Positions 1 to 64,000 of a stretch of 64,000 nt of DNA are shown one piece after another. The notes below the pieces were generated by a model. The model was given only the letters and a program-made list of their open reading frames with translations, was not told the origin of the DNA and ran no database searches. A program made the position numbers and the translations under genes. Location of the stretch: the sequence record MW021758.1; one strand, written 5' to 3'. Positions within the stretch are counted from its first letter, which is position 1. Each line of letters starts with the position of its first letter.

Positions 1-1
1 C

Positions 2-2218
2 CACATTGCATCACAGTTTAAAGACGGTACGTTGAAACATACCGGTAAAGGTATCTTGGGCGACCCAGGTCTTACTGAAGAAGAAGCCAAGAAAGAGAAG
101 CGACGTGAAGTCAGTACTCCTAGCATGGAAAACTTCTTCTGGAACCCAGCCGGTGACCGTGAAACGCCTACGCGTATCAACGACGCATGTACCATTACCG
201 ATAACATTGCAGTTCTCGGTTTAGGTAAGGTTCGTGACCGGATCAACCAGAAGCGAATGAACCGTTCTTTCCGTTCGACTACTCGTATTTCCAACGAGTC
301 CTTTAGCAGCGGTAACGGTCATATCAAGGAGATCCGCACCCTTGCCAACAGTCTCTATCGCGACAACGGTAGTGCGATGGAACGTGTTAAGGTAATGACA
401 ACGGCGGCTGAAGCTTCTCGTTCTTCTATTGGTCACCCGCTGGTTATTAAAGTACCAAGTGAATCTTGTATTCCGTGCTTCCCTAAAGGTGAGCCTCGCA
501 ACCACTTAGGTTACATTATTCTCCTGGATGAACTTGGTCACCCGTTGGATGTAACCGACGAGATCGCTCGTGCTGTTAAGAACGGTAACAATGGTCTTAA
601 CGGCGACAGTCAGATGAACCAGACCTCTTCACTTATTCAACAGACTAAGATGTTGGGTTCCGGTCTTTGCTACGATGCCGATAAAACTAACGCCGCTGAG
701 CGTGTGCGTATCTTCGACCAGGTTCTGGAAGAGAACGTACTTAACCGTATTAAAAACGGTTTGCTCGGCCGTAACGTTAAGTTGGGCTGGAACGAAGATA
801 TCATGCGTCTGTTCCTGTTCCGTAAGTTTGCTAACCAACGTACCCATATGGTATTCGTACCTGTTGAGAACGTTGCGTACTTTGCATACGACTACGACAA
901 GAACGGCATGGGTAAATCCTTGATGGATGACATCAAGCAAGTATCCGCTCTGCGTGCAATGACAACTTTTGCTAACTTCATGGCTGGGGTTAAGAACGCA
1001 GTTGGCCGTACTAAAGTTACCATGAACATTGACCCTCGTGACCCTGATCCGGACAAAGCGTATCACGTCATGATCGATGAATTCATGCGTCAACAGGCTG
1101 GCGGTACTCCAACAGACGTAACGTCTGCTGCTGAGATGTTCCGTGTTATTCGTTCCATGGGTGTGGTTATTGAAGTCCAAGGTAACCCGCGTATGCCTAA
1201 CACGACTGTCGATGTTTCTGAGTTCCAATCTCAACGTCAACAAATCGATCCAGAGTTCTCTCGTGAGTTGCAACGTCAGCAATACATGGGTCTGTTCGTA
1301 ACACCAGAAATGGTGGACATGACTACCCAGGCAGACTTTGCTATCTCCCGCTGGACAACCAACCAGCTTTATGCAAAACGTATCATGATGATTCAGGATG
1401 ACACTTGCAAACACGGTAAGAAGTTTGTTAAGTCCTATACCTTGTCTGACGGTACGTTGGTTGGCCGTATCCAAGAGATCTTCCGTGAACACAACGACCA
1501 GCTCCCAGAAGAGTACCGTTGCAACGATATGGGTAACCCATACTCACTGCAATATACCGATGCCATTGAAGAGTTCTTCCGCGTCCTTTATCTGGAACTT
1601 CCTCGTCCTGAATCTAACCGGATCGAGAACCAGAAAGAAGAATACGACAAAGTCTCTCAATGGATTGATGACATGGTTGAGAACTACATCTCGCCAGAAC
1701 TCATCGGGCCTTCTCTGGGCGACGAAGACCAAGATAAGATCAATCACCTCAAAGCTAACGTGGCCGCTTACTTCAAACGTGAGTACCTGGCTAAGACGGG
1801 GATGGACTTTGGTCTGAGTGAACTGACTCGTGTAGGTAGCGAAGATAACCCTGCGATTGACTTCTCTAAAGAGCTGAATGCGCACATGGCTAACCTGGTA
1901 CATAACCTGGGTGACACCGCTGCAGTTATTCGTCAGCTCCGTGAGAACCGTTTGGAAGTTACGAAGGAAACTAACCCTGACTTGAGTCAAGCAATTGAAA
2001 ATGCTAACCAAGGCGGTTTCGGAGGCGGTAGTGATTGGGGTAGCGACAATAGCTCCAGTGACTCAGAATTCGATACGGGTTCAGACGAGTTCGAAGACTT
2101 CGGCGAGGGTGACCTGAGTGGTAATGACTTTGGTAGTCGTGAAGATGAATTTGGCGGTGACCGTGCAAACGAAGATCCGTTCCAAGCCGCTGAAGACGAC
2201 AACCTGGCACCACCCTGA
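2..2218 (+). CDS. Probable portal protein (phiKZ gp129-like), 5'-truncated by the window edge
   Basis: Frame is open from base 2 with no stop before the track start at 32. Segments such as RTKVTMNIDPRDPDPDKAYHVMIDEF and RELQRQQYMGLFVTPEMVD resemble the T4 gp20-type portal core. It lies convergent to the MCP/RNAP block, as recalled for phiKZ-like phages. Long acidic Gly/Ser/Asp C-terminal tail. Confidence 0.55.
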   Translation, partial: HIASQFKDGTLKHTGKGILGDPGLTEEEAKKEKRREVSTPSMENFFWNPAGDRETPTRINDACTITDNIAVLGLGKVRDRINQKRMNRSFRSTTRISNESFSSGNGHIKEIRTLANSLYRDNGSAMERVKVMTTAAEASRSSIGHPLVIKVPSESCIPCFPKGEPRNHLGYIILLDELGHPLDVTDEIARAVKNGNNGLNGDSQMNQTSSLIQQTKMLGSGLCYDADKTNAAERVRIFDQVLEENVLNRIKNGLLGRNVKLGWNEDIMRLFLFRKFANQRTHMVFVPVENVAYFAYDYDKNGMGKSLMDDIKQVSALRAMTTFANFMAGVKNAVGRTKVTMNIDPRDPDPDKAYHVMIDEFMRQQAGGTPTDVTSAAEMFRVIRSMGVVIEVQGNPRMPNTTVDVSEFQSQRQQIDPEFSRELQRQQYMGLFVTPEMVDMTTQADFAISRWTTNQLYAKRIMMIQDDTCKHGKKFVKSYTLSDGTLVGRIQEIFREHNDQLPEEYRCNDMGNPYSLQYTDAIEEFFRVLYLELPRPESNRIENQKEEYDKVSQWIDDMVENYISPELIGPSLGDEDQDKINHLKANVAAYFKREYLAKTGMDFGLSELTRVGSEDNPAIDFSKELNAHMANLVHNLGDTAAVIRQLRENRLEVTKETNPDLSQAIENANQGGFGGGSDWGSDNSSSDSEFDTGSDEFEDFGEGDLSGNDFGSREDEFGGDRANEDPFQAAEDDNLAPP

Positions 2219-2248
2219 GCAAAAAAAGAAAAGCTGAATAGCTGACAC

Positions 2249-2281
2249 AGAGTAGAGGCCATTTGGCCTCTACTCTATTTT
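2249..2281. terminator. Intrinsic terminator between convergent genes
   Basis: Perfect 12-bp stem AGAGTAGAGGCC-ATTT-GGCCTCTACTCT followed by ATTTT. Confidence 0.85.
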
Positions 2282-2282
2282 G

Positions 2283-2648
2283 TCATTTAGTCTTCAGCAG
2301 GGAACTGAAACCGTTTTCGTCTTCTACAGCAAAGTTAACGTTGTAACCTTCTTTAGTCAGACGAGTGATCAACAGCATGGTGCGGTAAGCGGAACCTACA
2401 GCATCAGGCAGAAGGATGGATTTGTACTTCTCACCGGCATTGTGAACAGACTCGTAAGTCTGGATGTATTTCACAACGCTGTCCAGTGCATCTTTCAACA
2501 GACCGTTAAGATCCATTACTTTAAAGAACTGGTTCAGTTCTACGTCAGAGTGACGCGCTACCTTAATGCCGTAGCGGCGTGCTTCGTCCGCATACAGGTT
2601 TTGAACGAAAGAAAGGACGTTACTAGCGGTAGTATAATTGGTGTTCAT
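2283..2648 (-). CDS. Hypothetical protein (~121 aa)
   Basis: Start moved to ATG at 2648 (MNTNYTT), which is preceded by an AAGGAGG RBS. Confidence 0.75.
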   Translation of the reverse strand: MNTNYTTASNVLSFVQNLYADEARRYGIKVARHSDVELNQFFKVMDLNGLLKDALDSVVKYIQTYESVHNAGEKYKSILLPDAVGSAYRTMLLITRLTKEGYNVNFAVEDENGFSSLLKTK

Positions 2649-2730
2649 TTGGACCTCCTTGGGTCTCTCATAGTTGACGTGAAGCCCTCGCCGGATCACC
2701 GACGAGAGCACACGCTACATATTAAGTGGA

Positions 2731-4914
2731 TTATGCGGTTTTGTAAGCCAGTACGAACTGACCTTTAGCCATAGCATCTTTGGTTACAGTAACCCAGGTG
2801 CCGTCGGTCAGATACAGCTCTTTGTTGAAACCACCGTGAGCCATGTTCATCATGTTCAGGGCTTGATACAGTTTTGGTGCACTATCACGGTTTACCGTGG
2901 TAGACATCAGTTTGATACCAGGACGTTTCTTCATGCTGATGTCAGCAATAGTCATCGGCAGAGTCAGAACGCCGGAAGATTTCTTGCTAACGATATAGGT
3001 TGGTTTACCCATATCTTCACCAGTAGTCAGGAACTCGAAACGACGGATGTTTTCGTTAACCGTTTCGGAGAACTTAGCAGCGAACTCTTCACCGGCGATT
3101 TTAACCATATCTGCTTCGATAGTACGCAGATCGTTAACGTCGTCGATGGTCAGAGTACTGCCCATTTCCATACCCAGGATATCGTTGATAACATTCACGA
3201 TGTGACGCTTGATGAACACGATCAGATGACCTGGCAGACCATCTACACGGTTTTCGAAGCTACGCAGCATCTGCGGCAGAGTTACGTTAGAAACCGGAGA
3301 ACCAGTGATCACCAGACCACGCAGACCTTCGATCATTTCACGCGCTGCTTCAGCGGAACTGGCATCGTGCAGAGGACGATAGTTTTCAGTACGCAGATCC
3401 AGGGAGGATTCGGTATCCAGCTCAGTACGCAGATCCATGATCTTAACTTCCAGCGCATCGTGACCGAATGCCTTGATCACTTTACCTACTTTCACAGTTT
3501 CGTCGATAGTCGGTTTGTAATCGCTCAGATCCAGATCCGGGATTGGTTTTTGCTCTTCTTCTGGCAGAGTTTCGTTTTCTGCTTTCAGAACAGCTACAAC
3601 GTCTTCCCACTCCTTACGAGCTTCTTCTTCACGGCGACGTGCTTCTTCCAGATTGAAGCGGGTGGTTTTACCAGCTGCCAGCAGGATAGCTTCGCGCTGT
3701 GGATGAGATTTACCTGGGCCATTACGTACGCCGATGATTTCCGGCATAGTGTGGATTTCTTTACGCACTTTCTCTTTTTCCTCTTCAGACAGTTTACGGA
3801 AAGCCAGTACACGATAACCGTCTTTGTTGATGCTCCATTGTGGCGCTACTTCATCAGCTTCCCAGGAAGGGGCTGCACCGTTGCAACTGAAACGTGGACG
3901 TTCTGGAATTGCTTCCACAACTTCGATATCGTTCAGGTCATAGCAGTTGTTCAGGATTTCGTACTGAGTGATAGGACGCTCAGGACTTGGCAGAACTTTA
4001 CCGCTTTCAGTAGTGCCCCACTGACCGATGTCATCTGGGATGAAGTCAGCGTTACCTGCTACTGGGCCATTCGGGTCAGCAGTCCACTCTGGTTTGCTGG
4101 TGATGGTTTCAGGAGTTACACGCTCGTAAGCAGGTGCATGGTTACGACGAACTGCGTCTACTGGATTACGAGTTGCAAGTTCACGGCGAGTTGGTTCCTC
4201 TACACGACGTTCCTGACGACGTGGTTGAGGTTCCGGTTCCTGAATGCCCGCTTCAGCTTGACGGCGTTTCAGGTGCATCTCTGCCATAACATCCAATGCA
4301 GTTTTGACGCGTGGCTGAGCCTCTTCTCGAGCATGGGTACGTTCGCCATAGACTGGACGTTGCGGAGCACGTTGATCTACACCACGGGCTGCAGCAGAGC
4401 TATAGTCGGAACGATAACCTTCCTGACGACCGCCGCCATAACCACGAGAACCACCGGCAGAATAACCGCGACGATCTTGTTCGCGTGCTGCGCGACCGAA
4501 GGAACTTTCACGGCCACCACCACGACGATCATCACGACCATAACCACGGCCACGAGATTCGTTCATCTCTGCCAGCTCATCGATGATCTCCAGAGCCATG
4601 CGACCCATATCGGCCAGGTCATCCATTTCAGCATTGCTCAGGTTACGAGTGAACCCACGGTCGTCTGCTGCACGGGCAGCTGCATACCACAGAACCAGAT
4701 CGTACACGATGTCTTCGGAAGACTTCTTAGTACGGTTATATTCCAGAGCATAAGCGCTGATTGCATAACGCATCAGCTTCTCACCAACATCTGAACGACG
4801 ATCACGAGTCAGATCGTCCAGATAGCCGATCAGTTCATTACGGCGAGATTCAGTGTCGAGGATTTCTTTAACGAAATTAGCAACGTCACGATCGGAAAAT
4901 TTATAGTCACTCAT
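2731..4914 (-). CDS. Hypothetical core-region protein with an RGG/GYG-rich low-complexity segment
   Basis: 727-aa ORF with phage-like codon usage and an AGGAG RBS. Residues ~120-170 are Arg/Gly/Tyr/Ser-rich. Confidence 0.8.
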   Translation of the reverse strand: MSDYKFSDRDVANFVKEILDTESRRNELIGYLDDLTRDRRSDVGEKLMRYAISAYALEYNRTKKSSEDIVYDLVLWYAAARAADDRGFTRNLSNAEMDDLADMGRMALEIIDELAEMNESRGRGYGRDDRRGGGRESSFGRAAREQDRRGYSAGGSRGYGGGRQEGYRSDYSSAAARGVDQRAPQRPVYGERTHAREEAQPRVKTALDVMAEMHLKRRQAEAGIQEPEPQPRRQERRVEEPTRRELATRNPVDAVRRNHAPAYERVTPETITSKPEWTADPNGPVAGNADFIPDDIGQWGTTESGKVLPSPERPITQYEILNNCYDLNDIEVVEAIPERPRFSCNGAAPSWEADEVAPQWSINKDGYRVLAFRKLSEEEKEKVRKEIHTMPEIIGVRNGPGKSHPQREAILLAAGKTTRFNLEEARRREEEARKEWEDVVAVLKAENETLPEEEQKPIPDLDLSDYKPTIDETVKVGKVIKAFGHDALEVKIMDLRTELDTESSLDLRTENYRPLHDASSAEAAREMIEGLRGLVITGSPVSNVTLPQMLRSFENRVDGLPGHLIVFIKRHIVNVINDILGMEMGSTLTIDDVNDLRTIEADMVKIAGEEFAAKFSETVNENIRRFEFLTTGEDMGKPTYIVSKKSSGVLTLPMTIADISMKKRPGIKLMSTTVNRDSAPKLYQALNMMNMAHGGFNKELYLTDGTWVTVTKDAMAKGQFVLAYKTA

Positions 4915-4946
4915 TTTACTACTCCTAGCAAGACTTAAGATTTAAA

Positions 4947-6560
4947 TTAGTATTTCGAAATTTCTTTCTGGGCTTGGTCGATAAGTTCCACCAGATCTGG
5001 GTTACGGACGATACGTCCATTTTTGTCGATGTGGAGGAACATGTTAAGACGACTACGGCCATCAGGAGAACCTTTCGCAAAGTTACAGGCAGAGCCCGCT
5101 TCGGCAATAGAGCCGTCGAGTTGATAGGCGAGCTCGTTAGGTTTGAAGCTCTTCGTTTTACCTTTGCCCGTCACCGCGTTCATCTGACGAATAGAGACGC
5201 AGGTGTGTTTGAAGATCATGCAATCACCAGGATATTGGACGGAACCCAATTCCCCGTGTTTACTTTGGATACCCAGGAATGCATCTGGAGTAATCATGCG
5301 GGACAATGTCCAACGCAGTCTACGGAACGTCAGAGAATCACGTTCTTTTTCCAGCTGCCAGGTGAAGTTAAAGATCGCTTCAGTAATACCGGACAGTGCA
5401 TAACGTTTAACTAATAAATGCTTACCCCACATACGGCCAGAGTTATCGTTAACAATACGACTTGTAATCGTGTCAAGTACATGAACGAACAGATCGTACA
5501 GATTGTCTACCTGAATACCTTCCATTTCCAGGTGACGTTTTGTTTCATAGTCGACGTAACGGTCGAGCGAGTTTAAGTGCTTATCGATTTCGTTAAGCAG
5601 CTTACCTTCGTTCTCTTTGGCGCGGTGTAAAATATACCCCATTGCGATGCGCCAGGTGCCATCTTGATCGATGTGTTCCAAAGTGAAACGGCTTGGGAAC
5701 TGATCGATTACGTAGAAGAAGTGAGTGGCCAGAAGAGATACCCCTGGATGTTCCTCACATTTGTCCCGAGGGATAATGAGTACTAGATTAGTCGGAGTCC
5801 AATCCGACTGTTCGCGGCGTCGTTTTTCGAGAGGCGGCAAACCCATAGTCGTAAACATTACATAGTCCTCTACCGGATAGATCTCCGATAGTCCCGGACG
5901 CTTCTCTTCGATAATGACATCAGTGTCATAATACCGTTTGAATGTCTCGGTAACGCCATACTTGCAAAACAGGTAATGGCCAATAGTCGATTCGACTTTG
6001 TTGGCCTTGCGGGAATCCGCAACACTCTCTTTGCTCTGGTAAATGTTCCCAGCTACCACGAAGTGAGTAATAGACTCACCATCCTTCAGGACACCATAGT
6101 TGGTGCGGGTAAGGGTAAACTTAGCTCTCAACAACATCGTAAACAAACCGAGGTCGGAGACGCTGAACACCAGGTCGGCTAGGATCGGGTGAATTGTGCT
6201 ACGACTTCCGCGCAGGAAGATCGTACCAGCTTCACGCATATACGGCAGGTTGATATTACGAGTTACCTTCTGACCGTCGAAGTCGAAGATAGCCTCACAC
6301 ATGTAAACGTCTGTCTGAGAGACATCACGTTCCGGGATTCGCTCGCTAGTCCGTTCGATTTCACGCTGTTCCTCTTCAGGCGTTAGTCTACGGAGTCCCA
6401 CAAATTTGAAGATAGGCGGGAAGTCAGCAGAAGCACATTCGAAGATACGATGGATATACTCCTCCGCGTCTTCCATGTCCTTTACAGAATAACCCTTTGC
6501 GATATCGGGGTTAAACTGAGGAAGGTCTGCTATGATGTCTTGATACAAGCGATTATCCAC
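4947..6560 (-). CDS. Non-virion RNA polymerase beta-like subunit (phiKZ gp123-like)
   Basis: 537 aa. The N-terminus (PQFNPDIAKG...FPPIFKFVGLRR) and the motifs LPYMREAGTIFLRGS and GSPDGRSRLNMF match my recollection of the nvRNAP beta N-terminal subunit family. Size and position next to the MCP also fit. Confidence 0.75.
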   Translation of the reverse strand: MDNRLYQDIIADLPQFNPDIAKGYSVKDMEDAEEYIHRIFECASADFPPIFKFVGLRRLTPEEEQREIERTSERIPERDVSQTDVYMCEAIFDFDGQKVTRNINLPYMREAGTIFLRGSRSTIHPILADLVFSVSDLGLFTMLLRAKFTLTRTNYGVLKDGESITHFVVAGNIYQSKESVADSRKANKVESTIGHYLFCKYGVTETFKRYYDTDVIIEEKRPGLSEIYPVEDYVMFTTMGLPPLEKRRREQSDWTPTNLVLIIPRDKCEEHPGVSLLATHFFYVIDQFPSRFTLEHIDQDGTWRIAMGYILHRAKENEGKLLNEIDKHLNSLDRYVDYETKRHLEMEGIQVDNLYDLFVHVLDTITSRIVNDNSGRMWGKHLLVKRYALSGITEAIFNFTWQLEKERDSLTFRRLRWTLSRMITPDAFLGIQSKHGELGSVQYPGDCMIFKHTCVSIRQMNAVTGKGKTKSFKPNELAYQLDGSIAEAGSACNFAKGSPDGRSRLNMFLHIDKNGRIVRNPDLVELIDQAQKEISKY

Positions 6561-6577
6561 AATCGATTACTCCACAG

Positions 6578-7615
6578 TTAGATTAAAGCCATTATTGAAG
6601 AAGAACGTTTAAAGATACCAAACAACTTGGCTCCCCAACTCACTAATATCGGTAACGTAGTCTTCACGGCCTCATTAAAGATCTTAAGGATACCATGACC
6701 GAATTTCAGCTTTTCTTCTCGAACACTGGTACGCTTATCATCTCGCTGTTTGACTTTCTCTTTCGCTACTTCGTCCTTAACTCGTTTGAGTTCGTTTTCT
6801 GGAGAAGCATAAGCCTCTTCCAAAGATGTGAATACTTTCAACCCCAATGGATTTTCCCCTGACAATGCTTCGTCGATAGAGAACTTCATTCGGGTTTCTT
6901 CCATCGGCACCATCGACGGCATCATGATGTTCCAAGCAGCCAGCTCGACGCCCGGCTCACAACCGGCTGTTCGATCTAGGTCTATCTCGAATACCTCACT
7001 GCCAATCCGATAGAATGCTCTTGGTAGCCGATTATCAGGATCGTTTAAAGTGACACATACGCCACTATAACGACAATCATTATCGGGTTTCACATTCGGT
7101 AAATGAGCCTCGATAAATTCAGACTCCAGGGTTCTAGTCGCCGCATCTCTGCTACAGTCGATACTAATACCCCATTCTGCAATCTCCAGCAGATTACCTA
7201 AGGACTTCAGATTACGCTCGTCGAAAGCCATTACCAGACGAGAATAGTTACGATTAAAGCGATTGAAAACATCCGTGTCATCGACATGGACGCTAGCAAA
7301 TCCCTTATACCGTTCGAGCACATCGTGAATGTACTCCTCAGAGTAATCGTGGTCAGCGTTAATTTTAACTAAGCTGTTGGCGTAAGAAAATACAACACTG
7401 ATCGCAATACAGCGACCAGCGGCAGGTACGTTCTTTGGATTTACTACATGACGATTGCCAGTGTTTTCTTTAACCATAACCGGATGGTTCAACAAGTTAA
7501 CAACTCGTACTTCGATTGTTACTTGAGATGCCTCCAGTTCCTTATTCAGTACATCCAACCGTTTAGGGTTCAGGATAGTACTGTTTGTTCTCCATGTGCT
7601 CTTCTTAAGTGTCAC
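6578..7615 (-). CDS. Hypothetical protein, probably early-expressed, with a basic amphipathic C-terminus
   Basis: 345-aa ORF with a GTG start, just downstream of a TATATTAC motif. Confidence 0.75.
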   Translation of the reverse strand: MTLKKSTWRTNSTILNPKRLDVLNKELEASQVTIEVRVVNLLNHPVMVKENTGNRHVVNPKNVPAAGRCIAISVVFSYANSLVKINADHDYSEEYIHDVLERYKGFASVHVDDTDVFNRFNRNYSRLVMAFDERNLKSLGNLLEIAEWGISIDCSRDAATRTLESEFIEAHLPNVKPDNDCRYSGVCVTLNDPDNRLPRAFYRIGSEVFEIDLDRTAGCEPGVELAAWNIMMPSMVPMEETRMKFSIDEALSGENPLGLKVFTSLEEAYASPENELKRVKDEVAKEKVKQRDDKRTSVREEKLKFGHGILKIFNEAVKTTLPILVSWGAKLFGIFKRSSSIMALI

Positions 7616-7700
7616 GGTAATGCTACCCCCAATAGAATTTGTTGAAACAGATCTGTTAGAACTTAGTAATGGATCGCGACTCCATCACAACTCCAAGGTA

Positions 7701-7710
7701 GTAATATATA
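7701..7710 (-). promoter_or_regulatory. phiKZ-type early promoter motif (TATATTAC)
   Basis: Minus strand reads TATATATTAC, upstream of the 7615 gene and the nvRNAP subunit. TATATTAC is the published phiKZ early (vRNAP) promoter consensus. Confidence 0.65.
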
Positions 7711-7739
7711 CATGAACTTAAGTCGATATGGAAATAGGG

Positions 7740-7770
7740 CAAAATAAACCAGGGACCCGAAGGTCCCTGG
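7740..7770 (-). terminator. Terminator of the major capsid transcript
   Basis: CCAGGGACC-TTCG-GGTCCCTGG followed by TTTATTTT. Confidence 0.9.
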
Positions 7771-7837
7771 ATTACTGGCTTGTGACCTAGGCAGGATCGA
7801 ACCCGCTAAGAGGGTTCTCAAACGCCTCTCCGAGAGT

Positions 7838-10132
7838 TCAAGGTTTCGGAGCTTCGCCGCCTTTACCAAACTCGTCGGCGTTAACGACTTTAACATCGTT
7901 AGCCTGAGCGGTACGCGCCGCAATTGCTTCTTCCAGGTTTTTCACGGTGATAGACAGCATGATCGGCAGGAAGTTGAAGTAACGGTAGCGCGGAGTCAGA
8001 CGGATTTCGTTACCGATGCGCTGGTTACGGATCATCTGGAAGTTAACCAGGTATTCCGGAATCAGGCCCAGTACGCCGTGCTGCAGCGGGTGCGGCTCGT
8101 CAACGTTCGGCAGCACGAAGGTCATGATGATCTGATCTTTCATGCGCAGGTCGGAGATACGAGCGATGGTGTAGTCGTAACCAATACCAACGGTACGGTC
8201 GTCGCCAGGAATCTGCAGGTACTGCGGCAGACGCATGTCGGTACCGATAGCTACGTGCGGCTTAGGAGTACGGCCTGGGAAGGCAGCTTCCAGAGCAGCG
8301 GTGTAACCAGTCAGCTGGTCAGCGGTGTAAACCATTTCGTTGATCTTGCTAACCAACAGACCCTGAATGTCAGTCTGCTTAGCAGCCGAGGTCAGGTTGT
8401 TCAGATCTTTCAGGATGTCTACTTCGGCTTCCATGTAGTACGGACGCACGTAGTATTGGCCGACACCTTCCAGGCCTTGGTTAGATTCGATCGGGTGCGG
8501 TACGCCAACGCCCAGGTAGGCTTTCAGAGTATCGCGGCGGTTCAGCAGGGTGGTTACTGCGTTGTTACGCATCTGCACACGGTAAGCAGTGGTCAGCGCT
8601 TCGATGCGCGGATACACTTTCTCTTCGTCTTGCAGAGCCGGCTTGATGATAACCAGCGGCGGCAGAGTTGGGATCATGAAGCCGTGTTTCATCACGTCGG
8701 AGTCGATTGCCAGGCCCAGTTCCAGTTGGTTGATGTTGGTCAGACGAGCTTCCAGGGTGTAACCCGCAGCTTCGAAAGTCAGGCCAGCGATCAGAGCGGC
8801 AACGCGCGCGTCGGACAGTGCGATTTCAACGCCGTCTTTGTCGAAGATCTTAGCGATTTTCAGAGGACGTGCGTAGGTTTCGCCGGAGCCGGTTTCAACG
8901 TTTACTTCGCCGTCGATACCAACAGCCAGTTCCATGCTGTAGCCAGCGTCGATCAGACCTTTCAGGTTAGCGGATTCCGCGCCTTCAACGGTTTTGGTTT
9001 CTGCGTTAACAGAAACGGTCGACAGGAATTTCAGCTGCATTTGACGGAAGTTGTATTCGCGAGTTGCGGTGTACGCGGCGTACTGGTCGCGGTTCACGAA
9101 GAAGTTCACGTTTTCTTTGGTGCCGCCTTTGGAAACGGTTACCAGCAGATCTTTCAGCGCGATACGGCTGTCCAGGGAGTCGGAGAAGGTTGGAGAACCT
9201 TTCTGCAGACGAGAAGGAGTCTGTGCCAGCATTGGCAGGTTGAAGCCAACACCGAATTTCAGGTAGTTGGTTTCGAACTCTTCGTTGGACTGAACAACTT
9301 TGCGCGGCGCAACCAGGGTCGGGTCGATGAACTGGTCATCGTTCTCGCCGGTGTGGATGCACGGGATCAGTTCGGTGCTGTTGCTTTCCAGAACGGTGTA
9401 GTCCAGCAGACCTTGCAGGATGTTACGTTTTTGGAATTTAACGGCGTCGCCTTTCAGACCAGTACCCTGGTAGGTTTCCCAGACCATGTTACGGCGGATC
9501 GACATTACGAAGCCAGCTTGGTCAGGAGTGATGATCTGAGTGCGGTAGAACAGTTCAGCGAATGGGTGCTGTTTAGCGGCCATCATGTTGATAGCGTAGC
9601 TGTGTTCACGCCATTTTTCGGTTTCTTTTTCGTCGAAGGATTCGAACGACGGACGGCTGCTTTCCGGCAGAGTCGCGATGGCGCCGTTGGCACCGGAGGA
9701 AACCATGTTGTGGACGATAACGCCGCTTTCGAAGGCCGGGTTAGAATAACCGTCCTTGTAGTAAGCGCCTGGGTTTTTGAAGGACATCGCCAGAACAGCG
9801 GCAGCTTCAACAGCTACTTTGTTACCGTTCTCTTCGATGAACTCGCCGCCATGAACGATGGCGCCGTCAGACTGACCTTGCTCGATTGCGTTTACTGCAC
9901 CAACCGCATCGCTTTGCGCTTCGGCCAGATCCTGGGTCAGGTTATCCAGGGTGCTGTCAACGTCAGCAGCGTTAACACCCAGGTCGTTGTAGCTTTCCAG
10001 AGATACGGACATCACGCCAGCGGCAGAGCCTTCGCCCAGGCTGTTTACGTTGCGCATTACCGCATTGTGGATTTTCTCAACCAGATTTTTGGTCAGGTTG
10101 CCGCGCAGTGCGCTTTTCGATGGTCTTGCCAT
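7838..10132 (-). CDS. Major capsid protein (phiKZ gp120-like)
   Basis: 764 aa with the strongest codon bias in the window. N-terminal propeptide with [S/A]-x-E sites (AVE-A, AFE-S, SFE-S). The motif AAKQHPFAELFYRTQIITPDQAG is typical of phiKZ-like MCPs. Confidence 0.85.
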   Translation of the reverse strand: MARPSKSALRGNLTKNLVEKIHNAVMRNVNSLGEGSAAGVMSVSLESYNDLGVNAADVDSTLDNLTQDLAEAQSDAVGAVNAIEQGQSDGAIVHGGEFIEENGNKVAVEAAAVLAMSFKNPGAYYKDGYSNPAFESGVIVHNMVSSGANGAIATLPESSRPSFESFDEKETEKWREHSYAINMMAAKQHPFAELFYRTQIITPDQAGFVMSIRRNMVWETYQGTGLKGDAVKFQKRNILQGLLDYTVLESNSTELIPCIHTGENDDQFIDPTLVAPRKVVQSNEEFETNYLKFGVGFNLPMLAQTPSRLQKGSPTFSDSLDSRIALKDLLVTVSKGGTKENVNFFVNRDQYAAYTATREYNFRQMQLKFLSTVSVNAETKTVEGAESANLKGLIDAGYSMELAVGIDGEVNVETGSGETYARPLKIAKIFDKDGVEIALSDARVAALIAGLTFEAAGYTLEARLTNINQLELGLAIDSDVMKHGFMIPTLPPLVIIKPALQDEEKVYPRIEALTTAYRVQMRNNAVTTLLNRRDTLKAYLGVGVPHPIESNQGLEGVGQYYVRPYYMEAEVDILKDLNNLTSAAKQTDIQGLLVSKINEMVYTADQLTGYTAALEAAFPGRTPKPHVAIGTDMRLPQYLQIPGDDRTVGIGYDYTIARISDLRMKDQIIMTFVLPNVDEPHPLQHGVLGLIPEYLVNFQMIRNQRIGNEIRLTPRYRYFNFLPIMLSITVKNLEEAIAARTAQANDVKVVNADEFGKGGEAPKP

Positions 10133-10251
10133 TGTGGTTCTTTCCTTTAAATAACGTTATTTAGGAACTGAATTGATTAACAGCACAGTATATGCACTTT
10201 TTACATAACAATGCTGTAATAGCAGTTACATACTATTTGGGAATGTGCGGA

Positions 10252-10818
10252 TCAGTATTTAGTGATCGCGTACTTCAAGTACTCTCTGAAGAAGTTGTAA
10301 TGACGGAAGTCTGGGTAAGAGACGGATCCGGCAATGGCTTCGACTACTGCATTCAGGAAAGCGCGTTTATCTTCATAAACGGCGGATTTACTCCCTATAA
10401 GAAGTAAAGTCTCGGTTCCCTGCATCAGCGGGACGTAGAACTCTTTGTCCAGGATAAGATCTTGGTTACCGGAGATACCCAGTTGATCTTTACCCTGCGC
10501 CATTTGATCTTTCAGCAGCGTCTCTTTTTCCAACGCCAACATACGGGCAGCGTGATCATTAATGAACGCACTGTTTTCCATAGTATTACTGAGTGCAATG
10601 GTGTCAGAAAAAACATCTTCGGCAAATGTATTGAGATAGCGTTGCGTCAACGCATAAATTAATACTTCGTCTTTTGATAATATAGAACTTTTAGTGTCAG
10701 CTAATTCATGGAACACCAACAGATCGGAAAACTCCAGGTCTGGTGTCATGGAAACTATTTCCGCGAGCCACGAAGGTACAATACCTACTCGCAGCCGACT
10801 CACAGAATCGATACGCAT
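10252..10818 (-). CDS. Hypothetical protein upstream of the MCP (~188 aa)
   Basis: Start moved to ATG at 10818 (MRIDSVSRL), which has a GGAG RBS. This avoids overlap with the helicase gene. Confidence 0.7.
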   Translation of the reverse strand: MRIDSVSRLRVGIVPSWLAEIVSMTPDLEFSDLLVFHELADTKSSILSKDEVLIYALTQRYLNTFAEDVFSDTIALSNTMENSAFINDHAARMLALEKETLLKDQMAQGKDQLGISGNQDLILDKEFYVPLMQGTETLLLIGSKSAVYEDKRAFLNAVVEAIAGSVSYPDFRHYNFFREYLKYAITKY

Positions 10819-10872
10819 AAATTCCTCCGATGGTAATGGATGCGTGCACATAGTAAGACTATAGAGGACAGA

Positions 10873-12432
10873 ATGAACTACCGACTGCTTATTGTAAATG
10901 CTCTGATGTTGTTGTACTGGGAAACCCAAGCTAAGGCGGGTAGCGATAGTAAGAGTTTAGTAAAGCGTGTCCTCAAAGATGTTAAGGTAGAGAAAGGTTT
11001 ATCTGACACAGAACAAACCATCGAGATCTTCAACTCACTGAAGACCTTGATTCTAAAAATGTCAGCTAACCCTTCTTTGGCTCAGAGCAAAGAGTTGATC
11101 TCTCAGAACGTCCGTATCCTGGCTAGCGAAGAACCTTCTATCATAGACATGATAGAGCAAGGTCTGAACGCCAAGATGGATGAAGAGGCGATCAAACGTC
11201 ATTGCCGTACATTGATCATGGACTTGAACGAGTTCTCTCGTAAGTCAGAGTTTAAACTCAAGCTGGCAGATTACACCAAAAAGATTCTCTACGGAGAAGG
11301 TGACTTCGAACTGAACGAAATAGCTCGTTCGATGGTTAACCAGTTTGAACATTACGCCATGGAGAAGAATGACTCTCCACAGAACGCTCCGGGTGTAATG
11401 GACTTCGTTGACTTTACAAACGTGGACTCAGTACGTGCCATGTTTGAGAAAGCTAAGAAACAGGTATCTAAAGAAGAGATCATCAAGTTCGGTCTACAAG
11501 GCCTTAACCGAATGTTCGGTGAACAAGGTGGTGGTCGTCGTGGTGAAGCAATCCTGGTAGGTGGTTTACAGCACCACTTTAAATCTGGTCTGACAATGAT
11601 GATGACCAAAGGGGCTGCTTTATACAACAAGCCTAAGTTGCAGAACCCGGATAAGAAACCGGCTATCGTACTCATCTCTTCTGAGAACGACCTTCCGATC
11701 AACATCCGTACCATGTACAAGCAATGTATCGAACCGACCATTGGTCGTCCGATCGCTTTGAAGGATATTGATCCGAATGAAGCTGCTCAGTATATGCACG
11801 ACAAGTTTGCTGAGAACGGTTGGCACTTCTTGATGTTCCGTATTAACCCAGATGAGTTCACTTTCGATTCACTGCAATCTTTGGTGTTGGGTTTGGAAGC
11901 AGACAACTACGAGATTATTGTCTGTACGTTCGACTACCTGGCGATGATGTCAACTAAGGGTTTCGATAACGGCGGGATTACAGGTCGTGATAAACAAGCG
12001 TTGTTCAAGCGTACTCGTAACTTCATGGTACTGCACAACGTTCTGTTCATTACTCCTCACCAGTTGTCTACCGAAGCACTTGCGATTGAACGTGATCGAC
12101 CTAACCAGTTCCTGAATGAAATTCTTAACCGAGCGTACTACAACGAATGTAAGACGATCGCGCAAGAAGTTGACATGGAGATCAACATTCAGAAACAAAT
12201 CGTTGACGGTGTAGCTTACCTCAACATTGGTCGTGGTAAACACCGTGGTGTGGATAACACTCCGTTAGAACATCAACGTTGTACTTATCGCTTTACTGAA
12301 ATCGGTATCCCTGATGATATCGATGGGGAAGATCTCTCCATGAAGAAACCTGGAGCACAAACTGCCAGTGAAGGCGGTGGCGCAGGTTGGCACCAATCAT
12401 TCGAAGATATCAACGACTTCCAACCACACTAA
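10873..12432 (+). CDS. dnaB: DnaB-like replicative helicase (phiKZ gp118-like)
   Basis: Walker A variant GGLQHHFKSG, then ISSEN, Walker B CTFDYL, TPHQLS and the C-terminal GRGKHRG arginine-finger region. ATG at 10873 follows a GAGGA RBS. Confidence 0.8.
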   Translation: MNYRLLIVNALMLLYWETQAKAGSDSKSLVKRVLKDVKVEKGLSDTEQTIEIFNSLKTLILKMSANPSLAQSKELISQNVRILASEEPSIIDMIEQGLNAKMDEEAIKRHCRTLIMDLNEFSRKSEFKLKLADYTKKILYGEGDFELNEIARSMVNQFEHYAMEKNDSPQNAPGVMDFVDFTNVDSVRAMFEKAKKQVSKEEIIKFGLQGLNRMFGEQGGGRRGEAILVGGLQHHFKSGLTMMMTKGAALYNKPKLQNPDKKPAIVLISSENDLPINIRTMYKQCIEPTIGRPIALKDIDPNEAAQYMHDKFAENGWHFLMFRINPDEFTFDSLQSLVLGLEADNYEIIVCTFDYLAMMSTKGFDNGGITGRDKQALFKRTRNFMVLHNVLFITPHQLSTEALAIERDRPNQFLNEILNRAYYNECKTIAQEVDMEINIQKQIVDGVAYLNIGRGKHRGVDNTPLEHQRCTYRFTEIGIPDDIDGEDLSMKKPGAQTASEGGGAGWHQSFEDINDFQPH

Positions 12433-12459
12433 AAAATAAAAGAGTGACTGCGGTCACAG

Positions 12460-12489
12460 CCCTCCTCTACCCGTAAAGGTAGAGGAGGG
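12460..12489. terminator. Terminator between convergent genes
   Basis: 12-bp stem CCCTCCTCTACC-CGTAAA-GGTAGAGGAGGG. Confidence 0.8.
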
Positions 12490-12500
12490 AGCTATGTTAG

Positions 12501-13070
12501 TTAGTCGCCGAAGTCAGTTCCAGCTTCGCCGTTCTGAGGATTATCTACGCTGTTACGATAAATGCGATCGTAAGGAGATAAGGTATTCATGTTGAACTTA
12601 GTATCTTGGGTGATGGGGAGATTGACAACTTTACCTTGGTCAACTTCAGCCAAAGCTTTTGCTTCAGCAGACTGACGTTCGTCGTATCCGTATTCCTGAC
12701 CAATCTTATCCAGGTTACGTACAATGCGACGTTCGGCTTGTTCAATACGCCAGTAAGCCTTCTTGATGAAGTCGGCCAGTTGACGAGTAGAGAGCTTCTT
12801 AGCCTTGTTCATCGAAAGGATCTGCAGATGAACTAACTGCTTGCGAATATAGTCTTCTGTACCAGCACGCTTGGAAAGCCGTACAACCGACCCTACGCTA
12901 TCTTCTGCAAATTTCCTTACCGACGTATGGATATCATCGCACACGCGCTCCAGATTGCCGAGGAGAGCCTCTATTGATTTCATCGGATCCATCTCTACTA
13001 CTTTAGGATCTGCAATAACCTCTTCTTGATGGATCTTCAATAAATCGCTGATGTTGAATACGTTGGACAT
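12501..13070 (-). CDS. Hypothetical protein (helical)
   Basis: 189-aa ORF with a GAGGA RBS, bounded by terminators. Confidence 0.75.
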   Translation of the reverse strand: MSNVFNISDLLKIHQEEVIADPKVVEMDPMKSIEALLGNLERVCDDIHTSVRKFAEDSVGSVVRLSKRAGTEDYIRKQLVHLQILSMNKAKKLSTRQLADFIKKAYWRIEQAERRIVRNLDKIGQEYGYDERQSAEAKALAEVDQGKVVNLPITQDTKFNMNTLSPYDRIYRNSVDNPQNGEAGTDFGD

Positions 13071-13098
13071 GGTTCTTTCCTCTATTAATAAAAGTGCA

Positions 13099-13125
13099 AA
13101 ATAGAGCAGGGGAATTAACCCCTGC
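13099..13125 (-). terminator. Intrinsic terminator
   Basis: Stem GCAGGGG/CCCCTGC with a 6-nt loop and a T-rich tail on the minus strand. Confidence 0.7.
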
Positions 13126-13127
13126 CT

Positions 13128-13310
13128 TTAGTCGGTTAACTTCAGGAACATTGCCTCGACTTCTTGGTCGGACATTTTGTTGATCGTATCCCATTCCATG
13201 TTAAAACGGTAATGGAGGATAGATTCTTGGTACGCACGCGGAGCCAGTTCTGTTTCACCGGAAGCATCCACATGGAAAGAAAGAATTACGCCGTTCGATT
13301 GAGTGCTCAT
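13128..13310 (-). CDS. Small hypothetical protein
   Basis: 60-aa ORF with an ATG start, filling the space between two hairpins. Confidence 0.6.
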   Translation of the reverse strand: MSTQSNGVILSFHVDASGETELAPRAYQESILHYRFNMEWDTINKMSDQEVEAMFLKLTD

Positions 13311-13376
13311 TTTTTACATACTCGCTCAGTAAAAAAGGTGGAGGAAGGTTTTACCCCTCCTCCAAAATCTTAAGTC

Positions 13377-14216
13377 TTACTGTTTACCAAGGCCACGTAG
13401 TACATAGCTCCAGTAGAGATTCCCGAACACCGACGATTGCGCCAAGGCGGAAATTCTCGCAAACCAACTCTGTTGTAGGTAAGTGCCACGTTCTGTTTCC
13501 GTAAGCTGGAGGTTTAAATATCCAACTACAGAACGCGACACGGATTCCGCTGCAGCTAAGTTATTAATCGCAACAGGCGTTGTGCCGTTTGCGTAACCAT
13601 TGCCCGTACGGAATACTGAAACCTTTAACCCATCGACCATAAACATGTTCGTAGGCAACTCGAGATAATCTGGGAACTTTGCAACTAATGTAGCTTTGTC
13701 ATAAAATACCATCCCGCGTAATAATTTACTTACGTCGCCGATAGCGGTTCCTGAGATGCGGTTAGCGATAACAGGAGGAGCTTTGTCGAACAGGACTTTA
13801 CAAACGATGTCTTCAGGTACGACTTTATCTACCCAGACAATTTCACTTGTCCAAGTATAAACGTTTTCCCAGAATACTTCGTGGTTGGTTTCCGAATCGT
13901 TCTCATGGAACTGAATACCTAAACCTAACAAGGCCAGTTTCATTTCCTTAAGACCCTCTCGAGCCATTGAGATACGATCGGGATCGGGTTGATAAGTCTT
14001 AGTCCCTTGAACCATCCGTGGCACGATATAGCCATCGGGTAATTCGAATCCAACGAAGCGTGAACTAATCAGCTTCCAGGGATCGCGTTCGAAGGGAGTA
14101 ACTTCACTGATGACTTCAACACGACCTGGTTGGAGTTGGGACTTTGCACGCGCAAGGGAAGCACTAATTAAGTCGGTTACTTTCTTGACGTTGACTTTGT
14201 TCTCGGGGAATTTCAT
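13377..14216 (-). CDS. Hypothetical protein
   Basis: 279-aa ORF that tiles with its neighbours. Confidence 0.75.
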   Translation of the reverse strand: MKFPENKVNVKKVTDLISASLARAKSQLQPGRVEVISEVTPFERDPWKLISSRFVGFELPDGYIVPRMVQGTKTYQPDPDRISMAREGLKEMKLALLGLGIQFHENDSETNHEVFWENVYTWTSEIVWVDKVVPEDIVCKVLFDKAPPVIANRISGTAIGDVSKLLRGMVFYDKATLVAKFPDYLELPTNMFMVDGLKVSVFRTGNGYANGTTPVAINNLAAAESVSRSVVGYLNLQLTETERGTYLQQSWFARISALAQSSVFGNLYWSYVLRGLGKQ

Positions 14217-14718
14217 TTAGGATAAAATCCTCTTGTTGAGGTTTCTTCTCGAATACCTTGCAGCGACGAGAGCTTTCTGTCGGACTCATAACGAAACCGA
14301 TGGATTCAAAGAAGGCAGCACCTTTATTATTCCCGTTAACGCAGAAGGCCTTAATGTACGTTGGTTCAGAAAGCGCCACCAAAGCCTCGTAGAGCGTTTT
14401 TCCTATCTCACCTAGGCGACGATCCTCATCGACGAACAAACGCTCTATAAGGAGCTCTCCGTTCTCGTACAAGGCCGTGCAGAAAGCAACTGGGATTTCC
14501 TTGTACAAAACTACTGCTAAAAGGTAAGAACCTGTGGTAGAACTAAGCTCGGACATGTGGTCGTAGAATGATTCTGAGTCGACTACAATACCGTTCAACT
14601 TTTCGTGGTACTTGTTCAGGGTGCCAATCAAACGATCGAGTGACGTTTTGTGAGAAGTGATTAATTCTAACATTTCCACTTCGTTGACGGAACTATCGAA
14701 AAGACGCAAAGTATACAT
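14164..14718 (-). CDS. GNAT-family acetyltransferase
   Basis: Motif A-like LFVDEDRRLGEIGKTLYEAL and C-terminal NNKGAAFFESIGF. Confidence 0.75.
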   Translation of the reverse strand: MYTLRLFDSSVNEVEMLELITSHKTSLDRLIGTLNKYHEKLNGIVVDSESFYDHMSELSSTTGSYLLAVVLYKEIPVAFCTALYENGELLIERLFVDEDRRLGEIGKTLYEALVALSEPTYIKAFCVNGNNKGAAFFESIGFVMSPTESSRRCKVFEKKPQQEDFILNEIPREQSQRQESNRLN

Positions 14719-14757
14719 ATTCGTTAAACTGATTTGCTAAAGTTAATATTCAAAGGA

Positions 14758-14767
14758 GTGATATATA
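14758..14767 (-). promoter_or_regulatory. Possible early promoter variant (TATATCAC)
   Basis: One mismatch to TATATTAC, about 40 nt upstream of the GNAT gene. Confidence 0.4.
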
Positions 14768-14769
14768 TC

Positions 14770-16104
14770 TCAAACCTTCTCGAGGTAGAGGAATAGTGCA
14801 GCGGCACTTTTCATCGTATTGGCCAGCAGTCCAGGTTGTTCCCCAGTCCATTGTTCGTTAGCTTGGATGAGTACACCTTCTAACGTGGTCACATTACCGC
14901 CGTTGTCGTAATAAACTCTTACGGGCATCCCAGGGGTAAGTAACCGGATATCGGAACGTTGCCAAGTCGTTACCATAACCATACCTCGTTTAGAGGCAAG
15001 TTCAGATTGGACTCTAGCCAAGTTATCGGTCACGCCTTTAACGTTAGCCATTGTCCGTTTATCCTTACGAGGTTCAGCGGTAATGTCGGCACTGATCTCT
15101 TGACGGTTGTAGACGGACTGGTTGTTGTCGTTAATAGTAGGGTTATCCAAGAAGCCGCTTGCACGAGTGAAGTGCATGGCGGTTTCACCGTTTATGCTGT
15201 TTGATACGGACAAGTCCTGCATCTTAACTGCACCAGCGCAAACTACCGTAATGTCATTCCCTACCATTTTAAACGAACGATCTGACGCAGGGATCATTAG
15301 AGAAGTACTCTGAATGATAGTCAAACGTCGGGTAGTCTTCGTGTACCGTCTCGTGTTAAAGATCGGGTAGATGTACCAACGTTGGTTCTGGATGAATGAC
15401 CCAATACCGTGGTTGTAGATACCCGTGATCTGATCCTGGATAAATGCAGCCAACCCTACCATACGAGTTCCGTTCTCGATGATAACATCACCAACGATAT
15501 CGCTTTGACCGTCGTTCTCTGGATCAACCATGTCTAGCGATAATAACGGCGGTAATCCTTGATCTGAGTCGATCTTAGTTTGGGAGAGGATCATCCCTTT
15601 AAGTACGTCCGATGGTTTAGCATAACGGAAAATGCCCTGGGCGTACTTTGTATTCATTGAGACGGCGATGGGATCCACTAATTGAATCCTTACCATCCTC
15701 AGTTCATCTTTACCGTCAGAATACGGTGCAGTCGTTAACGATGAGTCAGAAGACATCTGAGCCACAGTGTTATCTTTAAGGATAACTTTAAACTGCGTAT
15801 TGTAACGAAGGCCAGAGGTGATCGGTGTGCTGGAAACCGGGTCTACTTGTTCCTGAATGAGCACTGCATTCAGGTTGTCACGGTTAGCGTACAACAGATT
15901 GTAATCCGATGTGATAACCGCAATACGCATTTCCGTATCGTGGGTAAAGCTAGATACGTAATCTGCTTCTGTGTACTTTTCAATAACCCGAGTTACTTCC
16001 AACTTACGTCTAGGCAATGTGAAAATAAGACGGAATCGGAATCGGGGATAACTCCCCGACCCGGTTATTTCCATTGCCTGTTTTCTCAACAGGGCGGAGT
16101 TCAT
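14770..16104 (-). CDS. Virion structural protein, probable baseplate hub-like (phiKZ gp101-like)
   Basis: 444 aa in the structural cluster. The C-terminal beta-rich LTPGMPVRVYY segment resembles gp27/VgrG-type hubs. Confidence 0.45.
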   Translation of the reverse strand: MNSALLRKQAMEITGSGSYPRFRFRLIFTLPRRKLEVTRVIEKYTEADYVSSFTHDTEMRIAVITSDYNLLYANRDNLNAVLIQEQVDPVSSTPITSGLRYNTQFKVILKDNTVAQMSSDSSLTTAPYSDGKDELRMVRIQLVDPIAVSMNTKYAQGIFRYAKPSDVLKGMILSQTKIDSDQGLPPLLSLDMVDPENDGQSDIVGDVIIENGTRMVGLAAFIQDQITGIYNHGIGSFIQNQRWYIYPIFNTRRYTKTTRRLTIIQSTSLMIPASDRSFKMVGNDITVVCAGAVKMQDLSVSNSINGETAMHFTRASGFLDNPTINDNNQSVYNRQEISADITAEPRKDKRTMANVKGVTDNLARVQSELASKRGMVMVTTWQRSDIRLLTPGMPVRVYYDNGGNVTTLEGVLIQANEQWTGEQPGLLANTMKSAAALFLYLEKV

Positions 16105-16670
16105 TTATAGAAGTTCCTTTTACGTACAGGAGCGTACTTGATACGCTCAGTAACAGGGATGTAGTCAGCTGCGCGTTTAATCTCAATCGACGAGGCCGGC
16201 TTGATCAACGTTGGGCTAAAGTCAATGTAACCGCGGAAGACGCTATGAACCTCAGGCATCTTAGAGGTACGAACTTTGTTGTAGATGTGCCGACCCAGTT
16301 CGTCCAATGACTGGAGGTCACGCAGGCGCTCCTGAGTAACCTCGGGGTCTTCTGAGTACATGTTACTTGCCATGGACTTCATGTACATCTCAACGTCGTG
16401 GATGTGCTCCTGGATGATCTCGTGCATCTGGGTGATAGCTTTCATGCCATCGACCATGGTGAACTCAGAACCTGCCTGATAAAGATCCAGAAGCTGGTTG
16501 ATGGTACGCCATACGCGAGTACGGCGTTTAGATGCCATCTGATCCAGGTAAGGGGAACCTGTCGTGAAACTACCGCGCCGACCTATCATCGTTTCATCTA
16601 CTGCATCGTATTCGTACATCTCTACGTTGAAGTATTTGCTGAAGATAAGTTCGCCTGCAGATTTCGTCAT
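16101..16670 (-). CDS. Hypothetical protein in the structural cluster
   Basis: 189 aa, with 4-nt start/stop overlaps with both neighbours. Confidence 0.75.
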   Translation of the reverse strand: MTKSAGELIFSKYFNVEMYEYDAVDETMIGRRGSFTTGSPYLDQMASKRRTRVWRTINQLLDLYQAGSEFTMVDGMKAITQMHEIIQEHIHDVEMYMKSMASNMYSEDPEVTQERLRDLQSLDELGRHIYNKVRTSKMPEVHSVFRGYIDFSPTLIKPASSIEIKRAADYIPVTERIKYAPVRKRNFYK

Positions 16671-18019
16671 GATGGAAGACCTCGTAATGCGGCCGGTATG
16701 ATTGCAAACATGATCGGGAGGTAATAGAACCTTTCCAGATTAGACCAATCCCTGGAGTCTTTGAACAGACCGATTAATGTCTTGGCATCAATGGATCCGT
16801 TATCCAGAGTTTGCCATACCAGCGTTTCTAATGCCGATTGACTTTCTGACTTGCTGTAGAAGTCAGCACTGAATACGTAGTACTCGTCAGCGTTAACTAA
16901 CTTGATGCCATTCTCAATAGAAGGCTTCGCATCAGGGTCACGCGGAGGGCCGTTACGTTCAGGAATTTTACCTGGCTGCAATACCTTGGCTTTCGGTACT
17001 GCTTCACTCATGCTGTACATGTAGTCATCCGGATTGCTCTTCGGATAGAAGACAAAAGGAATACCTACATACCAGGCAGGGCCGTAATACGGGTTACGGA
17101 AGAACGTTGATGTATCGACGATAGGGATCTTCGCTTCTACTACATCGATCAAATACGGATCGTTGTGGAGCAATGCATCGTAGATCGTCCTGAACTCACG
17201 GATAATCCCGTCCATTACGTTCAGGTTGTTCATCCCGTTAAACGTACCCACTTCCAAACGTGACCAGAGGTTAGTAACGAACTTAGTCAAGAACGGATCG
17301 TAGACCGGACGTTGACCTTGATCGGGAACCAGGAGAGTACCGTACTCCTTATTGAAGTACTGCGTCATGTACTGGCGAGGTAAGCGTTTACGAATCGACT
17401 CAAACTCCTCTACGGCGTTATGGGCTTCATCGGTTAGGATTGGGTTAATCCCGCTATCCAGGAACGACTTGTGGAAATGGTAAGTACGTTGAACCTTACT
17501 CATCATCACTTCGAACTCACGACGAGACAGTATTGATTTCAATACGTATTCAATCGTGAATGTCGTTTGCCGGTAGATGGTTCTCTGCTGAATGTTCTCA
17601 GTGACTTGGAACAACCCTAACTTGCCATCCAGAAGAGAGGCAGTAAACATGTCACCTACGTTAGGGCGAACGCCTGGGTACATGTTAGCTACGCCACGGC
17701 CAGTAAACTCGTTATTGGTCGTATCGTAAGTTGGGTTAGCCGGTAATGGATCGGTTACCATCAATTCCAGGTTCTGAATCAGGTTGTATTGCTGGTGAAT
17801 CCCCAAGCGGGTCATCTGGTGACTAGAAGTCTCATCGTCACCATTAAGTACCTGAGAGAAGTAATCGACAATCCAACTACGGCCTTCGATAGCAGTGAGC
17901 ATCGTAGATACCGGAGTGTATTGCGTATCGATCGAGATCCCCTTAAAGGGCGTTTCGTTAGGAAGCACCTGCGGGGGATTGATACTGGAAGCTTTTTCAT
18001 CTTCATCGAACAAGGACAT
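16667..18019 (-). CDS. Virion structural protein, possible neck/head-closure protein
   Basis: 450 aa. The segment RPNVGDMFTASLLDGKLGLFQVTE resembles the T4 gp14/stopper beta-sandwich. Confidence 0.45.
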   Translation of the reverse strand: MSLFDEDEKASSINPPQVLPNETPFKGISIDTQYTPVSTMLTAIEGRSWIVDYFSQVLNGDDETSSHQMTRLGIHQQYNLIQNLELMVTDPLPANPTYDTTNNEFTGRGVANMYPGVRPNVGDMFTASLLDGKLGLFQVTENIQQRTIYRQTTFTIEYVLKSILSRREFEVMMSKVQRTYHFHKSFLDSGINPILTDEAHNAVEEFESIRKRLPRQYMTQYFNKEYGTLLVPDQGQRPVYDPFLTKFVTNLWSRLEVGTFNGMNNLNVMDGIIREFRTIYDALLHNDPYLIDVVEAKIPIVDTSTFFRNPYYGPAWYVGIPFVFYPKSNPDDYMYSMSEAVPKAKVLQPGKIPERNGPPRDPDAKPSIENGIKLVNADEYYVFSADFYSKSESQSALETLVWQTLDNGSIDAKTLIGLFKDSRDWSNLERFYYLPIMFAIIPAALRGLPS

Positions 18020-18024
18020 GTCAA

Positions 18025-19575
18025 TTACTCCTTGACAACCTGGAAGTGATACCCTAGCACAGTTGGCAGGATAATCGACTTATACGTTAATGAGTAGAAC
18101 CGTTCTGCGGTTACACGCAACTCTCTGGCTACCCGGAAATATTCATCCATGGTAACAAACTTACCATTCAGAGCTTTAGGGTACACTCCGCCGTTCTTAA
18201 GGAAGAATGGATCCAATGCATCCACAATCATGTTCAGGGTATCTGGGTGTTCCTGGAGATACCGAACTGCAAATGGCTGTAGGTTGAGTAGCTGAGTGAA
18301 AACGTTCACTCGGACATGGTAGACCGACTTAACGTCAAGGTCGTACTGACAGAAAATATTCAGGTCTTCATCAATGAAGATATCCCGTTGATCAATTGGT
18401 CTGTCATTTTCATAGACCGAGATATGAGCTGCGCACGCAGTTGCTCGAGGAACCATGAGTCGTTGATCACGGATATATTCGAGGAACTGTTCGTTAAACT
18501 TGTTCTTCCCGAGCTCTCTCAGGTTAATAACCTTTTTGGGGTTATCCTGATCGACACGAATTAGGAACTGCGCAATTGGCGAGGTATCCGCCACAACTTG
18601 CGTAGGCATCCAATCATCGTAGAACGGGATGATGTTAAAGATTGGGTCAGCTGCAGACCAAGTGAAGTTCTTGAACAGCTCGTAATAACGACGAGTAGAA
18701 CCACTGCTCAAACCACGTTGGTCAGCAGGAGAATACAACCCACGGTCTTTACGAAGTCCGGGTGGAATCAACTGATTGTGGATGACCAAAGGATACTTCA
18801 CGATCATGCCGATTGGCCGGTCATAACTGAAACGATACGTAAAGGTAATATCGTAGCAGTTGCCGTCGGGTAGTTTCTCTTCGATAGGCGGCGCAGAGAA
18901 TTCGAAGTTACCCAAAATATCCAGCTGCTGCTCACGGAAAACGTAAGTCGCATTTCGACCTGCGTTATCCACCATTGTGGCGAGATCACCTACAGCGTTA
19001 TTCTTCAGGTAATCTTCAAACGTATCGCCGTCACCTGCAATCTTCTCTTTCATTTCATGGAAGATAGCTAGCATGGCAACTACCTGTACTGGCATAACGT
19101 AGTAGAATGCAGCGTTGAATGTTTCGTCAATGAAGTGACGCATGATCTTACGACGCATCATGCTACGCCAGTTTTGGGCAGCGTTCTTATCGATAGTACG
19201 ATAAGTAAAGTTAAGCGTGGCCTTCACTTGCTCACGGAACGGAGAGACGTTAATCTTTCTCTTAGGGTCGTTCCATGCCAGCATCAAATCGTTGTAGTGA
19301 TAGGCGGTAGAGAGAATCGGATCGTCGTTCACCTCTTCTTGGTAATCGACTTTTATTTTTTGGTAGAATGGGAACTTGGCGGTGTTGTTCTCGTTATAGA
19401 CCTTTTGATCCAACGTAGTCAACCAAGTCGGTACTGCTTCATTCTCACCTGCGAATTCAATAAAGGTATCGTCTTTGATACCCGTCACATTCATGATAGC
19501 ACGAATGATACTGACGTTAACTCGTCTTGTTACGGACGCATAGACGTCAGGGATAGGAAGCGCTAACTGGGGCAT
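18025..19575 (-). CDS. Virion structural protein, possible tail terminator/completion protein
   Basis: Start moved to ATG at 19575 (MPQLALP), behind an AGGA RBS. Assignment rests on operon context. Confidence 0.45.
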   Translation of the reverse strand: MPQLALPIPDVYASVTRRVNVSIIRAIMNVTGIKDDTFIEFAGENEAVPTWLTTLDQKVYNENNTAKFPFYQKIKVDYQEEVNDDPILSTAYHYNDLMLAWNDPKRKINVSPFREQVKATLNFTYRTIDKNAAQNWRSMMRRKIMRHFIDETFNAAFYYVMPVQVVAMLAIFHEMKEKIAGDGDTFEDYLKNNAVGDLATMVDNAGRNATYVFREQQLDILGNFEFSAPPIEEKLPDGNCYDITFTYRFSYDRPIGMIVKYPLVIHNQLIPPGLRKDRGLYSPADQRGLSSGSTRRYYELFKNFTWSAADPIFNIIPFYDDWMPTQVVADTSPIAQFLIRVDQDNPKKVINLRELGKNKFNEQFLEYIRDQRLMVPRATACAAHISVYENDRPIDQRDIFIDEDLNIFCQYDLDVKSVYHVRVNVFTQLLNLQPFAVRYLQEHPDTLNMIVDALDPFFLKNGGVYPKALNGKFVTMDEYFRVARELRVTAERFYSLTYKSIILPTVLGYHFQVVKE

Positions 19576-19663
19576 AAATTCATTTCCTGTTCGCCGGGCT
19601 CGCGCCGTATTGGGCGGGATGTCATAAGAATGCGAACCCCTAAGGGCCCGCATTCTCAATATA

Positions 19664-20740
19664 TTACAGGTAAACGGTGTCGGTACGCAGCGGTTCCTGT
19701 TCTGGAGAACGGCGGTCGATTTGGACATTCAGCTTCATGTCTTTAACGGCGTTGGTCAACAGCAGCAGGTAGTTCTTAGCCAGCTTATCGTCCAAGATCA
19801 GGATGTGGCGATCATCTGACGCGACGTAGACGGCTTGACCATGGCCTTTGATGGCGTCGGTGACGTAGCCTAGGAAGTTCATGTCCTTCATTGCGGCAGC
19901 ATCGTTCCCGGTGAAGATAACTTCCAGAGAACATGGTTCGCCCCGACGTGCCACCAGAAGAACGGCGCGGTTAACGACGTTTTCGTTTACTTCGGCGGGA
20001 CTTTCCTGCTTTACTGGTTTAGCCGGCTCTGCAACTTTTTCTACCAGAGAGTCAACGAAAGATTTGGTGTTACTTTTAGGTTCGTCGGCACCCAGCTCGC
20101 TGACCAGGCTGGTCAGGTAGTTTTCTTCCTGTTGAACGGGGACTTGCTCTTCCACTTTAGGTGCTGCAACTTCTGCAACAGCGGTTTCGCTAGGGAACAT
20201 GTCCGCGGTTTCGTCCAGGTTGGTTTGCAGGAAACGCAGAGATTCGACGTAGTCATCGATCATTGCAGAAACGCCACGGGCACCTTCTTGACTATTGATA
20301 CCGACGATGAAGAACGTTGTTTCCCCGGCCGATACGCGGTATTCGATTTTATCGTCTTCGAGTTTACTGGACTCAATGACGAAGTCGTTAAATACGCCAC
20401 GCAGGATACGCGGATCGGTAGACGGAGCTGCCAGGGTATCTGGAGTTTCGGGATACAGGATATAACCGGCGCTGGTGAGTTTTTTGGTTACGGTAGCAAC
20501 GAAATGCTGATCGATCTCTTGCTCCGTCAGTTTGGTACCACAATGGTTACCGTAGAGATCCATCATGGTCAGGAAATTATCGGTAGGGGTCAGATAACTG
20601 AAGCCTACGTCTGTTGAGCCTACTTCGGCGAATTGACCTTTACCTTTGAAAATATCTTCAATGGTCGGTGCATTGTTAGGTGCGATGAAACTAATAGACA
20701 TCGGTCCATTGTTCAGGGACAGCACTACAGCTACGTTCAT
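19664..20740 (-). CDS. Hypothetical protein with an acidic Pro/Glu-rich linker
   Basis: Likely ATG at 20740 (MNVAVVL), with an AAGGA RBS. Confidence 0.75.
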   Translation of the reverse strand: MNVAVVLSLNNGPMSISFIAPNNAPTIEDIFKGKGQFAEVGSTDVGFSYLTPTDNFLTMMDLYGNHCGTKLTEQEIDQHFVATVTKKLTSAGYILYPETPDTLAAPSTDPRILRGVFNDFVIESSKLEDDKIEYRVSAGETTFFIVGINSQEGARGVSAMIDDYVESLRFLQTNLDETADMFPSETAVAEVAAPKVEEQVPVQQEENYLTSLVSELGADEPKSNTKSFVDSLVEKVAEPAKPVKQESPAEVNENVVNRAVLLVARRGEPCSLEVIFTGNDAAAMKDMNFLGYVTDAIKGHGQAVYVASDDRHILILDDKLAKNYLLLLTNAVKDMKLNVQIDRRSPEQEPLRTDTVYL

Positions 20741-20791
20741 ACTAGATTCCTTAAAAGAAGTTAACTTCAAAGAAAGCCTCCGATACGTAAA

Positions 20792-20820
20792 ATAAAAAGG
20801 AGAGGGAATTAACCCTCTCC
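20792..20820 (-). terminator. Terminator ending the head-protein operon
   Basis: GGAGAGGG/CCCTCTCC stem with a 6-nt loop and a TTTTTATTTT tail on the minus strand. Confidence 0.85.
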
Positions 20821-20828
20821 TCTATGCT

Positions 20829-22064
20829 TTACAAGTAAGCGTTAATCGAACGGTTGCACATGGACTGTACGATGCGCAGGTAAGTGATTGTCAACGAGAT
20901 AATCGGTAAGGTAGGCTGGCGGCTCCATGAAGCGTAAGCATTACCGTAGTTGTACAATGCATTCTTAGCTGCTCCCTGACGGTTGTCTGAGATATCGTTT
21001 TCCAGGTTACCGGACATGACTTTAGCTGAACGCACTAACGTCAGAGTATCCTCTGCCAGTTTGTTCAATTTGTTACGTTCGCGGTAACGACGGATGATCT
21101 CCGTAATGCGCAGGCTGACATCCATGAGTTCGCGAATCTGATCTACCGTAAAGACATCTACTTCAGTTGCCCCTTCGGTTTCAACAACACCTGAGTTAAA
21201 GGTAAAGCCTGAGCGTTGAAGTGCGCGAGCTTTATTAACTTGGGAGCGTACATCTTTGGAGTCGATCAGATTGAAGACCAGTGTACCGTTAGCGGGTAAT
21301 TGGACTTCCTTACGCAGGTTAGGGTGAACACTCGCCATTAGCTGGCTAGTGATGTCGTTAGCGCTAAGCAGGCTAGTCTCGATCTCTTGTGCATTCTCTG
21401 GGTTGGTTGAACTCAGAGTTTTGTTCAGGATACGGAGTACTTCATCGCCGGACTTAACAACGTCGATCGCCCAAGTGCTCAGCAATGACTCCACTGTGTG
21501 CTCGAGTTCTTTTAAGCTCTCGTAGATGCTAGAGAACTTATCAGTCTTCTTACCGCGGAAGTTAAGGTAACGTGCAGCGGTGATACCTGAGTCGAACTTG
21601 GATACCTTCGGTTGAGTACCGATGATATCTTTAGCACGTTCACGAGTTGCATTAGCGCCAGCAGAAACGCCAGAGACACGCGTACCCATGTTTTCCCAGA
21701 AATCGGTAATCAGTCTCCACAGACGAACCAACAGGTCGCGAGCAGAAACTTTCATGTTACGCGCTAGGTCAGCAAACGCTTCCATGGAGATAGTACCATC
21801 TGCCGATTCCATCGACGGCATTCCGCCGTTGTTGATATCGCCAAACAACGCAGCAGTAGCTTGGCTGATGAGTGCTAGCTCGTGTTGCGTCACGTCCCCT
21901 TCGTGATCTACGCCTTCTTCGACTTCATCGTAAAGATCGGTGCGACGACCGATCTCTTGGATTTCATCATCAATAGCTTCCGACTCCAAACCGATTCGTT
22001 CAGATTCAGATTCAGCTAACAGAAGATCGTAAGGGGAGACGTTAATCTCAAAACCCTCGTCCAT
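20829..22064 (-). CDS. Internal head protein paralog (phiKZ gp93-97 / SPN3US gp53-54-like family)
   Basis: Acidic N-terminal propeptide with LAE-S, GLE-S, SME-S and SME-A sites, followed by an amphipathic helix shared with the neighbours. Confidence 0.65.
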   Translation of the reverse strand: MDEGFEINVSPYDLLLAESESERIGLESEAIDDEIQEIGRRTDLYDEVEEGVDHEGDVTQHELALISQATAALFGDINNGGMPSMESADGTISMEAFADLARNMKVSARDLLVRLWRLITDFWENMGTRVSGVSAGANATRERAKDIIGTQPKVSKFDSGITAARYLNFRGKKTDKFSSIYESLKELEHTVESLLSTWAIDVVKSGDEVLRILNKTLSSTNPENAQEIETSLLSANDITSQLMASVHPNLRKEVQLPANGTLVFNLIDSKDVRSQVNKARALQRSGFTFNSGVVETEGATEVDVFTVDQIRELMDVSLRITEIIRRYRERNKLNKLAEDTLTLVRSAKVMSGNLENDISDNRQGAAKNALYNYGNAYASWSRQPTLPIISLTITYLRIVQSMCNRSINAYL

Positions 22065-22065
22065 C

Positions 22066-23247
22066 TTAAGCCTCTGCGTTGTTCAGTTCGTTTACGTAAG
22101 CCAAAGAAGACTTGGCCGTAGAGATCAAGTAATCGCTGAAGTGGAAACCTAAACCGTTGATCATGGTCAGCACAACGGAGAACAGGGAACGTACTGCACG
22201 AGCCTGAGCCGCGTCAGCGTCTTCTTCCAGATAGACTTTAGCTGCTGCGTCGGCCTTCTTGAGGAATTCGTTTTCCAGTCGTTCTTCGGCCTGACGTTGG
22301 CTGTTAGAGGCTTTTACAGACTTAGCCAGGTTCACAGCTGCGTCGATGATTGAAACCGCTGTGCGCTGATCTACGGATGGCAGGGAGCCTTCGTAAGTTT
22401 CTTTATTACCGTCCTGATAGAAACGGATTTTAGAACGCTTAGCGTAATCGACTACCGCTTGGAGGTTCTCGATCTCGGAGTTCGTGTAGTGAGTATCGCG
22501 TTTAGCTTTCACCGACACGAAGCAGTAGTTACCCAGGAAAGTATCCGACATACGCAGCTCGTCTACTTCACGGAGATCCATGCCGAAAAGATCTTCTGAT
22601 ACATTCGGGTTTACTTTGGTCTTGCAGATGATTGGGAATGCATCTACGTAACCTTCTACCGCTTTACTCGCCTGACGGAAATCCAACTTGGTCAAGTCGT
22701 TAGTCAAATCACGCGCAGAGGTCTGGCCTTGCTTAGTGAAACGTTCCATCCCGACTTCGTTGATCTTACGCAGCTCTTCCAACTGACGAGCCAAGTCGTT
22801 GACCGGCTGACCGTCAATGGCCAATAGATTGGCGTGTTTGATTTCAACATCGCTACCGCCAAAGTTACTGTTGGCTTCTACCGACTTACGAAGGATATCA
22901 GCGTGCTTAACCAAACCGTCAATGCCTTGCAGGGTAGTACGTACCCAGGACATGATAGTACGGCGCATTTTGATAACCCAAGCCTTGAGTTGTTCCCACC
23001 ATTGTTTCAGGGTGGAACGGATGGATTCCAGTGCGATTTGTTTCATACCCAGGCCGTCGCCTTCTGGCGCAGGTGGAAGAACCATATCGTAACTTGGAGC
23101 CATCTCTGCTAAGATCTCATACGCGTCCGGAGACATACCCGATTCGCAATCGCAATCTTCACAGGCCACTTCCAGAGAGTGCAGTTCATTTAACCGCTTC
23201 TGCATATGCGGAGGGACAATCCCCGTTTTATCTTCCAGGATGCTCAT
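22066..23247 (-). CDS. Internal head protein paralog
   Basis: Acidic propeptide followed by ALE-SIRSTLKQWWEQLKAWV, the family signature. Confidence 0.7.
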   Translation of the reverse strand: MSILEDKTGIVPPHMQKRLNELHSLEVACEDCDCESGMSPDAYEILAEMAPSYDMVLPPAPEGDGLGMKQIALESIRSTLKQWWEQLKAWVIKMRRTIMSWVRTTLQGIDGLVKHADILRKSVEANSNFGGSDVEIKHANLLAIDGQPVNDLARQLEELRKINEVGMERFTKQGQTSARDLTNDLTKLDFRQASKAVEGYVDAFPIICKTKVNPNVSEDLFGMDLREVDELRMSDTFLGNYCFVSVKAKRDTHYTNSEIENLQAVVDYAKRSKIRFYQDGNKETYEGSLPSVDQRTAVSIIDAAVNLAKSVKASNSQRQAEERLENEFLKKADAAAKVYLEEDADAAQARAVRSLFSVVLTMINGLGFHFSDYLISTAKSSLAYVNELNNAEA

Positions 23248-23249
23248 TG

Positions 23250-24452
23250 TTAAGCCTTATGAGTTAGTGCTGGGTAGTTTGGTACGTCTTCCTCTTCCGT
23301 GACCTGACCCAGCGATGCGTTTACGTAGTCCAGTGCGGCGTTGGCTAAAGACGTCAGGTAGCTCATGACTTTACCAGAGTCGAAGTTAATCAGAGCAATC
23401 AGGCCGCGAGAGATATTAATCGCCTCGTAGACGTAGTAGTCGCTCTTAAATGCTTTCTCCGCCATTCTGGTCACGCCACGAATAAGTTCGGCTGCCGGGA
23501 ATTTAGAGAAGGACTCTTTAATCTGAATGATCTTCTCGACTTCCTTCAATACATCTTCCGCACCTTTCTTATCCAAGGCTTCAGCTGCACGAATATCTTT
23601 ACCCTGATCCGCTACATGAGCGAGATGTGGGTATAGATATTTCAATGCGTCGCTAAGACGGCCAATGGCTTGAGTTTCGGTGACGCCTTCATCATTAAAC
23701 CGGATGATCGGAGTATGGTTAACCATCAGCGTAAAGATAGCGTAGTTACCCGGCATAAGCTCGGATGAAACCATGTGAGCATCATCGAACTTAACGTTAA
23801 AGGAACTCGGTAAACCAAGACGACGAACTACTTCATTAGATTGACGATATCCTTTGAAAGTATTCTCGATGCGATTAGCAAGAGGTTTGAGAGTCTCTAT
23901 CATTTCCTTACGGAACTCGACAGTATCGTCACGAAGCCCTTCGCTATGGCCAGGGTGCTCAGTAATGAAGTCTTCGGCCATGGCAATCAACTTCTTAACA
24001 GTTGCCACAGAGTCTTTACGAGAGTCGATGTAGAAACTGTTGATCATGTCAACGGCCTGGTTCAGGCGGAATGCAATACCATCACCCAAAGTACCGTCTA
24101 CTGCTAAACGATTAGCTGAGCGGAACTTCACTTCACCGTGGCGGAACTCTCCTTCTGAAACGGCAGTCTTCGCTTTCTCCAAACGATGCTTCAGTTTCAA
24201 TATCGAAGGGTTGTATTGGCGCATCCAGTCTTTTGCCTTGGCGTACATTTCCTGCAGCCATTTGATCAGACGTTTGATGAGCTCTTTAGCTTTGTCCTTG
24301 ACAGACTCAACCGATACCTCAGTACCTGTTGGATTACCCAAGTAAAGGTTGGCAATCTCTTTGGCATCTTCCGGAATAGTTTCACCGAATGATTCCAACG
24401 CGATTCGCATCTCGTTCAGGTTGTCTGCATCACTTGCAATTTTATCGATCAT
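23250..24452 (-). CDS. Internal head protein paralog
   Basis: ALE-S and SVE-S sites, an amphipathic helix, and the shared ANRLAVDG motif (compare ANLLAIDG and IGKLAIDG in the paralogs). Confidence 0.7.
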   Translation of the reverse strand: MIDKIASDADNLNEMRIALESFGETIPEDAKEIANLYLGNPTGTEVSVESVKDKAKELIKRLIKWLQEMYAKAKDWMRQYNPSILKLKHRLEKAKTAVSEGEFRHGEVKFRSANRLAVDGTLGDGIAFRLNQAVDMINSFYIDSRKDSVATVKKLIAMAEDFITEHPGHSEGLRDDTVEFRKEMIETLKPLANRIENTFKGYRQSNEVVRRLGLPSSFNVKFDDAHMVSSELMPGNYAIFTLMVNHTPIIRFNDEGVTETQAIGRLSDALKYLYPHLAHVADQGKDIRAAEALDKKGAEDVLKEVEKIIQIKESFSKFPAAELIRGVTRMAEKAFKSDYYVYEAINISRGLIALINFDSGKVMSYLTSLANAALDYVNASLGQVTEEEDVPNYPALTHKA

Positions 24453-24479
24453 TTCTTCTTACCATCTTAAAGTTGATCT

Positions 24480-24503
24480 TAGGGCGAGTTAATCCTCGCC
24501 CTA
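24480..24503. terminator. Hairpin between head-protein paralogs
   Basis: TAGGGCGAG-TTAATC-CTCGCCCTA. Confidence 0.6.
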
Positions 24504-24510
24504 TTTGTTT

Positions 24511-25965
24511 TTATTCAGCAACGCCAGACAGATCTGTCGACTTGGCTTTCAGGGACTTCTCGGCATACTCCAGAGAGATACGTGCCATGTTACCGAAGTA
24601 AGAAGCCAGTTTGGTACTTGGGCCAGACAGACGGGAAGCAACGGAGCTGGTGATGGTACGAAGAGACGAAACAACGGAACCTACGTTCTGGTCTTCGTCG
24701 TCACCATTCACGTTCTGAAGATGAGAACCAGCACGGTTCAATTCATTCAGCGTACTCTGACGATCGGATACCAAACCTTCCAGGCCACGGAGAACTTCAC
24801 CGATGTTCTTAACAGACTCGGCAACTGCACGACAATCAGCAGCAGAGAGACGATTAAATTCGTTCTCTTCTTCTTCGTTTACACCGGAAGTACCCATGTT
24901 CCATTTCTTAGACTCTTCCGTATCGTCCAGGAACTCAATGCGCCAGTTACGGACTGCGTTAGCCACGTTGCGCATGTACTCTACCGGCTGAGCCGACTCA
25001 TTCGCTTTAACGTGTACAGCAGCGATAGTGCAGTTACCCAGCAGCTTGTCTGAAATGTAAGTCTCAGCAAAGATACCTTCGTTACCACGCAGTAAGATTT
25101 CGGCGATGCTAGGATCTTCCGACTTCTTCATGAATGAAGACATTGAGTTAATTGGCGGCTCAATGGTTTTGTTGATCTTATCTGCAGTGTTACCTACAGA
25201 GTCAGCGTTGGCTGGATCTACAGAAGCAACCAGGCTGGCGATAGTTTTCCCGTTGTCGATAGCAGCTTTCTGAATATCGATGAAGGAAGCACGGCAGATA
25301 TTAGCCAGGTCACGCAGATGACGCGGTACGTCGGTGACTTGTCCGTCAATTGCCAGTTTACCGATACGGTTGGACTTAATGCGATCGTCCCCTGGAGTAC
25401 GGTCATCAGCATTATCCAGAATGATCTGGGCACGACTTACCAGACGGTCTGCACCAGTAAGTACACGCTGCGCCCATTGTTCCAGGTGCTGACCCATGTT
25501 CTTCAGCCATTCGCGGAAACGAGCCCACCACTCACGGATAGCTTCTTTAAAGCCTTCCAGCGCAACGGCACTTTGGCTACTACCCAAAGCATCGTACGAT
25601 TCGTTAGAAACATACATCTGCACCGGGATACCTTCTTTCTCTGCGAAGAGATTAAGGAATGTAGCGGCTTCGAGTGACACACCGCGCGGCATGTTTTTCT
25701 CGATAGTGTTGACGACGCCTTCGTAGGTTTTGATCTTGTCGTTGAAATCGGTTTCTTCAACGATAGAGGAGAAGTCCATATCTTTCGGAATGTCCAGATT
25801 AGCAATGTGCTGTGGTGCGAATGTACCATCTGGGATTTTAACCGGGCCAGTGTCTTTTGGAACTAGCTCGCCTTGATGATCGATGATGTGGACGTCTTGT
25901 GAATCTGATTCGACAGACACACTTGGACGACTTGCCAATGTCTGACGATAGCGATTAATCTTCAT
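24511..25965 (-). CDS. Internal head protein paralog
   Basis: SVE-S, SLE-A, SNE-S and ALE-G sites. Clear local similarity to the 26061-28334 product. Confidence 0.7.
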   Translation of the reverse strand: MKINRYRQTLASRPSVSVESDSQDVHIIDHQGELVPKDTGPVKIPDGTFAPQHIANLDIPKDMDFSSIVEETDFNDKIKTYEGVVNTIEKNMPRGVSLEAATFLNLFAEKEGIPVQMYVSNESYDALGSSQSAVALEGFKEAIREWWARFREWLKNMGQHLEQWAQRVLTGADRLVSRAQIILDNADDRTPGDDRIKSNRIGKLAIDGQVTDVPRHLRDLANICRASFIDIQKAAIDNGKTIASLVASVDPANADSVGNTADKINKTIEPPINSMSSFMKKSEDPSIAEILLRGNEGIFAETYISDKLLGNCTIAAVHVKANESAQPVEYMRNVANAVRNWRIEFLDDTEESKKWNMGTSGVNEEEENEFNRLSAADCRAVAESVKNIGEVLRGLEGLVSDRQSTLNELNRAGSHLQNVNGDDEDQNVGSVVSSLRTITSSVASRLSGPSTKLASYFGNMARISLEYAEKSLKAKSTDLSGVAE

Positions 25966-26005
25966 GATTTCTCTGCCCTAGAGGAGGAGGATGAACATAG
26001 AAAAC

Positions 26006-26031
26006 CAGGGAGGGAGAAACCTCCCTCCCTG
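26006..26031. terminator. Hairpin between head-protein paralogs
   Basis: CAGGGAGGGAG-AAAC-CTCCCTCCCTG. Confidence 0.65.
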
Positions 26032-26060
26032 ATCTTTACTACGTGATGGTCGAGGTACTA

Positions 26061-28334
26061 TTACGCTTCTTCGCTTTGTTCAGCAGCACCTGCTTTAGGC
26101 AGAGACTGACGAGCAGCACTCAGTGCAGCGCGAGCAACAGCCGCGAAGTACTTCATGGAGCGAGAGAACGGAGTAGACATCTCTTTTTGCAGAGACATCA
26201 CGACAGAACGCAGTTCGCTTACCAGCTCGCTGTTGGTGCTGTCTTCTTCGGCCAGTTTAACCAGATGTTCGCCGGCAGCGTCAACTTTATCAGCTGCAGT
26301 TTTGCACGGTGCTTCCATCTTCTTGGTTTCTTCGATAGCGTCCAGCAGAGCCAGTACCGCTTTCGCAGTATCAACCGCATCGCCCAGTTTCAGAGCTTTG
26401 ACAGTCAGGTCAGCCGGAGTTTCTTCGGTTACTGGTACGAATGCCAGGCACTCGTCGCCGGTGGCGAAGTCAGACAGAGTTACGTCGGAGTTATGGTCAC
26501 CAACTTTACCGCGCAGTACACGTTCACCGATCTGAACTTTGGATTGACGGAAGCCGTCAGTCGCACCTGGTTCGTTCAGTTTAGAACGGAACGCAGCGTC
26601 AGCCGATTCGAATGCACGAGCGATTTCAGTTGCAACGGCGCCTTTCTCTTCGTCGCCTTTCAGATCAGCGATTACGGTAGCAGCTTTGCCACAACCTTCC
26701 ATGCAGGCGTTGCCCAGTGGAACGTATACGCGTCCGATCAGTTGAGCCAGCTCAGTTACGTCACGAGCGATATCGGTAGAGATCGCGCCGTCCTTAACCA
26801 GAGCGGAAGGATCTTTAACTTCGATGTCGCCAGTAGCGTCGGTGGTCAGGCCTTCTGCATCTTTGATGATTGCTTCTGCTTCTTTACGCATAGCAGCGCT
26901 TGCATCAAACAGAGACTTCAGCCACGCAGCCAGACGATCGCGTTGCTCTTTAGCCCACTTAACCAGGTCAGCCCACCATTGACGCAGAGACTCTTTGATG
27001 CTCTCCAGCGCGATGCGGGTCTGAGAACGAGCGTAACCGCCGTAGGACTCAGTAGCGACGTTCATGCCAGCCGGGATACCGTCACGTTGAGTGAAGATGT
27101 TCAGCAGGGCAGCAGCTTCTACAGAGATCCCGCCGTTAGCCAGTGCGTTGTCCAGTACAGCTACAACTTCTGGGTAGGTCTGTACGGCTTCGCTCAGGAT
27201 TTCGTAGGTAGGCTCTTGCTCAACGATATCGGTTTCGATAACGTCGGCAGATTCGAACGCTTCGTCTACTTCGGTAGCCGCTGGAACAACGCCATCGGTG
27301 GCGTCAGCAACAGCAACGAAGTCAGGGGTAGCTTCCGGGCCTTCTACTACAGCAACCGGTGCGGCTTCAGGTTCAGCTACGATAGCAGCCGTGGTATCAG
27401 CAGTACCATCAGTCGCGGCGCCAGTAGCAACAACGATTTCGGTTTCGCCAACAGGCTCTTCGAACTGGACTTCGGCAACAACAGGTTCACCTGGTTCGTT
27501 AACTTCAACCGGAACAACTACGTCGTCGCCAACTGCGATAGCGTCGACCTCGTCAGCTGCGGCGGTATCACCTGCTTCGGTTGGGTCAACTTCTACAGCG
27601 GCCACTTCTACAGGAGCGTCTGCAACTTCAGCGGCAGCTTCAGCTGCGCCTTCTTCGCCTGGTTGGTCTTCGGCTTCGGTAGCTTCGCCTTCAGCGCTGT
27701 TGGCCGGATCGCTTTCAGTATCTGCACCGGCTTCGGCGTTGTCCAGGTTAGCTTCTTCTTCGGCGGCTTCGGCAGTATCGTCAGCAGAGGCTTCGGTGCC
27801 TTCTTCTTCAGTTACCGGGGAATCTACCGGATCTGCTTCCAGGTCAGCTGCAACAGCAGCGGCCGCGTCTTCTTTAGACGGAGCAGTTTCTTCGCCAGTG
27901 GCAACAGCTTCGTTGCTGTCTGCTTCTGGGTCTGGTTTGGTTTCAGTTGGGGCGGTGCCGGTTTCGTCTTCGTTCTCGGTATCCGGAACTTCGGTGTTAC
28001 CTTTATTATCAGCAACTTCGTCACCTTTACCTACAGCACCCGGCAGATCTGCGCCAGCGTCTTTGACAACTGGAGCTTTCTCGTCGGACTGTTCGCCAAC
28101 TACGTTTTTAGGATCCGATTCGCCAGCGACGACCTGGTCTACTTCAGACATAGTGATGTCTTTGGTAGTATCTGGTTTCTGCTCTGCAGTTTGGATACCT
28201 TCGCCGCCGGTAGCGACTTCATCGATGTCAGCGTTCTTTTCAGCCAACTGATCGATTTTAGCCTGATCAATTACTTCAGACTCTACGGCCGGGGCGGAAG
28301 CGCGCTTAGCCAGAATACTTTTTGTAAACTTCAT
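26061..28334 (-). CDS. Internal head protein paralog with a ~420-aa acidic Ala/Glu/Asp-rich propeptide
   Basis: Low-complexity acidic N-terminal region, then ATE-S and ALE-SIKESLRQWWADLVKW. Strong codon bias. Confidence 0.75.
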   Translation of the reverse strand: MKFTKSILAKRASAPAVESEVIDQAKIDQLAEKNADIDEVATGGEGIQTAEQKPDTTKDITMSEVDQVVAGESDPKNVVGEQSDEKAPVVKDAGADLPGAVGKGDEVADNKGNTEVPDTENEDETGTAPTETKPDPEADSNEAVATGEETAPSKEDAAAAVAADLEADPVDSPVTEEEGTEASADDTAEAAEEEANLDNAEAGADTESDPANSAEGEATEAEDQPGEEGAAEAAAEVADAPVEVAAVEVDPTEAGDTAAADEVDAIAVGDDVVVPVEVNEPGEPVVAEVQFEEPVGETEIVVATGAATDGTADTTAAIVAEPEAAPVAVVEGPEATPDFVAVADATDGVVPAATEVDEAFESADVIETDIVEQEPTYEILSEAVQTYPEVVAVLDNALANGGISVEAAALLNIFTQRDGIPAGMNVATESYGGYARSQTRIALESIKESLRQWWADLVKWAKEQRDRLAAWLKSLFDASAAMRKEAEAIIKDAEGLTTDATGDIEVKDPSALVKDGAISTDIARDVTELAQLIGRVYVPLGNACMEGCGKAATVIADLKGDEEKGAVATEIARAFESADAAFRSKLNEPGATDGFRQSKVQIGERVLRGKVGDHNSDVTLSDFATGDECLAFVPVTEETPADLTVKALKLGDAVDTAKAVLALLDAIEETKKMEAPCKTAADKVDAAGEHLVKLAEEDSTNSELVSELRSVVMSLQKEMSTPFSRSMKYFAAVARAALSAARQSLPKAGAAEQSEEA

Positions 28335-28345
28335 CGATTAACTCC

Positions 28346-28885
28346 TCAGATACTAAGATTTCGTGTACTATAAGCCTCGGCGTCGATATCGCCGAAGAGT
28401 ACGTTAAGCGTACATACCATATCGTTAAAGCCACCATCGTGCTTCAACCAGTGCCACATGTAATCCTCTGCCTTTACGGTCAGCATTTTACGCAGTGACG
28501 GCGTGTGGTGCGACGGGATAAACGTGGGTATGTTATCCATCGATCGCTCAGTAGCCAAGCAGGCTATCCGAACCGTAAGAGACATCGGGCGTTTGCCCGT
28601 GTTGATGTAAGTTACGGTATCTTCGAGAAACGCACGCATCTGCTTGGACAACTTGGTGTTGTTATCCTGAGCAGCCAACCAGTCCGGGAAATAACGCAGA
28701 CGGTCTAATGCGCGGTTAATGACTTTACGGCGAAAAGCCCAAACGTTCGTAGCTTCACCCCGATCCGTGAGCATCTGTTGCCAAGACTCCATGATCAGTT
28801 GGTCTGGAACAGGCTCAGTTTTTTGCTCGCCGTATAATGGGCTACGAAAGCCCATCGGCGTATATTGGAAAGATTGCAGCTTCAT
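28346..28885 (-). CDS. Hypothetical protein in the head operon
   Basis: 179 aa, 1 nt from the upstream gene. Confidence 0.7.
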   Translation of the reverse strand: MKLQSFQYTPMGFRSPLYGEQKTEPVPDQLIMESWQQMLTDRGEATNVWAFRRKVINRALDRLRYFPDWLAAQDNNTKLSKQMRAFLEDTVTYINTGKRPMSLTVRIACLATERSMDNIPTFIPSHHTPSLRKMLTVKAEDYMWHWLKHDGGFNDMVCTLNVLFGDIDAEAYSTRNLSI

Positions 28886-28886
28886 A

Positions 28887-29801
28887 TCAGATGCCGTATT
28901 CCTTTTCCCACTTAACCAGTTTATAGTTCAGGTCGCGCAGACGTTTCTCGGTAACTTCGATAGTACGGTCTTGTGCCGCATCGTTGTTACCGTTACGTGC
29001 ACCGCGCAACTGAGCCAGACGGAGTTCCAGTGCAGTCTTTTCTTCTTTGGCTGCATTGTAACGGTTAGCCTGGTATTCTACGATACCAGAACCAATCCAC
29101 CAGATCAGATCGGAAACAACCGGAACCCAACCAGTCTGCAGACGCAGCGGGTCGACTTTGGCTTGGCCGATAGTAGCTTCAACATCAGCTTCTTTATCCG
29201 GGTCGTAAACGATATCCGGAACGGCATCCAGGGTGTTCAGGATCTGACGCATTGGCTGAGCGAATACTTTCGCACAACGAGAGAAGTTAACCAGGTTATC
29301 TTCCAGCCATTTCACTTCACCTTTAGTGAAGGGTTCTGGCATACCTGCTTGATCGCGAGAAGCGGCAGGGATTTCTTTACCGTAGATGTACAGGAGTACA
29401 CGGCGGCTATATTGGCAGAAGAACTCGGTCAGACCAATCAAACGGATCAGGGTGATCTTGTTGTAAGTCAGGCCGGCTTTAACTACGCTGTTGCTCTTGA
29501 AAGAGTTCTCAACGTAAGTTTCCAGTTCAGGCATCCCTTCAGCCATTGAGCTCAGGATGCGAGCCAACGCTTCGACCATGTTGATGCGCGTGTTTGCTTC
29601 GCGCATGAATACGGAGTTGATGCGCTTAACCTGGGCAGACTTGAATGGGTTCGGGCCTGGGAAGACTTTCTGTTCAGCAGTGTCTTTGAATACCGGCAGA
29701 GTTTCCTCTATCAGTTGACGACGAGCCAGTTCCAGTTCATCGAGTACACGAGAGCGCTCGAAGTTAGGAACCAACGATTTGAAGAATCCACTTAATTTCA
29801 T
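28887..29801 (-). CDS. Virion head/inner-body protein (phiKZ gp90-like by position and size)
   Basis: 304 aa with strong codon bias and a C-terminal coiled coil. Confidence 0.5.
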   Translation of the reverse strand: MKLSGFFKSLVPNFERSRVLDELELARRQLIEETLPVFKDTAEQKVFPGPNPFKSAQVKRINSVFMREANTRINMVEALARILSSMAEGMPELETYVENSFKSNSVVKAGLTYNKITLIRLIGLTEFFCQYSRRVLLYIYGKEIPAASRDQAGMPEPFTKGEVKWLEDNLVNFSRCAKVFAQPMRQILNTLDAVPDIVYDPDKEADVEATIGQAKVDPLRLQTGWVPVVSDLIWWIGSGIVEYQANRYNAAKEEKTALELRLAQLRGARNGNNDAAQDRTIEVTEKRLRDLNYKLVKWEKEYGI

Positions 29802-29812
29802 TTTCGGTTCCT

Positions 29813-31030
29813 TTAGAAAGTAGGGGCTTTAGTCTGCTTGTACATTTCAAACAGCTTCATGACGTCAGGGCCATTACCTTTACCGGCGTTTTTCATGGAA
29901 TCCACTGACATAACAGTAGCGCCAGGAACGCCGCGGTGGTAGATGGTTACTTGATTGTAGTCACGATCAACTACGACCAGGAGCATCTGAGAGCTGTTGT
30001 CTTCCATGATACTGCGGCCGCGAGAGGTATTCAGTTTGATACCCAATTCACGTTCGATGGCGATTGCCGTCTCTTCAGTGATCACGTTAATCTGGGACGC
30101 CTGGGCTACAGACGGACGACCAGACAGGAAACCGGAAATGGTGTTGTTGCGCTTGTCGTTCAGAGACTTCAGGTACAGACCGGTAGGATCTTTCAGGATC
30201 TTCTTACGGTGCGCGTCCAGCAGATCGCCCACGCCGATGAAATCTTTCAGGAAACGCAAGTTGCCTGCTTTCATCTCGTAGTAACGTTCTTTGGTGCTGC
30301 GGTTTTGTGCGCCGGCGGTCAGAATGTTGGTCATAGCGACCGAAGGAACCGGGATGGTATGTAACCGAACGTTGACAGGTACCTTAAAGGTCTTATCGTC
30401 AACAATGACCGAAACTTCGATCATCTTACCAACAGCCAGGTTGCTGTTTTCCCGCAGGGAGTTCAGCGTCTCACGGTTGGCCAGTTCAACGGTAGAAGGT
30501 TTCTTACCTGGACCACCTTCACTTTCCAGTGCAGGCAGACCGAAACGGAAAGCTTCGTTGGAAACAGCCGGAGCCGATTCAGTTGACACGCTGGTGATTG
30601 CACCGAACGCATATTCAGCCAGAGAGTTGCGCGGATCACGGCGCGGGTTAAATTGTTCCAGGCGTTTCAGTACAGTAACGCCAGCGACTTCTGCGCTCAG
30701 CGCAATAGCTTGAGTGTAGTAGCCTGCGAAGACGTTCAGCAGAGATTGCAGAATATCTTCCATGTACGGTTGCTGGTAGAGAGCAGCATCTACCAAGGTC
30801 AGTGGTTCGACACGGGTAGGTTGAGCGTAATCGATCAGGGAGTCCGCCATCAGTGCGCGAGCTTGCGAGATATCGCTAGCAGAACCCTTAAAGTTATCTA
30901 CGATTGCACCGCCGACCTTTGCGCCAACTTTGGCAGCAGTAGACAATGCTATCGCTTCTGGGATTACGCCTGTCTTCAACCCGCCTACAACATCCATAGG
31001 CGTCAACGGCAAGTTCAGTGATAATTTCAT
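29813..31030 (-). CDS. Virion head/inner-body protein (phiKZ gp89-like by position and size)
   Basis: 405 aa with STE-S, SNE-A and ALE-S sites and strong codon bias. Confidence 0.5.
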   Translation of the reverse strand: MKLSLNLPLTPMDVVGGLKTGVIPEAIALSTAAKVGAKVGGAIVDNFKGSASDISQARALMADSLIDYAQPTRVEPLTLVDAALYQQPYMEDILQSLLNVFAGYYTQAIALSAEVAGVTVLKRLEQFNPRRDPRNSLAEYAFGAITSVSTESAPAVSNEAFRFGLPALESEGGPGKKPSTVELANRETLNSLRENSNLAVGKMIEVSVIVDDKTFKVPVNVRLHTIPVPSVAMTNILTAGAQNRSTKERYYEMKAGNLRFLKDFIGVGDLLDAHRKKILKDPTGLYLKSLNDKRNNTISGFLSGRPSVAQASQINVITEETAIAIERELGIKLNTSRGRSIMEDNSSQMLLVVVDRDYNQVTIYHRGVPGATVMSVDSMKNAGKGNGPDVMKLFEMYKQTKAPTF

Positions 31031-31058
31031 TTCGCTTCCTCTATAGGAGTTTTTTAAA

Positions 31059-32219
31059 ATGGCGTCTTACGACGATACGCTTCGTAAAAATCTAGATATG
31101 GTTTTCAGGGCTGGCGGGCTTGGTTCCAAGTACGGTCAGGTCTACGAAAACTTTTTTGGTTATAATTATCGTGCTCGCGGTGCGGTAGTTGCGGCGAATA
31201 AAGACCAGGTTGGTCTGACATTCTTTACAAAGCCTGACCTTAACCTACATCGCGATAATGTTACACAAGATAGACACCTGACTCCGTTGATCAGTAGTGA
31301 CCCAATTACGATCCCATCGGCCATTAGAGCGTATTTAGACCCTAATGGTAGTGTCGACCCGGCTTTTGGTTATTCGACTCCTCTCGTCAATCCTAAGGCT
31401 GCATTTATTAGTATCCTGACTAACGGCCTGAAATCACTGTCTGGTTTCCCTGATAACGCCGTTGGTACTTATACGTCACCTGAAGGTATTTTGGGTGAGC
31501 AGTGGACTATGGCAGATGGCCCGTATCGTATTCGCGGAGCTTTTCAGTTAACGGCATCGTTTACTAACATGGACGGTAACCCATTCATTCGTTTATTCGA
31601 TGTTTGGGAATCTTACATGGAAAACATCCGTACTAAGAAAATGGTTCCATGGCCACGAAATCGTTATCGTAACTGTATCGATTATACCTGCCGAGTTTAT
31701 CGCTTAATTCTCGACCCAACTCGTCGCTTTGTTCAGCAGATAGCCGGGACTGGTTATTCGTTCCCTAGTACTAACCCTCAGGGCGGTACATTCAACTTCG
31801 ATAACGACGATAACTACGATCGCAGCAATGATACAGTGACCGTACAATTTAACAGCGTCGGGGCTATCTATAATGACCCGTTGTTGATTGAAGCATTCAA
31901 CACAACGACTGCTCTATTTAATCCGGACTTGGAAATCGTTAACAAAACTCGGTTAACGCGTGAAGAGATTCGGGTTAAGAGTAACAACTATTATCGTGTT
32001 ACTCCAGAACAACGTGACCTCTGTAACTTCTACTCGTATCCACTGATTCACCCTTGTACTTACGAATTATGCTGGTTCATTGAGAAGGATGTTTACGAGC
32101 GTCTACGTGGAGTAGGGTCTGCAGTTCCTCTGTACCACTACGAAGAAATGCCACCTGATCCACTGGCAGGTTTTGGTTACGATCAATCTATTATCGACTT
32201 AGGAAAAAATAATGGCTGA
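31059..32219 (+). CDS. Tail-tube-like baseplate protein/tube initiator (phiKZ gp88-like)
   Basis: 386 aa. Motifs FFTKPDLNL, QLTASFTNMDGNPFIRLFDVW and DYTCRVYRLILD resemble the tube/gp48-gp54 fold. Confidence 0.5.
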   Translation: MASYDDTLRKNLDMVFRAGGLGSKYGQVYENFFGYNYRARGAVVAANKDQVGLTFFTKPDLNLHRDNVTQDRHLTPLISSDPITIPSAIRAYLDPNGSVDPAFGYSTPLVNPKAAFISILTNGLKSLSGFPDNAVGTYTSPEGILGEQWTMADGPYRIRGAFQLTASFTNMDGNPFIRLFDVWESYMENIRTKKMVPWPRNRYRNCIDYTCRVYRLILDPTRRFVQQIAGTGYSFPSTNPQGGTFNFDNDDNYDRSNDTVTVQFNSVGAIYNDPLLIEAFNTTTALFNPDLEIVNKTRLTREEIRVKSNNYYRVTPEQRDLCNFYSYPLIHPCTYELCWFIEKDVYERLRGVGSAVPLYHYEEMPPDPLAGFGYDQSIIDLGKNNG

Positions 32220-35109
32220 TTACGATTTAGAAGCTAAGCTCCGGGCAGCGCCCTGGAACCCAGCTTCCTTTCAACGAGTTGGCTTGGAGTTCTTAGCCAG
32301 TAAGTTGGACGGGGACGTCTTGACTGACGTTAACTCTCCGGTTGTCCACTTACTTGAAGTCAGTGCCACGCAAGCAGTTGAGCACATCAACGTTTCTTTG
32401 GCTAACGACCGCCGGCACTATCCTTTACTCGCCAACAACTTTGCTGACTTGTACGGCCATATGTCAGATGCAGATTACCTGGAGCGTTTCGGTAGTCCTG
32501 GTAAAGTAACTCTGATGTACTACGTTGCATACGACGAAGTTATTCGTGCGATGAAGGTTATTCCGAATACTGAGGTTAAGCGAGTGATCATTCCTCGTTA
32601 TACTCAGATCACCCCAAGCGGAACTCCGCTGACTTTACTCTACCCGTTGGAGATTCGTCAGTTGCCGCACGGTGGTATTCAGGTATCCTACAACACCGAT
32701 GCAACTTCCCCGATTCAGACGTTGACCGATAACATGCTGAAGTGGGAAATGATCAACGACCCTCAGGGTACGAAGTACATGTTGATCTACATTCCGGTTT
32801 ATCAGCTGGAGCGTTCGGTGACGCTGGAACAAGTAATGGATGTTCGGACTCGCTTTGCTATTCCGTTCAACGACCAATACTTTTACACCCGTTGTTTCTT
32901 CGGCCAGGAAGGTAACTGGACAGAAATGTCTACTACCCACTCCCTGCAAGTCTACGATGAAAACAACCCGACGGCAATTCTACAGGTAGCGGAAGGTTTC
33001 ATTAACTTGACTATCCCTCCGATCTATCTGACTAACCGTTCAATCACCGGTACGTTGCGCGTTGACGTTTACAGTACCAAAGGCGACATCGTTCAGGATC
33101 TCAGTAACTTTGCTTCTGAGACATTCGGTGTGGTTTGGGGGGACGATATGGATGTCCCGTCCCTCAACGGTTATTCTGCGGCGGTACCTAACCTCTCTTA
33201 CGTCTTTGTCTCTGATGATACCATCCGTGGCGGTATGAACGGATTGACGTTTGAAGAGCAACGTGAGCGTGTTATCAATAACGCAACGAAGATCAGTATC
33301 CCAATCACTCCTGCGCAGATTGAAGCGAAACTGAACCGGGCAGGCTTCGATATTCTGAAGTCTCGCGATGACATCACCGAACGTTTGTACCTGGCAACGT
33401 CCTCCATGGCTGTTCCAGATAACTCTCCGTTCTCTTCCGGTATTGCAACTGCGATCAGTACGCTTCAGACCTCAATGACTGAGCTGGCTGGTTTGCAGGG
33501 TGTCTACGATAACGGTGATCGCATCACGTTGTCTCCAAGGGTTCTTTATTCCTTCGAGAATGGCGTGCTGAAAACTGTAGCTGATAATGCGCGGCCTGAA
33601 GTTATTAACAAAACTCCAGAGTCGCTGATCAACGCAGTGAATGGTGGTAGTTACGTTTACTCCCCGTTCCACTACGTTCTGGATGCAACGAACAACAACT
33701 TCGCTTTGCGTCCGTATTATTTGGCTAATCCGTCTATCATTCGCCGTAGCTTTATTCGTGATAATGCGAGTGCGGGTATTAGTCTCACGACGAAAGAGTT
33801 CGCTATCGCTCGTTTCGATGGCGGTTATCGTCTGACTGTGAAAACTACAGTCGATGATAAATACTTGGCTATCGATCCAGCTAACCGTTATCTGCAGTTG
33901 GCATTCGTTCCACCAGGTGAGTCCGACTACGCTTATCTGAACGGTACTTACGCTGGGGTTATTAACAAAGACGTCATCTGGACATTCGAGATCAAAACTG
34001 ACTTCGACATTGACCGTGAAGATCGTCTCATTGTTACTAACTTTGCGATGTACGAAGCAACGCCTCGTGAGTTCCCACTTCCGCTGGAGCAGGAGTTCAC
34101 GCTGATTAACGTGGTGACGGATTACTCTCCTCCTGGTTTACAGCAGACCGCTATTGATCTGATTGTAGGTAAGTTCCTGGTAGGTAAGGATCCGGTTGGG
34201 TTGATGGAAGAACGTGTTACTCTGGAGCTGGGTAAATCCCTGGATAACCTCTGGGCTGGTTCCCGTGTTCTGGCAGGTAGCTACGTTTATCAAACCTACG
34301 CCACTAACGTTTATCAGTTCTACGATGAAGACGTTCCTGAAATGAATCCTGACGGTACGGCTAAGTACGAAATCGTTAACGGTGAATTCAAACTGATCCT
34401 GCAGCACAAAGCTGGTGATCCTGTATTGGATAAAGATGGCCAACAAGTCATCAAGTTCAAAGCAGGGGACCCAGTCCTGGATGCTAATGGTCAGCCTGTT
34501 CCGGTTTCTGCTCGTCCGACTATTCGTCTTATCGATATCTTTGTCATGGACGGTAACTACTACTACGCTGACGGTGCCTCTGAGAAATCGGATGCTGCAT
34601 TCTTACCTAATAGCGTAGTTAACGACATCCTACCTCGGTTGGATGAAGTTGCTCGTGGTCGTCTGGAACAAACCAACATCTCGTTCTTCCCTAAACAGAG
34701 TTTGGGTTCAGTGGAAGTTATCGTGGATGATGGTCAGAGCCAATTCATCTCTGGTTCTCTGTCGTTCAAAACCAAGGTACTCCTTACCGATATTGCTTGG
34801 CGTGATACCAAGTATCGTGAAGAGTTACGTAAGTCGATCAGTCGTATCATCAACACCGAGCTTCGTAAAGAGACTGTCTCTACCATGAATATCATCTCTG
34901 CGTTTAAGGATCAACGTGATGAGAACGTTCGTGGCTTTGAGATGTCCATCATGAGCAATGGTCGTGAGGTTAACACCTTCACTGCAGTAGACCAATCGGT
35001 ACAGCCTACAGTTCGTCGTTTGCTGGAATACGCAGGTGACGGTACTTATCAGGTTCGTGAAGATATCGCGATTGACTGGCGTGACCACACTGGTCGTCGT
35101 TACAACTAA
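32212..35109 (+). CDS. Baseplate wedge protein (T4 gp6/baseplate J-like; phiKZ gp87-like)
   Basis: 965 aa. IRGGMNGLTFEEQRERVINNATKISIPITPAQIE resembles the baseplate J/gp6 'GG..ES.E.LR.R' motif. Confidence 0.6.
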   Translation: MADYDLEAKLRAAPWNPASFQRVGLEFLASKLDGDVLTDVNSPVVHLLEVSATQAVEHINVSLANDRRHYPLLANNFADLYGHMSDADYLERFGSPGKVTLMYYVAYDEVIRAMKVIPNTEVKRVIIPRYTQITPSGTPLTLLYPLEIRQLPHGGIQVSYNTDATSPIQTLTDNMLKWEMINDPQGTKYMLIYIPVYQLERSVTLEQVMDVRTRFAIPFNDQYFYTRCFFGQEGNWTEMSTTHSLQVYDENNPTAILQVAEGFINLTIPPIYLTNRSITGTLRVDVYSTKGDIVQDLSNFASETFGVVWGDDMDVPSLNGYSAAVPNLSYVFVSDDTIRGGMNGLTFEEQRERVINNATKISIPITPAQIEAKLNRAGFDILKSRDDITERLYLATSSMAVPDNSPFSSGIATAISTLQTSMTELAGLQGVYDNGDRITLSPRVLYSFENGVLKTVADNARPEVINKTPESLINAVNGGSYVYSPFHYVLDATNNNFALRPYYLANPSIIRRSFIRDNASAGISLTTKEFAIARFDGGYRLTVKTTVDDKYLAIDPANRYLQLAFVPPGESDYAYLNGTYAGVINKDVIWTFEIKTDFDIDREDRLIVTNFAMYEATPREFPLPLEQEFTLINVVTDYSPPGLQQTAIDLIVGKFLVGKDPVGLMEERVTLELGKSLDNLWAGSRVLAGSYVYQTYATNVYQFYDEDVPEMNPDGTAKYEIVNGEFKLILQHKAGDPVLDKDGQQVIKFKAGDPVLDANGQPVPVSARPTIRLIDIFVMDGNYYYADGASEKSDAAFLPNSVVNDILPRLDEVARGRLEQTNISFFPKQSLGSVEVIVDDGQSQFISGSLSFKTKVLLTDIAWRDTKYREELRKSISRIINTELRKETVSTMNIISAFKDQRDENVRGFEMSIMSNGREVNTFTAVDQSVQPTVRRLLEYAGDGTYQVREDIAIDWRDHTGRRYN

Positions 35110-35113
35110 ACAG

Positions 35114-35148
35114 CATAGCCAGAGGACCGTTTGGTCCTCTGGCCTATG
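35114..35148. terminator. Terminator between convergent genes
   Basis: CATAGCCAGAGGACC-GTTT-GGTCCTCTGGCCTATG. Confidence 0.8.
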
Positions 35149-35149
35149 T

Positions 35150-36367
35150 TTATTTCTTCTCAGCTTTTGCCAACCAGCCATCCAAGGTAACGTAGAAACG
35201 ATAGCCTTGGTTGTAGAAGGTATCGCCGAACTCGAAGAAACGAATAACACGAGTGTGCAGTTCGTTAATCCCGGCAACGCTGTTGATCAGCTTACGGACA
35301 TCCGGCCAATCGCTGTTGGCATCAGGATGCATCCGGTCAGCTGCATCGTTCATCTTGCTAGCGGAATCTTCGAGACGATCGCCAAGTTCTTTCAACGCAC
35401 TAACGGTACGGTCGCTGTAGAACAGTGCGCCTTTATCGTTAGTCAGCAGTTCTTCCAAGTGATGCATCATTCGCTTGATACGATCGAAGTCGTAAGCGTC
35501 AAGACGTTCACTCTTTTCTTCTGCTGTACTGATCCAGTCGCGGATAGCGCGCATCGCTTCGCGGTTATCTTCGACTTTGGTACCGAGGTAAGAAGAGAAG
35601 CGGTTGATCTCATTGATCTGGTACGCGCTCTTTTCAGGGACGTCGGCAATTTGCTTTTCAGTAACATTGCGGTTGGCTTGCAGTGATTCGATGATCTGGG
35701 TAATGTCACTCAGTTCATCAATTGCATCAACCAGGTAGCCGTGGAACGAATCGGTAGTACGTTTATACTCAACAACCATCCGATCCGCAGAATCAGTTAA
35801 GTGATTCAGTAACTGATTAAACTCACCTTCTACCTTACCAGCCAACTCTTTGAGCTGATCGTTTTCTTCGCCTTCGTTTTTAGCCACGAAGTCAGTTGGC
35901 TTTTCTTCCGCCATGCGTTCAGTCACTTTCTCAGCTTGCTGCTTACGGCGGTTCATGAACTTAGGCAGGTGCTCTTTAATCATCTTAAGCGCTTTGCGGA
36001 TAAACTCCACTAAGTTCTTAATCATGGACTTAACGACATCCACGATACGGCTAGTGACTTCTTCAACTGCAACGTTGGAGTTAGTCATAGACGGTTTCAG
36101 CGTGTAACTAGAGAGCGGGTAACGCGGGTTCAGTGGGCCAAAGTCAGACATGGACTCAAGGGCGGTCATGCTCTGGCGGTCGGCACCTTCACGTTTAATT
36201 TTTTCCAGGGTCTTTTCTAACTCAGACAACCGAGCGTTGTCACCGTTACGTTTAACGATGTACATCGACCAGGAGTCATTGAGTTCCATAGCGAGATCGC
36301 GCAAATCACGACCGTCGCTACCGATGAAGCTAAAGATACCCGGAACGGACTTTACTATCTCATCCAT
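35150..36367 (-). CDS. Helical internal head protein, probably protease-processed
   Basis: ALE-S and AVE-E sites followed by an amphipathic helix like the paralog family. Confidence 0.55.
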   Translation of the reverse strand: MDEIVKSVPGIFSFIGSDGRDLRDLAMELNDSWSMYIVKRNGDNARLSELEKTLEKIKREGADRQSMTALESMSDFGPLNPRYPLSSYTLKPSMTNSNVAVEEVTSRIVDVVKSMIKNLVEFIRKALKMIKEHLPKFMNRRKQQAEKVTERMAEEKPTDFVAKNEGEENDQLKELAGKVEGEFNQLLNHLTDSADRMVVEYKRTTDSFHGYLVDAIDELSDITQIIESLQANRNVTEKQIADVPEKSAYQINEINRFSSYLGTKVEDNREAMRAIRDWISTAEEKSERLDAYDFDRIKRMMHHLEELLTNDKGALFYSDRTVSALKELGDRLEDSASKMNDAADRMHPDANSDWPDVRKLINSVAGINELHTRVIRFFEFGDTFYNQGYRFYVTLDGWLAKAEKK

Positions 36368-37370
36368 TCTTGTTTCCTAAAAGGTGTTCGCACCTTGCAG
36401 TAACCAGGTTTAACATGGGCTCGTCTTCTTCAAACTGCTGGAACAAATAAACGCCAGACACTTCTACCGATTTCTCCAGGATGTTAGACATCCCCAATAC
36501 CACGTACAAGAGAATCTGTACGCGATCTGCAATCGCTTCCCATGACAAAGCCAGTTTACCGTACTCTTTAGAGAGCACGTTTTTAATCTCCTCGTTCACA
36601 GGGCGAACCGTGTAGAGGGATCTGACTTGACTTAGTGATCTGATCGCAGATTCCAGCGGAGCTGATCCGATCTGGTTAAAGAGTTGATCAACGATCCCTA
36701 AGTTGGGTTTCTCGTTAGCCCACGAGATTTCGATCGATGGAGTATTGACCAGTTCCTCTTCCCATAACTCAGGAAGGGTCTTACCTAGTTTGAATAGGTT
36801 AGGGCCACTCGACTCGTAATTAACGTTGTAGGCGTTCTCAGAAACGTTTTTAAGCGTCTCTAAGGCATTACCTAGAACTTCATCTGAGTCATCGATGAAA
36901 GGATAAATGAGGGCTGCTGAGAGCGAATTATTGCAATCGCTCAGAACCGGGATTAACCGGGTCATTGAGAGAACTGCATCAAGGTAGGGTTTAACTGTCG
37001 CTGAGTTATCGCAGATGCCTTCAAAGAAGTAAGTGCGATGTACATTCAGCGAATCGATTAAAGACCGTAGTTCTGGGTTAGACTCAATTCCAGTTAAGCG
37101 GCGAGTGGTTCTGACAAACTGTAAAAGCTCAGTTAGTTCAGAAAGTAACACTCGCTGCTTTGAGAGGACTGGGGCGACTTTCCTGAATATCATCAGGCCG
37201 TCAACGATATAGGTCAGTGAAGTTAACACCGACCCTACGTTATTACCGAAGGAATCACCCTCTCCTACGGCCGTGTGTTGACGTCGTTTTACCAGGTCAC
37301 TCAGGTCAACTAAAGTCTGACCAGAAAGGCGCGGTCTTTTAGAATCCAACGCACGATAGGCTGAGGACAT
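36360..37370 (-). CDS. Hypothetical (probably virion) protein
   Basis: 336 aa, overlapping the next gene by 8 nt. Confidence 0.65.
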   Translation of the reverse strand: MSSAYRALDSKRPRLSGQTLVDLSDLVKRRQHTAVGEGDSFGNNVGSVLTSLTYIVDGLMIFRKVAPVLSKQRVLLSELTELLQFVRTTRRLTGIESNPELRSLIDSLNVHRTYFFEGICDNSATVKPYLDAVLSMTRLIPVLSDCNNSLSAALIYPFIDDSDEVLGNALETLKNVSENAYNVNYESSGPNLFKLGKTLPELWEEELVNTPSIEISWANEKPNLGIVDQLFNQIGSAPLESAIRSLSQVRSLYTVRPVNEEIKNVLSKEYGKLALSWEAIADRVQILLYVVLGMSNILEKSVEVSGVYLFQQFEEDEPMLNLVTARCEHLLGNKNG

Positions 37371-37385
37371 GATTTCATCCTTCTA

Positions 37386-37826
37386 TTATTTATCGATACC
37401 CATCAGATACGCGGAGATCTGTGGGTAAAGAACAGCGGCCGCTTTGGCGATAGATGCAGATTCTTCCAGAGTCTGATCCATGCTCATCAGATATTTACGA
37501 CCTGGGTTATTCCCTGCCAGGAAGTCGGTGATCTGACCTTCGTCGTGGATATAGTTGGCGCGGTAACGATCAAGCCAGACTTGGCGAGTACCTTCGATAA
37601 CCATACCCACGTCGATCAGGTAGCGCTCATTGAACTCGTTTACGAAGCGACGTACTTTGTCTTCGTAATGTTCTTGGTAATAAGCAGCTGGGTCTTCCGA
37701 GATCTGTGGCGGGATCAGCAGACCGTAGGCCAGAGTAAGCAGCAGAGCCTGGCTCACTGCGGAGCGTTTTACACCGACCTGCTTAGTCAGTGTAGCAGTT
37801 ACTTCTTGAACGAATTGGCGGTTCAT
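37386..37826 (-). CDS. Hypothetical protein
   Basis: 146-aa ORF within the operon. Confidence 0.7.
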   Translation of the reverse strand: MNRQFVQEVTATLTKQVGVKRSAVSQALLLTLAYGLLIPPQISEDPAAYYQEHYEDKVRRFVNEFNERYLIDVGMVIEGTRQVWLDRYRANYIHDEGQITDFLAGNNPGRKYLMSMDQTLEESASIAKAAAVLYPQISAYLMGIDK

Positions 37827-37832
37827 CGTTAA

Positions 37833-39155
37833 TTACCCTTCCAGGAGTTTTAATGAATTTGCACGAGCAAAGAGGCTGTTGTTAACCAGAGACTCCAGTT
37901 CCTGAAGTTCCTTGGTAATCTTTTTCTGACGGCGAGTAGATGGCGAAACCAGCAGCCATACTTTCTCGACGAAAGTTTCACGGTCGGTCAGACCTTCCAG
38001 AACGTGGTCGATAACCTGAAGGTCTTCGGCCAGAGATTTACGGATTTCAACCGGGATATCTTTGTTCTTCATCTTCAGGACAACTTCGTTACGCATACGG
38101 ATGATACGTTCGCGCGGACGGTCGTAAAGACGCTCATGCGGGTTGACGATGGCCATCAAGGAAAGGATAAAGACGTTCAGTGCGATGCCGGCAGGGCCAA
38201 CTGCAATACCCAGACCCATTGATCCCAGGAACAGAATGGTCTTAATTACTTCCAGGGAATAGAACGCGAATCCGGACATGAACGAGGAGGCTTCACCCAT
38301 ACGGAGGATCTTCTCCAGGCCAGTAGCTAGAGCTACCGTGCAGCCCATGCGAGAGGCGAATTGGTCAGAGATAGATTCCCAGCTACGTTTGTCGTAGATG
38401 GTAGAACCAAACTCAGAACGAATCTTCTCGTTGAGCTCAGACATGATGTTAACCGTCATGACTTCGGTGGACTCAGCCGTTACCAACTCGTTCGCATTTT
38501 CGAAACGGATGTCGTAATCAGTTTCCAGTTTGTGGACAAGTTTAACACGCTGCTCGTCGCTGTTGGTTTTCATCAGGCGACTAACAGAATCCTGCAATAC
38601 CAGCGCGGTGGAGATTGCAGTAGAAAGCATTTCGTAGTAGGTAAAGATGTGACCTACTTCGTGCATGATTACGCCGACAGCTTCGGCTGGAGTCATGTAC
38701 TCGTTACCGATGACTGCGCTGTACACGCCGAGACGGATTGGGATCTCTTGGAAGATACCGCCCAGTTCTACTTTGCGCAGATCAACCCAACCGATTGCGT
38801 TAGCGTCGCGTTTGATTGCGTTCTTACCTGCAGATGCTTGTTCCATCAGACCGAAATAACTTTTGATCAGAACAGAGCTTTTAGCCAGATCTGGCGGCAT
38901 GGCGTAGGCGTTATAAGTCGAGTCAGCGTTGACAACTTCGACGGTAACTTTCTTAGCCTTAATACGTTTGCCGATTACTTTCGCGGCCAGGTCAGAGAAA
39001 ACTTTATTACGTTCGGCAGCTGGAACGTCTTTGCTTTTAGAGAAACGATATTCCTCTACGAGAACTTCAAGTTCACGGCACAAGACATCAGCTGTTTGGA
39101 AATCAATTGCCTCTACAGAGACGACTGAAGCCGGTTTAAACCACTGGTTATTCAT
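37833..39155 (-). CDS. Virion protein with an HEXXH zinc-metallopeptidase motif and a hydrophobic segment (phiKZ gp84-like)
   Basis: VIMHEVGH, distal ESISDQFASRMG, hydrophobic TILFLGSMGLGIAVGPAGIALNVFILSLMAIV, and an N-terminal SVE-A site. ATG at 39155. Confidence 0.6.
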   Translation of the reverse strand: MNNQWFKPASVVSVEAIDFQTADVLCRELEVLVEEYRFSKSKDVPAAERNKVFSDLAAKVIGKRIKAKKVTVEVVNADSTYNAYAMPPDLAKSSVLIKSYFGLMEQASAGKNAIKRDANAIGWVDLRKVELGGIFQEIPIRLGVYSAVIGNEYMTPAEAVGVIMHEVGHIFTYYEMLSTAISTALVLQDSVSRLMKTNSDEQRVKLVHKLETDYDIRFENANELVTAESTEVMTVNIMSELNEKIRSEFGSTIYDKRSWESISDQFASRMGCTVALATGLEKILRMGEASSFMSGFAFYSLEVIKTILFLGSMGLGIAVGPAGIALNVFILSLMAIVNPHERLYDRPRERIIRMRNEVVLKMKNKDIPVEIRKSLAEDLQVIDHVLEGLTDRETFVEKVWLLVSPSTRRQKKITKELQELESLVNNSLFARANSLKLLEG

Positions 39156-39292
39156 TACAAATTCCTCGCCTCTTTGAGGTACAATAAAGGAAATAGGGCT
39201 ACACAAGAAAGGGCCGTCTTGCGGGGTGGTGTAGGAAAAAATGTCTTGGTCTATTGGTGTAGAAGATTTTTATTTTATTCGATGAGGTTTAC

Positions 39293-41038
39293 ATGTCTCA
39301 AGTAAAACCCGCTTTCACCAAAGATGATATCCTTGGTTTTGAGTTCAAGCACGCGTCTTACGCACCAAAGCAAGATAGTTATTCCGATGACTTAGTAGTC
39401 ATTAAAGAAGTAGTTCACTTGAAGGATGGACGTAAGTTACCTAACCTTCGCTTCATCCGTAACTACCAGCGTCCTTATTTCATTACGCTGGAATCTCAAC
39501 GTCGTCACAAAGACAAACGTGTCTGGGAGAAACTGGATAACGTTCGTCGTTATGAATGTACTCAGGCTGAAATGGTCGGTGACATTCAACGTAAATTGAA
39601 AATGCGTGGCGGCCTTAAGATGTTAAACCGTAACCCTTACCTTTATGGTACGGATGTAACCTCTACGGTTCTTCTTAAGCACGCTTACATGAACAAGTAT
39701 CCTGACTTAAAGTCAGAGTATCGTGTTGCTCACCTCGATATCGAATTCGATGTGACTTACGGTACTAACAAGATCAACATGATCTCTGTGTCATGCGGTA
39801 ATGAAGTTTATCAATTCGTTACCAAACACTACGCCGGAACAAACCCTAACTTCGTCGAAGAGGTTAAGGCGTGTTACGAGCGTGAAGTAAAACCTATTCT
39901 GCATGAAATCGATAATCGTAAAGAAGGATTTGACTTCTTCTCTAAACGTGGCATTGTTCACGACTTTAATATCCACGTCGAGATTGTCGACGATGAGTTC
40001 GAAGCAGTTCAAGCGATCTTCGATAAATTGCACAACGTTCTTAAGCCTGATATGCTGTCCATCTGGAACTTACCGTACGATACCGGTAAAATGATTCAGG
40101 CAATTGAGCGTCGTGGTTTTACTCCAGAAGAGATCTTCTGCGATCCTAAAGTTCCTAAGGACTTCCGTTACTTCAAATTGATTGAAGGTGCGGCTAAGGT
40201 ATTTGATGCAAACGGTGTTGCTGAGTCAAAAGACCCGTGTGACCGTTGGCACAAAGTTCACTGCCCTAGTAACTTCTTCTGGGTCGACCAGATGTCTGTT
40301 CGTCGTGCTGTACGTAAACACCTTAACAAAGAGTCCTCTTATGCCTTGGGTAAAATCTTGGAGAAGACCTTTGGGTTTGGTAAGTTAAAAGGCGATGGCG
40401 ATCTACGCGCGACAGGCCTGGACTGGCACAAACACATGCAACGTCACAACAAGATCTTTTATTGCGTGTACAACATGTTCGATAACATCGGTGCACAATT
40501 GTTGGACGAAGTAACACTCGACTTACGTTCCACCTTCCCGGCTCAATGTGGTTACAGTGATTTGCACTCTTATGGTTCTCAAGGCCGTAAGTTAGCAGAT
40601 GACTTCTACTTCGACTTACTGGATCGTGGTTATATCTTGAGTGGTGTTTCCGATAAGATGGAAAAAGAGATGGATAAACATCTCGTTCCGTTGGACGGTT
40701 GGATCTCTACGCTATCGGCTCACATGGTTCACCCTGACATGGGTAACAAACTACTGGAAGACATGCCTAACTCGGTCACTAAGATCATTCGTTGGGTTCT
40801 GGATATCGACGTTAAGTCTTCTTATCCGTCTACTGGTGTTTGGATGAACTTGTCTCAGGAAACTACCAAGTGGGCAATGTGTCGTATCCGTGGTGTCAGT
40901 ATGGAAGAACAACGACGTGCAGGTCTTAACTTAGTCTCTGGTAAAGTTAACTCGGTTGATATCATGGTCAATGTTTGTAACGCTCCGACGGCTATGCAAT
41001 TACTGCAACGATTCAAAGCAGCTAAAGGTATCGCTTAA
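39293..41038 (+). CDS. Split family-B DNA polymerase, exonuclease/N-terminal subunit (phiKZ gp82-like)
   Basis: ExoI HLDIEFD, ExoII WNLPYD and ExoIII YNMFD are present. The ORF ends shortly after PolB motif A (LDIDVKSSYPS), and motifs B and C are absent. Confidence 0.8.
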   Translation: MSQVKPAFTKDDILGFEFKHASYAPKQDSYSDDLVVIKEVVHLKDGRKLPNLRFIRNYQRPYFITLESQRRHKDKRVWEKLDNVRRYECTQAEMVGDIQRKLKMRGGLKMLNRNPYLYGTDVTSTVLLKHAYMNKYPDLKSEYRVAHLDIEFDVTYGTNKINMISVSCGNEVYQFVTKHYAGTNPNFVEEVKACYEREVKPILHEIDNRKEGFDFFSKRGIVHDFNIHVEIVDDEFEAVQAIFDKLHNVLKPDMLSIWNLPYDTGKMIQAIERRGFTPEEIFCDPKVPKDFRYFKLIEGAAKVFDANGVAESKDPCDRWHKVHCPSNFFWVDQMSVRRAVRKHLNKESSYALGKILEKTFGFGKLKGDGDLRATGLDWHKHMQRHNKIFYCVYNMFDNIGAQLLDEVTLDLRSTFPAQCGYSDLHSYGSQGRKLADDFYFDLLDRGYILSGVSDKMEKEMDKHLVPLDGWISTLSAHMVHPDMGNKLLEDMPNSVTKIIRWVLDIDVKSSYPSTGVWMNLSQETTKWAMCRIRGVSMEEQRRAGLNLVSGKVNSVDIMVNVCNAPTAMQLLQRFKAAKGIA

Positions 41039-41553
41039 TGCGAACTTTGTTAAGAACACAACGTAGGGTGGGTTCCACCCTACTTGTTTTTCGTGAAGTG
41101 TCTGGAAAGATACTTGGCTCTCGTCGAGAGTTGCAATACGCACGACTGGCAAAGGAAGCCTACAAGGAATACCAAGTCGCTATAGAGGAATCGGTTGGTT
41201 ATCGACCGTTTAGCCTAGGTGGCAATCGAGAACACATTCTTCATTACTGGGGTGACGATGTCACTAGACGCAATTACTTTGTTTATGACAATGAGCTACC
41301 AATTGGCTTCATTAATGCAAGAAAGGAAACAACGGATGAAGGTATTAAGAAAATTATTATTGATCGGGTATTTGTTCTACCTGAGCATCGAAACAAAGGA
41401 GCTGGACGCTATCTGGTCGATGGATTCATCCACGCCGAAGATTGGTCTATGGTTGAAATCTCTGGGTACCTATCCTCAGTCTCACTAATGGGATTCCTGA
41501 CTAAGTTAGGGTTCTACGCAGCAAAGTCTACCTTCGTTAAAGCGAACGCATAA
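41038..41553 (+). CDS. GNAT-family acetyltransferase (true start possibly GTG at 41098)
   Basis: Motif A VFVLPEHRNKGAGRYLVD and C-terminal GFLTKLGF. The first 20 codons overlap a terminator hairpin. Confidence 0.75.
   Translation: MRTLLRTQRRVGSTLLVFREVSGKILGSRRELQYARLAKEAYKEYQVAIEESVGYRPFSLGGNREHILHYWGDDVTRRNYFVYDNELPIGFINARKETTDEGIKKIIIDRVFVLPEHRNKGAGRYLVDGFIHAEDWSMVEISGYLSSVSLMGFLTKLGFYAAKSTFVKANA
41063..41091 (+). terminator. Terminator after the polymerase subunit gene
   Basis: GTAGGGTGG-GTT-CCACCCTAC followed by TTGTTTTT. Confidence 0.75.
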
Positions 41554-41555
41554 AT

Positions 41556-41587
41556 CCCTCCTACAGACCGCGAAGTCTGTAGGAGGG
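41556..41587. terminator. Terminator between convergent genes
   Basis: 13-bp stem CCCTCCTACAGAC-CGCGAA-GTCTGTAGGAGGG. Confidence 0.8.
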
Positions 41588-41599
41588 GATATGACGTTA

Positions 41600-42262
41600 T
41601 TACTCGCCGCAGATCTCACGAATGAATCCGGCCAGGCGATCACGGAATGCCGGCAGGGCAAACAGAGACGCTTGTTGCAGGTTCCATTTTTTGATGTTCA
41701 GACGGCGATGTGCCGGATCAGAGAACGCGATTACCGTGTCCAGGAAGAAACGGTAGTTGTTCAGCTGGTTATCGCCCTGAGGCATCGCAGACATGTTACG
41801 CATCACCATGTTGATAGCGAATGCTTTGTTGCGGTTTTCGTTTACCAGTTTCAGCAGGCGGCTGAAGCAGATAGCGAACTCGCCGGCGTCTGGCAGGTTA
41901 ACCAGTTGCTGCAGATTGCGGAACAGCATTTTCTGATTGCTCAGGATTTGGTCAGGAGTCATGTAACGACCCGGCGCCATTTCCTGCGTGTAGGTTTCCA
42001 GATGGATAATGATAGAACGAACAGTGTCGCTCTTACCGGCGTAAACGTCAGCAACAGTCTTAACCTGAGCTGTTTGCTCAGGGGCAGCTGTTTGTACAGA
42101 TACACCAATCGGAGAGTCCTGAGCAACGCTGGCAGCGCTGTCGGTGCCTTCCGGTACTTCGCGGGTATTGACTCGGTCTTGCTCTACTTTGGAGGCTTGA
42201 TCCGAAAGTTCGTTTGCTTCAGCCATACGGCTACGCATACGGTCTTGTCTGTTTTTGCTCAT
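41600..42262 (-). CDS. Hypothetical protein (disordered N-terminus, helical C-terminal domain)
   Basis: 220 aa with an AAGGA RBS and strong codon bias. Confidence 0.75.
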   Translation of the reverse strand: MSKNRQDRMRSRMAEANELSDQASKVEQDRVNTREVPEGTDSAASVAQDSPIGVSVQTAAPEQTAQVKTVADVYAGKSDTVRSIIIHLETYTQEMAPGRYMTPDQILSNQKMLFRNLQQLVNLPDAGEFAICFSRLLKLVNENRNKAFAINMVMRNMSAMPQGDNQLNNYRFFLDTVIAFSDPAHRRLNIKKWNLQQASLFALPAFRDRLAGFIREICGE

Positions 42263-42326
42263 GGCAAATTCCTTGAGGTATGTTTATTACATAGGATTAG
42301 CCGCCTGTTTCCAAGCGGCATTATCG

Positions 42327-42656
42327 CTACGCGGGTTTAATAGGGTTACCCGTCCTAGGGTCGATCCCACTTTTCTGCAATGCTTCACGGGTGGCACTAT
42401 CATCCTCTGAACGCCAACGCGTGCAACATAACTTAATGGTTTCGATTATGTCGTTATCGAGATTGATGAATTCAGTAAAGGACATATTTAGCTCCTTACC
42501 TACTTCATGAAGACGGAAGAACTCCAGTAGCTCTACGAACTTACCTTTGTTAGCTGCTGCCTCCACTTGGTTCATCTCAATAATAGAGTAAGGTGTTGCT
42601 TTGTCGTAGGCTTCTGAATAAATCCCGTTATCCAGATCGTACGCACGCCGTAACAT
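42327..42656 (-). CDS. Small protein, possible tail/baseplate assembly chaperone partner
   Basis: 109 aa. ELNMSFTEFINL resembles small chaperone-associated helical domains. Confidence 0.45.
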   Translation of the reverse strand: MLRRAYDLDNGIYSEAYDKATPYSIIEMNQVEAAANKGKFVELLEFFRLHEVGKELNMSFTEFINLDNDIIETIKLCCTRWRSEDDSATREALQKSGIDPRTGNPIKPA

Positions 42657-42697
42657 TATCTTACTCTGAAGACTCCCTAGGCCGTGGTAGGTTTCGA

Positions 42698-44443
42698 TTA
42701 TACCGGCAGCCCGCTCTCCGAGACCCTGGTTACCAAAGCGCTCACTCCTAATGTCTGTAGGTTTGTCAGTGGTATTCCACCCGAGACGCGGATCCTGTGT
42801 TGTGCAAGGGTAAAAAAACCGGTGGCAGGGTTAAACGGAACGATAACCGTGCTTTCTCCTTTCTTGTTCAAGTGGTATTTACCACAGCTTGGACAAGCGA
42901 CGTTAGGGAACCCAACCAACGCACCAATGGAGTCATTGACGAAGTCGTTGATAGCGCCCATCAGTTCCATGGAACCTTTCGCGTCTGCGGCCAGTTGACG
43001 GAGGACATCAATGATAGTAGGCATGTCCTGAATCAGGTAGTAACCACCTTCGTGATCCTGGGACGGAACCTTGATCTCTTTGATGTAATGTGCAAAGCGG
43101 CACAGGTCTTCGGTAGACAGCGCCGACTGAACTGCTGCGGCACGGTGCTCAGCATCATCGTATTGAGAACGCAGAGATTCTGACAGTGCGCGGTTAATCG
43201 AACTGATCCACTCGCGCCCACGTACCAGGTACTCATCTGCAGACGGATCGTTGAAGTAGAACACACGACCGTTGTATTCCCAGTTAGCGGTGTTCAGGAT
43301 TTCGAACTCTTCATGGTACTTAACCAAGTCTTCAACTTTCGTTTGGACTTTATTGGTGCGGCCCATGTGAGCCAGTTGTTTCGCAGTGAAGCGAGACTCA
43401 TCAACCCAGAACATGCGCAGCGGGTTTGCATGAACAGTTTGTACATCGTGGCACTCGGCGCATGGAATTGCAATCGGAGTACCGTCAGGGAATGCAGCCA
43501 TTGCCATACCCCAGATGAGTACCGGGATATCATTCTTAGCGATGAACTCTTTCAGCTCCAATGGGTTCTTGGAGAATGGCAGAGTAGAGCTGGTTACCAA
43601 CTTCAATGCGGAGTCCAACAGAACTTCGTCGAATACCAACGCATCGTTAGAACCAACAGCACCGTTAGTATCCAGGCCGATCTCTTCACGAGAGAAAGCC
43701 AGAGCACGGTCGATCTCTGCCAGGTAGGCACCCGTCGGTGCACGCAGGGTTACCCAGAAGCCAGAATGCCACAGAGGAATCTGTACGGAGCGGCCCAGGT
43801 TAGTACCTGCCATGAAGAGGTCTACTGCACCGTGGCCACTTACTACTGCACCTTGTTCTTTAGTCAGCGCAAAGCGATGACGACGAGGGCCCAGTTGCGT
43901 TGAGTCGTTAGCCTGGGTCAGGTATTGACGCCAGCGGCTACCGATACGAGTTGTAGCTTTGATCAGACCTTCTCCTGGGTAAGCGGTGTCTTGGGCACTG
44001 GTACCAGTCAGCAGGAACGGAAGAATTTCCATGTTGTTACTTTCTTCTTCGCTCATGCGTTCGGTTTTGTTGTTGAAGTCTTCACGCGTGGTGTTCAACA
44101 ATACCATGCCGGACTGCACGCCGGTTTTGGAGTCGATCAGTTTATAGACGTCACCTTGAATCTTCAGGGTACCGTCTTCTACCGGATAGATAGGATCCTC
44201 AATAGGCTCCGGTTCTTTTACCGGTACATCTGCTTCCGGGATTTCTACCGGAGTTTCTTTCTCAACCGGCGCTGGTTGTTCAACCTGCATAGTTGGTGGA
44301 AGTTCATCAGTTTCGACTTCGTAGTCGTCGAAGATGTTCTTCTTTTCTACTTCCACTCCCGGAGCAATAACTTGTTCTGCTGCCGGTTGTTCGTTGTCGA
44401 TAGGCGGGGTTACATCCATGCCTGGAGTTAAATCAGTTGACAT
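42698..44443 (-). CDS. Probable baseplate hub assembly chaperone-like protein with two CxxC motifs
   Basis: 581 aa. Acidic Pro-rich N-terminus, WHSGFWVTLRAPT, CAEC and CPSC, reminiscent of T4 gp26/gp51-like proteins. Confidence 0.4.
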   Translation of the reverse strand: MSTDLTPGMDVTPPIDNEQPAAEQVIAPGVEVEKKNIFDDYEVETDELPPTMQVEQPAPVEKETPVEIPEADVPVKEPEPIEDPIYPVEDGTLKIQGDVYKLIDSKTGVQSGMVLLNTTREDFNNKTERMSEEESNNMEILPFLLTGTSAQDTAYPGEGLIKATTRIGSRWRQYLTQANDSTQLGPRRHRFALTKEQGAVVSGHGAVDLFMAGTNLGRSVQIPLWHSGFWVTLRAPTGAYLAEIDRALAFSREEIGLDTNGAVGSNDALVFDEVLLDSALKLVTSSTLPFSKNPLELKEFIAKNDIPVLIWGMAMAAFPDGTPIAIPCAECHDVQTVHANPLRMFWVDESRFTAKQLAHMGRTNKVQTKVEDLVKYHEEFEILNTANWEYNGRVFYFNDPSADEYLVRGREWISSINRALSESLRSQYDDAEHRAAAVQSALSTEDLCRFAHYIKEIKVPSQDHEGGYYLIQDMPTIIDVLRQLAADAKGSMELMGAINDFVNDSIGALVGFPNVACPSCGKYHLNKKGESTVIVPFNPATGFFTLAQHRIRVSGGIPLTNLQTLGVSALVTRVSESGLPV

Positions 44444-44846
44444 CTTTCTTTCCTTCTACTTTAAGGATAATATCAGTACACTCTGCCATTGGCACCAGGA
44501 AAGCCGACATCCTGACGAGGTACTCACTAAGTACTTCGCGCAAGTGGTCGCAATCTGAGCCTATTTCCAAAGCTTCCACTTCTTTCTTAAACTTAGCCAG
44601 ACTGGTCGCATAAGTGTTGAACTCTTGGCCAATCGTATGAATCTTTTCGGAGAATAACTCCAGCTGGTCTTCCGGTACGGTCCCGGCTTCTTTCAGCTTG
44701 GTGTAATAAGCGAGAAGTTGATAAATTTCAATCAGCTTCTGGCGGATTACTTCGATTTGTTCCAGGACTTTTTCCCTGGTTACTTCGGGGCGAGATGTAG
44801 CTTTCACCACCTTCGTTTTCTTACGAGGTTTTCGGCTTACTGGCAT
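44433..44846 (-). CDS. Hypothetical coiled-coil protein with a basic N-terminus
   Basis: 137 aa with an AAGGA RBS. Confidence 0.7.
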   Translation of the reverse strand: MPVSRKPRKKTKVVKATSRPEVTREKVLEQIEVIRQKLIEIYQLLAYYTKLKEAGTVPEDQLELFSEKIHTIGQEFNTYATSLAKFKKEVEALEIGSDCDHLREVLSEYLVRMSAFLVPMAECTDIILKVEGKKDVN

Positions 44847-44938
44847 CTTATTTTCCTTTATCAGAATTTTGATATAAAAGACTACATCTCATACGGTACC
44901 TATGTAAATATTTATTCAATAACGTTGAGGGTCATCAC

Positions 44939-45781
44939 GTGATCTTAGAAGACTTAATGAGTTACGTCGAAAAGACTAACTCGCCTGAAAGGGTATCGGC
45001 ATATAAAGGGTTGCTCCCTTTCTTGATGCAATTAGACCCCTCATTGATGGAAATGAACCTCAGTCAGTTCGTCGGGTTCATGGACAGTTACGACACCACC
45101 AACAACCGTGAACAGTTGGATAACTTCCTTATTCAGGTTGTTACTGAAGGTATCGAAGACTTTGGCGTTTACCTGGCTGATGACATGGATTATCGCGATG
45201 CGTTATTCCTGCTTGGCGATACGCTTAAAGCACTTTACCGCGTTGACCAATACGAAGACATGGCTACGCTCAGTAATCTCCTTGATGAAGGTCTGACAGC
45301 CAAAGAAACGGTAGTCAGTATCCTCGGTACGGTGAGTCCTGAGATTCAGCAAGAGCGCTTGCTCGATTTCATCGAAGACGTATCAACTACCTTGGTTCGT
45401 CAATGGAAAGATGCCTTTGCTGACCTCGCTTATCAATTCGATGAACAAATCCCTAGCGCCGATGCTCTGCTGGTTGAGCGTGTTCGTTTGGCTCTTCAGG
45501 AACTCCAAATCGAATCTGCCCGTACCTACTTTACTGAAGGCGGTATTATCGGCGAGCCTATGGATAACTACCTGGATTATTTCCTGGGTTATCTCAAACC
45601 GACCGATAGCGAACTGATTGCTAAGTACGCTCTGTTCTCAGCAATTGCTTCAGATACTCCTCCAGATGAAGTCAGAACCAACGTGGCTTCTAAGATGGAG
45701 TTCTACTATAACGGTGCTGAGCTGTTAGCCGTCACCCGTAAAATTGCTTCCCTGCCTCTCCCGGAGTTTGTCTATGCTTAA
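44939..45781 (+). CDS. Hypothetical acidic helical protein, coupled to the RNAP gene
   Basis: 280 aa with a GTG start, overlapping the next start. Confidence 0.7.
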   Translation: MILEDLMSYVEKTNSPERVSAYKGLLPFLMQLDPSLMEMNLSQFVGFMDSYDTTNNREQLDNFLIQVVTEGIEDFGVYLADDMDYRDALFLLGDTLKALYRVDQYEDMATLSNLLDEGLTAKETVVSILGTVSPEIQQERLLDFIEDVSTTLVRQWKDAFADLAYQFDEQIPSADALLVERVRLALQELQIESARTYFTEGGIIGEPMDNYLDYFLGYLKPTDSELIAKYALFSAIASDTPPDEVRTNVASKMEFYYNGAELLAVTRKIASLPLPEFVYA

Positions 45782-47162
45782 GCGAGATTACTTCCTTAAG
45801 GCGCTCCGTGCGGGTGCCTACCAATACAAGGAATGGATGGTAGAATGTTTCGCCATGGTTGCGCTCCCTAATCGTCCTGAGGTAGAAAACCTCATCACGG
45901 CTAAAGAGCTAATGATTCAGGATCCTTACGGAAAGATTGTCTACGACAACGAACCTGATCGCTATGCGTTCGAACGCTATCCTTATCAACTCTTCAAAGA
46001 CGATGACCGCGTGGTCTTCTTCGATCGTGATACGCAAGCCTGGGAACCTCTCCAAGAAGTCCGGTTAAACTATCCGTTCTTCCGGTTCAAAGATGAAATC
46101 ACGCTGAACAAAGGCGACCTAGTAAACGTAGATCGGGAACTGACTACCTGGTATGGCAACGTGGTAGTGAACCAAACTATACTCTGCCACAGCTTCGGTG
46201 CTACGATTCCTTTCATGGCTGGTCAAATCAAGATCGGTGCTATCGAATCTAAAATCGCCGAGTTGCTTACTTCTACTCCTGAACAAGGGGAAGAGCGTGA
46301 CGCTACCAAGATCTACACCGACGATCTGGAAAAGAAATATTACCAAGCTGCCTACTCGGTAACTGGCTGGTGTCAATTGGCTGCCCCTGCTGCTACTCCT
46401 TACACGATCTTGACCGATAAAAATATCATCAAGCGTCGTAACGAGCTCTTGGAGCAATACAAGGATCAACTCCACGATGCAACTGTCGTAGCTAAGATCA
46501 TGGGTGAGCTGAAGGATATGGATAAAGCCTTCCAGGATCAAGACCCGGAGAAAGGGTTCTTGAAGAACGGTAAAGACTTTGACATCACGCGCATGAAGTC
46601 CTACGTAATGCACGGTATAGAACGTGACTTTAACGATCCCAACAAGATCACGGTTATCGATCGTTCCCTGGCAGAGCAATGGGACATCAAACGTTTACCG
46701 CAGATGGCTAACTCCCTAATCGATGGTTCCTTTAACCGTGGCTTCTTGACAGCGCTAGGTGGCGAGGCAGCGAAGTTCTTGTCTCGCTTCTTCCTGAACA
46801 CCAACGTTTCAGAAGATGATTGCGGCAGTGTGTTAGGTAAACTTCACGTTATCGATAGGGATAGCGCAGAAGGGTTCTACTGGGCATACGCTCTAGTTAA
46901 TGGCAAGATGGTTCAGATTACGCCAGATAACGTAAGTGAGTTTTACGGAAAACCTACTGTAATGCGTTCTCCGCAGTTCTGCAATACAGTTGATGGTAAC
47001 TTCTGCGTGAAGTGCCTTGGTGAGCGCTACGTCGATTCTAAGCAGGCTATGAGCTCATTAGCGACCGAGGTCGGTAACGTACTAATGAATATCTTCATGC
47101 AGTCCATGCATGGAAAGGCAGTTAAGACAGAAAAATGGAATTGGCAACGTGACCTATTCTAG
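45774..47162 (+). CDS. Virion RNA polymerase beta'-like C-terminal subunit (phiKZ gp80-like)
   Basis: TALGGEAAKFLSR (bridge-helix-like), EDDCG, and MRSPQFCNTVDGNFCVKCLG (beta' zinc-binding region). Confidence 0.8.
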   Translation: MLKRDYFLKALRAGAYQYKEWMVECFAMVALPNRPEVENLITAKELMIQDPYGKIVYDNEPDRYAFERYPYQLFKDDDRVVFFDRDTQAWEPLQEVRLNYPFFRFKDEITLNKGDLVNVDRELTTWYGNVVVNQTILCHSFGATIPFMAGQIKIGAIESKIAELLTSTPEQGEERDATKIYTDDLEKKYYQAAYSVTGWCQLAAPAATPYTILTDKNIIKRRNELLEQYKDQLHDATVVAKIMGELKDMDKAFQDQDPEKGFLKNGKDFDITRMKSYVMHGIERDFNDPNKITVIDRSLAEQWDIKRLPQMANSLIDGSFNRGFLTALGGEAAKFLSRFFLNTNVSEDDCGSVLGKLHVIDRDSAEGFYWAYALVNGKMVQITPDNVSEFYGKPTVMRSPQFCNTVDGNFCVKCLGERYVDSKQAMSSLATEVGNVLMNIFMQSMHGKAVKTEKWNWQRDLF

Positions 47163-47200
47163 GTCCGCCTAGCCAAAAAAAAATAAGTAACCGTGAAGAA

Positions 47201-47233
47201 TAGTCCAGAGTACCCCGAAGGGTACTCTGGCTA
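47201..47233. terminator. Terminator between convergent genes
   Basis: CAGAGTACCC-CGAA-GGGTACTCTG, giving a UUCG loop on the minus strand. Confidence 0.85.
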
Positions 47234-47237
47234 TGTT

Positions 47238-48584
47238 CTACTTCTTAATTAAAGGGTCTTTATCTGATCCAACATAATACGTGTTGGGGTGATTAGTCGG
47301 ATGATCCATCTTGGCTGACAGAGTACTGTAGTGTTTACCTAAAGTATCTGCGGCAATTCGTAGAGACGGGTAATGGACTCCATCTACTACAACAGCTTTC
47401 GAAGTTGATCTGACTAATTTAGCAGGGTCATCGATTTCTATCTTTTCCCAGTTAGGGAATCTATCATCCTGAGCCCTTCTGATTACAGTAGACGAGGATA
47501 CGTTGTAAACCTCTCCAACTTCGGTTGATGTAAAGTATATTTTACCATCCACCCGATAACCAGTCTTATCCGAGTTAATAGATACCGTTTCTACTTTCTT
47601 ACCTGATTTAACATCAGGATCATGTTCAGAGCCGATCATGTACCATCCTGGATAGTTTTTATTAACTAACCTACGGGTGACACTAGACTGATTGATGCCG
47701 AGAATACGGGCGCACTCTGAAGCGGACGGATACTTAATCCCGTCACCCATGATTGCTTTGGAAATGGCAGTCGCTGTATTCCGAATATGTTCCTCGGAGT
47801 TAGGTCTACCTTTCCGTACTTCAGACATCTTACGTTTGGTTTCATCAGAAGCCACCTTACCCATCTTAGCTAGAGATTGTTTACGGCGGGTTTCGTCAGA
47901 AGCTTTTACGCCTAGTTTAGGAAGTTCGGCGGTATCTCCGATATTGAACACGGCTTGTTTACGTTTAACGTAATTCAAAGCCTCATTCTCTAACCAGAAA
48001 GGAGTCAGGGTTTCAGTGGTACGAATAACCTGTGCCTTGATCCTAACTACTGGGTCGTCTTTGTGTAGATTGTAGAAGGTCTGAAGCTTACCGTTACAAT
48101 GGCGATTACTTGCCAAATCGTTAAGGTGCTCTTTTAACCGTTTGTATACGTTTACACTCGATCCAATATAGGAGATCGGTTTATTCGAGAACGACAAGAT
48201 ATAGACGCCAGCGAAAGCGCCCTCAGATCGGTTGAATCCGAAATCTCCCATCAGGTCGTCAATCGGAATTATATCCACGATCTTCTCGTAATCACCATCC
48301 TCGAAAATCGTTTCTTTGGTGTTGATTGAGAATTCAGCTCCCGATACAGACGTTATAGAAGGCGGCAGGGAGGCAAGAGGAATAGACCCCTCCTTACCCC
48401 ATCGCTCGGTATTGAACAGCTCGGTGACGTCCTTCAGGGCGCCAGGTAATAAGACCTCAGGCTTACGAAGTGCGTTGATCGCAATCGTCATCAGAAGGTC
48501 ATAAACCCCTGGGCTTGGTTGGCCCAGGAGTAAACTACTTTTATTGATTAAGGTGGAATCTTCCGCCAGTATTACTTTACTCAT
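47238..48584 (-). CDS. Free-standing GIY-YIG homing endonuclease with NUMOD3 and three NUMOD1/HTH-like repeats
   Basis: GVYILSF...SYIGSSVNVYKRLKEH, and HCNGKLQ. SDETRRKQS, SDETKRKMS and SEEHIRNT are NUMOD3-like. Three DG..Y.S....... repeats follow. Confidence 0.85.
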   Translation of the reverse strand: MSKVILAEDSTLINKSSLLLGQPSPGVYDLLMTIAINALRKPEVLLPGALKDVTELFNTERWGKEGSIPLASLPPSITSVSGAEFSINTKETIFEDGDYEKIVDIIPIDDLMGDFGFNRSEGAFAGVYILSFSNKPISYIGSSVNVYKRLKEHLNDLASNRHCNGKLQTFYNLHKDDPVVRIKAQVIRTTETLTPFWLENEALNYVKRKQAVFNIGDTAELPKLGVKASDETRRKQSLAKMGKVASDETKRKMSEVRKGRPNSEEHIRNTATAISKAIMGDGIKYPSASECARILGINQSSVTRRLVNKNYPGWYMIGSEHDPDVKSGKKVETVSINSDKTGYRVDGKIYFTSTEVGEVYNVSSSTVIRRAQDDRFPNWEKIEIDDPAKLVRSTSKAVVVDGVHYPSLRIAADTLGKHYSTLSAKMDHPTNHPNTYYVGSDKDPLIKK

Positions 48585-48664
48585 TTAAAAATCCTTTGCA
48601 AAGGAGGCTAAGAAAGCCAAGGTTAAGATTTTTTAATAGAGGGTAGCTAATCCCCTACATTAGA

Positions 48665-48678
48665 GTAATATATACGTG
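48665..48678 (-). promoter_or_regulatory. Early promoter motif CACGTATATATTAC upstream of the endonuclease
   Basis: Contains TATATTAC. The same 14-mer occurs at 52778-52791. Confidence 0.7.
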
Positions 48679-48704
48679 ACTTGGATTCCACCCGTAATTA
48701 GGGT

Positions 48705-49574
48705 TTACTTCTTGCTCGAGTCGTTGACCAGGCGGATAAAGGCAACCGCAGAATCAATCGCAGCACGCAGAGGAGATACGTAGAACAGCTCAGCGATTTC
48801 TACATGGCATTCAGAATCGATGAAGTCGGAGATCTCGCGGATCTTTTTGTTGTTGTGCTTGACGGATTGGTCACGCCAGATACCTTCGGAAGTATCGATA
48901 CCGGGAACGTCGAAGAGTTTGTAGTCGTCCCATTCGTTCAGGAACTTCATACCTTCTTCTACAATACCGAAAGCGACTTTAACCGCTTTGGCGATATCTT
49001 GGGTAGCAGGCAGTTCTTCCAGGGTGACTTTACCGTCATGGAATTTGTATTTGCGTTTGGTGCCGTCCATCTCTACTTCGAAACCGCCGAGCATCGGTTT
49101 GTCGAACTTAAGGCCTTCCAGTGGACATTTGATGTCCGAGTAGGCGCTTTGGATAGCGGCAGAAGCGTTCTCGATTTTATCGGCCTGGTAGTCTTCGTCC
49201 AGTTTCTTCTCGATACCACGGATCTCTTTACTGCGAGCTTCGAGTACCTTCGCGCCTTCTTTGGCGTAGTCGATGGCTTCTTTGAAGTTATCGGTCAGCG
49301 CTTTACCGATGTTCTCTGGGAGTTCCCCATTAAGGAGAACCAGGCTCCAGAGCGGATTGATCGTTGAGATGTCGGAATGCTCAGCTACCCACTCAGCGGA
49401 GCCGAGTTTATTCTCGACATCGTTCTTGTGTTTTTCCAGATACCCGGTAGCTTCGATCGTCTTCTCTGGGATCGTCAGCAACGTTTTAGTTTCTGGTTCT
49501 TTTTTGGCTCTCAAGGAGTCGAGGAAACTTTCGTTGCTGACTGCAGAGCGCGCTAAGATTTTTGATCTTAACAT
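48705..49574 (-). CDS. Probable internal head protein with a short propeptide
   Basis: MLRSKILARSAVSNE-S N-terminus like the head paralogs, and strong codon bias. Confidence 0.5.
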   Translation of the reverse strand: MLRSKILARSAVSNESFLDSLRAKKEPETKTLLTIPEKTIEATGYLEKHKNDVENKLGSAEWVAEHSDISTINPLWSLVLLNGELPENIGKALTDNFKEAIDYAKEGAKVLEARSKEIRGIEKKLDEDYQADKIENASAAIQSAYSDIKCPLEGLKFDKPMLGGFEVEMDGTKRKYKFHDGKVTLEELPATQDIAKAVKVAFGIVEEGMKFLNEWDDYKLFDVPGIDTSEGIWRDQSVKHNNKKIREISDFIDSECHVEIAELFYVSPLRAAIDSAVAFIRLVNDSSKK

Positions 49575-49605
49575 TTTGGTTATTCCTTTTCACATGGTTG
49601 TCGAA

Positions 49606-50262
49606 TTAACATAACAACCGACTCTCCAGTATCTCTAGAACCCAGTCCATTATAAACGTTAGCGTTTTACCACGGATGTTCAAAACAGGAATGTTTCTAT
49701 CTACTGCTAACTTAGTAGCCGTGCGAGTTCCTCCCTTAGGTAATCCGTGTTTATCCTCATCTGCACAATAGAGCACAAAGAGGGACGGAGAGTTTAGGTC
49801 TTTACCTAAGGTCTGATAAACGTTACGTACATGGAACTTACGTTGGGCATCCGTGAGTCTGTCGAAGATAGGGTGAATAGTTGAGCAGATCTCTGAGGCT
49901 TTGTCGTAGTGATCCATTTCCCAAATTGAATTATCCTTAGAGGTATTCGGGTTATCAAGCTCAAACTTTTTCCAGGGTAAATAAATCTCCAATGGAGCTA
50001 AGGGGAGATTGTTCAAACTACATTTATGGTTGGAATACTCCACGCCAGCTTGGAAGGCTTGGTCCGATCCAGGAGCACGGCCTGAACGAACTCCGATTCT
50101 GAAAGTAACTGAGATTACTGAGGCGAGCATTTTCATTAAAGAGAACTCGTCTTCGGTTACTTCGGTTGAACCGATCCCAGTAAAGAAGTATTCTTTTTCG
50201 GGATTCAGTTTATCGCACACAGCCTTTATACGTTCGACTTTAGTTTTCATTGAATTCTCCAA
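49606..50262 (-). CDS. SLOG-superfamily (DprA/Smf-like) protein
   Basis: FTGIGS, VRSGRAPGSDQAF, EIYLPW, C-terminal GGTRTATKLA and IPVLNI. Confidence 0.7.
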   Translation of the reverse strand: MENSMKTKVERIKAVCDKLNPEKEYFFTGIGSTEVTEDEFSLMKMLASVISVTFRIGVRSGRAPGSDQAFQAGVEYSNHKCSLNNLPLAPLEIYLPWKKFELDNPNTSKDNSIWEMDHYDKASEICSTIHPIFDRLTDAQRKFHVRNVYQTLGKDLNSPSLFVLYCADEDKHGLPKGGTRTATKLAVDRNIPVLNIRGKTLTFIMDWVLEILESRLLC

Positions 50263-50288
50263 AAAAAGAAATAGTTACTTTAGATGAA

Positions 50289-50314
50289 GCAGAGTACCCC
50301 GAAGGGTACTCTGC
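50289..50314 (-). terminator. Terminator, 24-bp identical to the one at 47206-47229
   Basis: CAGAGTACCCCGAAGGGTACTCTG. Confidence 0.8.
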
Positions 50315-50321
50315 GATTATG

Positions 50322-50798
50322 TTACAATAGTTCTTTCAACTGAAATGCTACTTTGCGGCCCAGGTCGGCACCTTTCTTACAGTCTTCCAGAGTCCAAGGA
50401 TCGCCGTGTTGATGATTGTGCAGGGCGCGAGTGTTGATGTCCGCCACCAGAGCCTGGATCAGTGCGTCAACGCGGTCTTCTTTGCTGCCGACGGAGCCTG
50501 GGAATTCACGGAAGAGTTCTTTGAAACCATTGTTCAACTGGATCGCCGCAAGCTCCGCTTCTTTAGAGATAGTAATATCGTACTTGATTACTATCTCAGT
50601 AATATGCATCCGGCGAATGAAACCTTCTTCTTTCCAATCGTCTGCAAATAAAAGGCAGAGCGCGTACTTTAATCCATCGAGAGGTTTCAACTCTTCGGTG
50701 GTAAAACGCGCAGTTTCCGAGTGGCCTTCGTAGGTCAGCGTTAAGGCTAGTTCACCGGCATCATCGGTAAGGGAAGTAACTTCTACTTTTCTGGCCAT
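50322..50798 (-). CDS. Hypothetical protein
   Basis: 158 aa with strong codon bias and a start overlapping the upstream stop. Confidence 0.7.
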   Translation of the reverse strand: MARKVEVTSLTDDAGELALTLTYEGHSETARFTTEELKPLDGLKYALCLLFADDWKEEGFIRRMHITEIVIKYDITISKEAELAAIQLNNGFKELFREFPGSVGSKEDRVDALIQALVADINTRALHNHQHGDPWTLEDCKKGADLGRKVAFQLKELL

Positions 50799-51169
50799 TA
50801 TTGAATTCCTGAGATAAAACGTTTGAGGAAGGATTGATCGACGGTAAAATCAATCATGGATTCGGAAAGGATGAACTTAACAGCCCCGCCGGTTAAACGA
50901 ATAATGGTGAGCGAGTCTTCTACAGTCTCGCCAGTTGGTTTAACAGCGAATACGCCGACGGTTGTCTCATCGCGCACCATAGCGTATTCAGCCAGATGGT
51001 CGACAGCGTGGGAGTTGAGCAGTACCATGATGTACAGCGATCTCAGATCAGGTACGTCTGAACGTTGGATCGTGGCTGATTTGTAGTTACCAAAGATCAT
51101 CTTCGCACTCCATGATTTTACGATATTGGTTAGTCCACGCACCCGGACGATACTTAAGGAAGGAATCAA
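50798..51169 (-). CDS. Hypothetical protein (start uncertain)
   Basis: 123-aa ORF that tiles the operon. Confidence 0.55.
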   Translation of the reverse strand: MIPSLSIVRVRGLTNIVKSWSAKMIFGNYKSATIQRSDVPDLRSLYIMVLLNSHAVDHLAEYAMVRDETTVGVFAVKPTGETVEDSLTIIRLTGGAVKFILSESMIDFTVDQSFLKRFISGIQ

Positions 51170-51629
51170 GATCGTTGAGATCTTTTTGATTCCACTCCGT
51201 TGTTTCAGTAATGCTCAGGTGAAATGCGCTTAACCGACCATAGTCAGTTAACTTTGAAATTTCAGCAATGACCATTTCATTGAACCGAGCCAGCTTTTCT
51301 TCCCGTGTTGGTTTAATTTGTTCCGGGGGAAGTTCCGGCCCCTCTGCTTGAGCGGTAACGTAATCCATGAAGGCCTGTACCAACTTATCGTTAGCGGCTA
51401 CGATAGAGGACTGATTTAAATCTTCAACGATGATGCGAGTTTCTGCACCGCCACGAGTGATGATGCGGATATCGTTGAGAGTACGCGGTACAGCGATATT
51501 AGCCGGTGCGATCATGGTCACTTCGGCTAAGTCTACTACGCCACCTCGTTTCCAACTTTCACCAAAGATGTCCTTCAGCAGAATAAATCGTTTAGTCACG
51601 TTAAGCTCCTTAAATTTATTAGCGGCCAT
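51087..51629 (-). CDS. Hypothetical protein
   Basis: 180-aa ORF. Confidence 0.65.
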   Translation of the reverse strand: MAANKFKELNVTKRFILLKDIFGESWKRGGVVDLAEVTMIAPANIAVPRTLNDIRIITRGGAETRIIVEDLNQSSIVAANDKLVQAFMDYVTAQAEGPELPPEQIKPTREEKLARFNEMVIAEISKLTDYGRLSAFHLSITETTEWNQKDLNDLDSFLKYRPGAWTNQYRKIMECEDDLW

Positions 51630-51656
51630 TAAGACCGCTATTTCGGATTGGTAGAA

Positions 51657-52064
51657 TTAGTTTGCGTCGGTCAGGTCGAGGAATTCGATGCCCTGGAATA
51701 CGCACATGTTAGGATCAGTGGCTGAGGAGTTGGAGTACATCACGCGGATACGGGTTTCGAAACCACGGACGAACAACACTTTGAATTCGATCGGGTGAAC
51801 GAACTGCTCTTTGCGAGTTGGGTTGCGGAATGCCGCCGGGAAGGTAGGGTCGACCAGTTTCAGTTCAGCTTCGTAATCCAGCTGGTTCATTTCCTGGTAG
51901 GTGTTAGCCATAAGCTGCGCCTTCTGGCGAGCGTCGGCTACGCATGGTTTGGCGTATTTCACATCTGGAGATTTGTAGCCGTCTGCGGCATATGCGTTAT
52001 TGGCTGCGAACATAGCGCCGGTTGCGAATGCGATAGCTGCGATAGTTTTGGTGATGTTTTTCAT
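51657..52064 (-). CDS. Exported protein with a Sec signal peptide
   Basis: MKNITKTIAAIAFATGAMFAANNAYA-ADG has a basic N-region, a hydrophobic core and an A-x-A site. The mature part has two Cys. Confidence 0.75.
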   Translation of the reverse strand: MKNITKTIAAIAFATGAMFAANNAYAADGYKSPDVKYAKPCVADARQKAQLMANTYQEMNQLDYEAELKLVDPTFPAAFRNPTRKEQFVHPIEFKVLFVRGFETRIRVMYSNSSATDPNMCVFQGIEFLDLTDAN

Positions 52065-52074
52065 TTGTATTTCC

Positions 52075-52743
52075 TTAGTTTTCGATTGGTGCGATTAATT
52101 TACCGGCGTCTCTGCCGCGTGCTTTTCTCTTAGCGTTCATGGTTAAGGTGATTAAACGTTCGATAACTCTAGACGAATTATTGATCGCTCCCTCATTTCC
52201 ATTCACGTTAAAGTTCAATACTGCCCACTGCGCTTTCTTGGCTGTGATGTAATCAAACATCTTGCCGCTGATCTTTAAACACTCTTCCAGGTCGTTTCCT
52301 TGATTGGAGTTTACTACTCCATATTCCTTTAATACCACAGTTGAACAAATCAGGATAAATCTGGAGCAGTGTTTACCTGGGCCTTTAAACCACTTCTTCA
52401 TCTCTTCTTGGTCTTTGAAGAAACGGATATCGTTTATCGACCTCATCGGAGAATAGTCAAGGAGTTTATCTTTATCCTTGTTAGCTATTACGTCCAATCC
52501 TAATTCAGTCGGTTTAGCATGACTGAATTCTTTACCGTCAAGGTGATCCTCTAGGGATTCGTAGTTACCTTTAAACTTATCTGCGAGCCCTTCTATTTCA
52601 GGACAAGCGAACATGGTATCGATCTTAGATTCGATTACCATCGAAAAGATCAATGCTTCGAAGAACGGATTATTCTTAACCCATTCTTTTATCTTAGCCC
52701 GTATACCCGCTGGGTAATCGAACTTAACTATTAGATTGCCCAT
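52075..52743 (-). CDS. Hypothetical early protein
   Basis: 222 aa, first gene after the TATATTAC motif. Confidence 0.7.
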   Translation of the reverse strand: MGNLIVKFDYPAGIRAKIKEWVKNNPFFEALIFSMVIESKIDTMFACPEIEGLADKFKGNYESLEDHLDGKEFSHAKPTELGLDVIANKDKDKLLDYSPMRSINDIRFFKDQEEMKKWFKGPGKHCSRFILICSTVVLKEYGVVNSNQGNDLEECLKISGKMFDYITAKKAQWAVLNFNVNGNEGAINNSSRVIERLITLTMNAKRKARGRDAGKLIAPIEN

Positions 52744-52777
52744 CTGACATTACCTACTAATGGCCTCTATCATGGTA

Positions 52778-52791
52778 GTAATATATACGTG
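52778..52791 (-). promoter_or_regulatory. Early promoter motif CACGTATATATTAC
   Basis: About 35 nt upstream of the 52743 ATG in a divergent intergenic region. Confidence 0.7.
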
Positions 52792-52845
52792 AATACTTTT
52801 CGAGATTTTCTATGTCTAGGCTAATCAACTATCGGGTAAACTGTA

Positions 52846-54771
52846 ATGGGCATTCTTAACCCAATTCGTTCTTTAATTGGTTCGGTTAAGGTCGTGGAGA
52901 GTAATGGGAAGATTACTGTTTCGGCTTTGAAAACCAAGAACATGTTTGCGGACATCTATTCTCTGTGGCGGACAAACAGGATCGCCAAATCGATGTTCAT
53001 TAAAGTCTCTCCCTACGAGATTGAGTTTTATAGTTTCTTCGCAGTAGAGTTCGTTTACATTGTCGACAAGTTATTGGAGTTCCCTAAGTTAAACAAGACC
53101 TCCAAACGATCTCTGGTGTCCGTTAAAAACGCCATGTTAGAAAATACCTGGCTGAAGAGTACTCAAGAAGAACACGATCCAATCCTTAATCGTTCTAAGT
53201 TATCATTGTTCAAATTCACGCCTAAGGAACACCAGGATGAGTTCTTTGATAAATACGATAACGTAGTACCAAGATTCCGTCTTCGTGGCTATACGTTGGC
53301 TATGGGAACTGGTACTGGTAAGACCTATACCTCGTTGGCTCTGTCCCAGATGTTAGGGTCAGACTTCACGATTATCATAACACTCAAACGTGCGGTTTAT
53401 CGTGTTTGGGAAAAGTCGATGAAGGAAGATTTTCGTAATCCTCCTAAGTACTGGATCTACGATCGGGACAAAGAGTTAAAAGGAAATCCCCCTCCTTTCC
53501 TGATCTTCCACGTAGAAGACCTACGTTATTTCAAAGAGATTGCGAGTAAGTTCCGTGGTAAGAAAGTCACGCTAATACTCGATGAATCCCACACGTTGAA
53601 CGAAGAGACAAGTGGTCGAAATAACATCATGTACGAAGCATGGAAGATCATCGAACCCATGTCGACTATTTGGGCATCGGCAACCCCGCTTAAGGCATAC
53701 GGTACTGAAGCGATCACCATGCTAAGGACAATCGATCCGCTCATGAACGATGATGTTGCAGAGGCTTTCCGTAAGTTATACGGTAAGTCCAGTAATAAGG
53801 TATTCGACATCATTAGTCATCGTCTGGGTAATATCGTCTTCAAAGCTGAGGTTGTTAAAACCGAACCTAAGATCGAACGTGTCCCTGTTAAGATACCCGA
53901 CCCAACTCCTTTCTTGTTGACTACTCTCAAGAAAGATATGGAGAAGTTTATCAAGGATCGTTTGAAGTACTGGGAAGGTCAGCGAGGTAATGCTCTGAAG
54001 TATTACAACGAGTCCCTTGCCATCTTTGAGAAGGCGTTGAAGAGTCCTCAGCAGAAGCAACAGTTCGCGCTTTATCGTAAGATGTTCAACGTGATAGTTA
54101 AGACTACTGATTATCCTAAAATCCGGGACACTATCGTATTTGTTAATAAGTACGAGAAGAATGTTCTTTTACCTGCTTTGGATAATGAACGTAGGAAGAA
54201 ACTGCGATCCTATCTCTCTGTAATCAAGTATGTTGAATTGAAAGTCAGAGGGGAGTGTCTTGGGTCACTTGTATCCAAACGGCGTGAGGAAGCAGTTGAG
54301 GCAGTTATGCGTCATGCTAAAATCGAGAAGTATATCGAGGAGGCTGAGAAGAAAACTGTCGTCTTTACTTCGTACGTTAAGGTAGTTGATGAGTGTGCCA
54401 AATATCTTAAAGGTAAAGGCATTCAACCACTGGTAGTTCACGGTAGTTCTGAAGGTACTGCTGATAGTGAAGTCAAGAAGTTCGAAACGGGTAAAGAGCG
54501 GGCGATGGTTACTACATTCCAATCTCTTTCCAGTGCCGTACCGATGACAATGGCAAATACCATCCTGGCATTGAACGTGCCGTTCCGTAGCTACAACATG
54601 GAACAAGCGATAGGTCGTATTGACAGGATTGATCAGGACGCTCCTACGTTCGTATTTGAGTTCGTCTTAGATACCGGTGACCAGGAGAACATTAACTCCC
54701 GTACATTCGATATTCTCGAGTGGTCTACGGATCAGGTTAACTCCATGCTCAATATTCCTGACGGCGTTTAA
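52846..54771 (+). CDS. SF2 (SNF2/DEAD-like) helicase
   Basis: Motif I MGTGTGKT, motif II LILDESH, motif III SATP and motif VI QAIGRIDRIDQ. Confidence 0.85.
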   Translation: MGILNPIRSLIGSVKVVESNGKITVSALKTKNMFADIYSLWRTNRIAKSMFIKVSPYEIEFYSFFAVEFVYIVDKLLEFPKLNKTSKRSLVSVKNAMLENTWLKSTQEEHDPILNRSKLSLFKFTPKEHQDEFFDKYDNVVPRFRLRGYTLAMGTGTGKTYTSLALSQMLGSDFTIIITLKRAVYRVWEKSMKEDFRNPPKYWIYDRDKELKGNPPPFLIFHVEDLRYFKEIASKFRGKKVTLILDESHTLNEETSGRNNIMYEAWKIIEPMSTIWASATPLKAYGTEAITMLRTIDPLMNDDVAEAFRKLYGKSSNKVFDIISHRLGNIVFKAEVVKTEPKIERVPVKIPDPTPFLLTTLKKDMEKFIKDRLKYWEGQRGNALKYYNESLAIFEKALKSPQQKQQFALYRKMFNVIVKTTDYPKIRDTIVFVNKYEKNVLLPALDNERRKKLRSYLSVIKYVELKVRGECLGSLVSKRREEAVEAVMRHAKIEKYIEEAEKKTVVFTSYVKVVDECAKYLKGKGIQPLVVHGSSEGTADSEVKKFETGKERAMVTTFQSLSSAVPMTMANTILALNVPFRSYNMEQAIGRIDRIDQDAPTFVFEFVLDTGDQENINSRTFDILEWSTDQVNSMLNIPDGV

Positions 54772-54778
54772 ACATTAT

Positions 54779-54806
54779 ATAGGGAGAGGGTTTTCCCTCT
54801 CCCTAT
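54779..54806. terminator. Terminator between convergent genes
   Basis: ATAGGGAGAGGG-TTTT-CCCTCTCCCTAT. Confidence 0.85.
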
Positions 54807-54812
54807 GTTTGC

Positions 54813-55013
54813 TTAGTAGGTGCTGAAAGAAGAACCGCTGCACTTTGAACAGATAATCCGATCTTCGGGTTTACTGTCTTTGTAATAGCTTACGGTTAAC
54901 TTCTCTTCGCAGACATCACATTTAAACTTGAGTCCTAGCCCGGTATAATTAATGAGCGTACCGACGCTCAGTTGACTTTTCTCTACCGCAGTAATCCCAG
55001 GGAAGATAATCAT
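54813..55013 (-). CDS. Small zinc-ribbon protein
   Basis: 66 aa with CDVC and CSKC and an AGGAG RBS. Confidence 0.7.
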   Translation of the reverse strand: MIIFPGITAVEKSQLSVGTLINYTGLGLKFKCDVCEEKLTVSYYKDSKPEDRIICSKCSGSSFSTY

Positions 55014-55027
55014 CGTTACTCTCCTAA

Positions 55028-55504
55028 TTAAGGTTTCATACAGAAGTACTTAGTCTGTTCCGAGAAACCGTATCTCTTGTAAAACTTAATGGCTCGTTTA
55101 TTTCTTGACTTGACTGAAAGTGACAATTGATCTACTTGTTGGATCTTGGCAAAGTTCCTTACTTGATCAACTAGTGCAGATCCATATCCAAACCCTCTGT
55201 ACTCTCGTTGTACGTACAGATAACATATAGAAAGCCACTTAGAACTAGCGTTAACTACTGCGGTCGTGTACTCAACGAAACCTACAGGATTACCCCTCAC
55301 AAGGAGCATTAGTATTTGAGTATCGTCCACCCAACGTTCCTCTAAGGTTTTACACTCCATCTCACGACTAAGGATATCTAAGTTAGCTGACTCTTTCCAG
55401 TAAGTAGCTTCTCGTTTATCCATAATCTGGATCATCTTAAGAAGATCTGATTCGTAACCTTTAATTGCCGGATCTTTAGGATTCAATGCCAGTATGAATT
55501 TCAT
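55028..55504 (-). CDS. GNAT-family acetyltransferase
   Basis: LYVQREYRGFGYGSALVDQV and LSVKSRNKRAIKFYKRYGF. Confidence 0.85.
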   Translation of the reverse strand: MKFILALNPKDPAIKGYESDLLKMIQIMDKREATYWKESANLDILSREMECKTLEERWVDDTQILMLLVRGNPVGFVEYTTAVVNASSKWLSICYLYVQREYRGFGYGSALVDQVRNFAKIQQVDQLSLSVKSRNKRAIKFYKRYGFSEQTKYFCMKP

Positions 55505-55520
55505 AACAGTTTCCCGTTGA

Positions 55521-55552
55521 AGAAAATAAAGAGAGGGGCCGAAGCCCCTCTC
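55521..55552 (-). terminator. Terminator directly after the ~225-nt structured RNA
   Basis: GAGAGGGGC-TTCG-GCCCCTCTC-TTTATTTTCT. Confidence 0.9.
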
Positions 55553-55777
55553 GATACCGACGCGCTGCGTCTTGTGCCGGGCGCCATTTCTGGGCCTTTA
55601 TGCACCTGGGGACTCGCAGTCCCCTATTTACTCCAGCCGGCTGCAACCTGCTCAGAGTTTGGTACCACCGATCGACTGGTAAACCCCTCGTAGCCCCACT
55701 CAATTAGAGTAATGACTACGCCAGACGTACACTACCCGATCGGCGGGATTCTTCAATAAAAAAGATGCGCTAGTATC
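55553..55777 (-). ncRNA. Candidate ~225-nt multi-stem non-coding RNA
   Basis: The ends pair (GATACTAGCGC/GCGTCGGTATC). Internal helices are CCGCCGATCG/CGATCGGTGG, CGTAGTC/GGCTACG, GGGGAC/GTCCCC and GCCGG/CCGGC. No credible ORF. Confidence 0.6.
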
Positions 55778-55838
55778 AATCGTTAGCGGACGATCTTAAA
55801 AAAGGTGACTAAACCTTTACCAGCACATCAAGTGTTCT

Positions 55839-56348
55839 TTAGTTAATCAGCCAAGTAACCGGATAACCTTTTACTTCTTTGGCCAACTTTCGGTAATACG
55901 CATTAAGATTAATCTTACTAGCAATCGTCGACGCGCCATCAAAGAAGACCGATGTGGCGTAGCGGTGACGTTCTAGGTCAGCGTTTAAGAATTCCCTGGC
56001 AGTGAAGCAACGATCGACTATATTGTCTTTGTCGCCATTAAGAATACCCCGTTCAACAGATGGTCCATATTTAAGACACTTGTCGAAAATGACTTTAGGG
56101 TATTTCTCAACATCCGCTAGGAAGTGTTCTTTAAAGTCGCTATTAATCAAAATTACAATTGAGTTACGATCCTCAATGAGTTTTTCGATAAGCCAATACG
56201 TAGACCCCGTTTGGCGAGGTGCCTTGAATCCTAGCGTATAAATTTCGGCTAACTCTTTTTCCCTGCTAAGCCCAAGACATGGGCCTGCATCAGGATCTAT
56301 TGAGTTTAAGAGTTCTTGCATGATCATATCGCGATTAAGGATAGTCAT
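55839..56348 (-). CDS. Small protein with a degenerate P-loop
   Basis: GFKAPRQTGST resembles terminase/helicase PRQxGK[T/S], and VFFDG is Walker-B-like. Confidence 0.6.
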   Translation of the reverse strand: MTILNRDMIMQELLNSIDPDAGPCLGLSREKELAEIYTLGFKAPRQTGSTYWLIEKLIEDRNSIVILINSDFKEHFLADVEKYPKVIFDKCLKYGPSVERGILNGDKDNIVDRCFTAREFLNADLERHRYATSVFFDGASTIASKINLNAYYRKLAKEVKGYPVTWLIN

Positions 56349-56383
56349 CGTAGAATCGTCCTATTAGTTTAACTTACTGGTTT

Positions 56384-56462
56384 TTAGGTACGCGGAATCC
56401 ATTCCACAAAGTCTTTAGGCAGCGGGCAGATGAATGCGGCCACTTGAGACTTACGTACCTAA
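56384..56462 (-). ncRNA. tRNA-sized three-way-junction RNA candidate
   Basis: 9-bp closing stem TTAGGTACG/CGTACCTAA, inner stem AAGTCT/AGACTT, and 3' hairpin GGAA-TGGA-TTCC. Confidence 0.45.
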
Positions 56463-56463
56463 T

Positions 56464-56590
56464 TGGGTGACGCCCCCAGGAATCGCACCTGGCTTTCCGG
56501 TGCTGTTGCCGCGATCTCGCCACAACAGTTGCTGGCACTTAGCCCCCACCGCGCCCAGCTGGCGCAGGCTGCTTTTTACGTGCAGGCGTC
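56464..56590 (-). ncRNA. tRNA-like RNA, copy 1 (acceptor stem + T arm + CCCA, ~90-nt structured insert)
   Basis: GACGCCT...CCAGG-TGCGATT-CCTGG-GGGCGTC-A-CCCA. Confidence 0.7.
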
Positions 56591-56700
56591 ATTGTTCTTT
56601 TAACCGACAAACAGAAGTTGTTTACCGATCAGTTTAACTTCCTCATGGTTTGGCTATCAAAAACCTTAAATAGTAGATAGCGATCTTCATGTTAGCTAAA

Positions 56701-56810
56701 TGGATTACACACCACAACACCCGATAGATGGTAAGTGGATCTCAGGTATGCGTTTAAGCCCTGACCTGTTGCACCCCGGTTGATTAACGTAGTGTGTAAT
56801 ATCGTACCCC
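56701..56810 (-). ncRNA. Candidate CCA-ended structured RNA
   Basis: TTACACAC/GTGTGTAA closing stem followed by T-CCA, with internal CAGGT/ACCTG. No clear T arm. Confidence 0.4.
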
Positions 56811-56892
56811 AGACATCTTCCGTTCTCAGGTAGTAACGGGGGCAGACCGCTATGATTAGTAGCAGTCATTTCACCGATCTCTTAGGATGTCT
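56811..56892 (-). ncRNA. Degenerate tRNA-like unit
   Basis: 7-bp AGACATC/GATGTCT. An 8-bp arm GACTGCTA/TAGCGGTC closes the 7-nt loop CTAATCA, and there is a CCGTT/AACGG arm. Confidence 0.45.
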
Positions 56893-56900
56893 ATTAACTA

Positions 56901-56986
56901 GATCGAGAGTAGGGATCGAACCTACGTAGTCTTACGGACGTATCCGCCGTCGAATTCCTCACTAGGTTTAAGTAGACTATCTCGAT
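56901..56986 (-). ncRNA. tRNA-like unit with a canonical T arm but no D/anticodon arms
   Basis: ATCGAGA/TCTCGAT acceptor, GTAGG-TTCGATC-CCTAC T arm, and inner stem TAGTCT/AGACTA. Confidence 0.55.
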
Positions 56987-56999
56987 AAAACGTTAAGAA

Positions 57000-57063
57000 G
57001 TCCTCACTGCAGATTCGTTTCACCACAGGTTGACTACAATCAACCTCCCTCTACAATGAGGAC
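57000..57063 (-). ncRNA. Candidate small structured RNA
   Basis: 14-bp stem GTCCTCATTGTAGA/TCTGCAGTGAGGAC (with G-U pairs) enclosing AGGTTGA/TCAACCT and a GGTGAAAC segment. Confidence 0.45.
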
Positions 57064-57067
57064 ATCA

Positions 57068-57193
57068 TGGGAGACACTCCTCCGAATTTCACGGAGTTAT
57101 AAAGGCTGCTCTAGCTAACCATTGGTCGCTATGTATTGGCTGCCAGTCCTCTTTTTCTGGGTGCAGTACCCAGGGCTTTGGGGGACAAGTGTC
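57068..57193 (-). ncRNA. tRNA-like RNA, copy 2
   Basis: GACACTT...CTCCG-TGAAATT-CGGAG-GAGTGTC-T-CCCA, with the same architecture and length as 56464-56590. Confidence 0.7.
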
Positions 57194-57287
57194 ATTGTTA
57201 TCGCACCCCAATTAACTGTATCTACCGTAACTTAAGTAGTAGGGAATTAAATGGGACGACTTTACCCGAACGTCTTCGGGCTTTGTT

Positions 57288-57366
57288 TGGGAACCTGAGG
57301 AAGGATTTGAACCTCCAACGGCCGTCTTAGCTGGACGGTGCTCTATTCAGTTGAGCTACTCGGTTC
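57288..57366 (-). tRNA. Atypical tRNA with a GCT anticodon (nominally Ser)
   Basis: Cloverleaf with D stem GCTC/GAGC, anticodon arm CCGTC-CAGCTAA-GACGG, T arm GGAGG-TTCAAAT-CCTTC and an encoded CCA. Several non-canonical features. Confidence 0.7.
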
Positions 57367-57373
57367 ATTGATT

Positions 57374-57458
57374 TGGTGGTAGGTGATGGACTCGAACCAT
57401 CGAAGCCCGAAGGCGACAGATTTACAGTCTGTTCTCGTTGCCGCTTGAGTAACCTACC
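57374..57458 (-). tRNA. trnY: tRNA-Tyr(GTA)
   Basis: GGTAGGT/ACCTACC acceptor, ACAGA-CTGTAAA-TCTGT, long variable arm, GATGG-TTCGAGT-CCATC, and A-CCA. Confidence 0.95.
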
Positions 57459-57472
57459 AGGAATTCGTCTTG

Positions 57473-57624
57473 ATTGGAGTAGGCGCGTAATGTCGCCTCG
57501 TGTTAGTTGCTCGCATCTATCATGCGCTACCTTTAAGGCATTCGAACCCTAAACCAACGCACTAGTGTGCGGAAGTTGTTCCACAACCCGGACGATTGAG
57601 ATCGTACCCTTAAAGCTCTCCAAT
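57473..57624 (-). ncRNA. Candidate ~150-nt multi-branched RNA
   Basis: Closing stem ATTGGAG/CTCCAAT, an 8-bp CTTTAAGG/CCTTAAAG helix, five hairpins and a GGTTCGAAT segment. Confidence 0.6.
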
Positions 57625-57761
57625 AGTTAGTGGGGATCCATCCCCGCTTGTAGCTGAATCTCACTTAGTTACCGACAATCGACCCTGGAGTTAATTGAAC
57701 TAAATGATTACTTGATGCAGCTTCTACATACTTAAACTTGTTGCGTAAAAAAAGATCTAAA

Positions 57762-57920
57762 TCAACGTTTTGCCAAGATCGCTTTCTTGTTCTTCTTACG
57801 CTTATCGGCGTTATGGAATTCTTTAGCAACCTTCTGGGGAATGCCTGCTTCTTCAGCGAACTCTTTGTCGTGGGCAGCGGCAGCCATGAATTGCTCTTGT
57901 TTCTTACTGGTACTAGGCAT
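57762..57920 (-). CDS. 52-aa basic protein missed by the ORF track
   Basis: AGAGGA RBS. MPSTSKKQEQFMAAAAHDKEFAEEAGIPQKVAKEFHNADKRKKNKKAILAKR resembles a small phage family I recall (MPS.SKKQ..FMAA.AH...FA...GIPQ.V.KEF). Confidence 0.75.
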   Translation of the reverse strand: MPSTSKKQEQFMAAAAHDKEFAEEAGIPQKVAKEFHNADKRKKNKKAILAKR

Positions 57921-57988
57921 GGTGGTGTTTCCTCTTAATTGTACATAAACAACATAGACCGGCCAGGTTTCCCCAGCCGGCTTATGGA

Positions 57989-58243
57989 CTAGCTAAGTTT
58001 AAGACCATCGAGATTAATGACTCGGTAGGACATTACCTTGTCCGTCTCCATGACTTCTAAGATCGCAGGAAACAAGCTTACCCCTGTCTCTATAGCGATC
58101 CCGGTCAGTGATTTCTCTAAGATGCTTTCATCTAGGTCTTCTGAACCTAGTTGGTCTGCGAACCACTTGATTGCATCGAAAACGCACTTGTACGTTTGGA
58201 TGAGGAAAACACCGTGTCCTTCTTTACTTTCCAATACTTTCAC
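57989..58243 (-). CDS. Hypothetical protein
   Basis: 84 aa with a 4-nt overlap with the upstream gene. Confidence 0.65.
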   Translation of the reverse strand: MKVLESKEGHGVFLIQTYKCVFDAIKWFADQLGSEDLDESILEKSLTGIAIETGVSLFPAILEVMETDKVMSYRVINLDGLKLS

Positions 58244-59154
58244 ACTGACTTCCTTCTAGTATCTTTAGGAGAGCCGATGAAGAACCAATCAATCCATTCA
58301 GGATGACGGGAGTTCAATCGACGGTAGATCTGCGGCATCGGTAAACGAGTCTCTTTGTGGTACGAAACTACATTACGGTATTCCTTACCTTTTACACATA
58401 CCTGATTTCTCCCGATACCAAAGTCAGGCTTCTTCCCATTCCCCTGGTGTTGGGTATTGGGTTGATCTTTACGGTCAGGTAATAACTCCCCAACGCGTCT
58501 TTCTCCCTCTTCGTAGATCCCTCTATTGTTTCTGACGTAGTTAGACATCTGACTACCTACATCTTCGGATTCCTTCCGATCGGATACTTCAAAGTAAATC
58601 CCTTTAATACGTTTATCATCACCCGCATCAAATATCTTTTGGTAGATATTCACCTTGTGGTGTTTGCCGACCAGATATGCACTTTCCTGTACAAAGTCAG
58701 CTAATGGGTTACGGGTTGCTTTAACGTAGTAAAATGCGCAGTGTACAGGTCGGAACCAAACTACGCCATTCATCCATCCGTTATCGTAAGGTGTACGAGA
58801 GATCTTCGTAACCTTAGAAAGATCAGGGACGTTTTTAGATTCCCCAGATAATGCCAAGGAGAATGTAAATGAATCTTTTCTGTACGAGGACTCAACCAAT
58901 TTGAATCCCAACAGATCTGCGAAGTAATAACTCGTGGAAGCATCTAATTCGCCGTATGCTTCCTGCATGAATTCGGGAAGCGTTTCTTTACGGGCACCAG
59001 ACAAGATGCATTTCACCATGTAGTCTACGGCCATTTGCCAGACTAGATTAAAACCTGGCTCTGAGCCTACCATATCCTTCAATAACTTTTTTAGTTTGAA
59101 GGTTGGTGTAATGATTAATTTCTTTGTCCCGGCCATTTTCCGAAACTCCCTCAT
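58240..59154 (-). CDS. Hypothetical protein with a C-terminal NUMOD1/HTH-like domain
   Basis: The C-terminal VKGKEYRNVVSYHKETRLPMPQIYRRLNSRHPEWIDWFFIG resembles the repeats of the 47238-48584 endonuclease. Confidence 0.65.
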   Translation of the reverse strand: MREFRKMAGTKKLIITPTFKLKKLLKDMVGSEPGFNLVWQMAVDYMVKCILSGARKETLPEFMQEAYGELDASTSYYFADLLGFKLVESSYRKDSFTFSLALSGESKNVPDLSKVTKISRTPYDNGWMNGVVWFRPVHCAFYYVKATRNPLADFVQESAYLVGKHHKVNIYQKIFDAGDDKRIKGIYFEVSDRKESEDVGSQMSNYVRNNRGIYEEGERRVGELLPDRKDQPNTQHQGNGKKPDFGIGRNQVCVKGKEYRNVVSYHKETRLPMPQIYRRLNSRHPEWIDWFFIGSPKDTRRKSV

Positions 59155-59236
59155 AATTCCCTAATGTCTACATTAAGTCAAACATGCGTACATTTTAACG
59201 TAAGGACAAAAGAAAAAGATTTAGGATAATACAACT

Positions 59237-59262
59237 CCCACCTACCGGTTAGGGTAGGTGGG
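59237..59262. terminator. Hairpin terminator
   Basis: CCCACCTACC-GGTTAG-GGTAGGTGGG. Confidence 0.7.
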
Positions 59263-59277
59263 TTTATGACAAATTAC

Positions 59278-59547
59278 TTACTTGATACCGTTGATGATAT
59301 TTACCCAGAGAGTAACGATCTCATCTACTAATGGGACATCTTTTGCCGGAACCTGGAAGATATTAGTTGTTCCTTCCCGGTCAATCGTCACTTGTACGGT
59401 ACCTAACGGCATGGCCATTTTGGCGTAGCTGATACCCGTAATACCCATAATCGAGTAATGGCTCAAAACACCACTGACTTTGATGCGTAGTACGGGGAGT
59501 TTCCCATTAGGGTTGATAATGGAGTATTCCATCAGATCTGTTCCCAT
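59278..59547 (-). CDS. Small protein, possible PH-like fold
   Basis: Beta-strand-rich with a single C-terminal helix. Confidence 0.55.
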   Translation of the reverse strand: MGTDLMEYSIINPNGKLPVLRIKVSGVLSHYSIMGITGISYAKMAMPLGTVQVTIDREGTTNIFQVPAKDVPLVDEIVTLWVNIINGIK

Positions 59548-59822
59548 GCAGCCAAGAACTCATTGATTGCTTCCTGGGCGCCCTTGCGGTAGTTGAACGT
59601 GTACTTCGCCGATTGGGTGATGATAGTAATCACCCCTTCACCGCCGTTGCGTGCAGCCTGGTGAACGGCAGAGATGCTCGCTAAGCGAATGGAGTATACT
59701 TTCGTATCGATACAGAAAGAAACTTTACGGGAGTAGCTAGAATTAAGTCTACCCTCAGACGGCTTACTCAACGTCACGGAGAATAAGTTATCTGCTACTG
59801 AATCACAAGTTACTTCGATCAT
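59532..59822 (-). CDS. Small protein, possible PH-like fold
   Basis: SIRLASISAV...GVITIIT...YTF...AINEFLAAW pattern. Confidence 0.55.
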   Translation of the reverse strand: MIEVTCDSVADNLFSVTLSKPSEGRLNSSYSRKVSFCIDTKVYSIRLASISAVHQAARNGGEGVITIITQSAKYTFNYRKGAQEAINEFLAAWEQI

Positions 59823-59839
59823 GTCGTGCTCCTAATTAA

Positions 59840-60394
59840 TTAAGCGGTTGGTGGACTATGGCGTTCGATCAGGGTGACCACTCCTTCTCTACGATGGTAA
59901 GCAAACGCTTTGTAATCGCTAGAGAGGAAATCAAATCCACCCAGGTTAATGAAGTTACGTTCCTTTAAGATACCGTACTCATAAACAGCCCCGGTTTTAT
60001 CTACCAGAATGAAACCTTCTACTTCTAAAAAGTTATCCTGGGTAGCAAACATGATTTCTGACCAGGTGGTTGGATGGAACTTAATGTTACGTCCAGCCGA
60101 TAACGTACCATCAGAGTTTACACCCTTTGGCCATGTATTACCCGCTTCCCAGGTAATACTGCTGTCTCCTCCTACATTGAGAACGGTATGAGGGTGTTCG
60201 TTAATGTCATCAACCACTTTCCCCCAGTCCATGTAGTACAGCGTAGGTAGAGTAGCTAATCCATATCGTTCACTGATGCTCTTTACCCATCCCTTGATAC
60301 GAGCTACTGGAAAGTTATCTAGCTCTACTCGTAATGTATCTGTTAAACTGCTCATTCCATTAGTTACAGTTATTACTAAATGAGTATTATTCAT
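59840..60394 (-). CDS. Hypothetical protein
   Basis: 184-aa ORF. Confidence 0.7.
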   Translation of the reverse strand: MNNTHLVITVTNGMSSLTDTLRVELDNFPVARIKGWVKSISERYGLATLPTLYYMDWGKVVDDINEHPHTVLNVGGDSSITWEAGNTWPKGVNSDGTLSAGRNIKFHPTTWSEIMFATQDNFLEVEGFILVDKTGAVYEYGILKERNFINLGGFDFLSSDYKAFAYHRREGVVTLIERHSPPTA

Positions 60395-60580
60395 GATTAT
60401 TACTCTTTATCAATAGAGTTAATTTAACCTTACTTAACTCTCTTTTTACCCAAGATGTATTCCTTTCATCACTACGTTCTTCAGTCATACGGGTACTTAT
60501 TAGTCACAGGCCTACGGCCGTGACCTGAGAGGTATTGTTTTGACAAAATAAAGAGAAGTGACGTAAAAAATGAGAGGTTA

Positions 60581-61174
60581 TTACTGTTTAAGTACAAACT
60601 TGAATAACGGATTGATAACACCATCATCCGTGAAGTAAGTACACGAATACAATTCACAACCGAATACTGAACCAACCATATCAGCCATAACTACATTGAC
60701 TGAACCAGTAGGACAAGGTTGTTCAAACTCATCTTCAACGAACAGATCAGGGTTAGGTTCGACATACACGGCTAACATATCCGGATAGCACAATGCAATC
60801 TTTTCACGGATGGTAACTTTCAACCATTCGCAATACTGGTTGACGGAGAAGTCATCCATGTTTGGGACAATCGTCGTCAGACGGGCCTCTAAGGCACGAA
60901 CAAGTCTCTGGGTTACCAGAGTGACACCTTTAACACCCGTGGCCTGTAGCGTCTCACAGACCTCACGTACGGGGTATTGATATTCATCCAAGCAAGATGC
61001 CCCGCCAGCGAAGTTGAACTTAACTTCTTTGATGACATCGAACTTAGGGATTGCAACTGAAACGCAATGAAGTTCACTGCGGGAATCTGCATCAGGTACC
61101 GAGCCAGAGAACAGAACAGACTTAACTACAGATGCCAGGTATTCATCGCCATTTACTTTGCCAGGATAGTTCAT
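60581..61174 (-). CDS. Hypothetical protein
   Basis: 197 aa with a GAAGGA RBS, followed by a hairpin at 60503-60524. Confidence 0.7.
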   Translation of the reverse strand: MNYPGKVNGDEYLASVVKSVLFSGSVPDADSRSELHCVSVAIPKFDVIKEVKFNFAGGASCLDEYQYPVREVCETLQATGVKGVTLVTQRLVRALEARLTTIVPNMDDFSVNQYCEWLKVTIREKIALCYPDMLAVYVEPNPDLFVEDEFEQPCPTGSVNVVMADMVGSVFGCELYSCTYFTDDGVINPLFKFVLKQ

Positions 61175-61259
61175 TTTGTTTTCCTTCTAGAGAGTTGAGT
61201 TGTGAGTTACAGGGGGGAGGTTGTATTCAGTCAGAATAACGTTTAGATCAAAACGATTA

Positions 61260-62114
61260 CTAAGCTTCAGGCGTATCCCAATATTCAGGATTATTGAACA
61301 TTTCCGTAAATGAAACATCCCGACCTTTACGGATATTTACTAATTCCAACGTAGCGCCTTTGAACTGCACGCCAAGATCTACCTTAGTTCCGTAAGGCGA
61401 TCTGAGAAGATATTCCAACGTAGCAGTTAGATGCTCCTCGATAATAAAAGTCTCGCGTTTACCCAACCTTGGATTTTCCCGGCACAGGTCTTCCGTTATA
61501 CCTTGGATAACCCAGGTATAAGCATGATCCACCTCAAGAGTTTTAACCCGACCGCAGTATTCCAGTTTAATACCAGCTTCATTACGTTGGATACCGTAGT
61601 CGTTACGGAACCCATCTCTGCGATCCGCAATTCTATATCCGCGGCGAGCGGCCTGGTTACCGTTTTGACGGCGGTTACGACTATAGGTACCGGATCGCTC
61701 TAAACTATCCCGTAACTCTTCGTAGAGACGATGGTGGTTGGGGCGATCATTTATAGTCAAATCATCGGGACAATGGATTTCAGATTGACCCAACTCGGAC
61801 AAAGTTACAACCGCCTCAACTGGCCCAGATACTTGAAAAGCATACGGCCTTGGTGTTTTAAGTGCTGGGGTCAGACAAGATTCAATATCGTAAACAATAC
61901 CCCTTTTAGCATTATCGCCATAACCGGCCATATGCAGTAATTCATTTACATCACGTATAACTGATGACAGCTGTTCTGTTATTGGTGTCTCTGCATCAAT
62001 ATCGATTATTCTGGCTACAGGACTAATTTCAATTTTCACTGAGCGTTTATTAATAGACATGAGTAACTCCTTGGTTAACTGTTGAGATGATAAATAAATG
62101 CCCGTAGGATTCAC
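61260..62114 (-). CDS. Hypothetical two-domain protein with an Arg-rich linker (start probably ATG at 62060)
   Basis: 284-aa ORF. GGAG precedes the internal MSINKRS. Confidence 0.65.
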   Translation of the reverse strand: MNPTGIYLSSQQLTKELLMSINKRSVKIEISPVARIIDIDAETPITEQLSSVIRDVNELLHMAGYGDNAKRGIVYDIESCLTPALKTPRPYAFQVSGPVEAVVTLSELGQSEIHCPDDLTINDRPNHHRLYEELRDSLERSGTYSRNRRQNGNQAARRGYRIADRRDGFRNDYGIQRNEAGIKLEYCGRVKTLEVDHAYTWVIQGITEDLCRENPRLGKRETFIIEEHLTATLEYLLRSPYGTKVDLGVQFKGATLELVNIRKGRDVSFTEMFNNPEYWDTPEA

Positions 62115-62124
62115 CTACGGGCAT
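62098..62124 (-). terminator. Hairpin terminator
   Basis: ATGCCCGTAGG/CCTACGGGCAT stem with a TTTATTT tail on the minus strand. Confidence 0.75.
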
Positions 62125-62133
62125 ATGACAGGT

Positions 62134-63288
62134 TTAAAGCACAGCTTCGATGCGGACTTCAAGTCCAGGGACTAATTCTACCCAGCGCCCCAGGTTGGTG
62201 ATATGGAACGCATGATAGAGGATAGGCGGAGAAATGTCTTCGCCCAGGTTACGTTTGATCTGGCGAGCTACGCGGTCGATGACCCAGCTAAACCCCCCTT
62301 GTTTACCGTAGACCATATCGTAGGTCAAAACGAAGTTGGTCTTCTTACCATTGGCCTCGGCGGAGCCACGATAGACGATGACCTTACTCATGTCTTCTCC
62401 GCGTTTACATAGTGCCTGAAGTTCCTCGTGCCGAGCCGATAACTTTTTGAATACCTCTTCCACCGAATGTTTACCAACCCGACGTGGGGACACGAGATAT
62501 TGCAGCGTACTACTGGCCCAGTCGGTGATTGGCGAAACAGCGGCCGAGCATACCTTCAATTGTAATTCAGGGTTAGCTAATTCCCGAAGTTCCCAACGAC
62601 CACCGTTCTGAGCTTTGCGGCGATGTAACTCAGAAACCGTACCGATCGCCTCAAGTAATTCCGGAGGCAAATCGATAGTGTCCTTCTTAATAGCCTGCGG
62701 ACTGTCACTGACCGCACCGACTTCCACAGGCGTGAAGATCTGAACGATTTTCTCAGCAGGTTGTCCGACCGGAGTAACTTTTAGAGTGTAGTCACTCCCC
62801 ATGAGGGCTAACTCATTATCCCCAGAACGTAGTTTGCTCCAGTCTTCGTACTTAAGTGAGCTCAAAAACGCCCTGGCCGTCAAAGACAGTCTACGAAGTA
62901 AGTTAACTTTAAACAGCGAGAACATATCGTGGATCTCACCACGATAGCAGATCGTGCGGATCAATCGAGTTGATAGATTCCCAGGAGCTCGGAGAGAAAC
63001 ACTAACACGCTGTAGTTCCAGATCGGTAGGTTTGGATACGCAGGCGGAAATGTTCAGTGAAGTACCGAGTCCAATTACACCGATAAAGCCATCGCGAATA
63101 CGCCACTTGACGCTTTCCATGTAGTTATCGGTTAATTGTTTAAATTCGTCACCGGAGAATACTTCTTTGTTTTCCACAATGGCATCTGACACAGCGTTAA
63201 GGTCATCGACGTCAAAAATACGAGTCAGGCGATGCTGACCATTAACTACGATTTCTACTTTAACCATCTTTTCTTTTTTCACTTTCAA
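62134..63288 (-). CDS. Hypothetical protein with apparent internal domain repeats
   Basis: 384 aa with a GGAG RBS. Confidence 0.7.
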   Translation of the reverse strand: MKVKKEKMVKVEIVVNGQHRLTRIFDVDDLNAVSDAIVENKEVFSGDEFKQLTDNYMESVKWRIRDGFIGVIGLGTSLNISACVSKPTDLELQRVSVSLRAPGNLSTRLIRTICYRGEIHDMFSLFKVNLLRRLSLTARAFLSSLKYEDWSKLRSGDNELALMGSDYTLKVTPVGQPAEKIVQIFTPVEVGAVSDSPQAIKKDTIDLPPELLEAIGTVSELHRRKAQNGGRWELRELANPELQLKVCSAAVSPITDWASSTLQYLVSPRRVGKHSVEEVFKKLSARHEELQALCKRGEDMSKVIVYRGSAEANGKKTNFVLTYDMVYGKQGGFSWVIDRVARQIKRNLGEDISPPILYHAFHITNLGRWVELVPGLEVRIEAVL

Positions 63289-63300
63289 TGCTCCAGGTAA

Positions 63301-63873
63301 TTATTCGATAAAGAGAACGATGCCACACGGGTGTTCGATAGTTGACCCGCGCTCACCATCGTTTGCAAAGTAGCTCAGGATTTCCGTAATGGAATCTTTA
63401 GCTAGACCTGACTCGATTAGCTCCAGATCTTCAGGGAAATTAGTTTCCTTGATTTTAGTAGCCAAGCGACGATGGACTTTTGTTACCGCCTCTTCCAGGC
63501 TATCTCCTTCCATGAGGATGAACGGGCTCTTCTGACCTTTGTACGTAATGTACCCACGACACGCTCCCAGAGAACGTATAACCGGTTTTAATTCTACCGG
63601 AGTATCATCGATAGGGATAACGTACAGCGACAGGTTATAAGCCGCTGAGAGCATCGCGTAATTGTACTGCTCGGTTTCCTGATAATACTTACCCAGGTAT
63701 TCCGGTAATTGTGATGTTAACCCTTCCACGATGACTTTACTTGCCACGCGGCTGAGTTGTTTACGGATTTCTTTGGAGACTTTGCGAACGAACTCTTCTT
63801 TCGTAGTCTCTCCCGGTAACTTAACACGGATAACGTTTTCTTTAACCGTTAAAATGTATTCTTTGTTTTTCAC
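63301..63873 (-). CDS. Hypothetical protein
   Basis: 190 aa with an AAGGAG RBS and a GTG start. Confidence 0.7.
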   Translation of the reverse strand: MKNKEYILTVKENVIRVKLPGETTKEEFVRKVSKEIRKQLSRVASKVIVEGLTSQLPEYLGKYYQETEQYNYAMLSAAYNLSLYVIPIDDTPVELKPVIRSLGACRGYITYKGQKSPFILMEGDSLEEAVTKVHRRLATKIKETNFPEDLELIESGLAKDSITEILSYFANDGERGSTIEHPCGIVLFIE

Positions 63874-63884
63874 AACAGGCTCCT

Positions 63885-64000
63885 TTAAACTTTCCGGAAC
63901 AAGACTTCCGTTTCATCCAGTGTATCCATTTTAGACGAGCCGTTGAGATAAAGGTTTTCCAACGCCTCTTGGATGTCGTCTGGCTCAGGGCAGAGCATTA
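63885..64000 (-). CDS. 3' end of a gene extending beyond the window
   Basis: Open frame ...LCPEPDDIQEALENLYLNGSSKMDTLDETEVLFRKV ending in TAA at 63885-63887. Confidence 0.55.
   Translation of the reverse strand, partial: MLCPEPDDIQEALENLYLNGSSKMDTLDETEVLFRKV

Follow-up and report, generated by a model that had tools for sequence, protein, structure and literature searches.

Outside their tRNA genes, the tRNA islands of jumbo phages are essentially unannotated, and a GC-rich stretch that closes one such island raises two questions: is it a folded RNA maintained by selection (or spacer, or a pair of small open reading frames), and, if it is an RNA, does it act on its own account or upon the gene that follows it? 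The stretch is found in the Serratia jumbo phage vB_SmaM_Yaphecito (MW021758; Moabitevirus), which is recognized as a phiKZ-like phage because split multisubunit RNA-polymerase genes have been annotated by its depositors in the window (this term denoting throughout the whole 64,000 nucleotides of that record that were analyzed). The minus strand is the coding strand of all genes around the locus, and the analysis was carried out on it; the helices named in an earlier reading of the same DNA (the ‘original prediction’), in which the RNA was first proposed, correspond to minus-strand sequence written 5'-3'.

The locus and its neighbors

The proposed position of the RNA, between a small P-loop gene and a GNAT gene, proved correct. 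Upstream lies a 169-aa ORF (55839-56348, minus strand), which encodes a P-loop-like protein of family phrog_2586; downstream lies a GNAT acetyltransferase gene (55028-55504, minus strand; Pfam PF00583 Acetyltransf_1, E=5e-16), near which is found a gene for a Zn-ribbon (Zn-finger) protein (54813-55013, minus strand). The ‘P-loop’ label of the upstream gene is justified at the level of its motif and receives no match in Pfam. Distant homologs of the 169-aa protein (in SA002, pEa_SNUABM_37 and AH06) display a canonical Walker A sequence, PRQ[TS]GKT; the Moabitevirus copies read PRQTGST or SRQSGSS, such that they lack the Walker A lysine and may be inactive as ATPases. The protein is also diverging fast, with 43% aa and 59% nt identity to its counterpart in phage Totoro, which represents one of the two diverged Moabitevirus lineages (all remaining isolates forming the other). 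Genes of family phrog_2586 are embedded in tRNA islands in each of four phage groups.

The GNAT protein is 75% identical in amino acid sequence to its Totoro orthologue. In two isolates, 2050HW and ParM-25, an in-frame amber stop (GAG to TAG) is found at codon 50 of the gene (L003 1835-2311 and L081 935-1411), which is free of it in the window and in phages Moabite, Kodama and BUCT660.

Fold of the RNA

The core of the RNA extends from 55747 to 55553 on the minus strand (~195 nt), and it is GC-rich as had been claimed: 58% in the core itself and 51-57% in segments of 200 nt, versus ~40-45% nearby. A degree of structure beyond chance was recovered for the stretch 55777-55553 (minus), which displays an MFE of -96.5 kcal/mol (z=-4.73, with none of 200 shuffled sequences as stable); the plus strand of the same region reaches a z-score of only -2.58. 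The Totoro RNA gives a z-score of -5.2 (again, 0/200 shuffles were as stable), and the same fold is predicted independently in both lineages. The fold consists of P1, a long and irregular hairpin, and, after it, a compact five-way junction formed by P2-P6 and bearing a GAAA tetraloop. The consensus fold described here was obtained from an alignment of five distinct sequence versions, and was later refined.

P1 (55665-55746, minus), an irregular hairpin of 82 nt and 33 pairs (96% paired across the five sequences), is immediately preceded on its 5' side by an invariant AU-rich block, AUCUUUUUUAUUGAAGAAU (55748-55766, minus). Its basal helix has 11 bp, and its inner helices are CGUAGUC/GGCUACG and ACUC/GAGU; it contains 1x1 mismatches that are conserved, and the loop at its apex, UAAUU (55702-55706), is invariant. 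The 5' domain of the original prediction, in which a 10-bp helix encloses these same two inner helices, is thereby reproduced in both the MFE structure and the consensus fold, where the enclosing helix, CCGCCGAUCG(G)/(U)CGAUCGGUGG, has 10-11 bp. Three pairs of P1 display double compensatory changes (C-G to U-A, U-A to C-G and A-U to G-C), and five more display compatible changes on one side, G-C to G-U among them.

The five-way junction is closed by P2, the 5' strand of which, UACC (55661-55664, minus), abuts P1 and pairs with GGUA (55555-55558, minus) in the MFE structures of both lineages. P3 (55630-55658, minus; ACUCU.AGC.GGU...GCC.GCU.GGAGU) is a hairpin of 11 pairs, 98% paired, with one U-G to C-G change. 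P4 (55608-55624, minus; GGGGACU-GCG-AGUCCCC), also identified in a hairpin scan, has seven pairs that are 100% paired, with one G-C to G-U change in Totoro. P5 (55574-55605, minus) is a two-part hairpin, GUGC...GCAC, of ten pairs (100% paired), and is capped by the GAAA tetraloop (55587-55590); in Totoro the pair closing that tetraloop is changed from A-U to C-G and GAAA is kept. P6 (55559-55571, minus; GACGC-AGC-GCGUC) has its top pair changed from C-G to U-A in Totoro, and a loop that is free to vary.

The earlier account of this 3' domain stands in part. Its hairpin GGGGAC-UGCGA-GUCCCC is present; its GCCGG/CCGGC helix, though still conceivable, is chosen by neither the MFE structure nor the consensus in either lineage, and the bases concerned fall in separate hairpins, P3 and P5, of the consensus fold. 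A pairing of the two ends of the RNA (GAUACU/GGUAUC), which had likewise been put forward, occurs in the MFE structure of the window but is lost in Totoro, where its 5' half is changed. In its place, the 3' domain is closed by the short internal helix UACC/GGUA.

Selection on base pairing

Across the five distinct sequences, the 70 pairs of the model are 98% paired, and 11 of the 16 variable pairs remain paired in every sequence. Compensatory double changes are found in five pairs (three in P1, one at the GAAA-closing pair of P5 and one at the top of P6), a number reached by one of 500 shuffles; six further pairs have undergone one-sided changes to another standard pair, several of them from G-C to G-U. 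When, as a control, the pairing partners were slid by one to three columns, pairing dropped to 33-44%, with at most one double change. Because the G-U pairs and the G-C to G-U changes fit the minus strand only, the RNA can be assigned to that strand.

The alignment contains only two diverged lineages (Totoro versus the rest), and all five double changes trace to one branch; statistical covariation in the style of R-scape cannot, with a single divergent branch, be established. Since P2 and the greater part of P3-P5 do not vary, they carry no information in this respect; P2 in particular contributes no covariation evidence. At the level of overall conservation, the RNA core and its Totoro counterpart share 83% nucleotide identity, versus 72% for the GNAT gene, 76% for the 3' part of the helicase gene, 59% for the P-loop gene and 57% for the Zn-finger gene. 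Both of the generic marks of a conserved structured ncRNA, compensatory changes and conservation above that of the neighborhood, are therefore found along that one branch. Judged by its pattern of substitution, the region is a genuine non-coding RNA of the minus strand, maintained by selection.

Coding potential

Two ORFs of the window overlap the RNA: one of 75 aa (55476-55703, minus), named in the original prediction as the competing explanation of the sequence, and one of 58 aa on the plus strand. Annotators of phage Moabite also called two hypothetical ORFs of 34-35 aa over the RNA in its GenBank entry (L001 3502-3606 and 3601-3708, which correspond to 55501-55605 on the minus strand and 55600-55707 on the plus strand of the window); neither is conserved in Totoro, and to judge from this comparison both are probably mis-calls.

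The existence of these frames, and the fact that annotators called two of them, is what a protein-coding explanation has in its favor. The 75-aa ORF, however, is not conserved: in Totoro it is frameshifted by a 1-nt indel located 10 nt into the ORF, and the largest ORFs that overlap the region there are of 24-33 aa and lie at non-equivalent positions. Its start codon is a TTG within the P1 helix, no ORF overlapping the RNA is matched in Pfam, and the substitutions in the region follow base pairing. Since the ORFs are unconserved and the substitutions keep the pairing, the locus is read as a selected RNA rather than as a gene for a peptide, and the coding explanation is barely credible.

Known families and distribution

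The RNA falls outside known families, as had been suggested: apart from the terminator hairpin, Rfam is negative both at gathering thresholds and, under lax filters, at E<=10. At gathering thresholds, two tRNAs elsewhere were all that the full window returned, and at E<=10 a 2.5-kb and a 276-nt scan yielded only the terminator hairpin, at 12-15 bits versus thresholds of 56-229. Rfam 15 is taken here to cover tmRNA, RNase P, group I and II introns, 6S, Y RNA-like RNAs, riboswitches and T-box elements, as well as glmS, GOLLD, ROOL, raiA, HEARO and retron msr. The reported absence of tmRNA features agrees with ARAGORN, which makes no tRNA or tmRNA call over the RNA; its only calls in the region are tRNA-Ser and tRNA-Tyr (57288-57458), ~1.6 kb upstream.

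Several more specific identities were considered and rejected. Neither P1 nor the 3' domain can be read as tRNA-like, because both are without a T-arm (none is found in the sequence before the 3' strand of P1) and because the junction is five-way. A T-box reading was prompted by the 9-mer GGUGGUACC, which matches the T-box core sequence and is the one T-box feature shared; it was set aside on the grounds of anatomy (the 9-mer forms the 3' strand of P1 and P2, and is separated from the terminator by ~110 nt and four hairpins) and of the absence of an Rfam match at E<=10. The idea of a glmS-like ribozyme arose from the name ‘glucosamine-6-P N-acetyltransferase’ that some annotators have given to the GNAT, and was rejected because Rfam returned no match and because comparison with PDB shows this GNAT to be a generic one.

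Among phages, blastn locates the RNA in ten Moabitevirus records, representing seven phages, and nowhere else; nine of the ten are 98.8-100% identical over the RNA and the tenth, Totoro, is 83% identical. No paralog was found in the window by blastn or CM, the RNA having a single place in the Yaphecito genome. The CM R1 gave no match to the RNA at the loci of the P-loop homologs (SA002, pEa_SNUABM_37 and AH06), nor was any found in plasmids and E. coli genomes. In IMG/VR, two pattern scans with CM, as well as a protein-anchored scan, returned 2050HW only. The first pair of pattern scans of JGI metagenomes and GTDB returned nothing, and the second pair returned 23 loci, all of which were rejected by the CM. 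In FBKp24 (a Klebsiella jumbo phage considered further below), with CM filters off, the best match scores 5.3 bits (E=0.46) and is not significant; it corresponds to the apex of P1, at a plausible distance from the terminator. A search of the literature returned nothing on the RNA, the only related mentions in the Moabite genome note being two tRNAs and a terminator prediction (PMC6639629). The RNA is a new candidate family, of a known kind of RNA, in one genus only.

Such a narrow distribution (with IMG/VR beyond 2050HW, JGI metagenomes and GTDB all negative) is what would be expected of a functionless relic, such as a degraded tRNA-like gene, an intron or a mobile insert, with its conservation reflecting recent common ancestry; the fluidity of the tRNA island, described below, also fits such an origin. 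Yet the RNA is more conserved than the adjacent coding sequences at equal divergence, its substitutions preserve pairing, and it is without a T-arm or cloverleaf, an ARAGORN call or a paralog in the window. An origin of this kind, with no function retained, is thus highly improbable. The absence of a family match, the broken ORF, the compensatory changes and the conservation above that of flanking coding sequences together support what the original prediction had inferred: a phage non-coding RNA, either stand-alone or derived from a 3' UTR, outside known families.

Ends and transcription

The strong UUCG terminator that had been described directly after the RNA is found both by a terminator scan and in the Moabite annotation. 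It occupies 55523-55552 (minus) and consists of a 9-bp stem, GAGAGGGGC/GCCCCUCUC, a UUCG loop and the tail UUUAUUUU; its sequence is identical in Totoro, and 18 nt separate the end of its tail from the ATG of the GNAT gene. The 3' end of the RNA is set by this intrinsic terminator.

Strong hairpin terminators, often UUCG-looped, are the usual unit endings in the phage. Many of them end in (C)UAUGUU or (C)UAUUUUG and not in a plain U-run, as do those at 35110-35150, 54779-54806 and 57958-57981, and some are bidirectional between convergent genes. The notion that ‘terminator + CTATG’ constitutes a late promoter was rejected, because the identical tail follows terminators located between convergent genes.

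At the other end of the RNA, the AU-rich block at 55748-55766 has the same base at all 19 positions in the window and in Totoro, whereas the 91-nt upstream spacer is otherwise ~72% identical. The block is not recurrent in the window (three matches at <=3 mismatches, versus 0.96 expected). By inference, the block may mark the 5' end of the RNA, where it would serve as an RNase E-type processing site or else as a phage promoter. No sigma-70-like site was found on the minus strand ahead of the RNA, and the early-like motif GTATATATTAC, together with (C)UAUGUU/(C)UAUUUUG tails, is absent between the upstream ORF and the RNA. That motif, which is early-promoter-like by comparison with phiKZ, occurs three times in intergenic regions of the window (e.g. 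7700-7715, 48650-48665 and 52775-52790). The AU-rich block could be a phage promoter of a type that escapes recognition, and the RNA may represent either the 3' end of an island transcript that is cut at the block or a transcript that is started there.

The same surroundings could be read as those of a passive 3'-UTR element, which would protect the tRNA-island/P-loop transcript from 3' exonucleases and insulate the GNAT gene from read-through, with no function of its own. The RNA does follow the P-loop ORF directly and shares its strand, no promoter motif being recognized between the two, and it ends in a strong terminator of the kind with which this phage normally ends its units. For that purpose, however, the terminator alone would be enough: a 195-nt body of five helices exceeds the needs of protection, that body displays compensatory changes, a GNRA tetraloop and an apical loop that does not vary, and it is 83% identical between lineages where the ORF that it would protect is 59% identical (nt). 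A purely passive element is, on balance, unlikely.

Relation to the GNAT gene

The anatomy of the locus (a structured domain, an intrinsic terminator, 18 nt and then the GNAT ATG) is also that of a cis-regulatory leader, riboswitch-like or protein-dependent, which would set transcription past the terminator and into the GNAT/Zn-finger operon. The order of RNA, terminator and GNAT gene is kept in both Moabitevirus lineages, and no early-type phage promoter motif is found between the terminator and the GNAT ATG. Folding experiments in silico do not bear this possibility out: when transcripts ending after the terminator loop, and so before the 3' arm of the terminator, were folded for the window and for Totoro, the body was the same and the 5' arm was essentially free, with trivial local pairs only. 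Nothing, in other words, pairs alternatively with the terminator; the body and the terminator arm fold independently in both phages, and hence no antiterminator is predicted.

A second line of evidence comes from GNAT orthologues (~55% aa identity) in Klebsiella jumbo phages of the FBKp24 group (Maaswegvirus), where the gene is again located downstream of a tRNA island, beside a SNF2 helicase. In FBKp24 the terminator and spacer before the GNAT gene align to those of the window (nhmmer), and the terminator covaries within the group; upstream of it stands a conserved, structured RNA of ~135 nt (z=-4.6). The repeated placement of a structured RNA, with a homologous terminator and spacer, ahead of the same gene would favor a leader, but the body of the FBKp24 RNA is unrelated in sequence to that of the window. 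A terminator that is kept while the RNA body before it is unrelated is the opposite of the pattern that a shared sensor would leave. Neither an exclusive pairing between terminator and antiterminator nor a sensor domain conserved with its gene across taxa, both of which characterize riboswitches, is found here; Rfam returns no riboswitch match, and the GNAT, being generic, offers no clue to a ligand. The stop codon within the GNAT gene of two isolates, in which the RNA is intact, points in the same direction, as a weak argument given that those lineages are young. Regulation of the GNAT operon by such a leader is therefore a distinctly unlikely account of the RNA.

The tRNA island and related jumbo phages

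The RNA closes a non-coding island of ~1.3 kb (56349-57660) that contains tRNA-Tyr and tRNA-Ser, along with other blocks conserved in Totoro at 85-91% identity. The island and its vicinity display additional features. A second GC-rich non-coding element (56466-56590, minus) shortly precedes the 169-aa ORF. In it, an acceptor-like helix, GACGCC/GGCGUC, with ACC after it, is combined with a T-arm-like hairpin, CCAGG-UGCGAUU-CCUGG, beside the 3' strand of that helix, ~110 nt being inserted between. Its ends, AUGACGCCUG ... GGGGGCGUCACC, are also found in FBKp24 (L082 2757-2886) and in KpLz_1_41, and thus in two genera; the element is called by neither ARAGORN nor Rfam, and the block 56288-56603 is 91% identical in Totoro. 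A tRNA-like gene at ~56905-56990 (minus), also uncalled by ARAGORN, combines a 7-bp acceptor-like helix, AUCGAGA/UCUCGAU, with a canonical T-arm, GUAGG-UUCGAUC-CCUAC; identity to Totoro is 90% over the surrounding stretch 56901-57096, and identity to Klebsiella phage N1M2 is 86% over 56704-56988.

In Totoro (L002 4014-4619), an HNH nuclease gene lies beside tRNA-Ser in place of the tRNA-Tyr of the window, and the segments 56604-56900 and 57097-57282 of the window are without a counterpart. With blocks present in one lineage and absent from the other, the content of the island is fluid.

In Maaswegvirus, two terminator-ended and highly structured non-coding RNAs lie between the tRNA island and the GNAT orthologue (in FBKp24, where stretches of this kind fill the syntenic island, L082 3334-3480 and 2885-3115, with z-scores of -4.6 and -6.4); of the two, the RNA adjacent to the GNAT gene hardly varies among four phages (L082 and L083-L085) whose identity is ~82% elsewhere. 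In Erwinia phage AH06, the region downstream of the P-loop homolog is likewise highly structured (z=-5.3).

Proposed function

In the best reading of the locus, to which we would give an even chance, the RNA that closes the tRNA island and is ended by a terminator acts in trans as a stable structured molecule. According to this reading, the RNA would be released by cleavage of a long island/P-loop transcript at the AU-rich block 5' of P1 or, alternatively, would originate at a promoter within that block; its 3' end would be formed at the intrinsic terminator (55552-55523), and it would then act in trans, most plausibly (to judge from its architecture) as a scaffold or decoy that binds a protein. 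It would be neither an mRNA nor a ligand-sensing switch. A role in trans is favored because the body and the terminator are independent modules with no antiterminator, and independence from the GNAT gene is weakly suggested by the amber stop in 2050HW and ParM-25, where the RNA is intact. The distance of 18 nt between the terminator and the GNAT start, and the kept gene order, are equally compatible with a role in cis.

A bolder proposal, advanced only tentatively, is that a new class of trans-acting structured RNAs might exist in phiKZ-like tRNA islands, with this RNA as its founding member. The compact fold of P1 plus the five-way junction would bind a protein of the host or of the phage (such as a factor related to translation or to tRNA, or a defense nuclease) and affect infection, with sequence-divergent counterparts occupying the same slot in Maaswegvirus and Agricanvirus. 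The neighboring blocks of the island, together with the syntenic islands of Klebsiella and Erwinia phages, suggest that structured island RNAs are a general phenomenon.

The weight of the finding is at present limited by the restricted distribution of the RNA and by the lack of an assigned function. Nevertheless, at least one stretch of the kind that lies unannotated in jumbo-phage tRNA islands represents a selected, folded RNA, rather than spacer or mis-called small ORFs, and, being compact (~195 nt), clonable and defined at its 3' end, it provides a candidate with which to probe the role of phage island RNAs, a question shared with the much larger GOLLD and ROOL RNAs and with the stable RNAs of T4.

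Comparison with known RNA systems

With riboswitch and T-box attenuators the present RNA shares a structured domain followed by an intrinsic terminator shortly before a gene (and, with the T-box core sequence, the 9-mer GGUGGUACC). It differs from them in that no competing antiterminator is predicted and no riboswitch or T-box model in Rfam is matched at E<=10.

The type II 3'-UTR-derived sRNAs of enterobacteria, such as CpxQ and SroC, are short, Hfq-dependent and act by seed pairing. Like them, the present RNA would share the terminator of an upstream mRNA and would be excised at an AU-rich, single-stranded site; its location on the same strand, the lack of a recognized promoter and the invariant AU-rich block would all be compatible with that anatomy. 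Unlike CpxQ and SroC, it folds into a large and compact structure in which no seed is evident.

Among phiKZ-like phages, terminator-bounded sRNAs have been mapped, for example sRNA005 of 201phi2-1, corresponding to the leader of phiKZ gp182 (PMC11512511). The features in common are a jumbo phage with its own RNA polymerases, an intrinsic terminator just before a gene, and conservation among relatives. Those sRNAs, however, lie upstream of a tail gene and were identified by transcript mapping, whereas the present RNA has a different neighbor and is recognized from sequence.

The tRNA cluster of phage T4 encodes two stable RNAs, C and D (species 1 and 2), which mature from the cluster transcript and are small (~120-140 nt), structured and of unknown function. 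They are comparable, by description, as structured RNAs at a phage tRNA cluster; they are smaller than the present RNA, and the matches of blastn to T4 are terminator-like only.

Similar in setting are GOLLD and ROOL, the large ornate RNAs of phages and prophages. Both are complex, multi-helix and without an assigned function, and both are described as ‘often near tRNA islands’ (bioRxiv 10.1101/2024.12.08.627333). The present RNA resembles them in being phage-borne and multi-helix and in closing a tRNA island. It differs from them in size, GOLLD and ROOL being three to four times larger (~580-800 nt), and in Rfam 15, which presumably includes both models and matches only the terminator hairpin here. 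GOLLD and ROOL form homo-oligomeric cages.

What the first reader, a model, noticed from the sequence alone, without database searches (positions are those of the whole stretch)
56350..57735. 1.4-kb head-to-tail array of about 9 tRNA-sized structured units, only one a canonical tRNA
This stretch has no credible ORF. Almost every base falls in a unit whose 5' and 3' ends pair by 7-14 bp, and several units are separated by only 0-15 nt. Units: 57473-57624, tRNA-Tyr, atypical GCT tRNA, 57068-57193, 57000-57063, 56901-56986, 56811-56892, 56701-56810, 56464-56590 and 56384-56462. Several have an AAT immediately before the 5' end, and several end in or near CCA. The layout resembles a polycistronic tRNA operon in which most members are not tRNAs. 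Inference: a processed cassette of diverse small RNAs, possibly for anti-defence or translation control, rather than a tRNA graveyard. Decayed tRNAs should lose pairing, whereas these keep long stems.
Basis: partly seen in the sequence, partly recalled or inferred. Interest (0 to 1): 0.85.

Follow-up and report, generated by a model that had tools for sequence, protein, structure and literature searches.

The report
Phage array of anticodon-less tRNA look-alikes
A Serratia jumbo phage carries, next to its one ordinary tRNA gene, a head-to-tail row of small RNA genes that keep the parts of a tRNA read by processing enzymes but lack a working anticodon; at least four kinds are conserved in unrelated phages, and one is a widespread structured RNA that has no Rfam family.

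Summary
The window is Serratia jumbo phage Yaphecito/Moabite. The stretch is a minus-strand, tRNA-operon-like row of ten units between two minus-strand ORFs. Only tRNA-Tyr is canonical. The "Ser(GCU)" tRNA is class I with a non-U at position 33.

Thermodynamics does not single the array out: unbiased sliding windows fold no better than the flanks. Terminal pairing is about 2.7 times chance only when G-U pairs are excluded. Comparative evidence is the stronger support.
- U1 belongs to a phage-specific RNA class with one match in each of 39 loci searched (79 distinct sites hold its core motif). Covariation is strong (99.7% of cells paired against 78.8% shuffled). It has no Rfam match and lies co-oriented in tRNA arrays.
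- U4 and U9 are enlarged tRNA-like RNAs found in Erwinia and Salmonella jumbo phages.
- U6 is a cloverleaf with a tetraloop in place of the anticodon loop, also found in about 75 T4-like Klebsiella phages.
- U8 occurs in two other jumbo phages.

Against the most divergent relative, the units are 94-99% identical and the flanking genes 69-79%. Units are swapped, gained and lost as cassettes, and some decay is real.

Verdict: a cassette of functional non-decoding tRNA mimics, analogous to T4 species 1 and 2 RNAs. Processing and function are inferred, not shown.

The parts
57625..57761 (-). Leader between ORF 57762-57920 and the first unit. It includes a conserved hairpin at about 57632-57649.
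   Evidence: Sequence. 100% identical in five relatives and 90% in Totoro. No sigma-70-like promoter was found on the minus strand here.
57473..57624 (-). U1: member of a widespread phage RNA class (core 57476-57621). Helix P1 closes the 5' and 3' ends. Helix P2 encloses a tRNA-like insert. Hairpins P3 and P4 flank an invariant 13-nt single strand.
   Evidence: Covariance model R1 scores 105.9 bits, E = 1e-27, and finds this single copy in the window. The T-arm of the insert carries a 12-nt deletion relative to five relatives. No Rfam family matches.
57374..57458 (-). tRNA-Tyr(GUA), the only canonical tRNA, with an encoded CCA.
   Evidence: ARAGORN. Rfam tRNA at 52.9 bits. Replaced, damaged or cut off in Haymo, Kodama and Totoro.
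57288..57366 (-). Atypical 'tRNA-Ser(GCU)'. It has a short variable region, A at position 33 and acceptor mismatches, so it is probably not a normal serine tRNA.
   Evidence: Rfam 37.4 bits with two non-standard acceptor pairs. Position 33 is A, C or U among relatives, and the T-stem shows compensatory changes. Related Erwinia phages carry a 90-92 nt class II Ser(GCU) tRNA instead.
57194..57287 (-). Spacer S1: two hairpins, specific to the lineage.
   Evidence: Fold z = -3.45. Replaced by different sequence in the 2050HW-type relatives.
57068..57193 (-). U4: enlarged tRNA-like RNA of 121 nt plus a UCCCA tail. It has a 7-bp acceptor, a 4-bp D-like stem, a large insert, and a 5-bp T-like arm with loop UGAAAUU. 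It is preceded by ACAAU.
   Evidence: Homologs in Kwan/Wellington, phiEaH2, pEa_SNUABM_29, 2050HW and IMG/VR contigs. The D-like stem has six different pairing versions and the T-like stem shows a compensatory change. Fold z = -3.1.
57000..57063 (-). U5: 64-nt hairpin with a 14-bp closing stem and no tRNA features. Found only in this genus.
   Evidence: Fold z = -6.3. The three substitutions in its stems (two in the closing stem, one in the inner hairpin) keep pairing in relatives. 94% identical in Totoro.
56901..56986 (-). U6: anticodon-less cloverleaf. It has a 7-bp acceptor, a D-like stem with a conserved 21-23 nt loop, a stem capped by a UACG tetraloop where the anticodon loop would be, and a canonical T-arm.
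   Evidence: Homologs in about 75 T4-like Klebsiella, Citrobacter, Enterobacter and Salmonella phages, in N1M2 and in Shewanella SXP01. The Rfam tRNA model aligns the SXP01 copy at 28.3 bits against a threshold of 29. The stems covary.
56811..56892 (-). U7: 82-nt unit with a 7-bp closing stem. Present only in Moabite and Yaphecito.
   Evidence: Fold z = -2.6. Lies in the 293-nt block that the five other Moabiteviruses lack. No homolog found elsewhere.
56701..56810 (-). U8: conserved RNA with a 13-bp closing stem followed by CCA (core 56704-56800).
   Evidence: Homologs in Klebsiella jumbo phage N1M2, directly after its tRNA-Asn, and in Erwinia phage AH04. Both show compensatory changes. Fold z = 0.0.
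56591..56700 (-). Spacer S2: hairpins. A weak match to Shewanella phage SXP01.
   Evidence: 76% identity over 67 nt. Part of the block specific to Moabite and Yaphecito.
56464..56590 (-). U9: paralog-like second member of the U4 class, 122 nt plus an ACCCA tail. It has the same ACAAU leader, a 7-bp acceptor, a T-like arm with loop UGCGAUU and a GCAGCC motif.
   Evidence: 98% identical in Totoro. A block of its interior is replaced in the 2050HW group.
56384..56462 (-). U10: 79-nt unit with a 7-8 bp closing stem stacked on a 6-bp hairpin. Found only in this genus.
   Evidence: Fold z = -3.0. 95-100% identical in relatives. BUCT660 has a 14-nt duplication inside it.
55839..56348 (-). Downstream neighbour: 169-aa ORF of unknown function. 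It starts 35 nt after U10 with no terminator in between.
57762..57920 (-). Upstream neighbour: 52-aa ORF of unknown function.

Best explanation
The stretch is a minus-strand, tRNA-operon-like cluster of ten small-RNA genes. One is an ordinary tRNA-Tyr. The others are tRNA derivatives or mimics that cannot decode.

They keep what tRNA-handling enzymes read: a terminal coaxial helix of 12-14 bp, often a T-arm-like hairpin next to the 3' strand, U at -1, short spacers, and sometimes an NCCA-like tail. The anticodon arm is replaced by a tetraloop, a large insert or another domain.

At least four kinds are independent, conserved gene families that move between phages as cassettes (U1 class, U4/U9 class, U6 class, U8 class).

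Inferred, not shown: the row is transcribed as one precursor and cut by host RNase P and the 3'-end tRNA nucleases, as for the T4 precursor of eight tRNAs plus species 1 and 2 RNAs.

Inferred with low confidence: the mature RNAs act as non-decoding tRNA mimics that occupy or titrate tRNA-binding factors, either host tRNA-directed nucleases, modification or charging enzymes, or phage factors. The U1-class core, whose junction is invariant, has a separate biochemical role of its own.
For: - Identity and strand.
- U1 class: one copy in each of 39 loci, including loci left out of the model. 99.7% of cells are paired against 78.8% in shuffles and 31-51% when partners are slid; 131 cells changed on both sides against 40 expected. 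There are 79 distinct loci, 56 with tRNAs within 3 kb, and all 510 of those tRNAs are co-oriented. The motif matched 32 IMG/VR viral contigs and 60 metagenome contigs but only 3 of 185,579 species genomes.
- U4/U9 class: six pairing versions of the D-like stem and a compensatory change in the T-like stem.
- U6 class: four acceptor versions, three or four T-stem versions, and a compensatory change in the tetraloop stem.
- U8 class: compensatory changes in three phages.
- Conservation against Totoro: U1 99.3%, U6 98.8%, U9 98.4%, U10 94.9%, U5 93.8%. Flanking ORFs are 69-79%.
- Cassette behaviour: the U7-U8-S2 block is present only in Moabite and Yaphecito; U4 and S1 are swapped; the Tyr slot is swapped; Totoro has an HNH gene insertion.
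- U at -1 in 10 of 10 units.
- Precedent: T4 rnaC and rnaD lie in the tRNA cluster. PMC2330249 describes one precursor for eight tRNAs plus species I and II RNAs, and a homing endonuclease in that cluster.
Against: - No expression, end-mapping or modification data exist for this phage, so processing and stability are untested.
- Unbiased folding-energy windows do not distinguish the array from flanking coding DNA.
- U5, U7, U10, S1 and S2 have no homolog outside the genus.
- Decay is visible: a 12-nt deletion in the T-arm of the U1 insert in this phage, and a 14-nt duplication in U10 of BUCT660.
- High identity to Totoro could partly reflect recent recombination rather than selection.
- The invariant P4 and junction letters of the U1 class are partly fixed by the search pattern that collected the metagenomic members.
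- No partner protein or target was found.
Confidence: 0.7

Rival explanations
1. tRNA graveyard. The units are decaying remnants of a once larger tRNA cluster, like the 8-14 tRNA arrays of related Erwinia jumbo phages, and the remaining stems are inertia.
For: - Relatives carry many more true tRNAs at the equivalent locus.
- Several units keep acceptor and T-arm remnants.
- Indels hit tRNA-like parts: the 12-nt T-arm deletion in U1, the 8-nt anticodon-loop deletion in Haymo, and the tRNA cut off by the HNH gene in Totoro.
- Five parts have no homolog outside the genus.
Against: - U1, U4, U6 and U8 are conserved across genera and families in their non-tRNA form, with compensatory changes.
- The non-tRNA parts are the best conserved: the 21-23 nt loop of U6 and the U1 junction.
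- The units are 94-99% identical to Totoro where coding flanks are 69-79%.
Confidence: 0.12
2. Cis-acting untranslated region. The hairpins are terminators, RNase III or RNase E processing sites, or stabilisers for the flanking mRNAs, not separate RNA genes.
For: There is no terminator between U10 and the downstream ORF, so the two may be co-transcribed. U5 is a long regular hairpin of the kind RNase III cuts (the RNase III link is inference).
Against: The conserved classes occur in other phages next to different genes or inside tRNA arrays, and no flanking gene is conserved with them. 1.4 kb is far more than such signals need.
Confidence: 0.06
3. One large structured RNA, of the GOLLD or ROOL kind that sits beside phage tRNAs.
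For: The region is long, free of convincing ORFs, rich in structure and next to tRNAs.
Against: Rfam finds no match to any large RNA family. The units are gained, lost and swapped independently among close relatives and have separate distributions. No long-range pairing joins the units.
Confidence: 0.03
4. Small proteins. The 40-67 aa ORFs annotated in GenBank Moabite are the real products.
For: Four CDSs with ribosome-binding sites are annotated inside the array in Moabite.
Against: Most relatives annotate none of them. A 1-nt indel in the 2050HW group falls in the plus-strand ORF that spans U9. The variation is by paired compensatory changes, not by codon position. One of these ORFs is on the strand opposite to the tRNAs.
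Confidence: 0.03

Closest known systems
Phage T4 species 1 and 2 stable RNAs (rnaC, rnaD) in the T4 tRNA cluster
   Same: They are non-tRNA stable RNAs of 119-139 nt encoded head to tail with tRNAs on one strand. rnaC ends in a T-arm plus an acceptor-like 3' end. They are made from the same precursor as the eight tRNAs, and a homing endonuclease gene lies in that cluster (PMC2330249). Their function is still unknown (my own knowledge).
   Different: No sequence similarity to any unit here: best blastn E = 1.1, and model R1 finds nothing in the T4 locus. T4 has 2 such RNAs beside 8 tRNAs; here there are 8 beside 1-2 tRNAs.
Canonical phage tRNA gene clusters (Rfam RF00005)
   Same: Same strand, spacing and U at -1. 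Acceptor and T-arm geometry is kept in U4, U6 and U9. The location is syntenic with the tRNA arrays of Erwinia jumbo phages.
   Different: Only two units pass the tRNA model. The others lack a 7-nt anticodon loop or carry inserts of 40-90 nt.
Bacterial and phage Y RNA-like YrlA (Rfam RF02553; PMC4201824)
   Same: U1 has the same general plan: a stem formed by the 5' and 3' ends plus an internal tRNA-like domain.
   Different: The YrlA model does not match U1 or its relatives. It hits only across tandem tRNAs, at 23-29 bits against a threshold of 69. YrlA genes lie next to a Ro60 (TROVE-domain) gene. No conserved protein neighbour exists here. The conserved U1 core has two extra hairpins and an invariant 13-nt strand.
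tRNA-like minihelix mimics such as the tmRNA tRNA-like domain and mascRNA (Rfam RF01684)
   Same: U4, U9 and U6 keep an acceptor plus T-arm stack with other domains in place of the anticodon arm. The insert of U1 in relatives gives sub-threshold mascRNA hits of 30.1 bits.
   Different: ARAGORN finds no tmRNA. The mascRNA hits are below the threshold of 42.5. There is no tag reading frame.
GOLLD and ROOL large RNAs, and HDV-like (theta) ribozymes found beside phage tRNAs
   Same: They are phage-borne structured RNAs associated with tRNA genes (my own knowledge).
   Different: No Rfam match at E <= 10. The units are small and modular. The U1 core pairs across a tRNA insert, which does not fit a self-contained HDV-like fold.

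Membership tests
tRNA (RF00005) | Scores above the curated threshold of 29 bits with a complete cloverleaf | tested here: not met
   Only 57377-57458 (52.9 bits) and 57292-57365 (37.4 bits) pass. No other unit is reported at E <= 10. The SXP01 homolog of U6 reaches 28.3 bits.
tRNA (RF00005) | 7-nt anticodon loop with U33 | tested here: not met
   U6 has a 4-nt UACG loop. U4 and U9 have large inserts. The Ser(GCU)-like unit has A33. The tRNA inside the phiEa21-4 member of the U1 class has a 6-nt loop.
tRNA (RF00005) | 7-bp acceptor stem stacked on a 5-bp T-stem with a T-loop | tested here: met
   Met for U4, U6 and U9. Not met for U5, U7, U8 and U10.
T4-type stable RNAs of a phage tRNA operon (rnaC, rnaD) | Non-tRNA RNA gene head to tail with tRNAs on the same strand | tested here: met
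T4-type stable RNAs of a phage tRNA operon (rnaC, rnaD) | Sequence homology to rnaC or rnaD | tested here: not met
   Best blastn E = 1.1.
T4-type stable RNAs of a phage tRNA operon (rnaC, rnaD) | Excised from a common precursor and stable in infected cells | not testable with these tools
   No transcriptome data were available for Moabiteviruses.
YrlA / Y RNA (RF02553) | Match to the covariance model at 69 bits or more | tested here: not met
   No hit on U1 or on its homologs. The 23-29 bit hits span tandem tRNAs.
YrlA / Y RNA (RF02553) | Encoded beside a Ro60 (TROVE-domain) gene | tested here: inconclusive
   No recurrent protein neighbour in 79 loci. The flanking ORFs have no Pfam family. 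The whole phage genome was not screened.
tmRNA | tRNA-like ends plus a tag reading frame | tested here: not met
   ARAGORN reports no tmRNA in the window.
GOLLD, ROOL and other large Rfam RNAs | Match to the covariance model | tested here: not met
   No match at the gathering score or at E <= 10.
U1 class (defined here, model R1) | P1, P2 and P3 helices with covariation, and the invariant strand and P4 hairpin | tested here: met
   Window copy scores 105.9 bits.

The most novel reading that the evidence does not exclude
The U1 class is a previously undescribed, phage-specific structured RNA. Its 80-nt cloverleaf-like core has an invariant four-helix junction, and one arm can carry a whole tRNA or tRNA-like domain. 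It has a biochemical activity of its own, such as ligand or protein capture or catalysis, that serves phages with tRNA arrays across many bacterial phyla. The array as a whole shows that phages maintain a repertoire of anticodon-less tRNA mimics as a general counter-measure or regulator aimed at tRNA-handling machinery.
Probability: 0.3. Interest if true: 0.85.

Novelty: new variant of a known kind. Interest (0 to 1): 0.7.

Why it matters
Phage tRNA clusters are usually annotated tRNA by tRNA, and the gaps between tRNAs are ignored. In this case the gaps hold conserved RNA genes.
- One family has 79 distinct sites and strong covariation, has no Rfam family, and no paper was found that quotes its core motif.
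- Another lies unannotated in about 75 sequenced T4-like Klebsiella phages that are being studied for therapy.

The function of the analogous T4 species 1 and 2 RNAs has been open for about fifty years. The families found here are conserved widely enough to give comparative handles on that question. If these RNAs are mimics that engage tRNA-directed host factors, they would be RNA-level players in a field so far described through proteins and true tRNAs.

Tried and rejected
- Rfam at permissive thresholds on the window and on 11 related loci gave only tRNA hits and sub-threshold mascRNA, YrlA and miRNA noise.
- ARAGORN with lowered thresholds and intron mode gave only implausible calls.
- Folding energy as a discriminator was rejected: sliding windows show no difference from the flanks (a first attempt timed out).
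- Terminal-pair tiling shows only a modest excess, and that excess depends on excluding G-U pairs.
- The search for a partner protein next to U1-class genes found only antisense pseudo-ORFs over tRNAs, which cluster artificially. The two 121-aa upstream ORFs of Felix-O1-like and Aioli-like phages are unrelated.
- The U1 core has no match in complete E. coli genomes.
- Literature searches for the motif letters, for phage tRNA-array RNAs and for jumbo-phage noncoding RNAs found no description. A catalogue of 10,006 candidate viral structured RNAs (PMC10690425) may contain these families, but I could not check that.
- RNAalifold on a MAFFT alignment of U6 was misled by a register shift, so I counted its stems by anchoring on the T-loop instead.
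- T4 rnaC and rnaD are not homologous to any unit.

I stopped when I noticed. None of those letters went into a tool call, a note or this report, and no conclusion rests on them.
Full report
SOURCE AND LAYOUT

The 1.5 kb around the finding is 100% identical to Serratia phage vB_SmaM_Yaphecito and 99.9% identical to Serratia phage Moabite. Both are about 275 kb, genus Moabitevirus, and related to phiKZ. The stretch 56349-57761 lies between two minus-strand ORFs (55839-56348 and 57762-57920). ARAGORN and Rfam find two tRNAs, both on the minus strand: Tyr(GUA) at 57374-57458 (52.9 bits) and an atypical Ser(GCU)-like at 57288-57366 (37.4 bits). The array must therefore be read on the minus strand, from 57761 down to 56349.

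CHECK OF THE OBSERVATION

The spacers between units are 7-17 nt, except for two stretches of about 100 nt (S1 at 57194-57287 and S2 at 56591-56700) and a 137-nt leader. The units therefore cover about 71% of the stretch. All ten units have U at -1. Five are preceded by AAU and seven by RAU. U is 25% of this strand, so ten of ten is unlikely by composition.

Chance controls temper the rest of the observation.
- Units closed by seven Watson-Crick pairs are 2.7-fold enriched: 22 against 8.1 +/- 3.6 in shuffles and 7.8 +/- 2.4 in other parts of the window.
- Allowing one G-U pair removes the excess.
- Unit-aligned folds have z of about -2 to -3. The two true tRNAs score -2.2, U5 scores -6.3, and U6 and U8 score -0.8 and 0.0.
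- Unbiased 120-nt sliding windows do not separate the array from flanking coding DNA: mean z is -0.91 against -0.87, p = 0.33.

COMPARATIVE EVIDENCE WITHIN THE GENUS

I aligned seven Moabitevirus arrays and computed per-segment identities. Two results follow.

First, against Totoro, the most divergent member, the flanking ORFs are 69-79% identical. The units are much closer: U1 99.3%, U6 98.8%, U9 98.4%, U10 94.9%, U5 93.8% and the Ser-like tRNA 90.7%.

Second, against near-identical relatives (flanks 98-100% identical) the array is a mosaic.
- A 293-nt block (U7, U8, S2) exists only in Moabite and Yaphecito.
- S1 and U4 are replaced by a different version of the same class.
- The tRNA-Tyr slot holds a different Tyr gene in Kodama. 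Haymo has a copy with an 8-nt anticodon-loop deletion. Totoro has a truncated copy followed by an HNH nuclease gene.

The units therefore behave as exchangeable cassettes under constraint, with some real decay. One example is in this phage: the tRNA-like insert of U1 has lost 12 nt of its T-arm.

U1 IS A MEMBER OF A WIDESPREAD RNA CLASS

blastn with U1 hit 51 phage records from unrelated groups:
- Felix-O1-like Ounavirinae;
- the T5-like phages KEY and AAS21;
- Chaseviridae;
- Pectobacterium phage CBB;
- Erwinia jumbo phages.

A 29-nt pattern taken from the conserved 3' part found 32 IMG/VR contigs and 60 metagenome contigs, but only 3 of 185,579 species genomes.

The common architecture is as follows.
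- A 4-bp helix P1 joins the 5' and 3' ends. Its first pair is C-G in 18 sequences, A-U in 13 and G-C in 4.
- An 8-10 bp helix P2 follows. Its loop is a variable insert.
- Next come a short hairpin P3 (often with a GNRA loop), an invariant 13-nt single strand, and hairpin P4.

The insert ranges from 10 nt in the 80-nt minimal member (L033 5922-6001) to a complete tRNA. The phiEa21-4 insert scores 50.2 bits as a tRNA but has a 6-nt anticodon loop. ARAGORN calls tRNA-Leu in KEY and tRNA-Val in a CBB-like contig.

A covariance model built from 26 members finds exactly one full-length copy in each of 39 loci, including members left out of the model. It finds one copy in the window, at 57476-57621 (105.9 bits). 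On that alignment:
- 99.7% of cells are standard pairs, against 78.8% after shuffling and 31-51% with slid partners;
- 131 cells changed on both sides, against 40 expected;
- six of eight P2 pairs and all three P3 pairs covary.

P4 and the single strand are invariant. This is partly forced by the search pattern, but the blastn-derived members share them too.

Of 79 distinct loci, 56 have tRNAs within 3 kb, and all 510 of those tRNAs are on the same strand as the RNA. No protein gene recurs beside it. No Rfam family matches it. I found no paper that quotes its core motif.

THE OTHER CONSERVED CLASSES

U4 (121 nt) and U9 (122 nt) share one plan:
- an ACAAU leader;
- a 7-bp acceptor-like stem;
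- a 5-bp arm with a T-loop-like UGNNAUU loop directly before the 3' strand;
- a GCAGCC motif;
- an N-CCCA tail.

U4 homologs occur in Erwinia phages Kwan, Wellington, phiEaH2 and pEa_SNUABM_29, in the other Moabiteviruses, and in IMG/VR contigs. In Kwan the homolog lies directly after tRNA-Ser(GCU). A 4-5 bp stem just after the acceptor strand has six different pairing versions in six sequences. The T-like stem changes CUCCG/CGGAG to CUCAG/CUGAG. The interior is highly variable.

U6 (85 nt) has homologs in about 75 T4-like Klebsiella, Enterobacter, Citrobacter and Salmonella phages, in Klebsiella jumbo phage N1M2, and in Shewanella phage SXP01. In all of these it is unannotated and lies inside or beside tRNA clusters. 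The Rfam tRNA model aligns the SXP01 copy end to end at 28.3 bits. It assigns a 23-nt D-loop and only a tetraloop where the anticodon loop should be. The acceptor has four versions and the T-stem three or four. The tetraloop stem changes CGGA/UCCG to CAGA/UCUG. A 4-bp stem changes GUCU/AGAC to GUUG/CAAC. The 21-23 nt loop sequence is almost invariant.

U8 has homologs in N1M2 (directly after its tRNA-Asn) and in Erwinia phage AH04. There are compensatory changes in the 13-bp closing stem and in an inner stem.

U5, U7, U10, S1 and S2 have no convincing homolog outside the genus. Within the genus, the three stem substitutions in U5 keep pairing.

THE SER(GCU)-LIKE tRNA

This unit has a short variable region, whereas bacterial serine tRNAs are class II with a long arm (established knowledge). 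Related Erwinia phages do carry a 90-92 nt Ser(GCU) tRNA. Position 33 is A here, and C or U in relatives. The T-stem is kept by compensatory changes. The unit is constrained but probably not a normal serine acceptor.

HOW IT MOST LIKELY WORKS

Shown by the data:
- ten co-oriented units with short spacers and U at -1;
- terminal helices of 12-14 bp (7+5 in U4, U6 and U9; 7+6 in U10; 13 in U8; 14 in U5; P1+P2 in U1);
- conservation with covariation for four classes;
- cassette exchange.

From established knowledge: bacterial RNase P, the 3'-end tRNA nucleases and the CCA-adding enzyme recognise the acceptor/T-arm stack rather than the anticodon, and RNase P prefers U at -1. T4 makes its eight tRNAs and its species 1 and 2 RNAs from one precursor (PMC2330249).

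Inference: the array is one precursor that the host tRNA-processing enzymes cut into separate stable RNAs.

Further inference, with low confidence: since the units cannot decode, they act as tRNA mimics that bind or titrate tRNA-handling factors. The invariant junction of the U1 core suggests that it binds a universal partner or ligand, or has catalytic activity. I found no evidence that identifies the partner.

RIVAL EXPLANATIONS

A pure graveyard is contradicted by the cross-family conservation of exactly the non-tRNA parts. A cis-acting untranslated region, a single large RNA and small proteins each fail on distribution, modularity or the pattern of variation. Details are in the rival entries.

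COMPARISON WITH KNOWN SYSTEMS

The closest analogue is the pair of T4 stable RNAs, rnaC and rnaD. They are analogous in place and plan but not homologous: best E = 1.1, and no hit with model R1. YrlA Y RNAs share the plan of a closing stem plus a tRNA-like domain. However, the model does not match, and no Ro60 gene accompanies these RNAs. tmRNA, GOLLD, ROOL and ribozyme families are excluded by ARAGORN and Rfam.

NOVELTY AND SCORE

The kind of element is known, namely stable non-tRNA RNAs in a phage tRNA operon and tRNA mimics. The following appear not to have been described:
- this array, dominated by eight such RNAs;
- the recognition of four families shared across phage families;
- the U1 class, with its strong covariation and invariant core.

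I rate it a new variant of a known kind, interest 0.7. I give a 0.3 chance that the U1 class is a new functional RNA class with its own biochemistry.

Noticed in passing
L003 (Serratia phage Totoro) 2229-2834: An HNH nuclease gene occupies the tRNA-Tyr slot of the array, and the 3' half of that tRNA is gone. This resembles the SegB homing endonuclease in the T4 tRNA cluster.
   Followed up: partly
L005 (Haymo) 2238-2317; L006 (Kodama) between 2233 and 2344: Haymo's Tyr-type tRNA has an 8-nt deletion in the anticodon loop. GenBank calls it tRNA-Asn and ARAGORN calls it tRNA-???. Kodama has an extra unit of about 105 nt, tRNA-like with an oversized anticodon loop.
   Followed up: partly
window 57330 region (position 33 of the Ser(GCU)-like tRNA): The nucleotide 5' of the anticodon is A, C or U in different Moabiteviruses. 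U is nearly universal at this position in decoding tRNAs.
   Followed up: no
L004 (BUCT660), homolog of window 56384-56462: There is a 14-nt tandem duplication inside U10.
   Followed up: no
L008 (Shewanella phage SXP01) 2603-5008: A 2.4-kb stretch has no annotated gene. It holds three tRNAs, a U6 homolog and a piece similar to S2, so it is probably another array of this kind.
   Followed up: partly
L018 (Klebsiella phage JD18) 1676-2602; L020 (Citrobacter phage CF1) 1360-1955: T4-like phages have unannotated gaps of 600-900 nt in or near their tRNA clusters, and these gaps contain the U6-class RNA.
   Followed up: partly
window 55028-55504 (-): A GNAT acetyltransferase gene (Pfam Acetyltransf_1, E = 5e-16) lies two genes downstream of the array and is co-oriented with it. 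It appears truncated in 2050HW and ParM-25. Some GNAT enzymes acetylate charged tRNAs (my own knowledge), but nothing links this one to the array.
   Followed up: partly
L077 and L092 (metagenome contig Ga0209310_1000059, 217 kb): One large contig carries two copies of the U1-class RNA.
   Followed up: no
L027 and L043 (Erwinia Ounavirinae): A 73-nt tRNA-sized unit has the unusual T-loop UGGGAUU, the same loop type as in the U4 class.
   Followed up: no
L010 (Erwinia phage pEa_SNUABM_29) 2666-2949: A U4-class RNA is followed 13 nt later by a U1-class RNA. The same families therefore occur in a different order in another genus.
   Followed up: partly

Follow-up and report, generated by a model that had tools for sequence, protein, structure and literature searches.

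A cloverleaf-like RNA in the tRNA array of a Serratia jumbo phage is a member of a widespread family of phage RNAs without an Rfam entry

It has been known since T4 that stable RNAs whose function is unknown can be concealed in the tRNA clusters of phages. The T4 examples, rnaC and rnaD (species 1 and 2 RNAs), are phage-encoded, 120-140 nt long, and annotated as small stable RNAs; they lie inside the tRNA cluster on the tRNA strand, and our reading of the rnaC sequence places a T-arm-like hairpin at its end. To our knowledge, the function of both RNAs remains unknown. GOLLD and ROOL are phage-associated RNAs often found beside tRNA genes. These structured RNAs of unknown function are several-fold larger than the element described here and form multimeric cages (PMC12286853). 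A further point of comparison is the modular Y RNA YrlA (RF02553), whose genes are located in rsr-yrlBA-rtcBA repair operons (PMC4201824, PMC7790460); YrlA is cleaved by RNase P and given CCA, and its 5' motif GNCGAAN0-1G is a proposed contact for Rsr (PMC4201824). Here, we show how an RNA element from the tRNA array of a Serratia jumbo phage compares with these systems, and that it is a member of a widespread phage RNA family absent from Rfam.

The window analysed in this study, a stretch of 64,000 nucleotides from sequence record MW021758.1, comes from a Serratia jumbo phage of the genus Moabitevirus; across positions 57250-57800, it is 100% identical to vB_SmaM_Yaphecito and 99.8% identical to Moabite. 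The flagged element runs along the minus strand from 57624 to 57473 and is 152 nt long. Near it, ARAGORN and the Rfam tRNA model detect only two tRNA genes, both on the minus strand: tRNA-Tyr(GUA) at 57374-57458 (52.9 bits), which begins 14 nt 3' of the element, and tRNA-Ser(GCU), the next gene in the array, at 57288-57366. An RNA of about 150 nt directly upstream of tRNA-Tyr, as proposed by an initial annotation made from the sequence, is therefore found on the minus strand with a gap of 14 nt, and every helix that the annotation had named is present in it. Just upstream of the element, at 57632-57645 of the minus strand, we noted a palindromic hairpin, GGGGATGGATCCCC, which is invariant in six aligned sequences (the window, Moabite, 2050HW, Kodama, Haymo, and Totoro) and could mark where the preceding unit ends or act as a signal for processing.

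All parts of the element lie on the minus strand. Its two ends are paired in a 7-bp closing stem, P1 (ATTGGAG/CTCCAAT), formed by the 5' strand AUUGGAG (57618-57624) and the 3' strand CUCCAAU (57473-57479), which bounds the whole RNA gene. A two-nucleotide linker, J1/2 (AG, 57616-57617), leads into P2, an 8-bp helix (CTTTAAGG/CCTTAAAG) whose 5' strand CUUUAAGG at 57608-57615 pairs with the 3' strand CCUUAAAG at 57531-57538. P2 encloses a variable arm (57539-57607), which in this copy is a degenerate tRNA-like domain consisting of hairpin P2a (ACGAT-CTCA-ATCGT, 57592-57605), a D-like hairpin (GTTG-TGGAA-CAAC, 57575-57587), an anticodon-arm-like hairpin with a 4-nt loop (CGCAC-ACTA-GTGCG, 57558-57571), and a truncated T-arm (57540-57551) that contains GGTTCGAAT and has 12 nt fewer than in close relatives. 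The purine-rich linker J2/3 (GUAG, 57527-57530) then connects to hairpin P3 (CGCAU-GAUAG-AUGCG, 57512-57526), the A-rich J3/4 (AGCAACUAACACG, 57499-57511, ending in UAACACG) to hairpin P4 (AGGCG-ACAUUACG-CGCCU, 57481-57498), and a single A, J4/1 (57480), returns to P1. When compared with shuffled sequences, the minus-strand fold has a z-score of -2.15, with 3 of 200 shuffles folding equally well, and the plus-strand fold is no better than shuffled sequence (z = -0.56). Of the tRNA-like ends suggested for this RNA, the 7-bp end stem is there; the 3' CA that follows the closing stem is present in the window copy, but it is not conserved in relatives and does not amount to a conserved CCA-like end.

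Comparison with homologues establishes that the element is a conserved cloverleaf-like four-way junction in which the junction strands and P4 are almost invariant. Members of the family share the same order of parts: the 7-bp P1 with the ends paired, AG, P2 bearing an insert at the tip, a linker rich in purines, P3, a linker rich in A that finishes with UAACACG, P4 (AGGCG/CGCCU), a single A, and the 3' strand of P1. The window copy has the P1-AG-P2 arrangement, with a P2 that opens with C and closes with G, and the succession GUAG-P3-UAACACG-P4-single A at 57480-57530. The AG after P1, invariant in alignment A3, is found in 115 of 129 pattern matches; J2/3 is usually GUAG, nearly all members having GGUAGC or GGGAGC at this linker; the loop of P3 is often GNRA in other members; and the first and last positions of the P4 loop switch jointly, U occurring with A or A with G. 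The UAACACG block and the single A of J4/1 are likewise invariant in A3. As most homologues were retrieved with a pattern derived from J3/4 and P4, the invariance of this block is in part circular, but UAACACG is also kept in homologues found by BLAST, which were chosen independently of the pattern. Two divergent copies that R1 detected near rtcB deviate only slightly, having UAAAACG instead, with P4 unchanged.

In the alignment of 24 diverse homologues, 96.5% of cells are standard pairs, and 14 of the 24 pairs change on both sides. These changes amount to 117 double-change cells, compared with 36.5 +/- 5.5 in shuffled alignments, none of which reached 117 in 500 attempts, and sliding the partners by 1-3 columns lowers pairing to 30-48%. 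All covariation falls in P1 (5 of 7 pairs changing on both sides), P2 (6 of 8 pairs, 99% of cells paired), and P3 (3 of 3 tested pairs, 100% of cells paired), while the five pairs of P4 never vary. The inner hairpins GTTG/CAAC and CGCAC/GTGCG belong to the variable arm and lie outside this result. The covariance search suggested by the initial annotation thus found the pairing of P1, P2, and P3 conserved and covarying in relatives, and its proposal of a selected fold about twice the size of a tRNA is borne out by these compensatory changes and by the 152-nt length matched end to end by a covariance model. This model, R1, was built from the 24 members, the window copy included; with it, the window copy reaches 114.3 bits (E = 2e-30) and is the sole match in the 64-kb window. 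Members left out of training obtain 28-114 bits, in agreement with manually assigned coordinates. Moreover, RNAalifold recovered P1, P2, the T-arm, P3, and P4 unaided from eight enterobacterial-phage members, and the minimum-energy folds of four distant members form the same four-way junction. A candidate pseudoknot between GUU at the top of P2 and AAC in J3/4 is unsupported, since GUU varies while AAC does not.

The family extends far beyond Moabitevirus. BLAST searches with the intact copy found homologues of about 74% identity in Erwinia jumbo phages (Machinavirus), flanked there by tRNA-His and tRNA-Glu, and matches to the 3' half in 85-kb Ounavirinae (Kolesnikvirus and Salmonella phages), in Pectobacterium, Yersinia, Klebsiella, and Citrobacter phages, and in the giant phages CBB and fHe-Yen9-04. 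Scanning for the exact pattern of the most conserved block retrieved 42 IMG/VR contigs and 109 stretches of metagenomes. A stricter pattern with five additional fixed bases matched only 2 of 185,579 species genomes, an Acidobacteriaceae MAG and Bosea, in both cases beside tRNAs. The family is therefore phage-specific and almost absent from cellular genomes. After removal of duplicates, viral and metagenome contigs provided 97 distinct copies of full length, measuring about 86-290 nt; two shorter rows (51 and 55 nt) were probably delimited wrongly. Hosts are diverse, including Gammaproteobacteria, Alphaproteobacteria, and Acidobacteriota, and GC content ranges from 44 to 67%. Five complete genomes from four unrelated lineages contain exactly one R1 match each, and T4, T5, and Felix O1 contain none. 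Some viral and metagenome contigs (L048, L169, L181, L184, and L196) carry two family copies about 140-360 nt apart; in L048, these lie at 8867-9082 and 9283-9459, the second without P3.

Close relatives of the window copy clarify the nature of its variable arm. Six Moabitevirus relatives (2050HW, BUCT660, ParM-25, Kodama, Haymo, and Totoro) have 12 extra nucleotides in the element, which is identical in five of them and differs by one base in Totoro. These nucleotides complete a T-arm, TAGGG-TTCGACT-CCCTA, with a 5-bp stem and the loop TTCGACT, and restore a CCGGA strand as the partner of TCCGG, indicating that the inner part is a small tRNA-like domain. The intact-T-arm version is also carried by environmental relatives in wastewater and freshwater contigs, among which the wastewater runs labelled as RNA may be DNA. 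The corresponding 12-nt deletion is common to the window, Moabite, and Yaphecito. The T-loop-like GGTTCGAAT is hence correctly traced to a T-arm, complete in the six relatives, but in the window copy it is only a deletion stump, and T54/Psi55-type modification would be expected in 2050HW-like relatives rather than here. Since the deletion has damaged the arm and left the core intact, the core rather than the arm appears to be the indispensable part.

The damaged T-arm also bears on the least favourable alternative, namely that the element is a decaying remnant of a tRNA gene or a small open reading frame without function at the RNA level. In Moabite and pEa_SNUABM_9, short ORFs are indeed annotated across the element as hypothetical proteins (CPT_Moabite_075, L001 1784-1915, and pEaSNUABM9_00076, L008 1215-1352). 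These two ORFs are on opposite strands in the two phages, however, and are probably spurious; the variation among homologues is explained by compensatory base changes and not by codon conservation, and the core is kept across phage lineages that have no other DNA similarity at this locus. Contradicted by the covariation, this reading is hardly credible. The tRNA gene adjoining the element has been replaced in Kodama, Haymo, and Totoro while the element itself is unchanged apart from one base in Totoro, a constancy that counts in favour of its being under purifying selection, as judged from these sequences.

Set against 57374-57458 of the window, Kodama, Haymo, and Totoro show that tRNA cassettes are swapped around a fixed RNA gene. 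The different tRNA directly downstream of the element is annotated as Asn-gtt in Haymo and as Tyr in Kodama. In Totoro (L005 1586-2191, minus strand), the tRNA 3' of the element is split, about 40 nt in, by an HNH nuclease ORF of 606 nt, which may be an intron or a homing-endonuclease insertion in the tRNA gene.

Across the family, the arm at the tip of P2 is exchanged freely and very often resembles tRNA. At its smallest, in the minimal member (L043, 86 nt in total), the insert is a 14-nt loop; at its largest, it reaches about 170 nt. A canonical T-arm is found in 38 of the 97 inserts, against 0.25 expected from shuffles, and another T-loop-like hairpin in 23, against about 7 expected; by the criteria applied, the remaining 36 of 97 lack a T-loop, so that members can do without a tRNA-like arm. 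The insert of the enterobacterial subgroup opens with a small hairpin, after which comes an almost complete tRNA-like domain, whose T-stem covaries within the subgroup and whose acceptor-like stem has 7 bp in several members and 5 bp in the Serratia copies. The insert of phiEa104 is annotated in GenBank as tRNA-Undet, with a tRNAscan score of 42, and ARAGORN was unable to assign an anticodon to it. A different solution is found in L015, where the insert is a permuted tRNA-like module made of a T-arm, a closed acceptor hairpin, and a D-arm, while small members have two hairpins with 7-nt loops of the UGNRAAN type. The tRNA-elbow module, in canonical, permuted, and double-T-loop-like forms, has apparently been acquired several times, and the presence of different elbow-like modules at one site suggests selection for such a module, though not a universal one.

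The resemblance to tRNA (RF00005) raises the question of whether the element could be a highly derived but functional tRNA or tmRNA-like molecule, tailed with CCA, aminoacylated, and acting on the ribosome. Its helices succeed one another as in a cloverleaf: a terminal stem of 7 bp leads through a 2-nt linker to three arms and a 5-bp 3'-proximal arm; its spacing in arrays is tRNA-like; and many members nest a T-arm, a D-arm, and an acceptor-like domain, the acceptor-like stem of phiEa104 and L041 being 7 bp long with G.U as its third pair. Nevertheless, the element is twice the size of a tRNA and has no anticodon loop, the loops of P3 being mostly GNRA tetraloops; P4, the 3'-proximal arm, has no T-loop; CCA is not encoded and the 3' flank is not conserved; and the 3' end of the nested domain is not free. 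ARAGORN and the Rfam tRNA model, at the gathering score or E <= 10, give no match on 57473-57624, ARAGORN reports no tmRNA, and the Rfam tmRNA model misses the element as well. Run on 38 family members, ARAGORN made odd calls on only five (such as tRNA-??? and intron-containing Val). A derived tRNA or tmRNA is thus a distinctly improbable identity for the element.

Rfam 15 was scanned with the window, five family loci, the 86-nt minimal member, and L015. Neither at the gathering score nor at E <= 10 was anything found on the window element; in the five family loci, no match other than to tRNA fell on the element, and the minimal member had none at E <= 10. Besides tRNAs, the scans returned a YrlA module in L015, below threshold, and elsewhere a few weak matches attributable to chance. 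The absence of an Rfam match, together with the far larger size of GOLLD and ROOL, sets the family apart from those RNAs. Among the papers searched, we found none describing the core motif and none specific to phage tRNA-like noncoding RNAs of this kind; a catalogue of 10,006 viral candidate RNAs may contain the family (PMC10690425). Resemblances to RNase P J11/12, SRP helix 8, 5S loop E, the sarcin-ricin loop, 16S h44/h45, and hairpin-ribozyme loop B, noticed by eye, were all short or in permuted order and were dropped as chance.

YrlA bears the closest parallels in design. Both RNAs are modular, with paired ends that form the partner-binding part in YrlA and an internal tRNA-mimic module with T and D arms; the family is sometimes found beside rtcB; and the arm of L015 matches the tRNA-like part of the Rfam YrlA model (23 bits, E = 0.006, model positions 23-85). 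That match excludes the Ro-binding stem of YrlA and is the only one to the permuted domain, at a score well short of the gathering score of 69 bits; in the window, the only YrlA match covers the tRNA-Tyr and tRNA-Ser genes and none falls on the element. The family core (AG, GUAG, UAACACG, AGGCG/CGCCU) is unrelated to the YrlA stem, and most family arms are either tRNA-like without permutation or not tRNA-like. The motif GNCGAAN0-1G is absent, the window element having AUUGGAGAG at its 5' end and many environmental members having NNCGAGAG, which is similar only. Finally, no Ro60/TROVE gene (PF05731) is present in the carrier genomes Moabite, phiEa104, ChrisDB, CBB, and fHe-Yen9-04, with control genomes responding to the same search, and a Pfam scan of the ORFs neighbouring the element gave zero TROVE matches. 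Membership of the YrlA family was rejected, as every defining feature tested failed. Homology to T4 rnaC and rnaD was also rejected: searching the T4 locus (L009) and the complete T4 genome with R1 gave no match, neither RNA contains the core motifs of the family, and only the tRNA-cluster context is common to them and the family.

The element sits in phage tRNA arrays, on the strand of the tRNAs and with the spacing of one of them. A tRNA on the same strand lies within 15 nt of 39 of the 97 copies and within 100 nt of 52, and in eight loci (L014, L018, L026, L030, L031, L032, L041, and L043) the gap on one side or the other is 1-10 nt, which is ordinary tRNA-tRNA spacing. In phiEa104, a promoter-like site (TTGACA-17-TAAATT with an extended TG) ends 10 nt before P1, and a second promoter-like site is found past the element. 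Given the tRNA-like spacing and the promoter-like site of phiEa104, the unit bounded by P1 probably corresponds to the mature RNA. We also observed tRNAs with a CUA anticodon, labelled Pyl by ARAGORN and resembling amber suppressors, in two loci: in the jumbo-phage contig L014 (29-103), where the tRNA adjoins the element, and in L039 (9301-9375), where it belongs to the same array at about 3.4 kb from the element.

Five loci without tRNAs (L012, L013, L020, L053, and L079), in which an ORF on the same strand starts 13-106 nt downstream, would fit a cis-regulatory element, either a riboswitch-like aptamer or a signal for the processing or stability of neighbouring genes. We regard this as very improbable. 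The downstream genes are mutually unrelated, encoding an HD-domain protein, NrdD, RtcB, and proteins without an assignment; rtcB is upstream rather than downstream in L033 and L028; P1 closes the fold with no overlapping expression platform; and what lies 3' of most copies is a tRNA and not an ORF. When the neighbour genes of the 97 loci were clustered, rtcB was the one identifiable enzyme gene to recur immediately next to the element; the cluster with the most members is a small protein that matches DUF7097 weakly and below threshold, and ribonucleotide reductase is found near the element three times.

The gene for RtcB, the RNA 3'-phosphate ligase, lies 100-280 nt from the element, on the same strand, in four distinct loci (L028, L033, L043, and L180), and within 5 kb in L017. 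In L028 and L033, the order is rtcB, element, tRNA-Pro, and in L043 it is element, tRNA-Pro, rtcB. Among an independent sample of 80 phage rtcB loci, two have a divergent copy just upstream of rtcB, one of them without any tRNA, and the other 78 are without the family RNA. RtcB is not encoded in Moabite, phiEa104, ChrisDB, CBB, or fHe-Yen9-04. An obligatory partnership with RtcB was therefore rejected, considering these five carriers, the 2 of 80 positive rtcB loci, and an adjacency of about 4% (4/97); this adjacency is a weak lead, which may be confounded by the tRNA arrays. As an observation in its own right, the family RNA, tRNA-Pro, and rtcB form a module in L060 (3410-4001), L033 (5125-6446), and L043 (4599-6004), to which tRNA-Gln and tRNA-Arg are added in two of the three loci, and which looks like a portable cassette for the replacement and repair of tRNAs.

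The occasional proximity to rtcB is also compatible with a self-cleaving or otherwise catalytic RNA whose junction would be the active site cutting the tRNA-array transcript; the resulting products, with a 2',3'-cyclic phosphate and a 5'-OH, would be natural substrates of RtcB. Freely varying helices around a near-invariant junction are the pattern of small ribozymes, and a position between tRNAs is one where processing is needed. However, tRNA arrays already have RNase P for their processing, rtcB is missing from the vicinity of most copies, and neither a conserved candidate cleavage dinucleotide nor an alternative fold was seen. Rfam 15 models of known self-cleaving ribozymes and riboswitches do not match the family element, no ribozyme match appearing even at E < 10 on the 86-nt minimal member. 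A catalytic role is accordingly unlikely in our assessment.

The best explanation for these observations, to which we give a probability of about 0.5, is that the element is a stable noncoding RNA of about 150 nt, from a widespread phage family, that acts in trans as a tRNA-mimic adaptor or decoy; the ribozyme, derived-tRNA, cis-regulatory, and pseudogene readings are less likely. We infer the expression, ends, and stability of the RNA from sequence. It would be cut from the array transcript by the tRNA-maturation machinery, with the 3' end set by RNase P cleavage of the downstream tRNA and 3' trimming back to P1, and the 5' end set by RNase P or by transcription initiation. Working in trans, the RNA would use its invariant junction to dock specifically with a partner that many bacterial hosts have in common, a protein or possibly a small ligand, and the P2 arm would display a mimic of the tRNA elbow. 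When phage and host contend over the integrity and repair of tRNAs, the RNA would in this way mimic tRNA as an adaptor or decoy, in the manner of the modular Y RNA YrlA. Going one step further, and tentatively, it is possible to envision a new class of phage RNA, a Ro-independent functional analogue of Y RNAs, in which the core would dock a universally conserved bacterial factor or bind a small ligand and the interchangeable elbow module would recruit or trap a tRNA-directed enzyme, protecting or repairing the tRNA pool against host immunity that targets tRNAs.

The family constitutes a second, far more widespread case of a stable RNA in phage tRNA clusters. Its comparative signal is unusually clean, the 86-nt minimal version is suited to structural work, and several carriers are amenable to handling in the laboratory, among them the Erwinia phages phiEa21-4 and phiEa104, Salmonella phages of about 85 kb, and Serratia jumbo phages. 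The family merits an entry in Rfam, and the spurious ORFs placed across the RNA in several GenBank records merit correction. Beyond annotation, a near-invariant junction combined with a tRNA-like module that has been repeatedly re-plugged points to a specific, conserved, and so far undescribed interaction with the host. Should the partner of the RNA act in the maturation or repair of tRNAs or in immunity directed at them, the family would represent a new RNA-based layer of the arms race between phages and their hosts.
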